The notes under the pieces are model-generated. The model did no database searches. It was not told where the DNA came from and was given only the letters and a program-made list of their open reading frames with translations. This document shows, piece by piece, positions 1-42,364 of a stretch of 42,364 nt of DNA (positions are counted from its first letter, which is position 1; every line of letters begins with the position of its first letter). This stretch comes from Candidatus Eiseniibacteriota bacterium (lineage in GTDB: Bacteria; Joyebacterota; Joyebacteria; Joyebacterales; Joyebacteraceae): assembly GCA_030639555.1 (NCBI GenBank), contig DAOWCM010000003.1, positions 1-42,364 on the forward strand. Direction: 5' to 3'. Made by a program: the position numbers and the translations under genes.

Positions 1-141
1 GAAACGGCCGTTATCTATCTGGCGCCAGCGGTCGAGAGTGTAGCGTACGGGGGCGAAGACACCTGTTTAGGGCGCTCGCGAGGTTGTACGCTCGCCTGTC
101 TTGGCCATCGCTCGGATCGGCTTAGAATGGTCTCTGGCGCC
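1..141. repeat. Terminal direct repeat, copy 1 (identical to 42224-42364); circular-assembly overlap
   Basis: gaaacggccg...tctctggcgcc (141 nt) recurs exactly at the window end, and an ORF reads in frame across the junction. Confidence 0.95.
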
Positions 142-645
142 AATGCCAAAGCTTGGAAAACCTTGCTTTGGATCTATCGGGGCGACCTCTTCATCTCTCT
201 CTTGAGTCGCGAGGTTTACAACCTCCGGAACCGTGCTATTCACGCTGGATTGACGCCAGCTGTGAGGTTCAACGGATCCTCAGACTACGCCATCGAAGCG
301 CTTATCGGCGACGTGATCGCGAGGTTTTCGGACGTCGTCTGGTACGACTACACGAAGCTAGTCGCCAGAGCGATGCCAAAGCGCAAGCGCCCATCCAATT
401 ACCACATCACGTTTTCAAGGTCCGAAGACAATGAAACCGATTGTCTCAAGGTGTTACGCGCTGGCGGAAACGTCGCCATCGTTTTCACGGACCTTGAAAA
501 GGCGATGCGTACGGGCTGGAAACGGTTCCGCGTGATCGATGGCGATGAGACCGACGCAAGGCCCACCGATGATGCTGGCGTGGTAGTCGGCTTGTCGCCG
601 AAAGCACGAGTACAAGATGGCTCTGGTTTCTTTGTTCACAACTAA
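1..645 (+). CDS. gp88-like phage protein, 3' part (true start ATG 42041, about 275 aa across the circular junction)
   Basis: Frame 1 is open from base 1. It has a C-x6-C-x3-C motif (TGT at 64, 85, 97) and the motifs VRFNGSSD, WYDYTK, NYHITFSRSE, GGNVAIVF and IDGDETDARP typical of the mycobacteriophage gp88-like family. Confidence 0.75.
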   Translation, partial: ETAVIYLAPAVESVAYGGEDTCLGRSRGCTLACLGHRSDRLRMVSGANAKAWKTLLWIYRGDLFISLLSREVYNLRNRAIHAGLTPAVRFNGSSDYAIEALIGDVIARFSDVVWYDYTKLVARAMPKRKRPSNYHITFSRSEDNETDCLKVLRAGGNVAIVFTDLEKAMRTGWKRFRVIDGDETDARPTDDAGVVVGLSPKARVQDGSGFFVHN

Positions 646-787
646 GCGCCACTAGGCGCGGAAAGGCTTGACAGGCCATGGACGCAACGAACGAAAGCGA
701 CCGATTGTGGGCGCAGCTGGCGGAGTGGGAGACGTTTCTCGAGGAGCTGGCCGAGGTTCAGCCCGCAGCGGGCGAGGTGGTGGCGTC

Positions 788-988
788 ATGAAAAAGCGAC
801 GTAGACTAGGCCCGCCTCCCGTCCGTCCGTTTGTCCCGTGTCCGTGCTGCCACAAGCCGATGGACACGGGGATGGTGGTGTGCTGGGTGTGCTACCGACG
901 TACCGACCGGCTCACCACCGCTGGGAGCGCCGAGGTCGAGCGCTGGGAGCTGGCAAGACAGAAGAGAACAGGATGGGCCACGTCATGA
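788..988 (+). CDS. Small Zn-finger-like protein (CPCC...CWVC)
   Basis: ATG 788 follows GAGGTGG; two CxxC pairs; its stop overlaps the next start (ATGA). Confidence 0.55.
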   Translation: MKKRRRLGPPPVRPFVPCPCCHKPMDTGMVVCWVCYRRTDRLTTAGSAEVERWELARQKRTGWATS

Positions 989-1251
989 ACAAGCGAGAAC
1001 ACGAACAAGAGTACCCCAGGGCGAGCGCCTCGAGCGAGGTCGAGCTGACGTGCGGATCCACCGCGCGGCTCATCGTCCTGCGCGGCGGCGGCATGAACGT
1101 CATGCTCAAGCAGCCGCTCACCGACGGGCGAGGGCACGCGTCATCGACCGCCGATATGATCTGCCTCGGCACCGAAGACATGGAGCGTATCAACGCGGGT
1201 ATCCAGGCGGCGCGGGAGGAGGCCGAGGCCGTCGTCCAAGCAATCTGCTGA
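985..1251 (+). CDS. Hypothetical early protein
   Basis: ATGA-coupled to the previous gene, with phage-like high GC3 codons. Confidence 0.6.
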   Translation: MNKREHEQEYPRASASSEVELTCGSTARLIVLRGGGMNVMLKQPLTDGRGHASSTADMICLGTEDMERINAGIQAAREEAEAVVQAIC

Positions 1252-1332
1252 CCGTCCTTGGACGGAGTGAAGAGCGGGGCGCGGCTGTGCGGTCGCGCCC
1301 CGATTTGAATCCTTCAACACAGGGAGTTTACC

Positions 1333-1560
1333 ATGGCGAAGAAAAGACTCAAGGCCAACAAGCGGCGCGTGGCTCGTTTCCAGGTGCGCGACCGATCGAC
1401 CGTCTTTCCCGTCACCGTGACGTGGAACATCGAGGTGTCCGAGGGCGGGCTCAAGGCGCGGCGGGACATGGACGGCTGCACCGCGTACGTCAGCTGGAAG
1501 CAGGTCCTCGGCGCGGCTCTCTACTACGGTCGGACCGAGAAGGGAAACGAGCAGATATGA
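1333..1560 (+). CDS. Hypothetical basic early protein
   Basis: GGGAG RBS before the ATG; first of a chain of ATGA-coupled ORFs. Confidence 0.65.
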   Translation: MAKKRLKANKRRVARFQVRDRSTVFPVTVTWNIEVSEGGLKARRDMDGCTAYVSWKQVLGAALYYGRTEKGNEQI

Positions 1561-1682
1561 TGCGCATCGACAAGCTGGTCGAGATTCTGTCGTGTGAAGA
1601 GACGGTGCTCGACCCGGACGACGTCGAGGCCCTGGCGCACGTCATCGAGCAGAAGCTCCAGGAGTGGGAGAACGAGGTATGA
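1557..1682 (+). CDS. Small acidic protein (41 aa)
   Basis: ATGA overlaps at both ends; MMRIDKLVEILSCEE...WENEV. Confidence 0.55.
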   Translation: MMRIDKLVEILSCEETVLDPDDVEALAHVIEQKLQEWENEV

Positions 1683-2032
1683 ACAGAGACGCACTGTACC
1701 GCGACTGCGCTCTCCAGGCCGGGCTCGTGCAGCTGGCGAACACCGACGAGCACGGGCGGACGTTCGAGACGGACGACGTCGACCGGATCCCCGGCGGCGC
1801 GTGGGTGACGTGTCAAGTCTACATTTCCAACGCGGAGGTCTCGGAGCTACTGTCTCGAGAGCGCAAGGAGCGGCGCCTCGAGGCCAACATTTGCGGGGGA
1901 TGCGGCGAGCCCATCACCGATGAGCAGTTCATCCAAGGAGACAGCTCGTCGTACCACACGACGTGCCCGGACGCCGTGCAGAAGGCCATGCTCAGGGAGC
2001 TACAGGACACACCGAGGAGGGGGGACGTATGA
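1679..2032 (+). CDS. Hypothetical protein with C-terminal CxxC...HxxC Zn-binding motif
   Basis: ATGA-coupled; CGGC...YHTTC. Confidence 0.6.
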   Translation: MNRDALYRDCALQAGLVQLANTDEHGRTFETDDVDRIPGGAWVTCQVYISNAEVSELLSRERKERRLEANICGGCGEPITDEQFIQGDSSSYHTTCPDAVQKAMLRELQDTPRRGDV

Positions 2033-2292
2033 CCGAGCCTTTCGTAGACGACCAGGGAGAGCTTGTCGAGCGCGAGCAGAGCGCGGTCGAGCGTGAGCTG
2101 CGTCTCATCAAGACGATGAACACGAAGTTTAACACGGCGATGTCGGCGCTCCACGCCGTCGGCCGCACGCTCACCCAGCACGGTGACAAGGACATGAACT
2201 CTCTGCTGTGCGCGATCAAGGTCACGGACCTTAACAGCAAGCTCATCGCGGCGGCTCAGGAGTGGCTGAGGAACAGAGGGGTGGCGTCATGA
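2029..2292 (+). CDS. Hypothetical protein
   Basis: GAGGAGGGGG RBS and ATGA coupling. Confidence 0.6.
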   Translation: MTEPFVDDQGELVEREQSAVERELRLIKTMNTKFNTAMSALHAVGRTLTQHGDKDMNSLLCAIKVTDLNSKLIAAAQEWLRNRGVAS

Positions 2293-2552
2293 CAACCTGG
2301 GGAGAGAAGATGGTGACGAAGACACAGTACGTGACGGTGAAGCTGACGATGCGCCAGCTGCGCTACGTGGACGCGCTGGTGCGGGCTGCTCTTTCGGTCG
2401 ACGGAATCAAGCGGGACGAGATCACGAGGAAGGAGCGCGGGATCATTTCGGGCGTGGAGAAGAAGCTGGCGACGCTCGTCTACCAGGCGGACACCGACCG
2501 CTCGATTCAGAGCGCGCGGGTCAAGGCGATGATGAAGGAGCACAACCTGTGA
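2289..2552 (+). CDS. Hypothetical basic protein
   Basis: ATGA coupling upstream and GTGA coupling downstream. Confidence 0.55.
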   Translation: MTTWGEKMVTKTQYVTVKLTMRQLRYVDALVRAALSVDGIKRDEITRKERGIISGVEKKLATLVYQADTDRSIQSARVKAMMKEHNL

Positions 2553-2812
2553 TCTACTCGAGCAGCTACACGTACTCGTACGAGGACAGCGCCGGCGAGG
2601 AGGTCGACGTCGAGCTGAAGTACACGGCGATGCCCGGCACGCCGGGCTGTATGTACGATCGGTGGGGCGACCCGGGCTCGCCACCCGAGGCGCCGGAGAT
2701 GGAGATCGAGGACCTCCCCGGGCACCTCGAGGCGCAGCGCTCGGAGATCGAGGAGGAGATCTGGCAGGAGATCGCGGATTCGGAAGCAGAGGCACAGGAC
2801 AGGAGCGAGTGA
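2549..2812 (+). CDS. Small, very acidic protein
   Basis: AAGGAG RBS, GTG start; E/D-rich 87 aa with a GDPGSPPEAPEMEI motif. Confidence 0.65.
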   Translation: MIYSSSYTYSYEDSAGEEVDVELKYTAMPGTPGCMYDRWGDPGSPPEAPEMEIEDLPGHLEAQRSEIEEEIWQEIADSEAEAQDRSE

Positions 2813-3936
2813 TGCATCTACGAGCGTACAGTAGTTGGCGGCAGGCGGAGTGCGTCGGGTCGACGAAGTTCGTCACCGACGTCGAGGCGGAGTTCGGGCG
2901 TCATGATATCCCCGAGGCCAAGGCGGGGCGCGAGCTGCACCAGCTCGTCGAGGAGGTGATACGCGGCACGACGCAGCTCGAGGACATCGAGGACGGCGAG
3001 TCGAAGCGCCACGTCTCGAAGTGCCTCGAGTTCATCGAGCACTGGGCGTACGGGCACGGCAAGACCGAGGTGCCGATCGAGCTGCACGAGGACGGCGAGC
3101 TGGTGGTGCGTTGCCGCATCGACTACCTCGACGCCGACACGATGGACGACTCCGTCGTGGTGGTCGACTGGAAGTTCTATCACGACGCGCTCGACAAGAT
3201 CGAGAGCGAGTGGCAGATGAAGGTCTCGCTGTGCGCGGCGGCGATGCACCACGGGAAAAACAAGGGCACCGCGAAGCTCTACCTCCCGATCCTCGACCTC
3301 ACGTACGAGTACGAGATCGAGGACGTGCTCAAGGTCTACACGACGGAGATCCTGCCGGTGTGGGTCTGGCTCAACGAGCGCCGCGACCTCCAGGCGGGGC
3401 CCTGGTGCGCCAGGTGTCCCGTGCTGGGGCGCTGCCCGACTGCCGGGCAGACAATGCAGACCGTCGCCGCGAGCGCGAACCTGCACGCGATCTGGGAGGC
3501 CAAGGAGCTGCCGACGGTCAAGGTCATGGAGAAGGGCCTCTACGAGGGGCTCGCGACGTTGGCGCCGGCGAAGTTCCGCGGTGTCCTGAAGTGGCTGCCC
3601 GTGGTGCCGGCGTTCGAGAAGGCCGTCAAGAGGCTGCTGCGTGAGCAGCTCGCGGCCGACCCGTCGAGTCACCCAGGCTGGGAGCTGAAGGACAAGAACC
3701 TGCCGGCGACGGGCGACAAGGACGCCCTCTACGAGGCGACCGAGGAGTACCTCGTCGCGGGCGAGTTCGAGTCCTGTAAGAAGCTCTCGGTCGCCCAGCT
3801 CAAGGAGACGCTGGTCGATCGCCTGGTGGCCACGGAGAAGTGTGGAACGAAGAAGGCGGCAGGCTTCGCGGCTGATACAATTCTCGGTCCGCATATCGTG
3901 CGGAACACCACCAAGGAGCTGCGGAGGAAAAAGTGA
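2812..3936 (+). CDS. PD-(D/E)xK exonuclease, Cas4/DUF2800-like, probable Fe-S cluster
   Basis: The start is ATG 2812 (TGATG overlap, AGGAG RBS), not 2662. Motifs: N-terminal Cys, GRELH, E, RIDY, VVDWK, Q, and C-terminal CxxC-x5-C (WCARCPVLGRCP). It lies just upstream of RecT. Confidence 0.8.
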   Translation: MHLRAYSSWRQAECVGSTKFVTDVEAEFGRHDIPEAKAGRELHQLVEEVIRGTTQLEDIEDGESKRHVSKCLEFIEHWAYGHGKTEVPIELHEDGELVVRCRIDYLDADTMDDSVVVVDWKFYHDALDKIESEWQMKVSLCAAAMHHGKNKGTAKLYLPILDLTYEYEIEDVLKVYTTEILPVWVWLNERRDLQAGPWCARCPVLGRCPTAGQTMQTVAASANLHAIWEAKELPTVKVMEKGLYEGLATLAPAKFRGVLKWLPVVPAFEKAVKRLLREQLAADPSSHPGWELKDKNLPATGDKDALYEATEEYLVAGEFESCKKLSVAQLKETLVDRLVATEKCGTKKAAGFAADTILGPHIVRNTTKELRRKK

Positions 3937-4049
3937 GCCTCTACAGGGCGCTGGGTTTCGTTCAGTGGGCGTTGGCTCTTGTCTTCCTGGCGGCGTGCGC
4001 GTGGTTCGTCGTCTGCGTTATCAGACTCATCGAGGTGGCAACAAAATGA
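3933..4049 (+). CDS. 38-aa single-pass membrane peptide (not in the ORF track)
   Basis: GTG AGC CTC...AAA TGA gives MSLYRALGFVQWALALVFLAACAWFVVCVIRLIEVATK, with GTGA and ATGA overlaps at both ends. Confidence 0.55.
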   Translation: MSLYRALGFVQWALALVFLAACAWFVVCVIRLIEVATK

Positions 4050-4387
4050 CTACTCCGCTGGTTCAGACCGCCGTGTGCCGGTTCGTCGTGTCGACGACGT
4101 ACAGTCAAGACGCGGGCTGGGAGACGGCTATCATGGGAGCGGGTACCTTCCTGGGAGGCGTGGGCACCCCTGCTCCCGTCTCCCGGTACGCAAACGTGTC
4201 CGAAGCGAAGGCGGGACACAAGGAGTGGGTCGACAAGATCACGACGCTGGGGCCCCAGGCCCTGCCCGTCGTGCGCCTGGGCCACGAGGCCTACGGCGTC
4301 AAGGACGAGATGCAGTTCCTCTATCCGATGGGGAACGACGAGTACAAGGAAGCAGTCAGATCAATCGCGCCAGGCTTTGGAATTTAG
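4046..4387 (+). CDS. Hypothetical protein
   Basis: ATG 4046 after GAGGTGG; VST...WETAI...RY...EAKAGH motif common in small phage proteins. Confidence 0.6.
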   Translation: MTTPLVQTAVCRFVVSTTYSQDAGWETAIMGAGTFLGGVGTPAPVSRYANVSEAKAGHKEWVDKITTLGPQALPVVRLGHEAYGVKDEMQFLYPMGNDEYKEAVRSIAPGFGI

Positions 4388-4396
4388 GAGTAACAG

Positions 4397-5368
4397 ATGA
4401 CACAGTTGGCAACGATCAAGCAGGCGGGCGACTACCTCTGCGTCGCTCACCACAAAGAGTTCGCGTTGATGTTCGGCGGCGACGACAGGAAGGCGACCTC
4501 GTTCCTCGCCGTCGCGCTGGCGAACATCCAGAGGGAGCCGAAGCTCCTGCAGTGTAACCGCGAGTCGATCCGGGACTCGCTGCTCGAGGCGGCGCAGATC
4601 GACCTGTGTCCAGGTGGAGCGCTGGGCCAGGCCTTCCTGATTCCGTACGGGCGTGAGTGCCAGTTTCAAGTCGGGTACAAGGGCCTCGCGGAGATCGTGC
4701 AGCGCGAGGGCGCGGTGAAGAAGGTGTGGGCGAACGTCGTGTACCAGGACGAGATCGACGAGGGCAAGTTCGTGGTGCGCTCTGGATCGGAACACAGCCT
4801 CTACCACGACCGCGACCCGTTCCGCGAGGATCCCGCGAGCTGGGAGGAGCTGCTCAATGCGGGACTCTGCGGTGCGTACGCGTGCGCCGAGCTGCACAAC
4901 GGCGCGGTGAACTTCGAGACGGTCGGCATGGACCCTCTGAGGCGAGCCAAGGCGATGAGCAGCTCGCCGGCGTGGAAGAAGTGGGCGACCGAGATGGTCA
5001 AGAAGTTCCCGCTGAAGCGGCTGTGTAAGCGCCTGCCGAAGACCCTCCACATCGAGCAGTGGGCGGCGATCGACGAGCGGCACGGCAAGCGTGACGCGAT
5101 CCCGCTGCGTGACCCGCAGAAGGTGAGCAACGCAGTGCAGCTCGCCGACGACGCGCTCGGCGACACGACCGTGGTCCTCCCTGCGTCGAACCAGATCACC
5201 CGGGACGCGATCAACGCGCAGATCGAGTCGACGTGGCACAGCCTGCAGTCAGAGGAGCGCCGCCGGCTCGACATGGACCGTGAGCTGGGCGACTACCTCG
5301 ACGAGGACCGCACGTCGGACGCCGAGGCGCACCACTTCCTCGACACGATGATGGCGCTGCTCACATGA
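4397..5368 (+). CDS. recT: RecT-family single-strand annealing recombinase
   Basis: AGGAG RBS; PKLLQCNRESIRDSLLEAAQIDL...GQAFLIPY...CQFQVGYKGL and SPAWKKWATEMVKK...KRLCKRLP are RecT signatures. Confidence 0.9.
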   Translation: MTQLATIKQAGDYLCVAHHKEFALMFGGDDRKATSFLAVALANIQREPKLLQCNRESIRDSLLEAAQIDLCPGGALGQAFLIPYGRECQFQVGYKGLAEIVQREGAVKKVWANVVYQDEIDEGKFVVRSGSEHSLYHDRDPFREDPASWEELLNAGLCGAYACAELHNGAVNFETVGMDPLRRAKAMSSSPAWKKWATEMVKKFPLKRLCKRLPKTLHIEQWAAIDERHGKRDAIPLRDPQKVSNAVQLADDALGDTTVVLPASNQITRDAINAQIESTWHSLQSEERRRLDMDRELGDYLDEDRTSDAEAHHFLDTMMALLT

Positions 5369-5703
5369 AGGCCAAGCTGCGTTTCCCAGTAGACGCGGAG
5401 TGGAACAAGACCGAGGAGGCGTTCGGCTACGAGCTGGAGCTTTGGAAGCGCGGCGGGGAGATCACTTGGTGGGCCTTCGAGCCCATCAAGCTCCGCCTGG
5501 CGAAGAGCTGCTTCTACACGCCGGACTTCGCGGTCATGCAGGCCGACCGTTCGTTCGAGTTTTTTGAGGTCAAGGGATTCTGGAGAGACGACGCGCGCGT
5601 GAAGATCAAGGTGGCGGTGAAGCTGTTCCCGATGTTCACGTTCACGGCGGTGTCAATGAAGGCAAAGCGCGACGGAGGAGGCTGGAAGTATGAGGTGTTC
5701 TAA
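5365..5703 (+). CDS. DUF1064-like PD-(D/E)xK endonuclease (resolvase-like)
   Basis: YTPDF...FFEVKG...DARVKIK motif. Confidence 0.8.
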   Translation: MKAKLRFPVDAEWNKTEEAFGYELELWKRGGEITWWAFEPIKLRLAKSCFYTPDFAVMQADRSFEFFEVKGFWRDDARVKIKVAVKLFPMFTFTAVSMKAKRDGGGWKYEVF

Positions 5704-6566
5704 TGAGCAATTCGGGTTTCCCGTGGTTCCCGTTCTACGTGCGGGACTGGCTGACAGACGTGAAGGTGATGTCGATGAGCTGCTGCGCTCGAGGGGCGTT
5801 CATACAGCTCCTGGCGCTGCAGTGGGAGAATGGGGGCCTCCCGCCCGAGTGGGACGACCTGGCGGCGCTCACGGGCTACCAGGACGGCTACGAGGACCTC
5901 GAGCGGCAGCTGGGCCCGCTCTTCCCCCCGACGGACGACGGCCGGCGCAACCCGCGCCTCGAGGAGCTGCGCCAGGAGAAGCTCGACAAGCGGGCCGCGC
6001 AGGCAGCTGGGGCTGCGTCCACTCACGTCTCCAATGCCAAGCGGCGTGCTAAGCAGACTGCTAAGCAGTTGGTACGCGCGTCTGAAGATCATGATGCAGA
6101 TACAGATGCAGAGAAGAAGAAGACATCCGTGCGCAAGCGCCCGGGAGCGTTGAAGGGGCCCACCCTTTTCGAGAGGTTCTGGAACTTCTACCCAAGGCGC
6201 AACGAGAAGCGCGTCGGCAAGAAGGCGACCCTCAACCGCTGGAAACGGCTGTCGGACGACGACAAGGAGGCGCTCTGGAAAGCAGCCAGGCACTACGCCC
6301 AGTCAAAGATCGCCCGGGTCGATGGGAAGGCTCGCGACCCGGAGCGGTTCCTCAAGGACGACTACTGGCGGGACTGGCTCGACGGGCCCGGCACGGACGT
6401 CCACGTTGAAGAGCGCGACAAACCACGCCCAGCTCCCAAGGTTGACCCAGGAGGGCCACCGGCCGATCCGGACGACGTCGCGGCTGAGCTGGGCCACGGA
6501 TCGTTCAGAGAGGCAACCAGGGCCCTTAGCATGGACGAGCGTCTGAAGAAGGAGGAGGGGCGATAG
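5703..6566 (+). CDS. DUF1376/YdaU-like replication initiator
   Basis: N-terminal PWFPFYVRDWLTD...ARGAFIQLL..QW..GGLP...NPRL; C-terminal FERFWNFYPRR..GKKA...W and PERFL replisome-organiser motifs. Confidence 0.8.
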   Translation: MSNSGFPWFPFYVRDWLTDVKVMSMSCCARGAFIQLLALQWENGGLPPEWDDLAALTGYQDGYEDLERQLGPLFPPTDDGRRNPRLEELRQEKLDKRAAQAAGAASTHVSNAKRRAKQTAKQLVRASEDHDADTDAEKKKTSVRKRPGALKGPTLFERFWNFYPRRNEKRVGKKATLNRWKRLSDDDKEALWKAARHYAQSKIARVDGKARDPERFLKDDYWRDWLDGPGTDVHVEERDKPRPAPKVDPGGPPADPDDVAAELGHGSFREATRALSMDERLKKEEGR

Positions 6567-6710
6567 ATCAAGTTTGGCGACTTGAAACTGTCAGCGTGAA
6601 GGGAGGTGATGCCATGGAGTGAAGCGCGGTCAACAGAAGTCAGACCACATGCGGCCCCCGACGCCTGGTCGGGGGTCGTTTCAACCCAGGGGTGCATAAA
6701 GGTGCATATT

Positions 6711-6962
6711 ATGCAGAAGAGACTGATCGAAGAGCTGGCGAAGTGCCGTGGCGGGCCGAACCGGCTGAAGAAGATGCGGGCGGAGTTCCTGGCGAGGTAC
6801 GACGACCTGCGCTCGGAGTGTGACGAGGTGTGTGAGCTGCTCGAGCTGATCGACGACGTCACCAAGACCGGGGAGGACGACGAGGAGACCGAAAAGGATG
6901 CTTACCAGGAGGCTACCGACGCGGTTACCAAGGAGGAACCAGTTGACAGCATCGGCGAGTAG
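6711..6962 (+). CDS. Hypothetical protein with acidic tail (start uncertain, 6606-6711)
   Basis: Last ORF of the plus-strand arm; ATG 6711 follows AAGGTG. Confidence 0.5.
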   Translation: MQKRLIEELAKCRGGPNRLKKMRAEFLARYDDLRSECDEVCELLELIDDVTKTGEDDEETEKDAYQEATDAVTKEEPVDSIGE

Positions 6963-6996
6963 TCGTTAGATAGCGGCTTCTCTTCACTTCTTTTCG

Positions 6997-7025
6997 CGGC
7001 CGGCCACACTCCTCTGGGCCGGCCG
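6997..7025. terminator. GC-rich hairpin at the convergence of the two transcription arms
   Basis: CGGCCGGCC (6997-7005) pairs with GGCCGGCCG (7017-7025). It sits between convergent stop codons and has only a weak U-tract. Confidence 0.5.
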
Positions 7026-9662
7026 TTATTCATCTGGCGCCGCCAGCTCGAAGACCTTCCGGACCTCCGGGTCGTGCATGGCGTCGTAGATCAGAGCCCT
7101 GAAGGCTGTCTTCCCGTGCTGGTTGAAGGTCTTCTGCGCCTGGAGGAGCTTCTTGTGGGCCCGCGAGGACTCCAGCTTGATCGCCGCGCGGATCACGTCC
7201 CTCATCAGCAGCTTGTCGGGATCCCTCATGAGCTTCCGGGCGACCTTGGCCGCGCCGCGTCCGAGCAGCTCCAGGCCGGCGCCGAGCGCCGCTCCCTTGA
7301 TGCCGCCGCCGAGCGCAAGACCGGCGAGCGCGCCCGTCCGGCCGGCCCCCGCGAGGAAGGCTGACGTCCGCTTCATCCTGAGTGCCGTCAGGGTGGCCTT
7401 GAGCACGCTGCGGGGGAGCTGCAGGACCCCGGCGAGCCGGCTCACCCGCCTGGCCCACTTCTTCGACATCCCCGAGACAGCAGGGGTGAAGATCAGATCC
7501 ATGGCCATGCGGCTCTGGGGCTGGGTGAGCTGGATCTCCTTCCCGCCGACCCTGAGCGTCTTGAGCTGCTCGAGGTTGAGGTAACGCCAGAAGTCGACCG
7601 CGTCGGCGCGTGGGATCATGCCCCCCGTGCCTCCTGATTTGAACGTCGGCTTCCCGAATCCCTCGGCCGCGCGCGAGGCTGTCTGCTCGGCACGTCGCCC
7701 GAGGTCGACGAGTGGCCCGAGCTTCGCCGCCATGGGCCCCAAGGTATCCGGCCGGTCGCCGTACACCCGGCGGGTGTACTCGATGTCCATGATGTCCGCT
7801 TCCTGCTGGAGCTTGTCGAAGCGCAGGTTCGTCTTCGTGCGGCGCATGTTCTCCAGGCTGGCCTCCATGAAGGCTTCCTCGAGATACTCCCGCGTCACCG
7901 GGGGCAGGCCCTCGGCCAGATTGGCCTCGTTGGCCGCGTCGAGCATCTCCTTCGTCACTTGCGTCTTCTTCGCCGCCCGCTGTGGGCGCTCGAGGGGACC
8001 GCGCGTGGGGCCCACGCCCTCGCCACGGTAGCGCTCGCCGCGAATGAACGGGGCCAGCTCGGCGGCACGCCTCATCTCCTCGATATCGAAGGGGGGAGCC
8101 TTGGTGAACGTGCTTGCGTGGCCGCCCTCGAACCCCGCCTCGATCAGCTCGTGCCGACCCGCCTTGGTGATCGCGGTTCGCGCCACCTCGTACTTCCACA
8201 GATTCTCCATGAGTTCTTCGAGGACGACGTCGTCGTCGAAGGCTCCCTTGATCCCGACCTTCCTCGCTGCCTCGCGGTAGACGAAGTCGTCGTCGGCCAT
8301 CCGGCGGCGCAGCAGACGCTTGATTTCCTTTTCCGAGAGGTCGGAGATGTCGAGCTTCCAGACCCTCGCCAGTCTCTGCATCATCACCGTTTGCTGGGCC
8401 TTGGAGATGTCGTTGGCGAGCACGGAGATCAGGTCGTCGAACATCGCCGGGCCCCCTGGGAGATCGGCGAACCCCCCTGGGCCGACCTGCTGCGTGTGTC
8501 CGGTTACCGCCTGGAAGAGCCGCCGAATGCGGGGGGAGGACTGATACGCCTCGTCGATCAGACGAAAAGCCATCTCCATCGGGTTCTTGCCCTCCGCCTG
8601 GGCCATGTGGAGGACTCCGCGGCGGACCTCTGGATACCACTCGTGGACGAGCTTGGCCCGCAGCTCCCGGTTCCCGTAGCCGTAGGTCTGGCGCATCCTG
8701 GCCGGTGTCCCGCCACGGCCCCCGGCCGCGAAGGGGATGGGGTCACTCCCGGGCCAGATACGCACGCGTGGGCGGATGTGCGGCCCCAGACCCCCCGTCG
8801 CCCTGTAGGTCTCCTGTCCCAGCGCTCCGCTCATGCCGGCGATATCCCAGGTTCCACGGAGCGCCGGATCCATACCCTCCTCGATGAGCACGCCCTTCAG
8901 CCCAAACTGGGCGACCTCCGGATCTATGACGCCAGCGATGTCCCAGAGGCCGCGCATCTCCGCCTGGGTGTTCGCGGGGATCGCGTGGAGGACCTCCATC
9001 CGCTCCACCGTCAGCCGCCCGCCTCGGAACTTCCGCCAGTTGCGCCCGACCATCTTGAGGGCGCCCATGCCCGCGAGCCCCAGGGTCTCGCTGGCCGCGC
9101 CGAAGGCCGCCTCGTAGGCCGCGTCGGCGATCGTCTCCCTCATACCGGGATCCAGGCCACTGGCCTTCCCTATGCCCGTCCTGGCCAGCTGTGAGGCTCC
9201 TCCGCCCAACCCGGCACCCAGGATGGCGCCGCCGACCGCGCCCGGGGGACCACCGAGTCCGAAACCGATCGCTCCTCCCTTGACCGCGCCGTAGGTTTCC
9301 GCCGCGATCGAGCCGACGTCGCCGGCGATGTCTGAGGTGATGTCCGCGAGCTCCCAGGTCGAGGGCGAGAAGAACTTGTGCTCGGGGTCGAGGACCATCC
9401 ACTCCTTGCCAGGCTCACGCACCGAGTAGTTCATGCCGCCCTGGTGGACGACCTCGAGGCCCTGCTCTTCGAGCTTCCGCGCACCCGCCTGGCCGCCGCC
9501 GCCCATGCCCATGATCTGGAAGCGCGTGGCGTCCGAGATCGCCGGGTGCTGCTCCTGGATCGGGAAGGCCGGATCGATCCCAAGCTCCGGGTCATCGCCT
9601 GGAACGAAGCCGTAGGTCTCGCCGCCCGGAGGGTCAGGCTTGAAACCATAGTCCTGCGCCAT
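7026..9662 (-). CDS. Large internal virion / DNA ejection protein (878 aa)
   Basis: Last of four G/A-rich helical ORFs after the nozzle gene, with Gly-rich hydrophobic segments (GGAIGFGLGGPPGAVGGAILGAGLGG). The call rests on position and composition. Confidence 0.6.
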   Translation of the reverse strand: MAQDYGFKPDPPGGETYGFVPGDDPELGIDPAFPIQEQHPAISDATRFQIMGMGGGGQAGARKLEEQGLEVVHQGGMNYSVREPGKEWMVLDPEHKFFSPSTWELADITSDIAGDVGSIAAETYGAVKGGAIGFGLGGPPGAVGGAILGAGLGGGASQLARTGIGKASGLDPGMRETIADAAYEAAFGAASETLGLAGMGALKMVGRNWRKFRGGRLTVERMEVLHAIPANTQAEMRGLWDIAGVIDPEVAQFGLKGVLIEEGMDPALRGTWDIAGMSGALGQETYRATGGLGPHIRPRVRIWPGSDPIPFAAGGRGGTPARMRQTYGYGNRELRAKLVHEWYPEVRRGVLHMAQAEGKNPMEMAFRLIDEAYQSSPRIRRLFQAVTGHTQQVGPGGFADLPGGPAMFDDLISVLANDISKAQQTVMMQRLARVWKLDISDLSEKEIKRLLRRRMADDDFVYREAARKVGIKGAFDDDVVLEELMENLWKYEVARTAITKAGRHELIEAGFEGGHASTFTKAPPFDIEEMRRAAELAPFIRGERYRGEGVGPTRGPLERPQRAAKKTQVTKEMLDAANEANLAEGLPPVTREYLEEAFMEASLENMRRTKTNLRFDKLQQEADIMDIEYTRRVYGDRPDTLGPMAAKLGPLVDLGRRAEQTASRAAEGFGKPTFKSGGTGGMIPRADAVDFWRYLNLEQLKTLRVGGKEIQLTQPQSRMAMDLIFTPAVSGMSKKWARRVSRLAGVLQLPRSVLKATLTALRMKRTSAFLAGAGRTGALAGLALGGGIKGAALGAGLELLGRGAAKVARKLMRDPDKLLMRDVIRAAIKLESSRAHKKLLQAQKTFNQHGKTAFRALIYDAMHDPEVRKVFELAAPDE

Positions 9663-11128
9663 CAGGGACCTCCGATCTTCCTGTATCGGGGTGTCTTCCC
9701 GGCCTGCGCCGCGTCTTGGAGCATGGTGTTGAACTGCGTCATCGTCATGCTGCCGGGCTTGCCGGTGGTCGTGTCGATCACCCGCACGCTCTCCTCCGGC
9801 TCGATCACGTTGTAAGCGTCCTTCTTGATCCGTTCAGCCGGGATGCCGCTGAGGCCCTCGAACCCCTCGGCCCACTCGTCCGCGAGCTTGGACAGCTCGA
9901 TGTCCTTGATCCGCTTCATCTCTGTCGCCACGCGGGTGTACTCGTCCTTCAGCCGGTCGCTCATCTTGCCGGGGACCTTCTTCACCGCGTAGTCCCACCA
10001 GCTCTGAACGAGTCCCTGGCTCTCCAGGACACCCTTGATGTCCTGCTCGCTGTACCGCTCCTCGCCCGAGGCCGCCAGCAGCATACGCGCCGCCATCTGG
10101 TGAGAGATCGTTCCCTCCACCTGGATCATACTGAGCAGACCGTTAGCCGCGTCGGAGGCTTCCTGCAGCTTCCTGATCCTCACGTTGCTCTTCCACTCGC
10201 GCCGCTCGCCGATGAGCGACTTGCGCTGGTCGTCGGTCAGGCCGCCGTAGGTCCCCTGCACATTCTTCGCCTCGATCTGCTCGAGCGCCTGCGTTCCCTT
10301 GAGCCCCTGCAGAGCCATCGCGTCCTCCGCGCCGATCCCCCCGAGTTCTTTCTTCGCCAGGAAGTCGGTGTAGCTCTTGGCAGCCTGCCCTTTCGGCTTG
10401 CCTGGGCCCACGCCCTTTGCCGTGCGGTGGAGGATGTCACCAGCTGTCACCACCTCCATGCCGCCAAGGCCCTCGCCCAGCGCCTGCATCGCGTAGAGCT
10501 TCTCAAGCTCCCCCGACGCCCGCCCGCGCGAGAGGTCCCCCGCCTTCTCTGGAGCAGCGGGCAGCTCGCCTGCCTCTTCCTCCAGACCAGGAAACCGCAG
10601 ACGACCACCAGAGTACCCGCCCTGCTCGTCCGCCGGCGGCGCTCCCAAGCGTGAGTCGGGCGTCGGTGGCGGGAGTGGCGCGTCTGGCCAGCCGCCAGAC
10701 GGGGGCTGAGGGGCACGAAACGGGAGCGAGCCGGGGTAGGAGTCCTGGCCCATGTCCTGGTTCGCGAAGCCCTGATAGTTCATCAGATCGCGGAGGGATT
10801 CGATGAAACCAGGCTCTGGCGGAGCCGCCGGTCCCGTCGGCGTGCCCTGCGGGCTCGGAGGCGGAGGCTGACCGCCCGTCTGAATCATTCGTCCGCCAAG
10901 GAGATCGACGTTGGGAGGCGTAGGAGGCGTCGGAGCCTGCGGCCCCATCGGCTCAGGCACAGGCAGACCACCTCCCGGTTCCCCCTGGGGGAAGCGCATT
11001 GGAAGTGATCCCGGGTAGCTGTCCTGCCCCATGTCTGGTGCCGGCGTCTTGAGCCGTTCCATCTCGGCCTGCTGACTCTTGATCAGGTCCAGGAGGATAT
11101 CCAACTCTTGCTTGTCAACGAGTCCCAT
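9662..11128 (-). CDS. Internal virion / ejection protein with Pro-rich N-half
   Basis: Position, TGATG/TAATG coupling, Pro-rich disordered N-terminus and a helical C-terminus. Confidence 0.55.
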   Translation of the reverse strand: MGLVDKQELDILLDLIKSQQAEMERLKTPAPDMGQDSYPGSLPMRFPQGEPGGGLPVPEPMGPQAPTPPTPPNVDLLGGRMIQTGGQPPPPSPQGTPTGPAAPPEPGFIESLRDLMNYQGFANQDMGQDSYPGSLPFRAPQPPSGGWPDAPLPPPTPDSRLGAPPADEQGGYSGGRLRFPGLEEEAGELPAAPEKAGDLSRGRASGELEKLYAMQALGEGLGGMEVVTAGDILHRTAKGVGPGKPKGQAAKSYTDFLAKKELGGIGAEDAMALQGLKGTQALEQIEAKNVQGTYGGLTDDQRKSLIGERREWKSNVRIRKLQEASDAANGLLSMIQVEGTISHQMAARMLLAASGEERYSEQDIKGVLESQGLVQSWWDYAVKKVPGKMSDRLKDEYTRVATEMKRIKDIELSKLADEWAEGFEGLSGIPAERIKKDAYNVIEPEESVRVIDTTTGKPGSMTMTQFNTMLQDAAQAGKTPRYRKIGGP

Positions 11129-12099
11129 TAGAATTGGCTCCCGATTGCTCCGCCGTAGAGGCTACCGATGCCCCCGCCGATGTTCTCGTACGTCTTCTGC
11201 TTCGCCGCCTGCTTCGCGTACGCTCCCTCGGAGAGGCGCTGGAACGCACCCGCCATGCCCGCCGCCTGCTGCAGCTCGTCCTGATACGACTGGCCGCGCA
11301 GCTGGTTCTGGTACGCCTGGTTGTACTGCGCGTTCTGGTACGCGAGCATCTGGTTCTGCCCGGCGAGCTGCTGCGGCTGCTGCACGTTGTACTGCTGCAC
11401 GCGCTGCCGCTCGGCCGCGTTACCCATGTTCGCCTGCTGCTGCTGCATCGCCGCGAACTGCTTGAACCGATTCATGGCCTCGGCGTTGATGTTCTGGGTG
11501 TTGACGTCCTGTCCACGCACGGCGCCCGCCGCCGACCCGTACATGCTGAGAGCCTGCAGCCGACGCTGCAGTGCCTCGCGCTGGAGGTCCACGTTCATTC
11601 CACGACCCAGCTCGGAGGCGAGGCGACCACCTACCGCCCGCGCGGAGATCTCGCCGCCGCCGCCGAGCCGGCCACGCCTGCGGAGACCCTGGATCTGCGT
11701 CTCTTCACCACTTCTAAGGGCACCACGCATTGCCCGCGCACCCTCCTCGGCCGCGAGCCGATCCGCTTCCGGCAGGCCCTCTTCTGAAATCTCTTTCAGC
11801 CCCGCGAGAGACTGTAGCTGCTGGGCACGAACCGCCGGGGAGTCAGCGACCTGTGACGCCTCGCCGGGCAGAGCTGCCTCCCACTGCTCCTCGCTCATGA
11901 GACCCGTCAACGGAATGTTCGCGGCGGTCAGATCCTTGATCACGTAGTCCGGGAGGTTGAGATCCTTGTAGAGCTCCAGGATGTCCTTGTCGTACCGCTT
12001 GCCGCCGCGCCCCTTGTCGAGGAGCCCGAGCAGCGCGCCGATACCCTGGCCGCCACCTTGCCCGACGTTGCTGCCGCCGATCAGTCCCGCAAGTCCCAT
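11128..12099 (-). CDS. Gln/Ala/Gly-rich ejection (pilot-like) protein
   Basis: Gly-rich termini and Q/N-rich helical repeats, as in podovirus DNA-transfer proteins; AGGAG RBS. Confidence 0.6.
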   Translation of the reverse strand: MGLAGLIGGSNVGQGGGQGIGALLGLLDKGRGGKRYDKDILELYKDLNLPDYVIKDLTAANIPLTGLMSEEQWEAALPGEASQVADSPAVRAQQLQSLAGLKEISEEGLPEADRLAAEEGARAMRGALRSGEETQIQGLRRRGRLGGGGEISARAVGGRLASELGRGMNVDLQREALQRRLQALSMYGSAAGAVRGQDVNTQNINAEAMNRFKQFAAMQQQQANMGNAAERQRVQQYNVQQPQQLAGQNQMLAYQNAQYNQAYQNQLRGQSYQDELQQAAGMAGAFQRLSEGAYAKQAAKQKTYENIGGGIGSLYGGAIGSQF

Positions 12100-12108
12100 G
12101 TTCAGCTC

Positions 12109-13839
12109 CTATCGCTTCGCCAGCAGCTTGCCGATCTTGCCGTAGGCTTTGTACTTCTTCCAGGCCTTCTTGTTACGGTAGGCCTTTCGCGCTTTCTTCA
12201 CCATCCCGAACCACTCCTTGCCCTCCTTCGAGAGCGTGTCGCCCTGTTTCTCGAGCCCCGCGATCTCGTCCTCGATGTAGCCTTCGAGGTTGGCCGTGAT
12301 CATGGCGAACTTCCAGGGGTTCTCTTTGTCCTCCGACATGCGGTCGAGATTGCCGATCAGCGTCTGGATCCGATTGTACTGATCACGCTGTTGGTCGCTC
12401 GAGACGTTCTCCCTCGAGGGCCGGAAGCCTGGCTCGAAGCCCAGGTAGCTGGCGATCTCCGGCCCCTGGAACTCCTCTCCGAAGTAGAGCGGGTTCGTGA
12501 GCTGCTGTCCGGTGGGCGCTCCGAAGTAGTCGCCCGAGGTCTTCCCGCCAGGGAAGGAGACTCCACGCTGAGAGCCGAACGCCTCCTCGAGGGCACCCTG
12601 GCGCTCCTTGAACAGTTGCGCCAGCTCTGTCTTCCCGAGCACGGTGCGGAAGTCCACCAGGTTCCCCTGCGCGTCGGGGATCATGTAGGTCTGCCGACCG
12701 TGGGAGCCGATACCGAGCTGGCCCTGCGGGACGTCCTTGAGGTCCGCGTACTTCGCGTCGCCCATGATCGCGGCCGTGTTCGCCTCGGCCCCCTGGCTGG
12801 CCTGGAATGCCTCCGTCGAGAAGCCCCCGGCCAGGTCCTCGCCGCCGGTGAAGCCGCTCTCCTGGGCCTTGCGGAGGGCCTCTATCATGGCCGCCGGGTC
12901 CTCGGTGTCGAGGGCACCGCTGAAGGCCTGGGACGCACCCTGCTGCTGCGCCAGGATATCCTGGATCTGCTGTTCGATGTTGCCGGTGATCCCCTCGCCG
13001 CGAGTGGTCAGGTAGTCGGTGGACTTCGCGGCTATGTCTGCCTCCTGGGCCGCGCGCTGCGCGGCGAAGTCCGCGGCGGCCTGCGTCTCGGTGCCCAGCT
13101 CGCCGGCGAACTGTCCGACGGGAGCCAGGTCCGTGGCGAGGGCTGCCCGGTACGCCGGGTCGAACATGGCCTCGGCCTCGAAGCGTGCCTCCCCTGGGGT
13201 CAAGGTCTGCACCGTCTGTCCGATCGACGAGGTCAGGCCGGCGCCCGTGCCGAGCGCCTTCTCTCGCGTCTCGAGCTGGCCCTGGAGGAACCCGAGGCCA
13301 GCGACCCCCGTCGGGTCGAGCCCTGCAGGGCCCTGGTACTGAGCGTTCACGAGGTCGAAGGCCGGCTCGAGGGGCGCACCCTCGACGGCTCCGGAGAGCG
13401 TGCCCTCTGCTCCGATCCCCTCGTAGGTGCGTGCCGGTCCAGCCGCCGAGCGGAACTGATCCGCGAAGCTCATGACGTCAGCCGAGCCGGCCTGCGCCGC
13501 GCCGGCCACGGGGTCGACGAGCTGCCCGTAGAGCCCGCCGCCGCCGGTCTTCCCGGGGTCGCCGTATCCCAGTGTCGGCGGGGTGTAGGTCTCCGCAGCT
13601 GGCGGGGCTGCCGGGACTGTCGGCGCCGCCGGTGGCGCGGCTGGCGGGGGTGGTGCCGCCGGCGTCGTCGGAGCTGCGGCCTCGCCGACACCCGTCGCCG
13701 GAGCAGTAGCGCCGCCGCCGCCTGGCGCACCGAAGTCCTCGGCGATGGTGGTCGCCGGGGGGCCGCCGAGGCCGGTGAGGAAGTAGTTCTTCGACTGCTC
13801 GAAGTCCGGGAAGTTGATTCGGTTGCTCAGGAAAGCCAT
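12109..13839 (-). CDS. Probable internal virion protein (576 aa)
   Basis: Ala/Pro-rich N-terminus and basic C-terminus; lies between tail and ejection genes. Confidence 0.5.
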   Translation of the reverse strand: MAFLSNRINFPDFEQSKNYFLTGLGGPPATTIAEDFGAPGGGGATAPATGVGEAAAPTTPAAPPPPAAPPAAPTVPAAPPAAETYTPPTLGYGDPGKTGGGGLYGQLVDPVAGAAQAGSADVMSFADQFRSAAGPARTYEGIGAEGTLSGAVEGAPLEPAFDLVNAQYQGPAGLDPTGVAGLGFLQGQLETREKALGTGAGLTSSIGQTVQTLTPGEARFEAEAMFDPAYRAALATDLAPVGQFAGELGTETQAAADFAAQRAAQEADIAAKSTDYLTTRGEGITGNIEQQIQDILAQQQGASQAFSGALDTEDPAAMIEALRKAQESGFTGGEDLAGGFSTEAFQASQGAEANTAAIMGDAKYADLKDVPQGQLGIGSHGRQTYMIPDAQGNLVDFRTVLGKTELAQLFKERQGALEEAFGSQRGVSFPGGKTSGDYFGAPTGQQLTNPLYFGEEFQGPEIASYLGFEPGFRPSRENVSSDQQRDQYNRIQTLIGNLDRMSEDKENPWKFAMITANLEGYIEDEIAGLEKQGDTLSKEGKEWFGMVKKARKAYRNKKAWKKYKAYGKIGKLLAKR

Positions 13840-14267
13840 CAGTCTCCCTCAATCACGATTTCGACGTCGATAGCTACGGTGGGAGCCACGAGCCACCACA
13901 CCACCACCTGGATCTCACCCTTACCCGTCGTCGCCCAGTCCAGAGCACGCGGCATCAGGAAGGGGCCCTTGGGGAACGTCTGCCGGATCCGCACCTCCTT
14001 CACCGCGCCGCTGACCGTCGGCTTGATACGCTTGGGAACGAGCTGCTCGAAGGCGACGGTCCGCACGTCCGAGTTGCTGTTGTCCCCCACGGTCAGCCGG
14101 TGGCTGAGAGCCTGAGTGATGAACTCGACCTGGCGAGACATGCGCTCGATGAGCGGACGTAGGTTCGCGTTCGCCTGGACGCCCGTGGCCTCTGCCACCT
14201 CGTTGAGGAACGTCTGCAGCTGCTCCACGTTCTGCGGGTCATCTCTCTCGTAGTCGGGAACCTTCAA
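13839..14267 (-). CDS. Small tail-associated protein (142 aa)
   Basis: Only the 3' part of the listed 517-aa ORF looks real. The TTG start at 14267 overlaps the nozzle stop (TTGA) and has a GAGGA RBS. Confidence 0.6.
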   Translation of the reverse strand: MKVPDYERDDPQNVEQLQTFLNEVAEATGVQANANLRPLIERMSRQVEFITQALSHRLTVGDNSNSDVRTVAFEQLVPKRIKPTVSGAVKEVRIRQTFPKGPFLMPRALDWATTGKGEIQVVVWWLVAPTVAIDVEIVIEGD

Positions 14268-16861
14268 CGCGGCGTCCTCACTGTACGCTCCGAGACGACG
14301 CGCGCCTGGATAGCCATCTGGTTGATAATGAACGACGCTCTCGCCTCCTGGTGACGGTAGCGCACGGTGAGTCCGCGGCACCTCTGGAAGTCCCTGGGAA
14401 CCGCAGTGCGCACGATCGTTGACGGCCGCACGCCTTCGTCTCCCCACGGAGGAGTGCCGAAGCTGCCGATCCCCCAACCGAAGCCGTCGGTGAAGATCGA
14501 CGCGGCAGTGAATTCCTCGCCGCCAAGCAGATCGGTCGAGAATCCGATCCGGTGGCGGACACCCCTGTCCTCGTTGAAGTAGATCTGTGCGCGCGAGAAC
14601 TGCTTCTGGATCGAGACGTCGCCCATGGACTCGTCGGACCACGCGACCTCGCTCGGGATGTGGATCTCCACCGTCGCCGCTGCCACGACAAACGCGGTCT
14701 CGAGACGGTCGAGCGTCAGGCGGAACGTCGTCGGCGTGAGTTCCTCGACAGCGAAGACCCGGCCCTGAGCTGGGGACGCCACCTGGAGCACGAAGAAGCC
14801 CTCGGCCATCTCGACGGTCGTGTACGTGTACGTCACGTCGAGGGTGGTGACGGTCGCGTCGGGGTCGTCGATCCCTGCTGCCGTACCGATCGCGTCGATC
14901 GTGATGTCGATCTCCTCGTCGGAGAAGTCGAGCTGGTTCGTCGGGTCGTTGCTCTTGCGCTCCTTGATAACGAAGTCGTCGATAGCGTGCGCCAGGTACA
15001 TGCGGTCGCCTTCCTTCAGCACCCAGCCGTCGGTCACGCTCCGCACCCTCTGCACCCAGGAGTCGGTGATGAAGTTGTTGATCCAGATCACCGTCGGGAA
15101 CGTGTCGGTCGACACCGACGGAGTGGCCAGCCAATACTGACGCTCCTCCTCGTAGCTGATCCCGAAGACCTGATCCTCGAAGCCGGGGATCTCCAGGATC
15201 TTGTTGAGCTCGAACTCGATCGGCCGCGAGACGATCGCCACACCGTTCTCCGTGATCCGCACGACGCCCTGGCTGGTGAAGGCGTACACCGCGTTGTTCA
15301 GGACGACGGCACTTTCCGCAGCACGGATGCGCGTGGAGGGATCCAGGAGCCTGAGCTGGAAGTCCTGCGCGGTGTCGCCAGAGATTCTCCACACGCTCCG
15401 CTCGGTCAGGACGATGAGGGAGTCTCGGATGTTGAGGATTCGGACGACTTCGTTTCGGGCAGAGTCAACGTCAAAGAAATTCGTACGCGGTACGCTGTCG
15501 GGCTGCTCGAACTTGCTGAATGAAATTCGATTCGGGAAATCTGCCTCAGCAATTGTTGAGACAGTCGACCCAGCAGTTGGGAGAACGGGCTCGAAGTTTC
15601 CTCCAGCCCCACCCGAAGGTTGCGTGAGATCGATTGCCGTGTCCGTGTAATCTCGTCGTCGTATACGCACCTTTCCTGGGGCATCTTCAGCACCCGAAAT
15701 GTAGAAGGCGTAGAAGAGGGAGTTGGTCGAGTCACGATTGATCACCCTGACGAGGGACTGCATCGTGTCCCGCACATTCTCCGCGAGCGTGCCGGCGGTG
15801 AAGCGCTGGAACTCCAGCAGCCCAATGTTCTCGGCAACCTCGAAGGTGTACACGAGCGTCGTCGACCCGTCGGTGAAGCTCAGGGTGTCCACACCGTCCG
15901 TGATCCCGGCGATGTCGAGGAACCGCAGCTCGAGGAAGTGTTCGCGGCGCCCATGCACGATCCAGAAGTGGCCCTTGAAGAGAGCCATGTCACGCGCGAG
16001 CGGGATCTCCGAGTCCTCCTGGTCAGGCCCGTCGACCTCCGGGTTCGTGACGAGCTGCGTGCCGAAGTCGAGGAAGGCCTCGTCGGTGCCGTCGGTGAAC
16101 GTGATCACTCCGGCAGCCACCTCGCCGCCGGTGACCTCGCGGCGGAAGACCTTGAAGTAGGTGTCACCCGTGGGGCCAGGGTTGGCGATGTGGAGCGTAC
16201 GCCAGAGATCGATGAGGTCGCCCGCGATAATGTCGTCGGGCAGCGTCACGTCGAGGGTGATGTCGACGGTCGGCCCCGAAGCCTTCGCGACGATCAGTGG
16301 CTCGGAGTCGGCGCCGGCAATCTCCTGGCCGTTCTCATCGATGCGCGCCCAGGAGTTCCGGTACGACAGCTGGCGACCTCCGGGCAGCACCACGCCGGCG
16401 GGGACCTCCGTCGGGTCCATGTCGAGACCCTTGGGCATACCCGCGTCCCTGATCGCCCCGATCGAGGGGAAGAGACGCGAGAGCCGCTTCACTCCGGTGT
16501 CCGTCGTCCAGTAGAGAGCGAAGGGGATCGCCTCGCGGAAGCGGATCTTGACCGCGCCGTCCGGCTTGGTGAAGGAGCCCGCGAAGGCCACGAAGGCGCC
16601 CGCCCCGTCGGAGTCGTACAGGATTGACGTCCCGTCGGTCTTCAACAGGGTGTCGTTGAACTCCCCGAACTTCCCACCGGGCAGAGTCTGGACGAGGCCA
16701 TAGCGGTCGAACCCGCGCGCCTTCGCGACGACTCCATCCCGATCGATCAGGATGTTCTCAGCCCTCGACAGGGCCCCCTCCGGGAGGTGGCTCTGGTTCG
16801 CTGTCAGGTGCAGGCCCCGGGCTATCCGGGACAGCTGCTGTGTCTGTGAGCTCTTCGCCAA
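14264..16861 (-). CDS. Tail nozzle / stabilisation protein (P22 gp10 / T7 gp12-like)
   Basis: 865-aa beta-rich protein with N-terminal GL...LPEGALSRAENILIDRDGVVAKARG, propeller-like repeats (RISFSKFEQPDS, LIVLTERSVWRISG) and a C-terminal GWG..FGTPPWG. Confidence 0.75.
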   Translation of the reverse strand: MAKSSQTQQLSRIARGLHLTANQSHLPEGALSRAENILIDRDGVVAKARGFDRYGLVQTLPGGKFGEFNDTLLKTDGTSILYDSDGAGAFVAFAGSFTKPDGAVKIRFREAIPFALYWTTDTGVKRLSRLFPSIGAIRDAGMPKGLDMDPTEVPAGVVLPGGRQLSYRNSWARIDENGQEIAGADSEPLIVAKASGPTVDITLDVTLPDDIIAGDLIDLWRTLHIANPGPTGDTYFKVFRREVTGGEVAAGVITFTDGTDEAFLDFGTQLVTNPEVDGPDQEDSEIPLARDMALFKGHFWIVHGRREHFLELRFLDIAGITDGVDTLSFTDGSTTLVYTFEVAENIGLLEFQRFTAGTLAENVRDTMQSLVRVINRDSTNSLFYAFYISGAEDAPGKVRIRRRDYTDTAIDLTQPSGGAGGNFEPVLPTAGSTVSTIAEADFPNRISFSKFEQPDSVPRTNFFDVDSARNEVVRILNIRDSLIVLTERSVWRISGDTAQDFQLRLLDPSTRIRAAESAVVLNNAVYAFTSQGVVRITENGVAIVSRPIEFELNKILEIPGFEDQVFGISYEEERQYWLATPSVSTDTFPTVIWINNFITDSWVQRVRSVTDGWVLKEGDRMYLAHAIDDFVIKERKSNDPTNQLDFSDEEIDITIDAIGTAAGIDDPDATVTTLDVTYTYTTVEMAEGFFVLQVASPAQGRVFAVEELTPTTFRLTLDRLETAFVVAAATVEIHIPSEVAWSDESMGDVSIQKQFSRAQIYFNEDRGVRHRIGFSTDLLGGEEFTAASIFTDGFGWGIGSFGTPPWGDEGVRPSTIVRTAVPRDFQRCRGLTVRYRHQEARASFIINQMAIQARVVSERTVRTPR

Positions 16862-17030
16862 TGTCTTCGTCCGGTTCCGGTACGGTGAGGGTCAGATAGA
16901 CAGGGATTCCGCCGCCGAATGCATCTGCGTCGACAGGCACCTCGAGCACCTGGGCGACGTCGCGTACTCCGCGCAACCACGCCTGGTATTCGCCAGGCGA
17001 ACGATATGGGACTGCCAGCTGTAAGTTCAC
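16758..17030 (-). CDS. Small hypothetical protein overlapping the nozzle 5' end
   Basis: GTGA coupling to the adaptor stop and GGAGG RBS; the last 104 nt overlap the nozzle gene. Confidence 0.5.
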   Translation of the reverse strand: MNLQLAVPYRSPGEYQAWLRGVRDVAQVLEVPVDADAFGGGIPVYLTLTVPEPDEDIGEELTDTAAVPDSPGPAPDSEPEPPPGGGPVEG

Positions 17031-18013
17031 AAGCTCCTCCGCTGTACGTTTCCCTGCCGCCAGATCACAGCGCCGGCGTTCAGGATCTTCTTCGGTCTGC
17101 CGAGCACCCGCTTGCCGAGGGTGTACTCCATGAGCTTCATCATTCTGTTCAGCCGCGAGGTGTGCATCTGCAGCTTCTCCTGGTCGTCGATCGACTCGGT
17201 GAGCGCGCAGATAGCGGACTGGGCGAGGATCTGGTGGACGTCGCGCGGCAGCATGGGGATCGCTGCCGTCTCCGCCGTGCAGACATAGTCGCCCACCTCG
17301 ATCGTCCTGCGTCCCTCCCGCGTGTCTGACCCGTCGATCGGGTCCGCGAGAGTCAGCGTGTTGCCGACGATCAGGGTGATCTCGTTGTCCCAGACCTTGA
17401 TCTCCGCTCCGGATTCCTTGCCGTGGACGTCCACGTCGGTGTTGAGCGGGAAGGGAGGAGGCGTACCGCCGGAGACCGTGACGGTGTTGAGGGACAGGTC
17501 GCGGGCGGTGACCAACCGGTAGAACGAGTCGCTAGAGTCAGCCAGCGTGAGCTGAGAGGGCCTGAACCGGTAGGAGACCTCGAGCTGCGCGGCGCTCCCC
17601 GCGACTCCCACCTGTGGGAAGATCCGGATCCGCGAGTGCTCGAGGTAGTAGCCCCGGATCTCCGTCGACCCACCCCGCGTCGGCTGGAAGGACGGCAGGT
17701 CCTCGCGAGCAATACGCGGCAGGCTGGACCGGGCATTCCCCCGTATGATCAGGAGATCCCGCAGGCTGTTTCCGACCGCTCTGGTCGGGACGGGGATGAA
17801 CTCGTCGCCAAGGGACAGGTCGAGTATCTCCGTCACCACCATGAACTCTTCCTGGAGCTTCGCCACCTGGGGCACCAGCTCCGTCAGAAGCTCCGTGTCC
17901 ATGTAGAGAATTATGTCTTCGTCCGTCCAGCCCTGAGCGTTGGTGTCAGGAATTACTGCTCGGTTTCGGACTTCTCGGATGAGTTGCTCTGTGGTGTATC
18001 GGAGGGTTGGCAC
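17027..18013 (-). CDS. Head-tail adaptor (P22 gp4 / T7 gp11-like)
   Basis: AAGGAGGAG RBS; TTEQLIREVRNRA...WTDEDIILYM...IRIFPQ...IPMLPRDVHQILAQ fits podovirus adaptors. Confidence 0.7.
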   Translation of the reverse strand: MPTLRYTTEQLIREVRNRAVIPDTNAQGWTDEDIILYMDTELLTELVPQVAKLQEEFMVVTEILDLSLGDEFIPVPTRAVGNSLRDLLIIRGNARSSLPRIAREDLPSFQPTRGGSTEIRGYYLEHSRIRIFPQVGVAGSAAQLEVSYRFRPSQLTLADSSDSFYRLVTARDLSLNTVTVSGGTPPPFPLNTDVDVHGKESGAEIKVWDNEITLIVGNTLTLADPIDGSDTREGRRTIEVGDYVCTAETAAIPMLPRDVHQILAQSAICALTESIDDQEKLQMHTSRLNRMMKLMEYTLGKRVLGRPKKILNAGAVIWRQGNVQRRSL

Positions 18014-18180
18014 TTCTCCTCCTTCCTGGGCTCTTCAATGAGCGCCGCACGGACGCCCTGGATAATGTTGTCGATCGAGACGTAGGTAATTGGCCCCGAC
18101 AGGTCCATGGTTCCAAGAAGAGTCAGGGCCTTGTTCAGCTGCTGCACGTCAACTAGTGCGGTCTCTGGCTGTCGGATCAT
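17953..18180 (-). CDS. Small hypothetical protein
   Basis: ATGA-coupled to the upstream gene. Confidence 0.4.
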   Translation of the reverse strand: MIRQPETALVDVQQLNKALTLLGTMDLSGPITYVSIDNIIQGVRAALIEEPRKEEKCQPSDTPQSNSSEKSETEQ

Positions 18181-18488
18181 CGATAGGTCTTGTCCATGCT
18201 GTTGACCCGAGGACTAGTGCCGGCGTTGGTGTCGCTCATCACCTTCGTGTTCTTGCCGTAGTACCCGCTCATATGCTCGAGCGCCTTGCGGGCCATGGCC
18301 GAGTTGGGCATACCTGCCTGGTCGATGTAGCCGTTGATGGGCTTGCCGTAGTCGCCCATCGGCTTGCCGCTGTCGTCACGGTATCCCTGCGGGGCTCCCT
18401 TGTAGGACATCCCCGCGTCCATGTGGCTCTCGCCGTACGTCTTCCGCTTGCTCTTCTTGCCGCTGCCGTAGCCCTTGTGCATGGGCAT
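18177..18488 (-). CDS. Small basic K/G/Y/M-rich protein, possibly virion-associated
   Basis: GAGGTGA RBS, TAATG coupling, low-complexity basic composition. Confidence 0.55.
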   Translation of the reverse strand: MPMHKGYGSGKKSKRKTYGESHMDAGMSYKGAPQGYRDDSGKPMGDYGKPINGYIDQAGMPNSAMARKALEHMSGYYGKNTKVMSDTNAGTSPRVNSMDKTYR

Positions 18489-18949
18489 TACTCACCTCTC
18501 TTTCTGTCACCTCGGACACTGAGAACGAGAACGGACACCGCGACCGAGCCGCCGGCGAAGTTCTCTCCAACGGCGGTGAGCACCACGTCCTCGGCCGCCA
18601 CCGTGTATCGGAACCCGGCCGCCGCAGCCGTGTAGTCCAGGGAGCTGGTCCTCGTCCCGAATGCCGGGCTGATCGTGGCACCGTAGAGGTCCACGTCCGT
18701 GCCATCGCCGACGTTGAAGCTGGTCAGCGAGGCTGTCGCTCCGAAAATCTCCTCTACGACGTGGAGGACCACGCCCAGGAGGAACACGTTGGCCGGCACG
18801 ATGTTCGACAGCGTCAGAATCGCGCCAGCAGGAATGGGGTTGGTGAAAACGCTCACCTCGTCGGTACGAACAATCCCGTGGACGAAGGCCTGGTCGTGCT
18901 GGGCCGCGTTCCTCGGGTCGAACTGTCGCGTGCGTGTGTCGGTACGCAT
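18488..18949 (-). CDS. Beta-sandwich virion protein (decoration/spike-like)
   Basis: GGAGG RBS; VPANVFLLGVVLHVVEEIFG..SFNVGDGTDVDLY pattern; in the structural block. Confidence 0.55.
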   Translation of the reverse strand: MRTDTRTRQFDPRNAAQHDQAFVHGIVRTDEVSVFTNPIPAGAILTLSNIVPANVFLLGVVLHVVEEIFGATASLTSFNVGDGTDVDLYGATISPAFGTRTSSLDYTAAAAGFRYTVAAEDVVLTAVGENFAGGSVAVSVLVLSVRGDRKRGE

Positions 18950-18959
18950 GGGTTCCTCC

Positions 18960-19418
18960 TTAGTTGTTGCGGGATTTCTCTCGCCAAAGCATTGCCCCGT
19001 TATCCCAGGCGAGGCTAATCCTGGTCCCTGTGCTCAGGGTGATCAGTCCGTTGATCTGCATGATCCCCGCGTCGGGAATCGTCACTGTGTCTCCGTTGTC
19101 CGTGCCCACGACGTCGAGGAGCTGCTCGTCGTACTCGCCGGCGGTGATCGCCGTAACGGCACTGAGGGTCACCGCGCCACCGGTAGAGATGACCTTCATG
19201 ACCGAGGCGGCAGGCGTCATCGTGGCGCCACCGGCCAGGGCGGCGTGGCTCACCACGTTGGGCACGAGCACCAGCGCTCCGCTCGCCAGCTTCTGCACGG
19301 TGATGTTGTTCGAGTCGATCAGGTCCAGGAGGATCTGCGTCGTCTCCGGACCCCAGCCGGTCTCTCCGACCGTGAACACCTGTCGGGTCGCTCCGAGTAG
19401 GGTCTTCGATATCGACAT
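18960..19418 (-). CDS. Virion structural protein
   Basis: T/G/V-rich beta composition, ends in WDNGAMLWREKSR; in the structural block. Confidence 0.55.
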   Translation of the reverse strand: MSISKTLLGATRQVFTVGETGWGPETTQILLDLIDSNNITVQKLASGALVLVPNVVSHAALAGGATMTPAASVMKVISTGGAVTLSAVTAITAGEYDEQLLDVVGTDNGDTVTIPDAGIMQINGLITLSTGTRISLAWDNGAMLWREKSRNN

Positions 19419-21031
19419 CAGGCTGCCTTTCCCATGAATGCCAGCTCTTCACCGGTGAGCTGCTCGAGGAGGCGTACCACCCGGAGCATGTCCACCCAGA
19501 CGTACTTGCCCGCGCGCTCGGAGTAGAAGCTCCAGGCCATGTCCTCGGACAGCTTGTGCCCGTACACCTCGGAGTGAGGAGAGAGCACCGAGACGTTCCC
19601 CGCCTCGTCGCGCACCTTGAGCTCTGCGCTGGCCGCGACATCCTCGGAGTAGAGAACCACCGAGTCGGTGGGGCCGGTCGAAGGAGCGACTCCGTTCTCG
19701 ATAATGAGGGTGTGCGTCCCGCTGGTCGCTCCGGATGGGGTCCCGATCCGGAAGCCGTTCACGGCACCGCCCGCAAAAGCAAAAAGCTGCACGCCACCGA
19801 GGTCCATCACTAAGCTGTCGCTGCCGCGAACGTAGCGAAGTCTTCCCTCTGACCCGCCGGCAAGACCGAAGTCTAGAATCGCGGCGTCGGTCGCCGAGCA
19901 CAGAATCGCCACGGAGTGGTCGGAGGCATCCCCGACATCGCCAAAGGTGGCGTCGCCTGGAGCCGTGACGCCCCAGTTGGCGGCCGTGAGCGCGCCTCCG
20001 GCTCCGACCGTGAGCGACAAGGCGCTGTTGCTTCTGAGCAGCAGGTCGTCGGCGATGCACCCGATACCCACCGTGTTCTGGTCGGTCGTCCCTGAGTCCA
20101 TGAGGCTGAGCCTGCACTCCGCCATCGCGGACTGGACGACGTTGACGAGGATCGCTGCGGACTCGACGTGGAACTGCGCGAGGGGAATCCCGGTCTGCAC
20201 GCGGATACCTACCGCGCCGCCCGCGTCGGTGATCATCAGGACCGGATCCGAGAAGTCCAAGAGGCCGATGGAGAAAAGGCCGGCCGACTGGTCGTAGCCC
20301 ATCTCGAAGCGCCGGACGGAATTCTGAACAAACTCGACCTTGGCGTCAGTTGCGCCCACTCCAGACTCAAGGCGGATGATGGCCTCGAAGGCGTTCCCGC
20401 TGTTGTCGACGTGTAGCGCGACTCCCGCGCCAAACTGAAAGGTCTTGATGACCGGGTTGGTGCCGAGGTCAAGCGACGTGACCGACAGAGCCCCGGTAGC
20501 GCTATCCCCCTGAATGTCGGTTCCGTCCCCGACAGAGATGCTCCCGACGAGGTTGGAGACGAGCATCGCGAGACCGACCCCGGTCTTCGTGGCCTGGATC
20601 ATGACCCCGGTCCCGGCGTCAGCGATCAAGATCGCCTGGCCACCCCCCAGCCCCGACTTGTTGATGAACAGCGCGACTTGGTTGTCCGCCTGCGTGAGGC
20701 GGAGCACGTTGTTACCCGAGGCGGCTGGAGTGGTGATCTCGACGGCGCCGGCGTCGGCGGTAATGGCCCTTCCGAGTCCAGGGCCGCCCGAGTCGTACGC
20801 AGCGTCGAGGGTGCTCAGCGCGCTGGCGGGTGCCGTAGTCCACTTGCCGGCAGCGTCAATCTGGATGAACTCCGGGCCGGCCGGGAGCGCGTCGAGCAGC
20901 TCCATGGCGTAGCTGCCGCCGACGCCCGTGAGGTCGGCCGGTGCGTCGACAGTGACTGCCGCTACGCCGTTCCCGACGGCCTCGCGGAGGATCGCTGCAC
21001 CGTTGTCAGTGAGGTCAATGTCCCGGCCCAT
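19418..21031 (-). CDS. Tail fibre / spike protein
   Basis: G/A/T/S-rich; STLDAAYD-GG, VGIRVQTGIPLAQFHV fibre repeats, C-terminal VVLYSEDV..SAELKVRDEAGN...WSFYS. Confidence 0.7.
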   Translation of the reverse strand: MGRDIDLTDNGAAILREAVGNGVAAVTVDAPADLTGVGGSYAMELLDALPAGPEFIQIDAAGKWTTAPASALSTLDAAYDSGGPGLGRAITADAGAVEITTPAASGNNVLRLTQADNQVALFINKSGLGGGQAILIADAGTGVMIQATKTGVGLAMLVSNLVGSISVGDGTDIQGDSATGALSVTSLDLGTNPVIKTFQFGAGVALHVDNSGNAFEAIIRLESGVGATDAKVEFVQNSVRRFEMGYDQSAGLFSIGLLDFSDPVLMITDAGGAVGIRVQTGIPLAQFHVESAAILVNVVQSAMAECRLSLMDSGTTDQNTVGIGCIADDLLLRSNSALSLTVGAGGALTAANWGVTAPGDATFGDVGDASDHSVAILCSATDAAILDFGLAGGSEGRLRYVRGSDSLVMDLGGVQLFAFAGGAVNGFRIGTPSGATSGTHTLIIENGVAPSTGPTDSVVLYSEDVAASAELKVRDEAGNVSVLSPHSEVYGHKLSEDMAWSFYSERAGKYVWVDMLRVVRLLEQLTGEELAFMGKAA

Positions 21032-21035
21032 TCTC

Positions 21036-21497
21036 TTAGCCCTCCATGAGCAAGTTCACGTTGGCTGCCGCGTCGCCGTTCGCCTGCGTGGTGATCTCCA
21101 GGACGAGCTGCATGTACTCCGCCTGCTTGAACACGTCGGCGTCCGCGCTCAGGATCCCGCTCGAGGCAGACGAGAGCTTGGCTGCAGCTCCAGCCCCGAA
21201 CACGAGCACCTCCTGCTGGGCGTTGTTCGACGTGTCGATTGCCGTGAGCAGGTCGAACAGCCACAGCACGGTCGACTTGTCCTTCTTGAGCACCTCGAGG
21301 CGGACAGACATATCGCCCGTCGCCGGCGTGGTGGTGGTCTCGATGATGTCGATGATCAGCGTGAAGATGAAATACTGCCGCACGTCGAGCATCCCCGAGG
21401 GGTACTCTGTCGTGGCGATATCGGTGAGGTCCACCACGGACGGATCGAGCGCAGTGGGGAAGTCAATCCCTTCGAGCTGCCTTGTCTTCCTTGGCAT
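21036..21497 (-). CDS. Virion structural protein (beta-sandwich)
   Basis: GAGGGA RBS; in the structural block. Confidence 0.5.
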   Translation of the reverse strand: MPRKTRQLEGIDFPTALDPSVVDLTDIATTEYPSGMLDVRQYFIFTLIIDIIETTTTPATGDMSVRLEVLKKDKSTVLWLFDLLTAIDTSNNAQQEVLVFGAGAAAKLSSASSGILSADADVFKQAEYMQLVLEITTQANGDAAANVNLLMEG

Positions 21498-21530
21498 CAG
21501 ACGTCCCTCTCTCGGTAGAAGTAGTTGTGA

Positions 21531-23978
21531 TCAGGTTCCCCGCTCGCGTCGGTAATAGAAGTGATAGGCGTCAGATTCGGCGGCTCCTACCGGAGCTTCG
21601 TTGACGAGCTCGTCGTCGTTCTCGAGGCCAGCGCCCGCATTCCACAGGTTGAGGAAATCGTTCAGCCTGAACGCGCGACCCTTCCAATACATGAGGTGGT
21701 CGATGTTCGCCTGCGCGGGCAAGCCGCCGCCTGTGAACCTGGCGAACCCGACTCCCTGGAAGTTGGGCGAGCCCGAGCCTGTCTGGCGTGGATACTTGAA
21801 GCCGCCGACAAACCCCCGCATCTCGCTGAAGTGGTACTGACCGCCGCCGAAGGCCCCGCCGCGTTCGCCCCAGAAGATGCGCTGCTTGTTGAGCACCGCG
21901 TCGTAGGTGATGCCCATGAACTGATACTCGTTCTGGAGGACTCCTGGCGTCGGATCATGGTTAGCGCTGAAGAGTAGACCCTTGAAGGCAATGAGCCCGT
22001 CTTCCATGTCCATGACCGGAACGCCGTTGAGCGTCACGTTGGCCCACGAGTCGTGCTTGAACCAGCTATTGATGGCCTGGCCAGCTACGGCGACAGAATG
22101 GATATCGAAGAACGTCGGTTTACCGTCGCCCGTGTTGACGAGAGAATACCAGCCGCAGACGGTGATCGAAGTGGCCCCGCGGATATCGAAGATCGCGTCC
22201 CCGGAGACCTGATCCTGCCGGAAGTAGGAAGCGTTGATCTCCCCTATGGCCTTGGTGAACCCGCGCGCCTGGCCGAACTTGCCCGTGACACTCAGGGCGT
22301 TCGTCCCGACAACCGTCAGGTCCTTTGTGCCGCCCTCTACTGCGTCGAGGTCGTTCGTCCCGAGCGCCTCCTCACACAGCCAGGTGGCGTCCTTGTCGGT
22401 GAAGTCGAAAGCCTCACCACGGGTAGCCGGAAAGCCTACCGGCTCAGGAGTCGCGTCGAAGTTCGAGAAGGCGAGGCCGTGGTAGTTCCTCCAGTGCTCG
22501 TGGAAATCCCCCTCCGTTAAGGCGCGGCCCTTCCACCAGGAGAAGTGATCGATCCCCAATCGGCTGCTCGATCCGCCGAACTTCCCGAACGCGACCGGGG
22601 TGGTGGCGCTCGCCGAGCCGAAGGCCGAGAAGCCCGTCGTGGTCACGTAGTATTGCTCGTGCTGCTCGCGGCCCCAGAAGAGACGCATCTCGTCGGTCGC
22701 CGCGTCGTAGGCGATACCGAGCATCTGCCAGCGCTCGAGGCGGAACGGCACGGTGGCGTGGGCGACAAGATCGATGGAATTGTTGAGCGACAACCCGTCG
22801 TACATCCTGAACCGTGGCACGATCGGATTGCTTCCGACGGCCGCCAGGTCGAGCTGAAGGAACTGCTCGCCTGCCGGGCTGGAGTCGAAGATCCCGAAGA
22901 TCTGCGGGAAGTTGTCGAGGGCCGTGTCCATGCGGGCCCACACGATCGCGCTGAACGAGGTCGAGCCCGAGATATCGAAGTGGTCGCCGATCGCCGTAGT
23001 CCTCTCGAGGCGAGGTGTGTTGCCCAGGCCGCGCCTGCCGTACCCCATGAATCCAAGAATGGACGGAAGGGGTGGCGCGTTGAGTGCGGTGAGGTCGAGG
23101 GCACCCGGGTCGGCTATCAGATCACGTTGGTCGAGGCTCCCGTCTTCTTCCAGGTGACTGTCGTACTGCACGTTCACGTCGGTGAAGGGGAAGACTCCAG
23201 CTGGCGTGGGGCTCGCGGTCCAGTCGTCCAGGAGCAGGCCGCTGCCGCTGTTGTACATCGCGGTGACGTCTGCAGCGTCCGTCACGCGACCATGGATCGA
23301 TACCTCGTCCATGCCGCCCGGAGAGACTCGTTGCGTCGAGAACCGCGCCCACATTTGCGTGAAGTCCGCGGTCGAGCCGGCGAAGGCGCCCGTAGTGTGT
23401 GCCGTCGTGTTCCGCGTCCCGGCGTTGAACTGAGCCCAGATATGGCCCTGCTCGGCGTCGTACCCGAAAGAGAACATGTGCCAGGTGTCGGCTGCCGGTA
23501 GCCCGCTGGGAGTTTGAACAAACGCGCCGCTTGCCCCTGTCCCGTCGGGGTCGATGTTGAACTGGTGGACGTCTGCCGTAGCGTTCCAAAGGCCCATCCA
23601 GGAGCGTTCATTCGCTGCGCTGACGTCGTCCCATACGCCCATCCACGGGTCAGTCGTACCGTCGGACCACTCGCCCGCGTTGCGGTTGAGCCATAGGTTT
23701 GCCGAGAACGACTGGTTGCCGTACTTAAAATGGCGACTACGAGCGCCGTTGGGTAGGCCGCGACGGTTCGCTATGTCCGCCCCCTGGTTCACGAACCGGC
23801 CACCGTCTACGCCACCCGTGGACGTCGAGAACGCTATCCCGGAGAGGTTGATTACGTGTCTGTCGTGCCTCGAGTAGTCTTTCGTTCCGAGGGACTGAGT
23901 TGGGAAGACGCGAGGGACGTCGTCACACCGCCAGTACGCATCGAGGCCATCGAGCAGCAGGTTCATAGTATTCACCAA
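21531..23978 (-). CDS. Protein with three tandem LamG/concanavalin-A-like domains (probable virion glycan binder)
   Basis: Three repeats, each with start motif (GLDAYWRCDD / DSHLEE / DATWLCEE), FS.N/I.W-type strand, WH/WQ/YQ-M..F/I.YDA, and D-E/H...GR....D...MYN/WN.G.GL. Confidence 0.75.
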   Translation of the reverse strand: MVNTMNLLLDGLDAYWRCDDVPRVFPTQSLGTKDYSRHDRHVINLSGIAFSTSTGGVDGGRFVNQGADIANRRGLPNGARSRHFKYGNQSFSANLWLNRNAGEWSDGTTDPWMGVWDDVSAANERSWMGLWNATADVHQFNIDPDGTGASGAFVQTPSGLPAADTWHMFSFGYDAEQGHIWAQFNAGTRNTTAHTTGAFAGSTADFTQMWARFSTQRVSPGGMDEVSIHGRVTDAADVTAMYNSGSGLLLDDWTASPTPAGVFPFTDVNVQYDSHLEEDGSLDQRDLIADPGALDLTALNAPPLPSILGFMGYGRRGLGNTPRLERTTAIGDHFDISGSTSFSAIVWARMDTALDNFPQIFGIFDSSPAGEQFLQLDLAAVGSNPIVPRFRMYDGLSLNNSIDLVAHATVPFRLERWQMLGIAYDAATDEMRLFWGREQHEQYYVTTTGFSAFGSASATTPVAFGKFGGSSSRLGIDHFSWWKGRALTEGDFHEHWRNYHGLAFSNFDATPEPVGFPATRGEAFDFTDKDATWLCEEALGTNDLDAVEGGTKDLTVVGTNALSVTGKFGQARGFTKAIGEINASYFRQDQVSGDAIFDIRGATSITVCGWYSLVNTGDGKPTFFDIHSVAVAGQAINSWFKHDSWANVTLNGVPVMDMEDGLIAFKGLLFSANHDPTPGVLQNEYQFMGITYDAVLNKQRIFWGERGGAFGGGQYHFSEMRGFVGGFKYPRQTGSGSPNFQGVGFARFTGGGLPAQANIDHLMYWKGRAFRLNDFLNLWNAGAGLENDDELVNEAPVGAAESDAYHFYYRRERGT

Positions 23979-23986
23979 GAAGCAGC

Positions 23987-24011
23987 CGGGGAGGCTCCTG
24001 AAGCCCCCCCG
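23987..24011 (-). terminator. Hairpin downstream of the major capsid gene
   Basis: Minus strand CGGGGGGGCU-UCAGG-AGCCUCCCCG followed by GCUGCUUCUU. Confidence 0.5.
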
Positions 24012-24031
24012 ACGACTGGAGTAAAAGATGC

Positions 24032-25285
24032 CTAGTTGCTGTTGACGATGTTCTCGATGATCGTGTTGTGTCCGACAGCGTCACAGAAGACCGACTGGTT
24101 CGCGTAGGCACGCGCGTCGTAGCCGTTCTTCTCCTCGAGGCGGTGGAAGACCTGGCGCTCGGCGGGATCGCCGAAGGCAAAGTCCTGCGCCCCGATTCGC
24201 GACCACGCACCGAGGTCGAGCAGGTAAGCGAAACCACCCTTGATAAAGATCGAAGGTTTGATTTCGACAGGCCCGCTCTGAGTCCAGAAGGTGATGGCCT
24301 CGGCGCCCGCCTCGTAGCGTGCGTTGCCGTCTCCTCTCTGGAAACGACGAAGAGCCGCGAGGTCGCCGATCAGGTCCACCCAGGTTGCGGTCGAAACGTA
24401 GAGACAGAGTCGCCCCTCTCCACCGCCCTTCTCAACGATCCTCGCGACGGCTTCCTGAATGTGATCCATGTCGAGAGCGCTACCGCCGGCGTCGACCGAG
24501 TTGGCTCGCCAGAGCGTGAAGGCCGCGACATCGATGTTGAAGAGATTTCCCGAGGTCTGCTGCAGGATCTCGTGGATCCCGATCGCGCTCTGGTGCGTCG
24601 GGAGGGGAGCGATAACCGCGCCAACCCAGAAGATCCGGTCTCCCGCTCCGACCCCGCCCGCGAGGGCACCGGTGAACTGGATACGCCGAAGCGTGAAGTC
24701 CACCGAGAGGACGGTGATTGCCGCGTCGTCGATGACCGTGAGGCCCGCGTTGAGAATGTCCACGACCGCCTGCTCGGCGCCAGCCCAGATGCCGGGGGCC
24801 CAGCTCGCGGCGGTGATCTGAATGGTGTCGGCGGCGGGGGTACTCTGCACGACGCCGAGGTCGGCCTGACCGTAGAGCGCTTCGATCTCTTGGCGCTTAC
24901 GGAACGAGTTGGCCATGTTGGTCACGATGTGCTTCGTGCTCTGCACAAAAGCACGCGGGCCAGACGTCGAGGCCTTGGCGATCGTCTCGTAGTCCACCTG
25001 ACTACGGAGGATTACCTGGAAGCCATCGACTGCGGCTCGCTTCGTCTCACCAACGGCCGCCGGCTGCAGCGTCTGAATCGGAGCGCCGGGAGCAAGGTAG
25101 GTGAAGCCGTTCTCGAACACGAGCGTGATTGCCGCGTTGAACGACTCGCCGGGGCGTTTGTCGCCTCCGCGGAACGGGACGTCTTTGATAACCCGGACGC
25201 CGTTCGGGTAAATGAATCGAACCTTGTTGTCGTAGACCCTCTTGAAGATACCTTCAAGGGTGCTTGTCGAATGCGCTGTTGCCAT
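24032..25285 (-). CDS. Major capsid protein (HK97-fold)
   Basis: 417 aa directly after the scaffold; LEGIFKRVYD N-terminus, ALYGQADLG, IGIHEIL, FNIDVAAFTLWRAN. Confidence 0.8.
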   Translation of the reverse strand: MATAHSTSTLEGIFKRVYDNKVRFIYPNGVRVIKDVPFRGGDKRPGESFNAAITLVFENGFTYLAPGAPIQTLQPAAVGETKRAAVDGFQVILRSQVDYETIAKASTSGPRAFVQSTKHIVTNMANSFRKRQEIEALYGQADLGVVQSTPAADTIQITAASWAPGIWAGAEQAVVDILNAGLTVIDDAAITVLSVDFTLRRIQFTGALAGGVGAGDRIFWVGAVIAPLPTHQSAIGIHEILQQTSGNLFNIDVAAFTLWRANSVDAGGSALDMDHIQEAVARIVEKGGGEGRLCLYVSTATWVDLIGDLAALRRFQRGDGNARYEAGAEAITFWTQSGPVEIKPSIFIKGGFAYLLDLGAWSRIGAQDFAFGDPAERQVFHRLEEKNGYDARAYANQSVFCDAVGHNTIIENIVNSN

Positions 25286-26388
25286 TAGTGTTCAAGTCCC
25301 ATTGCGTCATTTAGACTGTTGATGAACTCCCGACCTGTGTAGGTCCGCTGGGTTTTCACCTTGCGCTCTCCGCGCTGCTCAGACGTCCCAGACTTCTTCC
25401 TGGAACGCCGAGTCTTCGCGACCGCTATGTCCGCCTTCTTCTGCTTCCCGGACTTCCCTCTCTTCCGGCCCTTGGGTACGGTTCGAGAGAGTTCCTTCTG
25501 AAGCGCCTTGCGTTCACGCAGGAGGTGCTTGGCGGCGGTGAGCGGGTGCATGGTCTCGTCACGAGCCATTGCCGCGAGCATGATGTCTGCCATCCTCTTC
25601 CGAAGTGGATCGGAGTCTTTGGGTAGGCCGACCTCATCCAGGGCGACACTGACGTTGTGCTCGAGCGTCTGCAGTTGCTCGATCTCCGCCTGCGTGTATG
25701 TTCTTTCTGTTTTCTGCTGCCCGTTGCCGTTCTGCTGACCACCACGCGCCTGGCGTTTCAGCTGACGGTTCTCCTGGAGCTGTTTCTGAGCCTCTGGCTC
25801 GGCCTGCAGCTCCTTGTAGTACGGAACCACGTAGGCGTGCGCCAGCTCCGCGACGTGCTTGCGCGCGGACTCGTAGTTGCCGAACTTCTGCGTGTAGAAC
25901 TCCTCGAGGAAGCCGAAGTGATCGTTGATCATGGCCCGCATCGTGAAGTTCGCGTTCTCGAGGGCCCGCTTCGACTCGGTCGCGCGCTTCTCGTAGAAGA
26001 TCCCCTTCTGCGCGAGCGCCGCGAGCTGGTCTACGTTTTCGACTTGATGAGTCTTGCCTTCGACCAGAAGGGTGAAGCCTTCGTCCTCTTCTTCGTCCTC
26101 TTCGGCTTCATCCTCTCCAGTCTCGCCACTCTCCTCATCTCCGTCAGTATCGTCTTCATCGCTATCTGATTCATCGTCATCAGCTTCTTCGTCGGTGTCG
26201 AAGCCGTCGAGACTTTCTTCGTCACCTTCCTCTTGTTCGTCGTCGTCCTCTTCAGCCTCTTTGCCTTCGTCCTCGGGAGAGACATCTGCTTTGAACTCCT
26301 TCTCCAGGTCGGCGATCTCATCCTCGCTGAAGACGAGATTCGTGCTGGGTTCCTGCTCTTCGGTCTGGGTGGTTTCTTCGTCGGCCAT
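25285..26388 (-). CDS. Capsid scaffolding protein
   Basis: Between portal and MCP; extremely acidic N-terminus, FTLLVEGKTHQV...LAQKG motif, coiled coil and basic C-terminus. Confidence 0.75.
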   Translation of the reverse strand: MADEETTQTEEQEPSTNLVFSEDEIADLEKEFKADVSPEDEGKEAEEDDDEQEEGDEESLDGFDTDEEADDDESDSDEDDTDGDEESGETGEDEAEEDEEEDEGFTLLVEGKTHQVENVDQLAALAQKGIFYEKRATESKRALENANFTMRAMINDHFGFLEEFYTQKFGNYESARKHVAELAHAYVVPYYKELQAEPEAQKQLQENRQLKRQARGGQQNGNGQQKTERTYTQAEIEQLQTLEHNVSVALDEVGLPKDSDPLRKRMADIMLAAMARDETMHPLTAAKHLLRERKALQKELSRTVPKGRKRGKSGKQKKADIAVAKTRRSRKKSGTSEQRGERKVKTQRTYTGREFINSLNDAMGLEH

Positions 26389-26396
26389 GGGGTCCT

Positions 26397-28721
26397 CTAC
26401 TGGGAGATGTTGGGTCCTATCGCCGCAGGCAGCTGAAGGTTCGGCATCTGCGGCATTCTTGGCGTACTTCGTCCGTCGACACCTGGGATACCCGGAGCTG
26501 GAGCGCCGCCCATGAAATCAGGCGCCGGGGTCGGTCCCATCGGGGCCCCGGGCGCACCCGGTGCTGGAGCTTGACCGGGTGCGCCTTGCGGAGGCAGTGG
26601 CATGTCGCCTACGTGAGTAGGCGGAAGCGGGATCGGGTAGCCGAGGACCATCAGAACCTTCTGGATCTCGGCGTCTTGGAGGAGGAGAACGTGTTCTGAG
26701 ATGTGAGCGGCGACCACAGAGACCAGCTCGTTGTCGAGCGAGGCCTCGACGGAGTTCAGGATCGCGTGGTGTTCCTTGATGTGCAGGACGTGGTTGTCGT
26801 ACGGGCTGGCGTAGGCTGCTCCGCCCTGGAGGAGGTTCTCGGACTCGTCGCGCACCTTGGCCAGCTGCGCGTTCTCTGCCTCGAGGAGGCTCTCCACCTG
26901 GCCCGTCTGGAGCACGTTCAGGTACTCCTCGGGCACGTTGATCAGGCCGCCCTGGAGGAGCTTGTCGGCCATCTCGACGCGGCCAGCGAAGGTGTTGAGG
27001 ACAGGGTTGACCGACTCGACGATGACGCGGTCGATCTCCGAGAGGTCCTCGGCCTTGAACTTCTTCAGGTGCGTGGCGTTCTGGATCCCGACGACGCTGA
27101 TGACTCTCTCGGTCTGAGCGAAGTCGCGCAGGAGGTGGAGGATCCCGGTCCCGATCCCCTCGAGCAGCTGGTGGTAGGAGTGGATGAGCGGCGTGGCGAA
27201 CTGGACAGCCTTGGCGTCGATCAGAGCAAGCGCAGACCCGCTCTTCAGAGACGCCTCGGGCTGCCCACGAGCAACGCTGTTGATCCCACTCAGCAGCTCC
27301 ATGTCCTGCATCGTGTGGGCAAGGAACTGGAAGACCTCTGGGGGAGTGGCCGTCAAGTTGAGTGGCTGTGGAGGCTGATCCGACTGAACGTGGTTGAGCC
27401 CCCCCTCGAGCTCAGCCTGGGTCACGTTGTCGCCCGTTTGCGTCCAGACGTTCTGGATCGCGAAGCTCTTGTGGTTCGTGGCGATCGCCGAGGCTTCCTG
27501 GTTGAGGATCTCCTGGGGAGCCTGGAGGTCGAAAGCGGGCGTGTAGCCGAAGGGGCTGAGGAGCAGCTCGCCGGGCACCACGCGCCACACGGGGATCTTC
27601 TGGTAGGGGAGGTCGGTGTCGAGCAGCAGCGCGCCGGGGATGTACTTCACCAGGCGGCCGTTGGGGAGGGCGTCCGTCTTCCTGTGGTAGAAGAAGAACA
27701 CCTCGATCATGTCCGACTCCTGGTAGATGTCGTTCTCCAGGAGGAGCGGGCGGTTCGTGTCGTCGTAGCTGTCGGGGAACTTCTGCGCGGCGAGGATCTC
27801 CTCCCGCTTCTCCGGGTGCTGGACGATCAGGTCCCACATATTGACCGGCTTGCGGACGATCGTGTAGGACTGCAGGTCCCAGTCGACCTGGCCCAAGTCG
27901 TAGAAGACATCCCAGGCCGTCGGGTTGGCGAACATGACGTCGCCTTCGTACGTGAGGCTCCCATCCTCCGCGTTGCCGTCGATCTCCTCGCCGATCTGCG
28001 GGTTCCAGGTCAGCTCGACGTAGCCCTGGGCGAAGACGAGCGCATCCTCGACGGCACGCTTGAGGTACTTCTCGCCGTTCTTGTCTCGGAAGTAGGACTC
28101 CACCAGGCTCTTGCCGAGCCGGCTCTGGATAATGCTCCTCGCGTCCGAGTTCTTGGCGCGCACAATGAGCGCGGGTCGGTCACGAGTGACCAGAGTGAGG
28201 AGCTGCTGCAGCAGGTTCCTGAAGTGATTTACTGCATACCCAACGAGTTCGCCCTGCTCCCCGAGAGCGGAGACTCCAATCGAATCGATCTGGTCATCGA
28301 AGTAGAGATTATGGCTGTACTGCCAATTCTTGATCAGCCACCGCCAGTAGGCACTGGAGCGCTGATAGTTTCGGAACTCCTCGACCTTTGTCTCCAGCTT
28401 GGAGACGAGCATGTCCGGGTCCATCTCCCTGGCCCAATAGTCCTGGGCAGGGTCGTCCTCGTAGGAGAGCCGGCGATTGTCTTCGCCGTCGAATGAGACC
28501 TCGTCCGCCTCGGGATCCTGGAGCTGCGTGCCGTCCTCGTTGTAGAGGTCGAAGTCGAAGTCCGAGATGTCGACGTCGCCGTCGTCGAACCGCGAGGACT
28601 CGAGTGTCGGGCGCTCGATGTCCAGCTCGTCCACGTCGAAATCGAGATCGAACTCGAGATCGTCGGACTCACCGCCAAATCCAGCACCTTGTAGGTCGCC
28701 CTCTTCGTACTCTCTGGCCAT
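26397..28721 (-). CDS. Portal protein (P22-like)
   Basis: Follows TerL; VNHFR..LTRDRP, DALVFAQGYVELTW, DLQAPQEILN, MELLSGINSVARG...SGSAL, YDNHVLHIKEH; Pro-rich tail. Confidence 0.85.
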   Translation of the reverse strand: MAREYEEGDLQGAGFGGESDDLEFDLDFDVDELDIERPTLESSRFDDGDVDISDFDFDLYNEDGTQLQDPEADEVSFDGEDNRRLSYEDDPAQDYWAREMDPDMLVSKLETKVEEFRNYQRSSAYWRWLIKNWQYSHNLYFDDQIDSIGVSALGEQGELVGYAVNHFRNLLQQLLTLVTRDRPALIVRAKNSDARSIIQSRLGKSLVESYFRDKNGEKYLKRAVEDALVFAQGYVELTWNPQIGEEIDGNAEDGSLTYEGDVMFANPTAWDVFYDLGQVDWDLQSYTIVRKPVNMWDLIVQHPEKREEILAAQKFPDSYDDTNRPLLLENDIYQESDMIEVFFFYHRKTDALPNGRLVKYIPGALLLDTDLPYQKIPVWRVVPGELLLSPFGYTPAFDLQAPQEILNQEASAIATNHKSFAIQNVWTQTGDNVTQAELEGGLNHVQSDQPPQPLNLTATPPEVFQFLAHTMQDMELLSGINSVARGQPEASLKSGSALALIDAKAVQFATPLIHSYHQLLEGIGTGILHLLRDFAQTERVISVVGIQNATHLKKFKAEDLSEIDRVIVESVNPVLNTFAGRVEMADKLLQGGLINVPEEYLNVLQTGQVESLLEAENAQLAKVRDESENLLQGGAAYASPYDNHVLHIKEHHAILNSVEASLDNELVSVVAAHISEHVLLLQDAEIQKVLMVLGYPIPLPPTHVGDMPLPPQGAPGQAPAPGAPGAPMGPTPAPDFMGGAPAPGIPGVDGRSTPRMPQMPNLQLPAAIGPNISQ

Positions 28722-28805
28722 GCTCCTCCGCGTTGCCGCGGAATAAAGAGCCAGGAAAAGAGGACTCGCGGGTTAAGGGGTCATCGTAGTAGTTCTAGGG
28801 CGAGT

Positions 28806-30341
28806 CTACCGAGGACGCTTGTACCTGCCAAACAGTTTCGTGATGGTGCCTTCGGTGCGCCCGCCAATTTTCCTTGGCACTTGCTCGTATCCGTAGCTCT
28901 TGTCGCGCTGCAGTCGAGCGGTGCGCGGGATCGGATTGTCGCGCCACTTCACCCCCTTGTGGAGGTACGTGTTCGACTTGATCAGGTCGAGGTGGCCCAT
29001 GCCGTCGGTGCGCTCAAAGTCCGTGCGCTTGCGGTTGTAAACGCCGTAGAGGTGCTGGCGAACCATCTGCGGGCAAGCGTGCGCGTCGATCAGCACCTTG
29101 CCCTCCATGAGGTGACCACGGTAGGCCGCCAGGGAAGCCTCGGCCTTTGACTTGTCGGCCGGCATGAACGGGCAGCCGTACTCCCGGCGCAGCGTCTCGA
29201 TGATGGTCAGCTGCGCGTCAGCACGCCAGATACCGTCGCTGCGGTTGCGCTCGTCGAACAGCTCCTCGTACTTCTCGTGGATCAGATCGGCGGCCTGGGG
29301 GGTGGTGAGGTACGGCTGGAAGATCTCCCCGACGAAGCAGAGCTTCTGGTTCATGAAGTCGAGGAAGCCGAAGGAGCAGCCGAGGTGGTCCTTCCAGCCC
29401 GTGTCGAGTCCGACGTAGGGCCGGTAGTAGTCCGGGTACGGGATCGACTCGTTGGTGAAGACGTAGTCCTTACACTCGTGGATCTCCGGGATCACCATGC
29501 GCGACGGGTCTCCCTTGAGCTCACACTCGATCTCACGCTGGTATGACAGGCTCCCCTTGCCTCCAACCTGCTTACAGACGAGCTGCTCGTCGTCGAGCGA
29601 CCAGTCCGGGTTCTTCGACGCGGGGATCACCATCGCCGTGCGGGAGCGGATCGCGTCCTCGTAGTACCGGCTGATGAAAGGGTGCTCCATGCTCTCGGGC
29701 GGCGTCGAGGCCATGATCACGATCGGATTCGGACGGCCGACGAACTGCGCGGCGAGCACGTTCGTCATGCAGTATTCCAGCACCGAGATGTCGCGGGCCT
29801 CGTCCAGGGCGGCGAGATCACAGGCCGGTCCGCGGAGCAGGTCTCCCGCCTTGTAGTCGAGCCCGACCAGGGTGATGCGGCTCTCGAGGTGCGGCGGCCA
29901 GTCGGGCTGTCGGAAGTAGATCCGGATGTCCTTCTTGCGGAAGAGGACGTTGCGCGGCATCTCCGAGAGGATCAGGCCGAGCATCGGCTCGATGATCTCC
30001 TGGACCTGGGAGCGCGTGGCGCAGGCGTACTTAATCTGCGCGCCGGGCTGGCTTATCGCTTTCTCGATACACAGGAGCAGGAGTAGGAAGCTCTTGCCAA
30101 GTCGACGGTGGCACAGCCAGATCAGGGGACGCAGCTCCCGCTTTCCCTTGAGCGACATCCGCTGCATCTCGCGGTGGGCCTGCTCGTACATCCATCGCTG
30201 GCCGTGCGGCCGGGTCATGTGCTTCAGGCTTCCCTTGGCCCACATCGCCCGCTTGTTCGCGTCCCGGAACCGAATCAGGCTCGCCGTGTCCTCGAGCCCC
30301 ATCTCCTTGAGGGTTTTCAGAATGGCCCGGGATGATCCCAT
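28806..30341 (-). CDS. terL: Terminase large subunit
   Basis: Walker A CHRRLGKS, Walker B AALDEA, motif III ASTP, RNase-H-like GLDTG and HLD. The likely start is ATG 30341 after GGAGG. Confidence 0.9.
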   Translation of the reverse strand: MGSSRAILKTLKEMGLEDTASLIRFRDANKRAMWAKGSLKHMTRPHGQRWMYEQAHREMQRMSLKGKRELRPLIWLCHRRLGKSFLLLLLCIEKAISQPGAQIKYACATRSQVQEIIEPMLGLILSEMPRNVLFRKKDIRIYFRQPDWPPHLESRITLVGLDYKAGDLLRGPACDLAALDEARDISVLEYCMTNVLAAQFVGRPNPIVIMASTPPESMEHPFISRYYEDAIRSRTAMVIPASKNPDWSLDDEQLVCKQVGGKGSLSYQREIECELKGDPSRMVIPEIHECKDYVFTNESIPYPDYYRPYVGLDTGWKDHLGCSFGFLDFMNQKLCFVGEIFQPYLTTPQAADLIHEKYEELFDERNRSDGIWRADAQLTIIETLRREYGCPFMPADKSKAEASLAAYRGHLMEGKVLIDAHACPQMVRQHLYGVYNRKRTDFERTDGMGHLDLIKSNTYLHKGVKWRDNPIPRTARLQRDKSYGYEQVPRKIGGRTEGTITKLFGRYKRPR

Positions 30342-30651
30342 CAGGCAGTGCCTCCATTTCAATCACCTCGCCGGCGAGTTCTCTGCGGAGCAGCTCCTCC
30401 TCGGCCACCTTGTGGAACAGCATACCGTCGGCGACGGTGAGGTTGATCAGGGCCTCGGCCTCGGCGTCTGAGTGCGCGGCCTCGGCGAGTGTCTTGTGAA
30501 TGCTGAGGATCGTCTGGACCTCTGCCTCGTCGAGGTAGCCCGTCGTGTGAAGACGGGTCTCGAGCTTCTCGGCGAGGTCCTGGATCACCGAGCCGCTGAC
30601 GTCCCTTGGCTTGCGTCGCCTGGCTGTGCGTTCACCCTTGCGCGTTGCCAT
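30031..30651 (-). CDS. Putative terminase small subunit (positional); C-terminal part overlaps TerL
   Basis: Helical ORF immediately upstream of terL, with no specific motif recognised. Confidence 0.4.
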   Translation of the reverse strand: MATRKGERTARRRKPRDVSGSVIQDLAEKLETRLHTTGYLDEAEVQTILSIHKTLAEAAHSDAEAEALINLTVADGMLFHKVAEEELLRRELAGEVIEMEALPDGIIPGHSENPQGDGARGHGEPDSVPGREQAGDVGQGKPEAHDPAARPAMDVRAGPPRDAADVAQGKAGAASPDLAVPPSTWQELPTPAPVYRESDKPARRAD

Positions 30652-30973
30652 CGAAGCCACCTGGGCCGAACTGCTGCGGCTGTGGAGGTCTCCTCTGGCG
30701 GCGAGTCGAGGCCTGTATCGCCTCCGACGACTGCTTGGCGTTGATCCAGGCCTCGATCTTCGCGAAGCGGTCAGACCAGGCCTCGAGGAGATCCGTGTCG
30801 CTCATGAGGTTCTGGTTGTTCTGGACCTGGATCAGGGCGACGAAGAGGCGGCACTCGTGATCGCTAAACGGTTTGTCTCCACGCTCGAGGCGCCTGGTCA
30901 TGCCGGCGAGAGCCGACTCGACCACGCCCTGGGCGTCGAACGTCTTCACCGGTGTCTTCTTCTTCGTCGGCAT
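30632..30973 (-). CDS. Hypothetical protein
   Basis: TGATG-coupled ORF in the minus-strand operon. Confidence 0.55.
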   Translation of the reverse strand: MPTKKKTPVKTFDAQGVVESALAGMTRRLERGDKPFSDHECRLFVALIQVQNNQNLMSDTDLLEAWSDRFAKIEAWINAKQSSEAIQASTRRQRRPPQPQQFGPGGFDGNAQG

Positions 30974-31206
30974 CAGTTCTGCTTTCCTTGCTGGTAGCGC
31001 GCCAGGTTGACGTGAAAGGCACAGGCCTTGGCGTGCCGCTCGATCTCCAGCATCGCCGCCGGCCGGTCGAGCAGGGGCGTCTCGTGGTAGAGCCGCGTCA
31101 TCTCGTCCAGAGCTTCCTTGTCGTTCATCGAATACTTGTTCAGAAGCTTCAGATCTCGATGGACTTCCTTCTCACGAGCACGACGCATTTTCCGCTCGGG
31201 GTTCAT
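30973..31206 (-). CDS. Hypothetical protein
   Basis: ATGA/TGATG coupling on both sides. Confidence 0.55.
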   Translation of the reverse strand: MNPERKMRRAREKEVHRDLKLLNKYSMNDKEALDEMTRLYHETPLLDRPAAMLEIERHAKACAFHVNLARYQQGKQN

Positions 31207-31598
31207 GGCGCGAACGCTTCGACCTCCTCGCCCACTCGCTCGGTCTGGAGGACGCGAGACTTCTTCACCTTCTTCGCCTTCTTGGGGGGCGCCTTGCGGT
31301 CGACGTCCGCGCTCATGTGGAGCGTTCCGAAGGAGTTCTTGTTTCCCCAGACGAAGCCCATCGACACCCAGCGCTCACCGACCGGCATCGGCGCCTCTCC
31401 CTGGGTCACCAGGAAGCGGTAGGTGAGCTGCTTCTTCGACGGGCAGTCGCCTATGATCAGGTGCGGCTTCGTCGAGCGGCCGTTCCAGTCCTTCTGCCAC
31501 ACCCCGATGAACGTCGCCTTCTCGTAGGCCTTGAACTCGAAGGTGCCCTTGTCCGGGACTCTGATGCTCCGGATGTAGTTGGTGTGTGCTTCAGTCAT
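31203..31598 (-). CDS. Hypothetical basic protein
   Basis: ATG 31598 after GGAGG; coupled to the next gene. Confidence 0.55.
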   Translation of the reverse strand: MTEAHTNYIRSIRVPDKGTFEFKAYEKATFIGVWQKDWNGRSTKPHLIIGDCPSKKQLTYRFLVTQGEAPMPVGERWVSMGFVWGNKNSFGTLHMSADVDRKAPPKKAKKVKKSRVLQTERVGEEVEAFAP

Positions 31599-31914
31599 TG
31601 ATCTTTGACCAGTCCTCCAGTCCAAACTCGTCCTTGGCGATCTTCTCGACCTCCTTCGCCAGCTCCGTGCCGTCAGCGTCTACGCACTGAGGCCGAGTCC
31701 TCTCGATCAGCTCGTCCCGCTCCCTGAGCAGGCTCCTCGCCTTTGCGGACGCCGGCTCCGTCGGCTCGTCGCCATCGAGCGAGTCGGGCTCGAACAGCTC
31801 GCCGGTGCGCGCCATGATCTGAATGCGCTGCTCAATGCGGACCAGCTTGCCGACGTCGGGGTCCTCGCTGAACCGATGCTCGTACTTTGGGTTAATTGCC
31901 ACCGCGCCCTCCAT
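31591..31914 (-). CDS. Hypothetical acidic protein
   Basis: Fills the operon with high GC3; start uncertain. Confidence 0.5.
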   Translation of the reverse strand: MEGAVAINPKYEHRFSEDPDVGKLVRIEQRIQIMARTGELFEPDSLDGDEPTEPASAKARSLLRERDELIERTRPQCVDADGTELAKEVEKIAKDEFGLEDWSKIND

Positions 31915-32143
31915 TCTCTATCCGGGTGAGGATGCCGCTGATTCTTCCAAGCATCTCTGTGTTCTTCTCGACTACGTCCGAGCACTTATCGGTGGACTCG
32001 GTCGACTTCTTGCTCGTCTCCTTGTGAGCCGTGATCCACCGTTCATTGTTGTTCGTTGTGTGCCGCAGACAGATCACCAGGGTGATGATAACGACGAAGG
32101 CTCCTGGAACCAACACCAGGAGTTTCTCAGCTATGTTTTCCAT
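31892..32143 (-). CDS. Single-TM protein with coiled-coil tail; holin-like candidate
   Basis: Hydrophobic LLVLVPGAFVVIITLVICL, then VVEKNTEMLGRISGILTRIE. Confidence 0.45.
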   Translation of the reverse strand: MENIAEKLLVLVPGAFVVIITLVICLRHTTNNNERWITAHKETSKKSTESTDKCSDVVEKNTEMLGRISGILTRIENGGRGGN

Positions 32144-32555
32144 CAGACTGTTTCTGCCAGGCCTGGAACTTCGTCAACTCTACAATAGAGGGCCAGGACC
32201 CCTCGAAACGCAAGCATCTGTCGTCAATGGAGATGAAGCACTCGGGCTGGCGCCTCGGGAAGAGGAGGAACGAAGGCCGCTTGTCCTCAACCGGCCAGCC
32301 GTGCGTCTTGAACCAGCGGAACATCGAGCGCCGGCTCATCGGATCCGTGTTCCGCTCACCGACGACACAGACGCAGAAGTGGTCGTGAGCGTTTCCGAGG
32401 AAGTTGAACGCCCCATCGATCGGGGCGCCGAGGATCACCGTCGACATCAGGCGCCAGTGCGCGTTGTACTCGTGGATCACCCCGTCGAAGCGGACGCACA
32501 GGATCGGCTTGTTCTGGCCCAGTGCGTCGCGCAGGTCTAGGTCTTCACTTATCAC
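32127..32555 (-). CDS. HAD-fold phosphatase-like protein with degenerate catalytic motifs
   Basis: KPILCVRFDGVIHEY...PIDGA...IDDRCLRFEGSWP...FQAW matches small capless phage HADs, but motif I reads RxD instead of DxD. Confidence 0.7.
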   Translation of the reverse strand: MISEDLDLRDALGQNKPILCVRFDGVIHEYNAHWRLMSTVILGAPIDGAFNFLGNAHDHFCVCVVGERNTDPMSRRSMFRWFKTHGWPVEDKRPSFLLFPRRQPECFISIDDRCLRFEGSWPSIVELTKFQAWQKQSDGKHS

Positions 32556-32838
32556 TCGGGTTCGGTTCCTCGATCTTCTGCGGGGTCACGCCGGCGCGCT
32601 CGAGGAACAGGTCGTAGGAGCAGGCGAGGTCGACTGGATCCGGAAATCCAGCGATGTAGAGATAGCAGGGGACGTCCCCGGTGCCCTCCCGGATCGCCTT
32701 GATCTGCTCCGGGTTGAAACAGAAGCGTTTACCGTCCGTCAGGTACACCTGGCAGGGGTTGACCTTGACGACTGCCGGCTGCGGCATCATCCCCGGAGGG
32801 AGCTGGCCGGGGATCTGAAGGTGCGGGCGTCTCGACAT
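32545..32838 (-). CDS. Small protein with FlbD-like motif
   Basis: LTDGKRFCFNPEQIKAIRE resembles the FlbD-family core; GGAGA RBS. Confidence 0.45.
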   Translation of the reverse strand: MSRRPHLQIPGQLPPGMMPQPAVVKVNPCQVYLTDGKRFCFNPEQIKAIREGTGDVPCYLYIAGFPDPVDLACSYDLFLERAGVTPQKIEEPNPSDK

Positions 32839-33523
32839 GGGTGGTCTCCGGTTGATCGTGGAGCCAGTTAGCTGGCACCCAGTAAAGGTAACTCTTGCCG
32901 TCGTTCTTCAATCCGTACCAGGGAGACTGGTGCCCGTCAACTCCCCAGATCCACCCGGCTATGTTCAGGGTGTGGGGGTGGTGAATGATCTGCACCAGCA
33001 TAAACGGCCAGCGGAGGTCCTTGAGCTCAGGCTGCAGACAGAGGCAATTCGCCCCCCGGCGGGTCCTTACCTGCCACCCATGAACGTCCGAGGTCCTGCC
33101 GTGCGTGCCTGGCTGAGGGCTCCAGTGGACGCCCAGAGCGCGGGCCAGGGCCACCTCTCCGAGGGCTCCGACTCGCTGGTCCTCGCGGCCACCCTTGGAT
33201 CCGTAGACCTCCTTGTAGCCCTTCGCCACAGCTCGGTCCCGGAGGAGATCTGCGCCGCCCAGGGCCTCGTTGACGTCGTCGTCGGTCAGTTCGACAATCC
33301 CTCGAGGCGGGAGGTCGAAGCTCGCGGGAAGCCGCCTCGCTCCGTGGGGCGGGATCTTCGAGGGGAGGTAGAGGCCCACCTCGGCGTTCTGACAGTAGTA
33401 GGGGTCGTTGTGCCGGTAGCTCGGGTTCGTGGAGGTCTTCGTGTGCTTCCAGACGCCGGGGCCGAGCTGCTCGACGCGAGCCCTACGGTAGTCGTCGTAC
33501 TCTCGGTGTTCTACTTGGTCCAC
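32729..33523 (-). CDS. Restriction-endonuclease-fold-like phage protein
   Basis: GALGEVALARALG..W...SDV..WQVRT...IAGWI.G...YWVP pattern (E...D...QxR); GAGGAG RBS. Confidence 0.5.
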   Translation of the reverse strand: MDQVEHREYDDYRRARVEQLGPGVWKHTKTSTNPSYRHNDPYYCQNAEVGLYLPSKIPPHGARRLPASFDLPPRGIVELTDDDVNEALGGADLLRDRAVAKGYKEVYGSKGGREDQRVGALGEVALARALGVHWSPQPGTHGRTSDVHGWQVRTRRGANCLCLQPELKDLRWPFMLVQIIHHPHTLNIAGWIWGVDGHQSPWYGLKNDGKSYLYWVPANWLHDQPETTHVETPAPSDPRPAPSGDDAAAGSRQGQPLPGVPDGR

Positions 33524-33610
33524 ATTCCCAGCCCTGCTCCTCGTCTTCCTGCTTCCACTTCTTCTCCAGGTACTCCAGGACTCGCGGCATCCAACGGACC
33601 AGGCGTCTTA

Positions 33611-34063
33611 TCATTGCCCGCCTACGCGCAACCGCAGGGGGGCAGCGGGTTTTTTTGCGGTGACCTCGATCGGCACGATGTTCGACTCCATGCTGAACGC
33701 GCCGGCGTCACTCTGCACGCGTACGGTCATGAGATACTGGCCCACGAGCGTACCGCTGAAGAGCTGCCGCGCGACGTGCGTGTTCGTGCCCACGACAGGA
33801 GCCATGGTCGTGAGGATCCTGAAGGGCGGAGCAGGAGGGTTCGCGGGAGGATCAGCGCGAAGGACGAACTCCGCGACGATGACGGGAACGTCTTCTCCGT
33901 TGACGTCCTTGCCGCCCCAGTCGTAGTGGATCGGAACGTCGGAGTCCTTGTCGACCTTCTCGTACGCGGTCTGCGCTCTGGCGTACTGCCAGGCGCCGAG
34001 GAGGACCGTGAGCAGAATCGCCAGAACGATCATCACCTCGAGGATCGTGAACTTGCGCTTCAT
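33611..34063 (-). CDS. Exported protein with prepilin-like N-terminus and Ig/FN3-like domain
   Basis: MKRK-FTILEVMIVLAIL resembles the type IV pilin N-terminus (F1, E5); C-terminal TVRVQSDAG..S.ESN...PAAP..LRV; AAGGAG RBS. Confidence 0.6.
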   Translation of the reverse strand: MKRKFTILEVMIVLAILLTVLLGAWQYARAQTAYEKVDKDSDVPIHYDWGGKDVNGEDVPVIVAEFVLRADPPANPPAPPFRILTTMAPVVGTNTHVARQLFSGTLVGQYLMTVRVQSDAGAFSMESNIVPIEVTAKKPAAPLRLRVGGQ

Positions 34064-34067
34064 GGCG

Positions 34068-34358
34068 TTACTCCTTGATCTGTTCGATGGCGATCGTGCC
34101 GCGCACCTTCACATAGAGCCCGGACGCCTTGTCCTTGAAGACCAGGACACTCGAGCCCTCGGGAGACCGGGTGTGGCCCTGGGAGGTCCACTCCCCGACG
34201 ACATTGCCGCCAGAGTAGAGCCGGACCCGGTGGTCCTTGCCACGAGAGGCGCGAGCCGCGTTCTCGGCGTCGGTGCAGCCAGAACAGTAGTAGATCACAC
34301 CGATAATGAGGATCCACGCGAAGATGGCTCGTACGACCCGAGGTCCGTTGGTGCGCAT
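34068..34358 (-). CDS. Putative lipoprotein
   Basis: Hydrophobic stretch ending in a lipobox-like CSG-C, then TDA...VRLYSGG..VGEWTS. Confidence 0.6.
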   Translation of the reverse strand: MRTNGPRVVRAIFAWILIIGVIYYCSGCTDAENAARASRGKDHRVRLYSGGNVVGEWTSQGHTRSPEGSSVLVFKDKASGLYVKVRGTIAIEQIKE

Positions 34359-34386
34359 TCTCTTAACCCATCAGGTTAATGAAAAC

Positions 34387-34503
34387 GGCCTGACGAAATC
34401 GAAGTGACGTGTTTATGGGGCCGAGCTTTCGCCATCCCCTCGCCGGCAGATGGGCCGGCGATAAGAATCGAACTTATGATGTAGTCACGACAGCATTCAG
34501 GCC
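34387..34503 (-). ncRNA. Y-RNA-like unit Y5 (Ro stem + T arm + closed acceptor hairpin + GAAA-tetraloop arm)
   Basis: GGCCUGA-AUGC...UUCG-UCAGGCC terminal stem; GUGAC/GUCAC upper stem; T arm AUAAG-UUCGAUU-CUUAU; acceptor CGCCGGC-CCAUCU-GCCGGCG. Confidence 0.8.
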
Positions 34504-34520
34504 GGGGCGTACTCTATAAA

Positions 34521-34595
34521 GAGCCGACAAGGATTGAAAGTGAGGGTACGAATCTCTTCCAAAAAGGGATGTACTCACTCTCGAGCATTCGGCTC
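34521..34595 (-). ncRNA. Minimal Y-RNA-like unit Y4 (75 nt)
   Basis: GAGCCGA-AUGC...CUUG-UCGGCUC contains the bacterial Y RNA GNCGAANG motif; upper stem GAGAGUGAG/CUCACUUUC. Confidence 0.8.
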
Positions 34596-34605
34596 ATCTC
34601 CGTAA

Positions 34606-34654
34606 GAGCGAAGCTGGGCCCGGACCCAACGCCATTTGACGACGTGCTTCGCTC
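34606..34654 (-). ncRNA. Structured RNA element A (three-way junction, 49 nt)
   Basis: 9-bp stem GAGCGAAGC/GCUUCGCUC enclosing hairpins ACGUCG-UCAAA-UGGCGU and UGGGU-CCGG-GCCCA; G-U pairs favour the minus strand. Confidence 0.5.
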
Positions 34655-34660
34655 AATTCT

Positions 34661-34749
34661 GGCACGGGCGGCTGCTGGGGCACCTGACTTCCCAGCTCTT
34701 CCTGCGCTTCACCGCGGTTCCACGCAGGCTGCGTTTGTAGGTTTGCGCC
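34661..34749 (-). ncRNA. Structured RNA element B (two hairpins in a closing stem, about 89 nt)
   Basis: GGCGC/GUGCC ends; hairpins CCUGCG...CGCAGG and GCUGGG...CCCAGC. Confidence 0.45.
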
Positions 34750-34772
34750 AAGCCTCCCTCATTCTGATTAGC

Positions 34773-34906
34773 GGCGCAACGAGGATTGGCGAGAGGGTTT
34801 TTGTGCTACCAATTACACTACACGGCCTTTTGAGGGGCCGCGTCCGGACTCGAACCGAAACTTTCTAAGTACAAATTAGATGTACTCTCAACCGAGCATT
34901 TGCGCC
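34773..34906 (-). ncRNA. YrlA-like Y RNA Y3 containing a complete circularly permuted tRNA (anticodon UGU)
   Basis: GGCGCAA-AUGC...CUCG-UUGCGCC. In order: anticodon arm UCUAA-UUUGUAC-UUAGA, T arm UUCGG-UUCGAGU-CCGGA, acceptor CGCGGCC-loop-GGCCGUG, UA, D arm GUGU-AAUUGGUA-GCAC. Confidence 0.88.
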
Positions 34907-34916
34907 TATTTTATAA

Positions 34917-34987
34917 GCCCCGACAAGGGGTAGATTCACGAGACGATATCAGATGTGAGATGTAGTCCCGTTGAGGGCATTCGGGGC
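34917..34987 (-). ncRNA. Minimal Y-RNA-like unit Y2 (71 nt)
   Basis: GCCCCGA-AUGC...CUUG-UCGGGGC; upper stem CGGGAC/GUCUCG followed by UACAU. Confidence 0.8.
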
Positions 34988-34994
34988 AATTCTT

Positions 34995-35008
34995 GTTTTC
35001 AAAGAGCA
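34995..35008 (-). promoter_or_regulatory. boxA-like (NusB/NusE) antitermination site
   Basis: Minus strand TGCTCTTTGAAAAC, versus rrn boxA TGCTCTTTAACA, in the spacer after the first Y RNA. Confidence 0.65.
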
Positions 35009-35013
35009 GTAGA

Positions 35014-35163
35014 GGCGCGACGAGTCTTCGAGTGAGGGACAACGGGTTTGACCCCGCAACGGTACTCTACCACTGAGTTACACAGTCGATTTAACGGCCG
35101 TGACTGGACTCGAACCAGCGACTCCCGGCTTGACAGGCATGTACTCACTCAGGCATTCGCGCC
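35014..35163 (-). ncRNA. YrlA-like Y RNA Y1 with a tRNA-Asp-like domain
   Basis: GGCGCGA-AUGC...CUCG-UCGCGCC; GAGUGAG/CUCACUC; GC-CUGUCAA-GC; T arm GCUGG-UUCGAGU-CCAGU; acceptor CACGGCC-G..C-GACUGUG; D arm ACUC-AGUGGUA-GAGU. Confidence 0.88.
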
Positions 35164-35600
35164 AGCTCGTTATCGTGTAGGGCCCTGGGTGAAAAGTAAA
35201 CTGGAATCTCTGGATGCTGGTGACGCCAGGCGTGCATGATCTTACGGATCCCCTTGCCGAAGCCCTCCTGTCGACGATCGAGCCCCGTGCGCGAGGTGTT
35301 GAGCCACACGACGGCGTCGACCTCAAGGCCCTTCCGAAGACAGCGCGGGACCTGAGTTCCGGCGACTATGAAAGATTCTTTCCCAGTCACCAGTGAGCAT
35401 ATCTTCGAGGGAATCGTCGGCCAGTCTTTCCTCGAGAGCACATCGGTATGGACAACCTCCTTCGGAGGGGTCCCACGTCCGCCTTCCTCGAGCAGCAAGG
35501 TTTTCCCGCTGTTCACCACGCCGGTCAAGGCGACGCGGGGATAGACCTCGAGCAATTTGCGCCAGACCGTCGGTGTAAGCTGTTCTTGTATCAGCGTCAT
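35145..35600 (-). CDS. Small P-loop kinase (adenylate/polynucleotide-kinase-like fold)
   Basis: RVALTGVVNSGKT Walker A, then VVHTD, FIVAG and VDAVVWL strands; 151 aa. Confidence 0.7.
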   Translation of the reverse strand: MTLIQEQLTPTVWRKLLEVYPRVALTGVVNSGKTLLLEEGGRGTPPKEVVHTDVLSRKDWPTIPSKICSLVTGKESFIVAGTQVPRCLRKGLEVDAVVWLNTSRTGLDRRQEGFGKGIRKIMHAWRHQHPEIPVYFSPRALHDNELARMPE

Positions 35601-35820
35601 TGACCAGCTTCTCCCAGCTCTCTCGGTTGGCCCAGATCGTGTTCGAGATCGAGTAGACGTAGCCCTTCGGGATGAACGGGCTCAGCTGGATCTGAAACGA
35701 CCACAGCATCGGCTTGTCAGGCGGAAAGAGCTGCGGCATCGTCTTCCTGGCGACACCGGCGGCTACCGCTATCGCTCCAAGAACGGCTTTGAGGAACGAA
35801 CGCCTTTCGACTCTTTCCAT
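35323..35820 (-). CDS. Twin-arginine-signal protein 2
   Basis: ATG 35820 after GGAG; MERVERRSFLKAVLGAIAVAAG; the C-terminal part overlaps the kinase ORF. Confidence 0.55.
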   Translation of the reverse strand: MERVERRSFLKAVLGAIAVAAGVARKTMPQLFPPDKPMLWSFQIQLSPFIPKGYVYSISNTIWANRESWEKLVNDADTRTAYTDGLAQIARGLSPRRLDRRGEQRENLAARGRRTWDPSEGGCPYRCALEERLADDSLEDMLTGDWERIFHSRRNSGPALSSEGP

Positions 35821-36068
35821 GATCCGTTCTCCATTCTCAGGTACACAAGCTCGTCGGTCGTCATCACGATGAGCGTCCCAGGGATGAGCTTCACTTTGGC
35901 GAGGCCCGGGTCGCCCTTCGCCATCGCCCAGATCCCCGGCTTGTACCAGTTGGTGTGCGTCACCACCGGATCGGGCTTCGGCATGACTGAAGGCAGCGCC
36001 CCAGGAACGACAAGGGCGGTGGCGCACCCGAGGGCTGCTTTCAGAAAACTACGACGGTTCCTTTTCAT
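35769..36068 (-). CDS. Twin-arginine-signal protein 1
   Basis: MKRNRRSFLKAALGCATALVVP; the start overlaps the Ro60 3' end. Confidence 0.6.
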   Translation of the reverse strand: MKRNRRSFLKAALGCATALVVPGALPSVMPKPDPVVTHTNWYKPGIWAMAKGDPGLAKVKLIPGTLIVMTTDELVYLRMENGSWKESKGVRSSKPFLER

Positions 36069-37704
36069 GCACAGACGTTAGCTCGACAGCCTTGATCTGG
36101 TCAACCCAGAAACCCTTCGACGCCTGGCCCTTCGCCACAGCGTCGAGAAAACGGAACACACTGTCGGAGAATCCCCCGACGTTGAAAATGTCGTCACGCT
36201 CCTTCGCTTGCGTAGACGCGTACGGGTTGATGTCGATGCAGACCATCTTCGCCTGCGGGCTTTTGCGCTTGAAATGCTCCCAGGCTCGCATCGTCCCTGT
36301 CGGCTGGTTCAGCCCTTGGAGGGACTGGTAGCGATAGCCCGGGTAGCGGCCGTTGGACTCGACCCAGGACTGGTTGTCGGACACGTAGACGCAGAGGTCC
36401 CCGGTGAGGCCCTGAGCGTTCAGGAGGTCGAGCGGTGCAGCCAGATTGGTAGCGCCCCCGTTGAAACGGGCCAGGATCTCCGTGTTGGTCATGACGGAGT
36501 CGCGCGGGTTGAGCCGGACGTTGTGCGCCCGCTGGTCGAACGGAATGACGACCGTCTTCGGGTTGGCGCGGAGAATCGCGGATGCCACCAGCGCGGCGAC
36601 CATCTGACAGGTTACCCGGGTCGTGGAGCCCTTGCGGGCGCCCGTGACCGGAGACTGCATGGAGCCCGAGACGTCGGGGAAGACATAGATCTGGCCGGTG
36701 GTCGAAGGGATGTTCTCGAGGGACGCGTCGAGTGCGTCCTGGAGAGCCTCGGAGATGTCGTGAGGCACGTCCTTGACCGCGTGGTATGCCATGAACAGCT
36801 GGTAGGGGAAGCAGCGAGCGCGGCGCACCAGCTCGGGGCTGGCGAGACGCCTGGCCACGACCTGGATCATCTTCGGGTCCTCGAACACCCCGTGTCGCTT
36901 GAAGGTGTTCAGGTTCATCCGGGTCATCTGCCACGGCGCGCGATTCGCGATGTCCGTCCACTCCTTCTTCCCGAGCTTCAGCGAGGTCAGCATCTGGAAG
37001 GGGACGTCGGGCACCTCGATGTCGATGCGGTCCTCGCCGACGCGGTGGGAGTAGGCCTTGTACGCCTCGAAGTCGCGGACGAGGTCCGGGAGCACATCCA
37101 GACCTTCGGCCCAGACGTTCTCGTTCTTCCCGATCAGGTACGCGAAGAGCGCGGCCTGCATCTTGCTCGCGGGCTTGGGGTGAACCATCTTGATCACGTC
37201 GGCGATCGACGGATCCTGGCCCACGGAGTCGCGGAAGAGCCGGTCGAACTTCCGTCCGGTCAGCCACCCGCGCACGAGGCGGCGGGGCGCGGATCCCATG
37301 CTCTTCCGACCGGTCACGCCCGAGCGGACGATCTGGACGAAGTTGCGCAGCATCCGTGCGTTGTCCATGACGAGCGGGAACGCCAGATTCAGCAGCGGAT
37401 CCTTCCGGGCAGCCAGCACCGCGCAGAGCAGCGCCGGCATGTCCTTCATGAACGCCTGGCGTCGAGCGTAGACCGCGGTGCGGGCGACGAAGTCCGAGCT
37501 GCAGCCATCGGCGAGCTTCAGCACCTTCTCGAGCTGGGCCTCCGCGGTCGCGTAGAACGTGTTGCCGAAGCAGCCGGTGGCGGCGAGCTGCGCGAGCCCG
37601 TGCTCGGAGCCCTGGTCGTACGCCGTGCCGCCTGCCTCGTTCTTGATGTCCGTGTTGGGGAGCAACTGTCCCCGAGTGGACGCAAAGACACCCTTGTTAG
37701 CCAT
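36049..37704 (-). CDS. rsr: Ro60 / TROVE-domain RNA-binding protein with C-terminal vWA domain
   Basis: 551 aa; NEAGGTAY...LAQLAATGCFGNTFY, AVYARRQAFMKDMPALL, RMLRNFVQIVRSG, DVIKMVHPKP, WQMTRMNLNTF; vWA MIDAS DVSGSM, GGATN, VSDNQSW, VGGFSDSVF; GGAGG RBS. Confidence 0.95.
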   Translation of the reverse strand: MANKGVFASTRGQLLPNTDIKNEAGGTAYDQGSEHGLAQLAATGCFGNTFYATAEAQLEKVLKLADGCSSDFVARTAVYARRQAFMKDMPALLCAVLAARKDPLLNLAFPLVMDNARMLRNFVQIVRSGVTGRKSMGSAPRRLVRGWLTGRKFDRLFRDSVGQDPSIADVIKMVHPKPASKMQAALFAYLIGKNENVWAEGLDVLPDLVRDFEAYKAYSHRVGEDRIDIEVPDVPFQMLTSLKLGKKEWTDIANRAPWQMTRMNLNTFKRHGVFEDPKMIQVVARRLASPELVRRARCFPYQLFMAYHAVKDVPHDISEALQDALDASLENIPSTTGQIYVFPDVSGSMQSPVTGARKGSTTRVTCQMVAALVASAILRANPKTVVIPFDQRAHNVRLNPRDSVMTNTEILARFNGGATNLAAPLDLLNAQGLTGDLCVYVSDNQSWVESNGRYPGYRYQSLQGLNQPTGTMRAWEHFKRKSPQAKMVCIDINPYASTQAKERDDIFNVGGFSDSVFRFLDAVAKGQASKGFWVDQIKAVELTSVHEKEPS

Positions 37705-37752
37705 CGGCCTGTCCTCCCTGGCTTAGGGTTGTGGGGTGGAAACGTGAGGAGT

Positions 37753-38133
37753 CTACAGCCCCCGCGCCGCGATGTCCCGCGCCAAATCGAGGCACAGCCG
37801 GGTTCTCCAATCACCCACGCGCAGCATCATGGTCTCGACATCCACCTCGGCGACGACCCCGCCACCGTGGGTGATGCGGGCCATGTAGGAGTCCCGGTTC
37901 ATCCGACGCTGGACGAAGACGTCGTACTCGCTCGTGGGGAGGTGCCTCCGTATTTCGAGCTCGATCATCCCCGGCCAGCTACCGTCGATCTGCTGGCGCC
38001 GGCGCTGCTCCGCCAGTTCGTACATCGGGACCTGATTCACTCCAGAGAGATGTGGGGAGTCTGCCCATCCCAGAGGGCTCAGGCCTATGGCCTGGTCGTA
38101 TCCCTGCTGGGTGATGTGGAGGATCCGGCTCAC
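37753..38133 (-). CDS. Hypothetical protein
   Basis: GTGA-coupled ORF upstream of Ro60. Confidence 0.5.
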   Translation of the reverse strand: MSRILHITQQGYDQAIGLSPLGWADSPHLSGVNQVPMYELAEQRRRQQIDGSWPGMIELEIRRHLPTSEYDVFVQRRMNRDSYMARITHGGGVVAEVDVETMMLRVGDWRTRLCLDLARDIAARGL

Positions 38134-38291
38134 CGCTTGATCCCCTTCTCGACCCCGTCGGCGATGATCTCGACGGCCCCTGCTCGAGCGCGATCCAGGA
38201 GGTCCGATCGCTCCCGAGGGGGCGGGTTCATCAGCGCGATCCCCGCGAGGACGACGCCCAGGGCGACGAGCGCGACCTTCCAGAGCTTCAC
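38130..38291 (-). CDS. Small membrane/secreted protein (53 aa)
   Basis: GTG 38291 overlaps the upstream stop; MKLWKVALVALGVVLAGIALMN. Confidence 0.5.
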   Translation of the reverse strand: MKLWKVALVALGVVLAGIALMNPPPRERSDLLDRARAGAVEIIADGVEKGIKR

Positions 38292-38575
38292 CGGCTCTTC
38301 CTCACGACCGGCGGGGAGTGGACGTCGGACGGGCGGACGTTGCCGCCGCCGAGCGCGTACTTCCCGAGCCACTCGCGCGCGGCGGAGCGGACCTTCAGAT
38401 CCCCGTCGATGGCGTCCTGGACGCAGGCAGCCGCGACCTTCTCGATGTCGTCGGTCGAGATCTGGTTGATCACGGCCGCGAGGTAGCTGCGCTCGTTGCG
38501 CTTGCGCCTGACGGTCGCCACGAGGGTCTGGGCCTCGATGACGTCCTTATCGGTGAGGGGCGGCAGGTCGGTCAT
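38288..38575 (-). CDS. Small helical protein (TerS-like helix motif)
   Basis: DDIEKVAAACVQDAIDGD...AAREWLGKYALG resembles the A..GD..A..L motif of small phage packaging-associated proteins. Confidence 0.45.
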   Translation of the reverse strand: MTDLPPLTDKDVIEAQTLVATVRRKRNERSYLAAVINQISTDDIEKVAAACVQDAIDGDLKVRSAAREWLGKYALGGGNVRPSDVHSPPVVRKSR

Positions 38576-39300
38576 GCTCTTACTCTGAGGAGCCCGGGGA
38601 AGGTTTCAATGTCGGTGATCCCGCCTGAGGCGAACGGACTGTCCGTGTTGGCCGTGAAGAGGAAGTCCCGCCGGCGCTGGCGCGCGTGGGTGTAGTAGTG
38701 CTCGTCCTCACAGGTCAGCGTGTACTGGGCCTCGGGCGTGCCCTCGAGGATCTTGATCTGGAGCGTGAACAGCTCAGTGCCGCCCGGGATCGTGATCGGC
38801 GGGACGATCCGCTCCTGGCTCATGGAGAAGAACGCCGCCGCGTACTCCCACCACTCCTCGGGAAGCGCGTGGTGCGGGTCGTGCTTGACGAACTGGAAGA
38901 TTGACCAGAACTTCTCCTCCCCGTCCTCGTCGACCATGCCCTGTGCGGTGAGGTAGTCGGTCAGGTACTTCCCGAGCTTGACTCCGACGGCCTGGAAGAG
39001 CCCGTAGCCGCTCCGGGCGACGTTCGGGAGGAGGCCCACGCCGCCGCCGATGTGGAAGCCGCTCGTTTTGTAGACGCAGCCCGCCTCGACGGAGATCTCC
39101 ACGGTGTCGCCGGGACTCCCCTCGGCGTCCCCGATGTCGAAATACGGGACTCGGACCTTCGGAGGAGGAGGGGGCGGGGGCGCAGGAACGATAGGTTGTG
39201 GGTCTGGTCCGCCCCCGCCGGGGGGAGGGGTGATTGGAATTGTGACCGGTCCGTCTGAGACTTTGACGAGTTCGCCCTCGACGAGCATTGTTCCTCTCAT
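38572..39300 (-). CDS. Protein with Pro linker and cohesin-like beta-sandwich
   Basis: PPPPPPP linker, then FDIGDAEGSPGDTVEISV...ELFTLQIKILEGTPEAQYTL, a cohesin-like pattern. Confidence 0.55.
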   Translation of the reverse strand: MRGTMLVEGELVKVSDGPVTIPITPPPGGGGPDPQPIVPAPPPPPPPKVRVPYFDIGDAEGSPGDTVEISVEAGCVYKTSGFHIGGGVGLLPNVARSGYGLFQAVGVKLGKYLTDYLTAQGMVDEDGEEKFWSIFQFVKHDPHHALPEEWWEYAAAFFSMSQERIVPPITIPGGTELFTLQIKILEGTPEAQYTLTCEDEHYYTHARQRRRDFLFTANTDSPFASGGITDIETFPGLLRVRA

Positions 39301-39674
39301 GCCGATTCTCCTGTGGGTGGTATCCAGCTCTCAACGTCTCTGATCGTTCCGTTTCCATTGAAGGCCCCCGCGCGCGTAAGGAGGTCCTCGAGGAGGGCGT
39401 CCTTCTCGGCCGTGGTGAGCGCGGTGAAGAGCTTCCCGTTCGTCGGATCCGAGCGGAGCTTCTGGGCCGTGCGGGTGGTGTCGGCGGTGGCGATCTCCGC
39501 CTCGAGCAGGATCTGCTCGTCGAGATACTGCCGCTCTGTCGGCTCTACATCGATCGGATCGCGCCAGACGACCTGCTCGGTATCGTCGATGGCGCCCCCC
39601 TTCCAGCCCCACTGAGCGCTGCCTCGAAGCCTACCGAGGAGCTGCCTGACGTCTCCGCCTGGGATTATCGCCAT
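39297..39674 (-). CDS. Hypothetical protein
   Basis: TGATG/ATGA coupling; GGAGG RBS. Confidence 0.55.
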   Translation of the reverse strand: MAIIPGGDVRQLLGRLRGSAQWGWKGGAIDDTEQVVWRDPIDVEPTERQYLDEQILLEAEIATADTTRTAQKLRSDPTNGKLFTALTTAEKDALLEDLLTRAGAFNGNGTIRDVESWIPPTGESA

Positions 39675-40402
39675 CAGAGCCTCCAGAGCTCAATCGTGGT
39701 GTAGATCTCGATGTTTACGATCGTCGTCGCGGCGACCGCCAGGCCCATTCCCCAGGTAGCGACCGACAGCTGGCACTCGTGCTGGATCTCGAGCGACTGA
39801 GCGTCGGCGACGGTGAACTGGCCGACGATGAAGCTCCAGACCTCCGTTTGGGTCAGGAATCCGGCCGTCAGACCGCTGAAGGAGTTGACCGAGAGGCCGA
39901 GGTCCGAGGCGGCCGTCGTGTTCCTCAGCCGGGCCGTCGAAGCCCCGACCGCCAGTGACGGTGCCGCGGCCCAGAAGATGTACGTTCCGGCCTCGAGGAT
40001 CAGGACGTTCGATATCAGGGAGACCACCAGGGACGAGTCGTCGTGGACGATCGTATTGAGATCTCGGGTCCTGAAGGCGCCCAGGGTGAAGGTTCCGCCA
40101 TGCACACCGTCCGCCTTCTCGTCGCGGATCATGATGTAGTCGCTGGGGTTCGTCCCGGCGAGCGCGGCTATCGCGGCCAGGATCGCGGTTCGGGTGTCCC
40201 GCACCAGGATCGAGTGGTCGCCGAAGTAGATCCTCGAGACCGGGCCCGCGTCCGCCGGGAACTCCGCACTGGCGGGCTCGTCCACGACGCCCAGGATGTC
40301 CTGGGCCCGAATGGTGATCGTCTCGTTCGTCTCCCACGTCGTGAAGTCGAGCTCGTCGGTCTGGAGACCGGATCCCAAGCTGAGTCTCTGCGGCCTGAAC
40401 AT
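39674..40402 (-). CDS. Two-domain protein: FlbD-like N-terminus fused to a tail-fibre-tip (C1q/TNF-like) domain
   Basis: C-terminal RDEKADGVHGGTFTLGAFRTRDLNT...LEAGTY...EIQHEC...EIYTTIELW is a recurring phage fibre-tip domain. Confidence 0.55.
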   Translation of the reverse strand: MFRPQRLSLGSGLQTDELDFTTWETNETITIRAQDILGVVDEPASAEFPADAGPVSRIYFGDHSILVRDTRTAILAAIAALAGTNPSDYIMIRDEKADGVHGGTFTLGAFRTRDLNTIVHDDSSLVVSLISNVLILEAGTYIFWAAAPSLAVGASTARLRNTTAASDLGLSVNSFSGLTAGFLTQTEVWSFIVGQFTVADAQSLEIQHECQLSVATWGMGLAVAATTIVNIEIYTTIELWRL

Positions 40403-40409
40403 GAAGGTA

Positions 40410-40415
40410 AGTATA
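40410..40415 (-). promoter_or_regulatory. -10 box of a probable leaderless promoter
   Basis: TATACT ends 7 nt before ATG 40402 and there is no SD. The nearest TTGACC is 20 nt upstream, which is non-optimal. Confidence 0.45.
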
Positions 40416-40574
40416 GGGGGGTCTTGGGTGGTTCAGGTCAAGACCGCAGTTAATAGACCACCCGGCACCCCAGAAGTCGAAAGTAGCCTATTAGAGATTC
40501 CGAAACGTGGCACGGGCACCACCTAAACCCCGCCCAGGTCAAGAGAAAAGGAGATGTCACATCTCTCCCCCGTG

Positions 40575-40799
40575 TCACGTTCGGCGTGACCTGGCCTTCT
40601 CCTCGATCTTCTCGAACTCCTCGAGGACCTTGATCTCCTCGTTCGCCTTCGCCCACTGGCGGAACTCGGCCTCGATCTTCTTCCCGCACATCTCGTACAG
40701 CGCTCTCATCGCCTCCGGCCGGCCCGTCAGCGGCAGCCGGAGCGACGTGTCCACCACCAGCTCAATCACCCTCGAGATCGGGTCGCTCATCTGAGTCAT
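40575..40799 (-). CDS. Hypothetical protein (74 aa)
   Basis: GGAAGG RBS before ATG 40799 (MTQMSDPISR...); the listed upstream extension is probably not coding. Confidence 0.55.
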   Translation of the reverse strand: MTQMSDPISRVIELVVDTSLRLPLTGRPEAMRALYEMCGKKIEAEFRQWAKANEEIKVLEEFEKIEEKARSRRT

Positions 40800-40894
40800 T
40801 GGCATCCTTCCAAACCGCGGTCCTGTCCTACAGTAGATCCTCTTCGCCAGCCCACCGTACCCGAAACCTCTGGCCCAGGGCTCACGGATCTCAG

Positions 40895-41002
40895 TCACAC
40901 CAGCCACCCGAGCAGAAACCCGAGCCCGAAGCACAGCAGGCCAAGCACGATCGCCACGAAGAGCAGCGCCTGGCCTATCCCAGCCGTCATTCCTGAGTCC
41001 AT
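40895..41002 (-). CDS. 35-aa membrane peptide (not in the ORF track)
   Basis: GAGGAGG RBS; MDSGMTAGIGQALLFVAIVLGLLCFGLGFLLGWLV. Confidence 0.6.
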   Translation of the reverse strand: MDSGMTAGIGQALLFVAIVLGLLCFGLGFLLGWLV

Positions 41003-41021
41003 TGGCATCCTCCTCGGTAAA

Positions 41022-41105
41022 CCCCCAGGCCGGAGGGAATCGAACCCACGCCTACGAAACGCGCGGCAGCCTCCCGGTGATCAAATCCGGGACAGCCCAG
41101 GGGGG
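41022..41105 (-). ncRNA. tRNA-like element lacking a D arm (Ser-UGA-like)
   Basis: Closing stem CCCCC-U-GGGCUG/CGGCCU-GGGGG; hairpin UCCCGG-AUUUGAUCA-CCGGGA; variable-arm-like hairpin; T arm GUGGG-UUCGAUU-CCCUC. Confidence 0.5.
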
Positions 41106-41198
41106 CGAGATTTTTTTTCTTTCAGCCGTCCAGATCGGAGGGGGGTGATTTTTTCTGGCCGCGGTTTCCAAAGGTTAATATCTGAAAGTAAGGATAGG

Positions 41199-41476
41199 GG
41201 TTGCCAAAAGTCAAGTCATTGCCAACAGGCAAGATGTGCCAAAAGTCAAGCGATGTCCGTTAGTCAATTCGTGGACCCTGCGTCATACATAAGTCCAGCT
41301 TATGGGTGGTGCACCGCGTCGAGGTCACTTGACAAAAGTCAAGTTCTGGACGTAGCCTGAGGAAGGCGGCGGCGATCCGAATCTTAACCTTTGGACATCC
41401 ACCCGGGCGCGCGGATGTGACCTCGAGTGAAGACGATGCGCGGAAACCGGTCCTCCCGACTTAACTTACGTCAAGT
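41199..41476. repeat. Array of TTG(A/C)C-N4-G(T/G)CAA palindromic boxes (operators or iterons)
   Basis: Right half-sites at 41210, 41228, 41245 and 41263 (17-18 bp period); perfect ACTTGAC-AAAA-GTCAAGT at 41327-41344; ACTTAAC-TTAC-GTCAAGT at 41459-41476. Confidence 0.7.
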
Positions 41477-41612
41477 TTGATACCTTGAGAACATGCCGGA
41501 GGCTCGGGGCGCGATTCGGGACCAGAGCGGACCTTGAAACCAGACGCCGTCCGGAGGCTCGACGCGCCATCGTCCGTCGTGATCGGATGCGCGCAAGTCT
41601 ACGCGGACACCG

Positions 41613-41930
41613 ATGGCGAAGACGACACGAACGCCACGCGGGAGAATCACGAGCGAATATGTAGGCTCGGAATACACTGCTATGATAGCGCGAAACGCGT
41701 TGGAGCTCCTCGAGTCGATTCCATCGGAGCGTAGACTACGCGGCCGAAAGCGTTTGGGCAAGCGTTGGAGCACGAACGCGAACGCTTGCGCATCGTGTCA
41801 ACTCACGACGCATCCACATCTTGCGCGCGGTCTCTGCTATCGGTGTTACCACGATTTGATTAACACGAATAGACGAGCCGAGCGGGCAGTACAGAACTTG
41901 CCTAAAGTTAACTGCCGCACTGACCTATGA
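41613..41930 (+). CDS. Small basic Zn-finger protein
   Basis: CASC...H.ARGLCYRCY; first ORF of the plus-strand arm. Confidence 0.55.
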   Translation: MAKTTRTPRGRITSEYVGSEYTAMIARNALELLESIPSERRLRGRKRLGKRWSTNANACASCQLTTHPHLARGLCYRCYHDLINTNRRAERAVQNLPKVNCRTDL

Positions 41931-42040
41931 GCCTGGCTTATCTGAAAATAACCTGAGATTCTCGCCCCTTTCCCTTGGCATTCTCGATAGAATGATTGCT
42001 CGGGCGTTGCTTACTGACAGGCAAGCAAGAGGGAAGCACG

Positions 42041-42364
42041 ATGAGACTACCAAAGGGCGATGAGATTCGGGCCCTTGTTCTCGCCGAGATGCGCATCGCT
42101 CTCAAGGCAAAGCGCATCAACCTCGGGCAATGGGTCGCGGCGCAATCGGTCGTTTGGCCAGAGACTACGCCAAAGATTCTCGGCGACTCTCTCAAGGTCC
42201 AAAAAGGGCGCAAGATCGGCTTTGAAACGGCCGTTATCTATCTGGCGCCAGCGGTCGAGAGTGTAGCGTACGGGGGCGAAGACACCTGTTTAGGGCGCTC
42301 GCGAGGTTGTACGCTCGCCTGTCTTGGCCATCGCTCGGATCGGCTTAGAATGGTCTCTGGCGCC
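42041..42364 (+). CDS. gp88-like protein, 5' part (continues at 142-645)
   Basis: ATG 42041 after GAGGGAAG; open frame MRLPKGDEIR...KGRKIGFETAVIYLAPA...TCLGRSRGCTLACL runs into the terminal repeat. Confidence 0.75.
   Translation, partial: MRLPKGDEIRALVLAEMRIALKAKRINLGQWVAAQSVVWPETTPKILGDSLKVQKGRKIGFETAVIYLAPAVESVAYGGEDTCLGRSRGCTLACLGHRSDRLRMVSGA
42224..42364. repeat. Terminal direct repeat, copy 2
   Basis: Identical to 1-141. Confidence 0.95.

What the first reader, a model, noticed from the sequence alone, without database searches (positions are those of the whole stretch)
34387..37704. Phage Ro60 module with a five-unit array of modular Y RNAs (one shared docking stem, different payloads)
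Seen: an intact Ro60/TROVE-vWA gene, then two Tat-signal ORFs, a P-loop kinase and about 780 nt of non-coding DNA on the same strand. That DNA holds five units of 150, 71, 134, 75 and 117 nt. Each has a perfect 7-bp terminal stem of different sequence (GGCGCGA, GCCCCGA, GGCGCAA, GAGCCGA, GGCCUGA, each with its exact complement). Each also has an invariant AUGC opposite YUYG, an upper stem, and an invariant UACAU. The payloads differ: tRNA-Asp-like, loop only, full permuted tRNA, single hairpin, and T arm + acceptor + GAAA arm. Established: bacterial Ro60 (Rsr) binds Y RNAs through a terminal stem with a GNCGAAN(0-1)G motif, YrlA RNAs mimic tRNA, rsr-yrl genes often sit with the RtcB ligase, and some phages carry Ro. 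Inference: one Ro ring is loaded with a library of interchangeable RNA adaptors or decoys, with a kinase where RtcB/RtcA usually sit, perhaps to counter host tRNA-cleaving defences or to redirect RNA decay. I cannot tell from here whether arrays of this form are already catalogued.
Basis: partly seen in the sequence, partly recalled or inferred. Interest (0 to 1): 0.92.

Follow-up and report, generated by a model that had tools for sequence, protein, structure and literature searches.

The report
Phage Ro60 gene with five Y RNAs
A complete 42-kb phage genome carries a Ro60 RNA-binding protein gene followed by five small RNA genes that share one Ro60-docking stem but differ in the rest, a larger-than-usual example of a system already known from bacteria and phages.

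Summary
On the minus strand, Ro60 (36049-37704) is followed by two Tat-signal ORFs, a small P-loop ORF and five RNA units of 150, 71, 134, 75 and 117 nt. Each unit has a perfect 7-bp Watson-Crick terminal stem, AUGC, UACAU and YUYG.

These are Y RNAs. Rfam YrlA hits U1 and U3, significantly but below gathering. The same module recurs next to related Ro60 genes: 262 units on the Ro60 strand against 1 on the opposite strand in 99 loci, with up to 8 per locus. The terminal, upper, T, acceptor-like and D stems all covary. A natural variant carries compensatory changes in U5 and U1.

- "Kinase": the ORF has only a Walker A motif and no family hit.
- "tRNA-Asp-like": the best tRNA match in the bin is Lys.
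- The anti-nuclease decoy idea could not be tested here.

Phage Ro60 with Y RNAs, tRNA-like YrlA, and several Y RNAs sharing one Ro-binding stem are all published. I therefore file this as a new member of a known kind. What may be new is the array size and the variety of modules. Expression and Ro60 binding remain untested.

The parts
36049..37704 (-). Ro60/Rsr homologue, 551 aa (TROVE ring plus vWA domain with DVSGS MIDAS-like motif)
   Evidence: Pfam vWA_Ro60 and TROVE are above their cut-offs. PHROG 850 'RNA-binding protein' E 3.6e-35 over residues 19-523. PDB 2NVO Rsr E 5e-13 and phage phiLo Ro60 9KOP E 4e-8. It is the only TROVE match in the bin.
35769..36068 (-). Small ORF 1 with a twin-arginine signal (99 aa, MKRNRRSFLKAALG...)
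   Evidence: TIGR01409 23.0 bits, cut-off 16.7. A homologue (48% over 84 aa) lies downstream of the 77%-identical Ro60 in L023.
35323..35820 (-). Small ORF 2 with a twin-arginine signal (MERVERRSFLKAVLG...). Its end is uncertain: the frame stays open to 35323 and overlaps the next ORF.
   Evidence: TIGR01409 20.8 bits. Frame read. No homologue was found in the fetched loci.
35145..35600 (-). P-loop (Walker A GVVNSGKT) protein of unknown family, 151 aa. Its last 6 codons and stop overlap U1.
   Evidence: No Pfam, PHROG or NCBIfam family. 13 homologues, none named. The C-terminus ELARMPE is conserved. Only P-loop-level similarity to PDB and Pfam entries.
35014..35163 (-). U1: YrlA-type Y RNA, 150 nt. 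It has the docking module, a T arm, an acceptor-like stem-loop, a D arm and an extra T-arm-like hairpin.
   Evidence: Rfam YrlA 34.5 bits, E 1.8e-5. Aligns with 45 related YrlA-type units, with covarying stems. A63-U82 changes to G-C in a natural variant.
34917..34987 (-). U2: short Y RNA, 71 nt. It has the docking module, a 7-bp upper stem and a 20-nt loop.
   Evidence: CM R1 53.2 bits. Fold z-score -2.8. It is one of the model's training sequences.
34773..34906 (-). U3: YrlA-type Y RNA, 134 nt. It has an anticodon-arm-like hairpin (5 bp, loop UUUGUAC), a T arm, a 7-bp acceptor-like stem and a D arm.
   Evidence: Rfam YrlA 30.4 bits, E 2.7e-4. Rfam tRNA 23.9 bits, below the cut-off of 29. Alignment and covariation. 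Hairpin.
34596..34772 (-). 177-nt spacer between U3 and U4. It is not a unit and is not conserved.
   Evidence: Fold z-score +0.5. No CM hit with filters off. 131 nt of it are replaced by 22 nt in a ~90% relative.
34521..34595 (-). U4: short Y RNA, 75 nt. It has the docking module and one long hairpin. It is the only unit with the strict GNCGAAN0-1G motif.
   Evidence: CM R1 44.7 bits. Fold z-score -3.2. Motif test.
34387..34503 (-). U5: Y RNA, 117 nt. It has a T arm (loop UUCGAUU), an 8-bp GC hairpin in the acceptor position, and a GAAA-capped hairpin where YrlA has the D arm.
   Evidence: Fold z-score -3.5. Three compensatory pair changes in the GC hairpin in a natural variant. Compared with ~113-nt YrlAs.

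Best explanation
This is a phage-borne Ro60 (Rsr) ribonucleoprotein module: one Ro60 gene and five Y RNA genes on the same strand.

All five RNAs have the family's docking module. This is a 7-bp terminal stem ending in (C/U)(G/A)A, an internal loop of AUGC opposite ...YUYG, an upper stem, and UACAU. The module corresponds to the conserved 5' and 3' parts of Rfam YrlA and to the published Ro-binding motif.

The modules beyond the dock differ. U1 and U3 are tRNA-like YrlA types. U5 is a YrlA derivative that lacks the D arm. U2 and U4 are simple hairpins of the YrlB/Yrn2 kind.

Inferred steps:
- The RNAs are probably made as one precursor, possibly together with the upstream genes, and then cut out.
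- Each RNA binds the phage Ro60 through the common dock.
- The variable module of each RNA brings a different host partner to Ro60, such as PNPase or other exoribonucleases, or tRNA-binding enzymes. Alternatively it gates the ring. Either way, host RNA decay or RNA quality control is re-targeted during infection.

Shown here: the sequence and structure family, the covariation, and the linkage to Ro60. Inferred from the literature on Rsr, Yrn1, YrlA and phage phiLo: the binding, the processing and the partners.
For: - Rfam YrlA hits U1 (34.5 bits, E 1.8e-5) and U3 (30.4 bits, E 2.7e-4) across the full model.
- Units of the same architecture in related loci pass the YrlA gathering score: 7 hits of 72-80 bits in 4 of the 6 loci scanned. 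They align with U1 and U3.
- RNAalifold on 47 units predicts 30 pairs, and 27 of them show compensatory changes. These cover the terminal, upper, T, acceptor-like and D stems.
- In 19 short units, 92% of cells are paired against 60% in shuffles. All 12 pairs have changes on both sides. The upper helix, which was not used to find the units, is 86% paired. Slid controls give 28-52%.
- CM R1 gives 39 of 39 hits on the Ro60 strand in the window, L002 and 19 viral loci (the 19 training units are among them). It gives 108 of 108 in 80 metagenome loci, none of which were used in training.
- The descriptor finds 262 units on the Ro60 strand against 1 on the opposite strand in 99 loci.
- A ~90% natural variant keeps U1-U5, with 3 compensatory pairs in U5 and 1 in U1.
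- The Ro60 gene is intact.
- Published precedents: YrlA within 4 kb of Ro60 on the same strand in 254 bacteria and 22 phages, with at least 2 Y RNAs in each studied species (PMC4201824, passages and section 6 read). Phage phiLo Ro60 binds two phage Yrls and host PNPase in vitro (PMC12135203, passages read).
Against: - No unit reaches the Rfam YrlA gathering score of 69 bits.
- The strict published motif GNCGAAN0-1G is present in only 1 of the 5 units.
- There is no evidence of expression, of discrete RNA ends or of Ro60 binding.
- No promoter-like site was found in 34100-38300.
- Some listed variant positions break MFE-predicted pairs: 3 in U1, 1 in U2, 1 in U3 and 1 in U5. However, those pairs are single-sequence predictions, indels were ignored, and 66 further substitutions were not shown.
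- The short units were picked by a pattern that demands the terminal stem, so the percentage paired in that stem is partly circular.
- The related loci are kin, so the counts across them are not independent.
Confidence: 0.85

Rival explanations
1. The main role of the tRNA-like units is to act as decoys or sensors against host tRNA-targeting defences (anticodon nucleases and the like). Ro60 would protect or present them.
For: - U1 and U3 carry full T, acceptor-like and D elements.
- U3 has a 5-bp hairpin with a 7-nt loop of anticodon-loop form (U33, R37). 27 of 111 T-loop units in the family have such a hairpin, where about 6 of the 48 hairpins with a 7-nt loop would be expected from base frequencies (the expectation is my own arithmetic).
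- U1 nt 18-68 is 86% identical to tRNA-Lys(UUU) of the bin.
- A Ro60-like gene of phage Bas63 counters the ppl defence system (bioRxiv 10.1101/2024.10.10.617714, passage read).
Against: - There is no nuclease target, repair enzyme or ligase in the window. RtcB is found only on another contig.
- The hairpins mostly have only 3-bp stems.
- U2 and U4 have no tRNA features.
- The similarity to tRNA-Lys lies mainly in the universally conserved T arm.
- Bacterial YrlAs have the same tRNA-like domain without any phage context (PMC4201824).
Confidence: 0.15
2. The units are structured processing or stabilising elements of the Ro60 operon transcript (tRNA-like punctuation and 3' protective stems). On this view they are not trans-acting Ro60 ligands.
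For: - Spacing is tight: 26, 10 and 17 nt between neighbouring units.
- No promoter-like site was found.
- The acceptor-like stem is 7 bp in the family, the length that lets RNase P cut M. smegmatis YrlA (PMC4201824).
- Terminal 7-mers repeat within arrays less often than in shuffled arrays: 2 against 8.4 +/- 2.6. This fits folding within a single precursor.
Against: - The conserved AUGC/UACAU/YUYG module matches the Ro-binding part of YrlA.
- The module occurs essentially only beside Ro60 genes: 262 against 1, with scattered single hits elsewhere in the bin.
- Processing from a precursor is compatible with the main explanation and is known for M. smegmatis YrlA and YrlB.
Confidence: 0.05
3. 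The array is a decayed tRNA gene cluster (pseudo-tRNAs) left over from the tRNA arrays that flank Ro60 in related phages.
For: In 11 related viral loci scanned, Ro60 lies among many tRNA genes: 101 tRNA hits and one tmRNA. U1 and U3 contain tRNA-like arms.
Against: - ARAGORN finds no tRNA in the window. The Rfam tRNA score for U3 is 23.9, below the cut-off of 29.
- The arms are circularly permuted and enclosed by a covarying docking module.
- Compensatory changes in a natural variant indicate selection on structure.
- U2 and U4 have no tRNA parts.
Confidence: 0.03

Closest known systems
YrlA (Rfam RF02553), the tRNA-like bacterial and phage Y RNAs encoded beside rsr (Chen et al. 2014, PMC4201824)
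   Same: - Same strand as Ro60 and within 4 kb of it.
- A 5'/3' terminal stem with CGAAUGC-type motif, and YUAY/UACAU.
- T arm, closed acceptor-like stem and D arm in U1 and U3.
- Related loci contain units that pass the Rfam gathering score.
   Different: - U1 and U3 score only 34.5 and 30.4 bits against a gathering score of 69.
- U1 has an extra T-arm-like hairpin.
- U3 has an anticodon-arm-like hairpin.
- U5 has lost the D arm.
- There are five units rather than the one to two usually described.
YrlB, Yrn2 and M. smegmatis YrlB: second, simpler Y RNAs of the same loci (PMC4201824)
   Same: U2 and U4 are plain hairpins that carry the same Ro-binding end. U5, like M. smegmatis YrlB, keeps a T arm only.
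   Different: There is no sequence homology, and no curated model exists to test membership.
Thermus phage phiLo Ro60 with Yrl1 and Yrl2 (PMC12135203, 2025), and mycobacteriophage, CcrColossus and phage G Ro60 loci
   Same: A phage-encoded Ro60 with its own Y RNA-like genes nearby. Ro60 is homologous to 9KOP (E 4e-8).
   Different: - phiLo has two RNAs upstream of Ro60. Here there are five downstream, separated from Ro60 by three ORFs.
- Binding and the PNPase complex were shown for phiLo. Nothing has been shown here.
Salmonella rsr-yrlBA-rtcBA RNA repair operon
   Same: Ro60 and Y RNAs lie in one transcription unit.
   Different: There is no RtcB, RtcA or RtcR in the window (one search finds RtcB only on contig C59). 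Two Tat-signal ORFs and an unclassified P-loop protein sit there instead.
Metazoan Y RNA families (for example four human Y RNAs on one Ro60; recalled, not checked in a call)
   Same: Several paralogous RNAs share a conserved Ro-binding stem and differ in the loop module.
   Different: The effector modules are unrelated, and the metazoan RNAs have no tRNA-like domain.

Membership tests
Ro60-associated Y RNA (bacterial/phage) | Encoded within about 4 kb of a Ro60 gene, on the same strand | tested here: met
   The units lie 886-2317 nt downstream of the Ro60 stop, on the minus strand like Ro60.
Ro60-associated Y RNA (bacterial/phage) | The 5' and 3' ends pair into a stem that carries the Ro-binding motif GNCGAAN0-1G | tested here: inconclusive
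   The terminal stem is perfect in 5 of 5 units. The strict motif is present in 1 of 5 (U4). The relaxed YRAAUGC is present in 5 of 5. Across the family the strict motif occurs in 161 of 262 units. The C and G of the motif covary with the 3' strand.
Ro60-associated Y RNA (bacterial/phage) | Bound and stabilised by Ro60, and accumulates as a discrete small RNA | not testable with these tools
   No RNA run holds the stretch. This needs RIP, EMSA and Northern blots.
YrlA (Rfam RF02553) | Score at or above the curated gathering score (69 bits) | tested here: not met
   U1 scores 34.5 bits and U3 30.4 bits. There are no hits at gathering. Related units in L043, L073, L078 and L094 score 72-80 bits.
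YrlA (Rfam RF02553) | tRNA-like domain: T arm, closed acceptor-like stem and D arm | tested here: met
   U1 and U3 align column for column with 45 related units. The T (5 bp), acceptor-like (7 bp) and D (4 bp) stems covary. U5 has the T arm and acceptor-like hairpin but no D arm. U2 and U4 have none of these.
Ro60/Rsr protein | TROVE ring plus vWA domain | tested here: met
   Pfam TROVE 26.6 bits (cut-off 23) and vWA_Ro60 40.1 bits (cut-off 27.7). 2NVO E 5e-13 over residues 15-448. The NCBIfam Rsr equivalog scores only 65 bits against a cut-off of 900, so this is a distant member.
tRNA | Recognised by tRNA gene finders or models | tested here: not met
   ARAGORN finds 0 in the window. Rfam tRNA scores 23.9 bits on part of U3, below the cut-off of 29.
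   Pfam, PHROGs and NCBIfam give nothing. A profile against PDB gives its best hits to the GTPase Der P-loop (E 0.008) and to a helicase C-terminal motif (E 0.03). Kinases appear only at E 0.4 or worse. Members hit mixed P-loop families at E 0.009 or worse. The fold could not be predicted because the tool is off.
Tat (twin-arginine) signal | TIGR01409 above its cut-off | tested here: met
   23.0 and 20.8 bits, cut-off 16.7.

The most novel reading that the evidence does not exclude
Phage Ro60 genes carry expandable cassette arrays of Y RNAs. One constant docking module is fused to payloads that turn over quickly. These payloads include whole permuted tRNAs with anticodon-loop-like hairpins of different 'anticodons'. 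Each unit has its own private terminal stem, so the precursor folds correctly. The array would work as a programmable set of adaptors or decoys aimed at host tRNA-directed immunity or at particular host RNases. The conserved P-loop protein, whose gene ends inside the first Y RNA, would be a dedicated loading or processing factor.
Probability: 0.15. Interest if true: 0.8.

Novelty: new member of a known kind. Interest (0 to 1): 0.45.

Why it matters
What Ro60-Y RNA particles do in bacteria and phages is still poorly understood. This complete small phage genome brings both the protein and five different RNAs into a bin that has no other TROVE gene. That makes it a compact, self-contained system in which to ask what each RNA module recruits.

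The survey made here suggests that multi-unit arrays are the rule in this Ro60 clade: 19 of 99 loci have five or more units, and the maximum is eight. Current models (Rfam YrlA) see only the tRNA-like units. A model of the docking module alone would therefore annotate many missed small RNAs.

Tried and rejected
- Rfam at gathering on the window: no hit. ARAGORN: no tRNA.
- MAFFT on the five units alone misaligned the 3' ends, so I did not use that alignment for a model.
- A sixth unit in the 177-nt spacer: rejected. The fold z-score is +0.5 and there is no CM hit with filters off.
- 'tRNA-Asp-like' U1: the best tRNA in the bin is Lys(UUU), 92.9% over 28 nt. Asp gives 84% over 32 nt. The GUC triplets lie in poorly paired or 6-nt loops.
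- The match of U1 to contig C138 is simply the bin's tRNA-Lys gene, not a second Y RNA.
- P-loop protein:
  - No family found.
  - No relatives in 30 other genomes of the order.
  - None in genome contigs.
  - Only 30-33% relatives in 5 viral contigs, with no Y RNA hits there.
- The degenerate pattern for the P-loop/U1 junction gave 30 viral stretches. None holds a P-loop relative in tblastn, and I examined them no further.
- Promoter and terminator scan: 0 promoter-like sites, and 2 terminator-like sites against 2.8 expected. Uninformative.
- Expression: no RNA holder is listed among the public runs. The four runs laid are DNA contigs.
- A possible payload swap in U1 in a second contig of run X12 rests on a 26-letter side and may come from another organism. 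I kept it only as a lead.
- Papers PMC10870794 and PMC6047535 (the Ro60/Y RNA reviews) are not held. The supplementary tables of PMC4201824, which list how many YrlAs each phage has, could not be seen. My statement that arrays of five or more are not described therefore rests only on searches and on the passages I read.

Full report
**What is there**

The window is a whole contig (C86) of a 2.64-Mb metagenomic bin. Its two ends share a 141-nt repeat. It encodes a large terminase, a portal, a major head protein and a tail fibre. It is therefore a complete phage genome of about 42.2 kb.

On the minus strand lie the following:
- a 551-aa Ro60 homologue (36049-37704);
- a 99-aa ORF with a twin-arginine signal (35769-36068);
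- a second Tat-signal ORF that starts at 35820 and whose frame has no stop until 35323;
- a 151-aa ORF with a Walker A motif (35145-35600);
- 777 nt without convincing ORFs.

Ro60 passes Pfam TROVE and vWA_Ro60. It matches PHROG 850 over nearly its full length. It is homologous to D. radiodurans Rsr (2NVO, E 5e-13), to phage phiLo Ro60 (9KOP) and to the vertebrate Ro60 structures. It is the only TROVE match in the bin.

**The five units**

U1 is 35163-35014 (150 nt), U2 34987-34917 (71), U3 34906-34773 (134), U4 34595-34521 (75) and U5 34503-34387 (117). Each has a perfect Watson-Crick 7-bp terminal stem of a different sequence, followed by AUGC. Each has UACAU about 10 nt further on, and CUCG, CUUG or UUCG just before the 3' strand.

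Single-sequence folds keep the terminal stem in all five. Fold z-scores are -2.6 to -3.5 for U2-U5 and -0.9 for U1. The 177-nt spacer between U3 and U4 folds no better than shuffles.

**More than chance**

The strict pattern gives 30 hits on the Ro60 strand and none on the other strand in the window plus 20 viral loci. L010 is identical to L009, so 24 of the 30 are distinct. A relaxed pattern over the whole bin (2.64 Mb, both strands) gives 32 hits. The five window units are all perfect and clustered. The other 27 are scattered, at most two per contig, and 26 of them have a mismatch.

**What they are**

Rfam finds nothing at gathering. With E-value thresholds on 1.2 kb, YrlA matches U1 (34.5 bits, E 1.8e-5) and U3 (30.4 bits, E 2.7e-4) over the full model.

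I then fetched 20 viral loci and 80 metagenome loci that encode Ro60 relatives. Identities are 40-56%, with one at 77%. The same architecture recurs there:
- In 99 distinct loci the pattern finds 262 units on the Ro60 strand and 1 on the other strand.
- The numbers of loci with 0, 1, 2, 3, 4, 5, 6, 7 and 8 units are 13, 19, 21, 16, 11, 10, 5, 3 and 1.
- A few of the 262 are probably false, for example hits inside Ro60 ORFs seen.

A MAFFT alignment of 19 short units shows 92% paired cells against 60% in shuffles. All 12 pairs have changes on both sides. The upper helix, which the pattern did not require, is 86% paired. Slid controls give 28-52%.

A covariance model built from that alignment hits 39 of 39 times on the Ro60 strand in the window, L002 and 19 viral loci. 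Those hits include the 19 training units. It hits 108 of 108 times on the Ro60 strand in the 80 metagenome loci, none of which was used in training.

U1 and U3 align column for column with 45 long units. RNAalifold predicts 30 pairs: terminal stem 7, upper stem 7, T stem 5, acceptor-like stem 7 and D stem 4. Of these, 27 have compensatory changes. In 4 of the 6 related loci I scanned with Rfam, units of this kind pass the YrlA gathering score (7 hits of 72-80 bits). The family I delineated is therefore YrlA proper, plus shorter relatives that Rfam's model does not cover.

**Natural variation**

DNA contigs of one public run (X12) hold a relative about 90% identical that keeps U1-U5. In it, 131 nt of the U3-U4 spacer are replaced by 22 nt. 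Among the 40 substitutions listed, out of 106:
- three pairs of the 8-bp hairpin of U5 change on both sides and stay paired (34441/34460, 34445/34456, 34446/34455);
- one pair of the acceptor-like stem of U1 changes from A-U to G-C;
- six listed changes break MFE-predicted pairs (three in U1, one each in U2, U3 and U5).

Those broken pairs come from single-sequence folds, indels were ignored, and 66 substitutions were not shown. I therefore treat this as supportive evidence, not as a census.

**The modules**

- U1 has a T arm, a closed acceptor-like stem (6 of 7 pairs), a D arm and an extra hairpin, GCGGGGUCAAACCCGU. That hairpin resembles a T arm one base short, and it recurs in a unit of L088.
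- U3 has a 5-bp hairpin with a 7-nt loop, UUUGUAC, of anticodon-loop form, followed by a T arm, a 7-bp acceptor-like stem and a D arm.
- U5 has a T arm (loop UUCGAUU), a GC hairpin in the acceptor position, and a GAAA-capped hairpin where the ~113-nt YrlAs of related loci have the D arm.
- U2 and U4 are plain hairpins.

The best tRNA of the bin is Lys(UUU), at 86% over 50 nt and 92.9% over 28 nt. Asp reaches 84% over 32 nt, and most of the similarity is in the T arm.

**The protein genes in between**

- Both small ORFs pass the Tat-signal model.
- The first has a homologue downstream of the closest Ro60 relative, at 77% Ro60 identity (L023).
- The P-loop ORF has 13 unnamed homologues and no family in Pfam, PHROGs or NCBIfam.
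- Profile searches give only generic P-loop similarity, so 'kinase' is unsupported.
- The fold could not be predicted.
- The last six codons and the stop of this ORF are the first 19 nt of U1. The C-terminus ...ALHD.ELARMPE is almost invariant in homologues down to 52% identity. This suggests that the first Y RNA follows the gene in those relatives too. That is an inference, because I could not see their DNA.
- RtcB is absent from the window and is present only on contig C59.

**How it most likely works**

By homology with studied systems, the five RNAs dock on the phage Ro60 through the shared module. Their different modules then recruit or mimic different partners. This is the published tether-and-gate model: D. 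radiodurans Yrn1 tethers Rsr to PNPase, and phage phiLo Ro60, its Yrls and host PNPase form a complex in vitro (PMC4201824 and PMC12135203, passages read).

Three observations fit one precursor that is then cut, as in M. smegmatis:
- the spacing between units is tight (10-26 nt);
- no promoter-like site was found;
- the acceptor-like stems are 7 bp.

Terminal 7-mers repeat within arrays less often than in shuffled arrays: 2 against 8.4 +/- 2.6, P 0.005. The loci are kin, so this is only a hint. It would help each unit fold on its own. None of these steps is shown for this phage.

**Comparison with what is known, and novelty**

The following are already in print:
- Y RNAs beside Ro60 in 254 bacteria and 22 phages, their tRNA mimicry, and at least two Y RNAs per studied species (PMC4201824, passages and section 6 read).
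- Two Yrls in phage phiLo (PMC12135203, passages read).
- Ro60-like genes next to tRNA stretches in phage Bas63 (bioRxiv 10.1101/2024.10.10.617714, passage read).
- Three abundant RNAs near an Rsr-like gene in a Listeria phage (PMC12282133, passage read).
- ROT/TROVE proteins in jumbo phages (PMC7824862, passage read).

The finding is thus a new member of a known kind. In four literature searches I found no description of arrays of five to eight units, of short non-tRNA-like units sharing the YrlA dock, or of the P-loop and Tat genes in such a module. However, the two main reviews and the supplementary tables of the 2014 paper were not available to me.

**Verdict**

The core of the interpretation (Y RNA array) is well supported, and the embellishments (kinase, Asp, decoys) are not. 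Interest is moderate, at 0.45.

Noticed in passing
window 1-141 and 42224-42364: The contig ends share a 141-nt direct repeat. The contig is therefore a complete circular or terminally redundant phage genome of about 42.2 kb.
   Followed up: partly
window 35145-35195: The P-loop ORF ends inside U1. Its last ~16 residues (..RALHD.ELARMPE) are nearly invariant in homologues that are otherwise only 52-55% identical. This reaches about 30 nt upstream of U1, where a processing site or promoter might lie.
   Followed up: partly
window 35323-35820: The second Tat-signal ORF has no stop codon before the P-loop ORF starts. Its frame stays open for 278 nt into that gene. Either the two genes overlap extensively, or the ORF call is wrong.
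   Followed up: no
L003, L004, L005, L008, L011, L012, L013: In related viral contigs Ro60 sits inside large tRNA gene arrays, with 101 tRNA hits across the 11 loci scanned and one tmRNA in L008. Several of these loci (L003, L004, L008, L011) have no unit by the pattern. The window has no tRNA gene at all.
   Followed up: partly
L035:6825-6933, L041:6721-6829, L042:7136-7244: These ~109-nt units begin the payload with GGTAGAGC and end it with TAGCTCAG, with anticodon-like, T and acceptor-like hairpins in between. They look like a tRNA permuted within the D loop, which is a different permutation from YrlA.
   Followed up: no
111 T-loop-bearing units of L005-L100 and the window: 48 of them have a hairpin with a 7-nt loop before the T arm. 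In 27 the loop has U at position 2 and a purine at position 6, like an anticodon loop, and the middle triplets vary. Published work calls this the V arm.
   Followed up: partly
window 35035-35126 (run X12): A second contig joins 35035 to 35126 with 24 other letters that form a small GC hairpin. The tRNA-like payload of U1 may be replaced in a relative. The evidence is weak: the side is only 26 letters.
   Followed up: no
window 35099-35145: Contig depth spikes in all four runs laid. Short contigs from other organisms match the T arm of U1 at 85% or more, which shows how tRNA-like this stretch is.
   Followed up: no
G000 contigs C59 and C86: The bin has RtcB on C59 and no TROVE gene apart from the phage's. 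If the bin is the host, the phage supplies the whole Ro60 system. The host link rests on binning alone.
   Followed up: partly
L094, L043, L073, L078, L036, L095: Arrays downstream of Ro60 in this sub-clade keep a similar order of unit sizes: about 62, then 101, about 131 and about 130, and finally 113 nt. This suggests conserved paralogous Y RNA classes. The window's order is different: 150, 71, 134, 75, 117.
   Followed up: no

Follow-up and report, generated by a model that had tools for sequence, protein, structure and literature searches.

The window analysed here is a whole 42.4-kb MAG contig (42,364 nucleotides) from Candidatus Eiseniibacteriota bacterium, and it carries phage hallmark genes. 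A major head protein, a portal protein, a large terminase, RecT and a PD-(D/E)XK nuclease are encoded in it. A gene for Ro60 lies on its minus strand, followed downstream by five tandem Y RNAs, all on the minus strand, of which the third, Y3, is the subject of this analysis. The features of the locus are as follows:

36049..37704, minus strand: Ro60 ORF with vWA_Ro60 (PF25045, 40.1 bits) and TROVE (PF05731, 26.6 bits) domains
35011..35163, minus strand: Y1, a YrlA-type RNA with a split anticodon arm (Rfam YrlA, 34.5 bits)
34917..34987, minus strand: Y2, a short stem-loop Y RNA (fold z-score -3.21; syntenic copy in locus L189)
34773..34906, minus strand: Y3, a whole YrlA-type Y RNA (Rfam YrlA, 30.4 bits, E 0.00068 in a 3-kb search)
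34521..34595, minus strand: Y4, a short stem-loop Y RNA (fold; syntenic copies in loci L188 and L189)
34387..34503, minus strand: Y5, a Y RNA (fold; syntenic copies)

Y3 starts at 34906, 1.1 kb downstream of the Ro60 gene on the same strand, a distance within the 4-kb criterion for YrlA. Syntenic arrays comprise five Y RNAs in L189 and seven in L188. Y5 contains a T arm and a closed acceptor-like hairpin and lacks an anticodon-arm hairpin. The matches of the Rfam YrlA model in the window are Y1 and Y3, on the same strand and both below the gathering score of 69, and an Rfam search of the window gave no match at or above any gathering score. In the alignment of Y3 to the YrlA model, the hairpin discussed below enters as an insertion of 13 nt, and four pairs of the model are marked non-standard. 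Read in genomic order, the window yields 0 tRNA genes with ARAGORN, and the Rfam tRNA model scores Y3 at 23.9 bits (gathering score 29) in a partial alignment without the D arm. No Pfam or PHROG family was found for the ORFs at 35145-35600, 35323-36027, 35769-36068, 37753-38133, 38288-38575 and 38572-39300 and for others nearby, and none of the ORFs neighbouring the array was recognisable as an RNA ligase or repair gene. A promoter and terminator scan of 34200-36200 gave nothing exceeding shuffled sequences, and blastn of the region against a phage collection gave no match.

Y3 shares its general layout with published YrlA RNAs (Rfam RF02553; PMC4201824; 10.1101/312249). YrlA genes are adjacent to Ro60, and the 5′ and 3′ ends of the RNA form a stem with a motif in its 5′ strand. 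A closed acceptor-like hairpin separates the T arm, on its 5′ side, from the D arm, and conservation extends to U8, G18G19, the nucleotides of the T loop and the 15-48 pair. Y3 differs from RF02553 in scoring 30.4 bits against the gathering score of 69. Numbered along the minus strand with position 1 at 34906, Y3 consists of the following parts:

34885..34906 (1-22), minus strand: 5′ strand of the Ro stem with GCGCAAAUGC, pairing with 34773-34797 in the fold
34881..34884 (23-26), minus strand: UACA linker, the family-wide xUACA motif (TACA invariant in alignments A2 and A3)
34864..34880 (27-43), minus strand: anticodon-arm mimic UCUAA/UUUGUAC/UUAGA, from direct reading and as A2 helix 29-33/41-45 (UCUAA 34880-34876, 27-31; loop UUUGUAC 34875-34869, 32-38; UUAGA 34868-34864, 39-43)
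34860..34863 (44-47), minus strand: variable loop AAGU, 4 nt, with G46; U48 stands opposite A15
34843..34859 (48-64), minus strand: T arm UUCGG/UUCGAGU/CCGGA (helix 100% paired in A2)
34821..34842, minus strand: acceptor-like 7-bp stem and 8-nt loop CCUCAAAA without CCA (3′ strand CGCGGCC, 65-71; loop, 72-79; 5′ strand GGCCGUG, 80-86)
34802..34820, minus strand: U8-A9 (UA, 87-88), D arm GUGU/AAUUGGUA/GCAC with GG (89-104; helix 100% paired in A2) and A26 (position 105)
34773..34801 (to 134), minus strand: A-rich linker and 3′ strand of the Ro stem (fold, alignment)

The preliminary description had presented Y3 as a complete, circularly permuted tRNA, opened between positions 26 and 27, with a Ro stem grafted at the opening. 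Direct reading finds every element that it listed, at the positions given there, including a hairpin of 5 bp with a 7-nt loop, U33 and A37 at 34864-34880, which is kept in relatives, and the anatomy of the sequence agrees with a Ro stem joined between 26 and 27. The T arm, the closed acceptor-like stem-loop and the D arm follow in this order with the tRNA tertiary nucleotides, and the 15-48 pair is A-U. The GCGCAAAUGC of the Ro stem is a variant of GNCGAAN0-1G, the published Ro60 motif of the 5′ strand (PMC4201824), with an A replacing a G of the motif. At the same site, the orthologue in L189 has CGAAUGC, and L061 and L066 have CAAAUGC.

Energy models prefer a different local structure. Alone, the arm is computed at -0.5 kcal/mol, against -4.6 kcal/mol for a mutually exclusive rival hairpin, AGUACA/UGUACU. 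The MFE fold of Y3 contains this rival and not the arm, and the ensemble pair probabilities are 0.17-0.19 for the arm and 0.50-0.78 for the rival, while full structures with one or the other have an equal computed energy of -41.2 kcal/mol. Re-permuting Y3, as the preliminary description had proposed, does lead ARAGORN to call a tRNA-Thr(tgt). This call says almost nothing about the arm, since ARAGORN also accepts 280 of 300 constructs in which the 17 nt of the arm are shuffled (0 with the arm deleted). The corresponding calls on permuted relatives (55 of 55) were dropped as support, since the shuffled-arm control shows no discrimination.

Orthologues of Y3 were found by a pattern scan of metagenome contigs, in syntenic Y RNA arrays:

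L188:552-687: orthologue with stem UCUAA/UUAGG and loop UUCAUAC
L189:1190-1324: orthologue with the stem of Y3 and loop CUUGUAA

A further DNA variant, X15 (one contig, depth 5.8), keeps the arm stem and has the loop UUCAUUC, with U at position 37; both its T stem and its acceptor stem show compensatory changes, and its G1 is changed to A. Across four close variants, U33 is present in all four and A37 in three, and the triplet is UGU in two and CAU in two. The expected conservation of loop length and sequence in related phages thus holds for the hairpin, its 7-nt length and U33; it fails for the triplet, which switches between UGU and CAU, and for A37, which is lost in X15. An anticodon conserved in homologues, which the preliminary description had proposed to look for, is contradicted by the same switch.

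The arm helix can be followed further in a cis subgroup, defined by the D arm GUGUAAU and 21 nt from UACA to the T stem. The subgroup pattern gave 0 matches in genome contigs. A looser pattern gave 74 loci in viral contigs, mostly tandem tRNA genes; about 16 are Y-RNA-like by eye, and few of these fall into the subgroup with the D arm GUGUAAU and a Ro motif. Alignment A2 holds eight RNAs, with L145 (on the contig of L014), L187, L190, L184 (L185 and L186 are identical) and L170 as its distant members; L191 was omitted for its poor fit (3/5 arm pairs, 3/7 acceptor pairs). The cloverleaf is 97.0% paired in A2 against 75.2% in shuffles, and 0 of 500 shuffles reach this value. The anticodon helix is 95% paired, with both-side changes at four of its five pairs; this covariation stems from the distant members, as the stem hardly varies among the three or four closest relatives. 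For the rival hairpin, pairing amounts to 64.6% against 61.2% in shuffles, and 138 of 500 shuffles reach it. Pair 1-72 is unpaired in three of the eight rows. Judged from these alignments, comparison with relatives supports the hairpin of the preliminary description over the energetically preferred rival.

A wider survey covers 100 loci, 20 taken from IMG/VR and 80 from genomes, each around a homologue of the phage Ro60 with 40-56% identity to it. Its counts are not independent events, because the loci were picked by Ro60 similarity to this phage and are mutually related. A scan of these loci and the window for a T arm, a closed acceptor hairpin, U8 and a D arm gave 133 matches. An upstream Ro motif and xTWCA accompany 106 of them, 105 being non-identical, and the 27 dropped matches are mostly tandem tRNA genes. 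Arm pairs were counted as t in trans, formed with bases after N26, and h in cis. A 5-bp stem with a 7-nt loop fits 55 of the 105 YrlA-like RNAs, against 3.1 (sd 1.7, max 8, 200 rounds) when the 30 nt upstream of the variable region are shuffled, and loop lengths of 3-6 and 8-11 fit only 2-19 of the 105. The other 50 surveyed RNAs are without the arm, which is therefore not required for the YrlA class.

Loop sequence played no part in selecting the 55 fitting RNAs. In these, position 32 is C in 33, U in 19 and A in three; position 33 is U in 50; position 37 is A in 44 and G in eight; and position 38 is A in 43. Positions 34-36 hold 24 different triplets. The five pairs are most often split into two in trans and three in cis (36 RNAs) or three in trans and two in cis (16 RNAs), with one RNA at t=1, h=4. 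All five are in cis (t=0, h=5) solely in Y3 and L014. With two or three pairs in trans in most relatives, the Ro stem branches from inside the arm stem.

A selection-free class leads to the same structure. It takes in every RNA in which xUACA and the T stem are exactly 20 nt apart (n=38), including Y1 of the window, whose arm has the loop CUGUCAA with two cis and three trans pairs. Both trans pairs are formed in 38/38, with both-side changes in 10 and 14 sequences, and the two cis pairs in 38/38 and 36/38; the fifth position can pair in cis in 25/38 and in trans in 26/38. Pairing over the whole structure reaches 97.6%; shuffles give 72.2%, and 0 of 500 attain the observed value. Across all 105 RNAs, position 15 covaries with the nucleotide before the T stem (GC 57, AU 44, other 4). 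This covariation identifies the 4-5 nt after the arm as the true variable loop, so that the hairpin is not a variable arm. Covariation of this Levitt pair (15-48) was already reported for YrlA (PMC4201824). The same scheme of trans and cis pairs is found in the YrlA of Mycobacterium phage Cali (CUC/AUUGCAA/GAG and two trans pairs) and in L198, a YrlA-like RNA of a related MAG.

A hairpin at the same place has been recorded in YrlA as ‘V’, for variable arm (PMC4201824). In this survey, the 2014 ‘V’ hairpin behaves in its sequence as an anticodon arm would. No published statement that the V hairpin is anticodon-loop-like was found in the literature covered, and reviews or supplementary figures may hold an earlier description. 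The Salmonella YrlA structure is said to lack ‘the anticodon loop’, with the Ro module continuing the anticodon stem (10.1101/312249); Y3 differs in its stand-alone 5-bp/7-nt arm, with the Ro stem leaving at 26/27. The preliminary description had taken it as established that canonical YrlA has the Ro-binding stem in place of an anticodon arm. This agrees with the published Salmonella structure, but as a general premise it is not supported, since a 5-bp/7-nt arm, with two or three of its pairs mostly in trans, is carried by the 55 RNAs of the survey, the Y1 of the same array among them.

Other known RNAs resemble Y3 in part. Mycobacterium smegmatis YrlA likewise has a 7-bp acceptor-like stem and, in the sources covered, is the sole YrlA for which RNase P cleavage and CA addition have been demonstrated. 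In vivo, the cut falls at the RNase P site, CA is added, and Rsr retains both halves (PMC4201824). Y3 differs in that its orthologues lose pair 1-72 and CCA is not encoded. In Deinococcus radiodurans, Yrn1 is described with a potential ‘anticodon arm’ of 5 bp; that arm has a 6-nt loop and is placed between the T arm and an incomplete D arm, whereas in Y3 the arms follow the YrlA order and the loop is of 7 nt. The likeness of YrlA to circularly permuted pre-tRNAs was noted together with a dimeric-tRNA origin model (10.1101/312249). The permuted pre-tRNA genes of red algae and an archaeon are like Y3 in placing the 3′ half first, in closing the acceptor by a loop and in pairing their ends near the anticodon stem (10.1101/312249). 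According to the same source, they are spliced and matured to working tRNAs by enzymes not reported in bacteria. In Y3, by contrast, the ‘anticodon’ varies between orthologues, and no sign of the Ro stem being excised is seen. Thermus phage phiLo also encodes a Ro60 with adjacent Y RNAs, Yrl1 and Yrl2, and this Ro60 is reported to assemble with the host PNPase (PMC12135203). Unlike Y3, Yrl1 and Yrl2 are described as stem-bulge-stem RNAs, and the words ‘tRNA-like’ and ‘anticodon’ are absent from that paper (PMC12135203).

We read Y3 as a tRNA mimic and no decoder. It is a variant of the known class YrlA, given that about half of the related RNAs share its arm in split form. The acceptor end of Y3 is the closed loop CCUCAAAA, in which CCA is not encoded; N73-CCA is encoded in the loop of 8 of the 105 relatives, with L014/L145 from the cis subgroup among them. 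At pair 1-72, L188 and L189 have C.C or A.C and X15 is mismatched as well, and stop-type and A34 ‘anticodons’ occur in the surveyed family. Triplet turnover in near-identical orthologues, the 1-72 mismatch, the missing CCA and the stop-type and A34 triplets all speak against decoding. Permuted Y3 is 63% identical to the tRNA-Thr(UGU) of the MAG and has its best match, 68%, to tRNA-Cys, and recent capture of a tRNA-Thr gene was rejected on these values. Compared with the common form, Y3 has a 5′ strand 2 nt longer and a variable loop 1 nt shorter and retains UACA. These altered lengths beside an unchanged UACA suggest that the cis arm of Y3 is derived. The proposal that Y3 is an evolutionary intermediate between tRNA and YrlA seems unlikely from its sequence.

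A likeness to a specific tRNA is seen in Y1, whose positions 17-68 are colinear with positions 21-71 of the MAG tRNA-Lys(UUU), 44 of 51 columns being identical. The stretch comprises the D-stem 3′ strand, A26, the anticodon arm, the variable loop, the T arm and the acceptor 3′ strand. In this alignment, the UACA motif of the family falls on the last part of the D stem, on position 26 and on the bases that open the anticodon stem of an ancestral first tRNA. The colinearity fits the dimeric-tRNA origin model, to which it lends support at the level of sequence, and the likeness may point to the MAG lineage as the phage host. An attP-type origin of the likeness is disfavoured by an identity of 86% rather than near 100%. 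No tyrosine integrase was found on this contig; two matches are on C160 and C301.

We consider it likely that Y3 is a YrlA of a tailed phage that combines a Ro60 handle with a whole rotated tRNA look-alike, including an anticodon-arm mimic, and serves as a tether or decoy rather than in decoding. Four other accounts of the hairpin have to be weighed against this reading. The hairpin may be the poorly conserved YrlA ‘V’ stem-loop, acting as a spacer or stabiliser, with an incidental likeness to an anticodon arm in Y3. This would accord with the 50 of 105 YrlA-like RNAs in which a fitting arm is absent, with the variable triplet 34-36 and with the thermodynamic weakness of the stem. A spacer would hardly be expected to prefer a 7-nt loop so strongly (55 RNAs against 2-19 for other lengths), to conserve Y32, U33, R37 and A38 although these were not selected for, or to keep trans and cis pairs at a total of five. 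Together with the separate 4-5-nt variable loop that lies between hairpin and T stem and shows the 15-48 covariation, these features make a spacer unlikely. The arm may otherwise be a neutral relic of a dimeric-tRNA origin, with Y3 as a little-changed intermediate. The colinearity of Y1 with tRNA-Lys(UUU), at 44/51 columns, fits such an ancestry. However, RNAs from different phyla retain positions 32, 33, 37 and 38, the length of the loop and a total of 5 bp, whereas 34-36 drift, which argues for selection and not decay. Moreover, Y3 is 2 nt out of register with Y1 and the tRNA with UACA kept, so that its cis stem looks secondary, and its identity to the MAG tRNAs is at most 68%. A relic is improbable on these grounds.

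The two remaining accounts concern what becomes of the RNA. Y3 could be a precursor that RNase P and 3′ trimming or CCA addition turn into a two-piece, possibly aminoacylated tRNA-Thr tethered to Ro60, as the preliminary description had also envisaged. The cut and CA-bearing M. smegmatis YrlA, whose halves both stay with Rsr, is a precedent for this route, the 7-bp acceptor stem is common to both RNAs, and N73-CCA does occur in the eight relatives noted above, L014/L145 included. Against this, the loop CCUCAAAA of Y3 is without CCA, pair 1-72 is C.C or A.C in the closest orthologues with G1 changed to A in X15, and the triplet switches between UGU and CAU in near-identical bodies. Y3 is also no nearer to the MAG tRNA-Thr(UGU) (63%) than to other tRNAs of the MAG, and such a precursor is very improbable. 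Finally, Y3 could be a conformational switch in which the conserved GUACA pairs with the loop UGUAC and the anticodon-arm fold is an alternative state. The MFE and ensemble preference for AGUACA/UGUACU (0.50-0.78) and the tie of the full structures at -41.2 kcal/mol are what a switch would show. The rival hairpin is, however, no better paired in A2 than shuffles (64.6%, 138/500), and the loop UUCAUAC of L188 loses most of it. Furthermore, a UGU-A loop is complementary to the family UACA by construction. We hold a switch to be very improbable.

For Y3 as a tethered look-alike, the anatomy of the sequence, covariation in every helix and a loop signature shared across the family are direct observations, and the mechanism built on them is conditional. 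The paired 5′ and 3′ ends with their conserved 5′-strand motif would, by homology, form the handle through which Ro60 binds Y3. The hairpin at 34880-34864 would form and imitate an anticodon stem-loop, with 5 bp, a 7-nt loop, U33 and A37. Y3 would then represent the cis version of an arm that about half of the surveyed YrlA RNAs build from two or three trans pairs and a hairpin of 2-3 bp. The Ro handle would be a side branch, attached at 26/27 in Y3 and, for most relatives, at 28/29 or 29/30. The 3′ strand (39-43) runs without a break, and for this reason coaxial stacking of the trans and cis parts into one 5-bp stem would be expected, in keeping with how three-way junctions generally behave. 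The stacked stem would lie under N26 and the D stem, and the whole may adopt an L-shaped fold. While tethered to Ro60, the look-alike is most likely presented to tRNA-binding host factors, as a tether or as a decoy. The conserved U-turn frame around a free triplet suggests that the partner recognises the anticodon loop by its shape.

The family-wide anticodon-arm mimic is a more interesting result than Y3 alone. A partner for the tRNA-like half of bacterial and phage Y RNAs has been sought at the tRNA elbow (10.1101/312249). An anticodon stem-loop look-alike in many Y RNAs, intact in Y3 and split by the Ro handle in most, widens the candidates to proteins that read anticodon loops, and the name ‘V’ for the hairpin may be a mislabelling. 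A bolder proposal, tentative and on balance doubtful, is that YrlA RNAs generally, far from being tRNA bodies without an anticodon, are complete permuted tRNAs in which the U-turn frame is selected and positions 34-36 evolve fast, so that arrays show several ‘anticodons’ on Ro60. If this were true, phage arrays of 5-7 RNAs could be decoys, sensors or guides for anticodon-loop enzymes. Candidates would include host-defence anticodon nucleases, RtcB-type repair and position-37 modification enzymes, and a long-sought class of YrlA effector would thereby be named. For this phage, Ro60 and its array of tRNA mimics may constitute a tool for handling host RNA metabolism.

Beyond the window, a YrlA-like RNA is found in a related metagenome-assembled genome (MAG) at locus L198 (G013:C194:1252-1363, 39.7 bits). 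Its anticodon arm reads UUCGC / CUGCUAA / GCGAG, and either all five base pairs can form in cis or two of them can form in trans. Across the 31 genomes from the phylum of the MAG, no YrlA-like match was detected apart from L198 and the window. Tandem arrays occur in verrucomicrobial loci, where three YrlAs lie 3' of Ro60:

L031, L037, L040, L045, L051 and L062, about 5900-6400 in each: verrucomicrobial tandem YrlAs

Within each trio, the anticodon-arm hairpin is present in one YrlA; a second contains an insert of 15 nt in which no hairpin is evident, and the third is insert-free.

Encoded N73-CCA is a feature of 8 of the 105 YrlA-like RNAs surveyed, compared to approximately 1.6 expected by chance. 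The motif lies inside the closing loop, immediately following a 7-bp acceptor-like stem, a hint that some of these RNAs are adapted to cleavage by RNase P and to processing of the 3' end. The carriers are:

L014:2732 (the same RNA as L145:4343-4469), L037:6033, L062:2800, L065:5934, L085:5945 and three others: YrlA-like RNAs encoding N73-CCA

Four YrlA candidates (L034:3660, L041:243, L065:3087 and L109:3565) were rejected as false positives of the scan, being real tandem tRNA genes whose acceptor strands are complementary enough to imitate the YrlA acceptor hairpin. At L034, for instance, Thr(CGU) is followed by Asn(GUU) beside the Ro60 locus. Tandem tRNA genes flanking a Ro60 locus in this way represent the starting configuration of the dimeric-tRNA model.

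A different architecture from that of YrlA is present in the related array at L188, in which one of seven Y RNAs keeps its tRNA parts in natural order:

L188:225-360, plus strand: Y RNA with natural tRNA order

In this RNA the D arm is followed by a hairpin of 5 bp (loop GAAA), AGGUC and the T arm, in that order, and the place of the acceptor stem is occupied by a Ro-type stem.

In the window, Y1 contains an additional hairpin, 3' of the D arm and trans pairs, and shares its first bases with an ORF located between Ro60 and the Y array:

35043-35056, minus strand: second Y1 hairpin, 4-5-bp stem, loop GUCAAA
35145-35600, minus strand: ORF of 151 aa, Walker-A-like GxxxxGKT

The ORF has no family in Pfam or PHROG. 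The hairpin occupies the place in which a 'second tRNA' would have its anticodon arm. Its loop has GUCAA in common with the first Y1 arm (CUGUCAA); in orthologue L188 the loop is not the same.

Positions 17-68 of Y1 (35096-35147, minus strand) are colinear with tRNA-Lys(UUU) of the MAG that holds the window (G000:C138). Positions 21-71 of this tRNA are identical to Y1 in 44 of 51 columns, a stretch that spans the 3' strand of the D stem through to that of the acceptor, and the same 50-nt match is found in 24 of the phylum's 31 genomes. The likeness also hints at the host. Judged by sequence, it suggests that Y1 is tRNA-derived, and the colinearity fits the dimeric-tRNA model.
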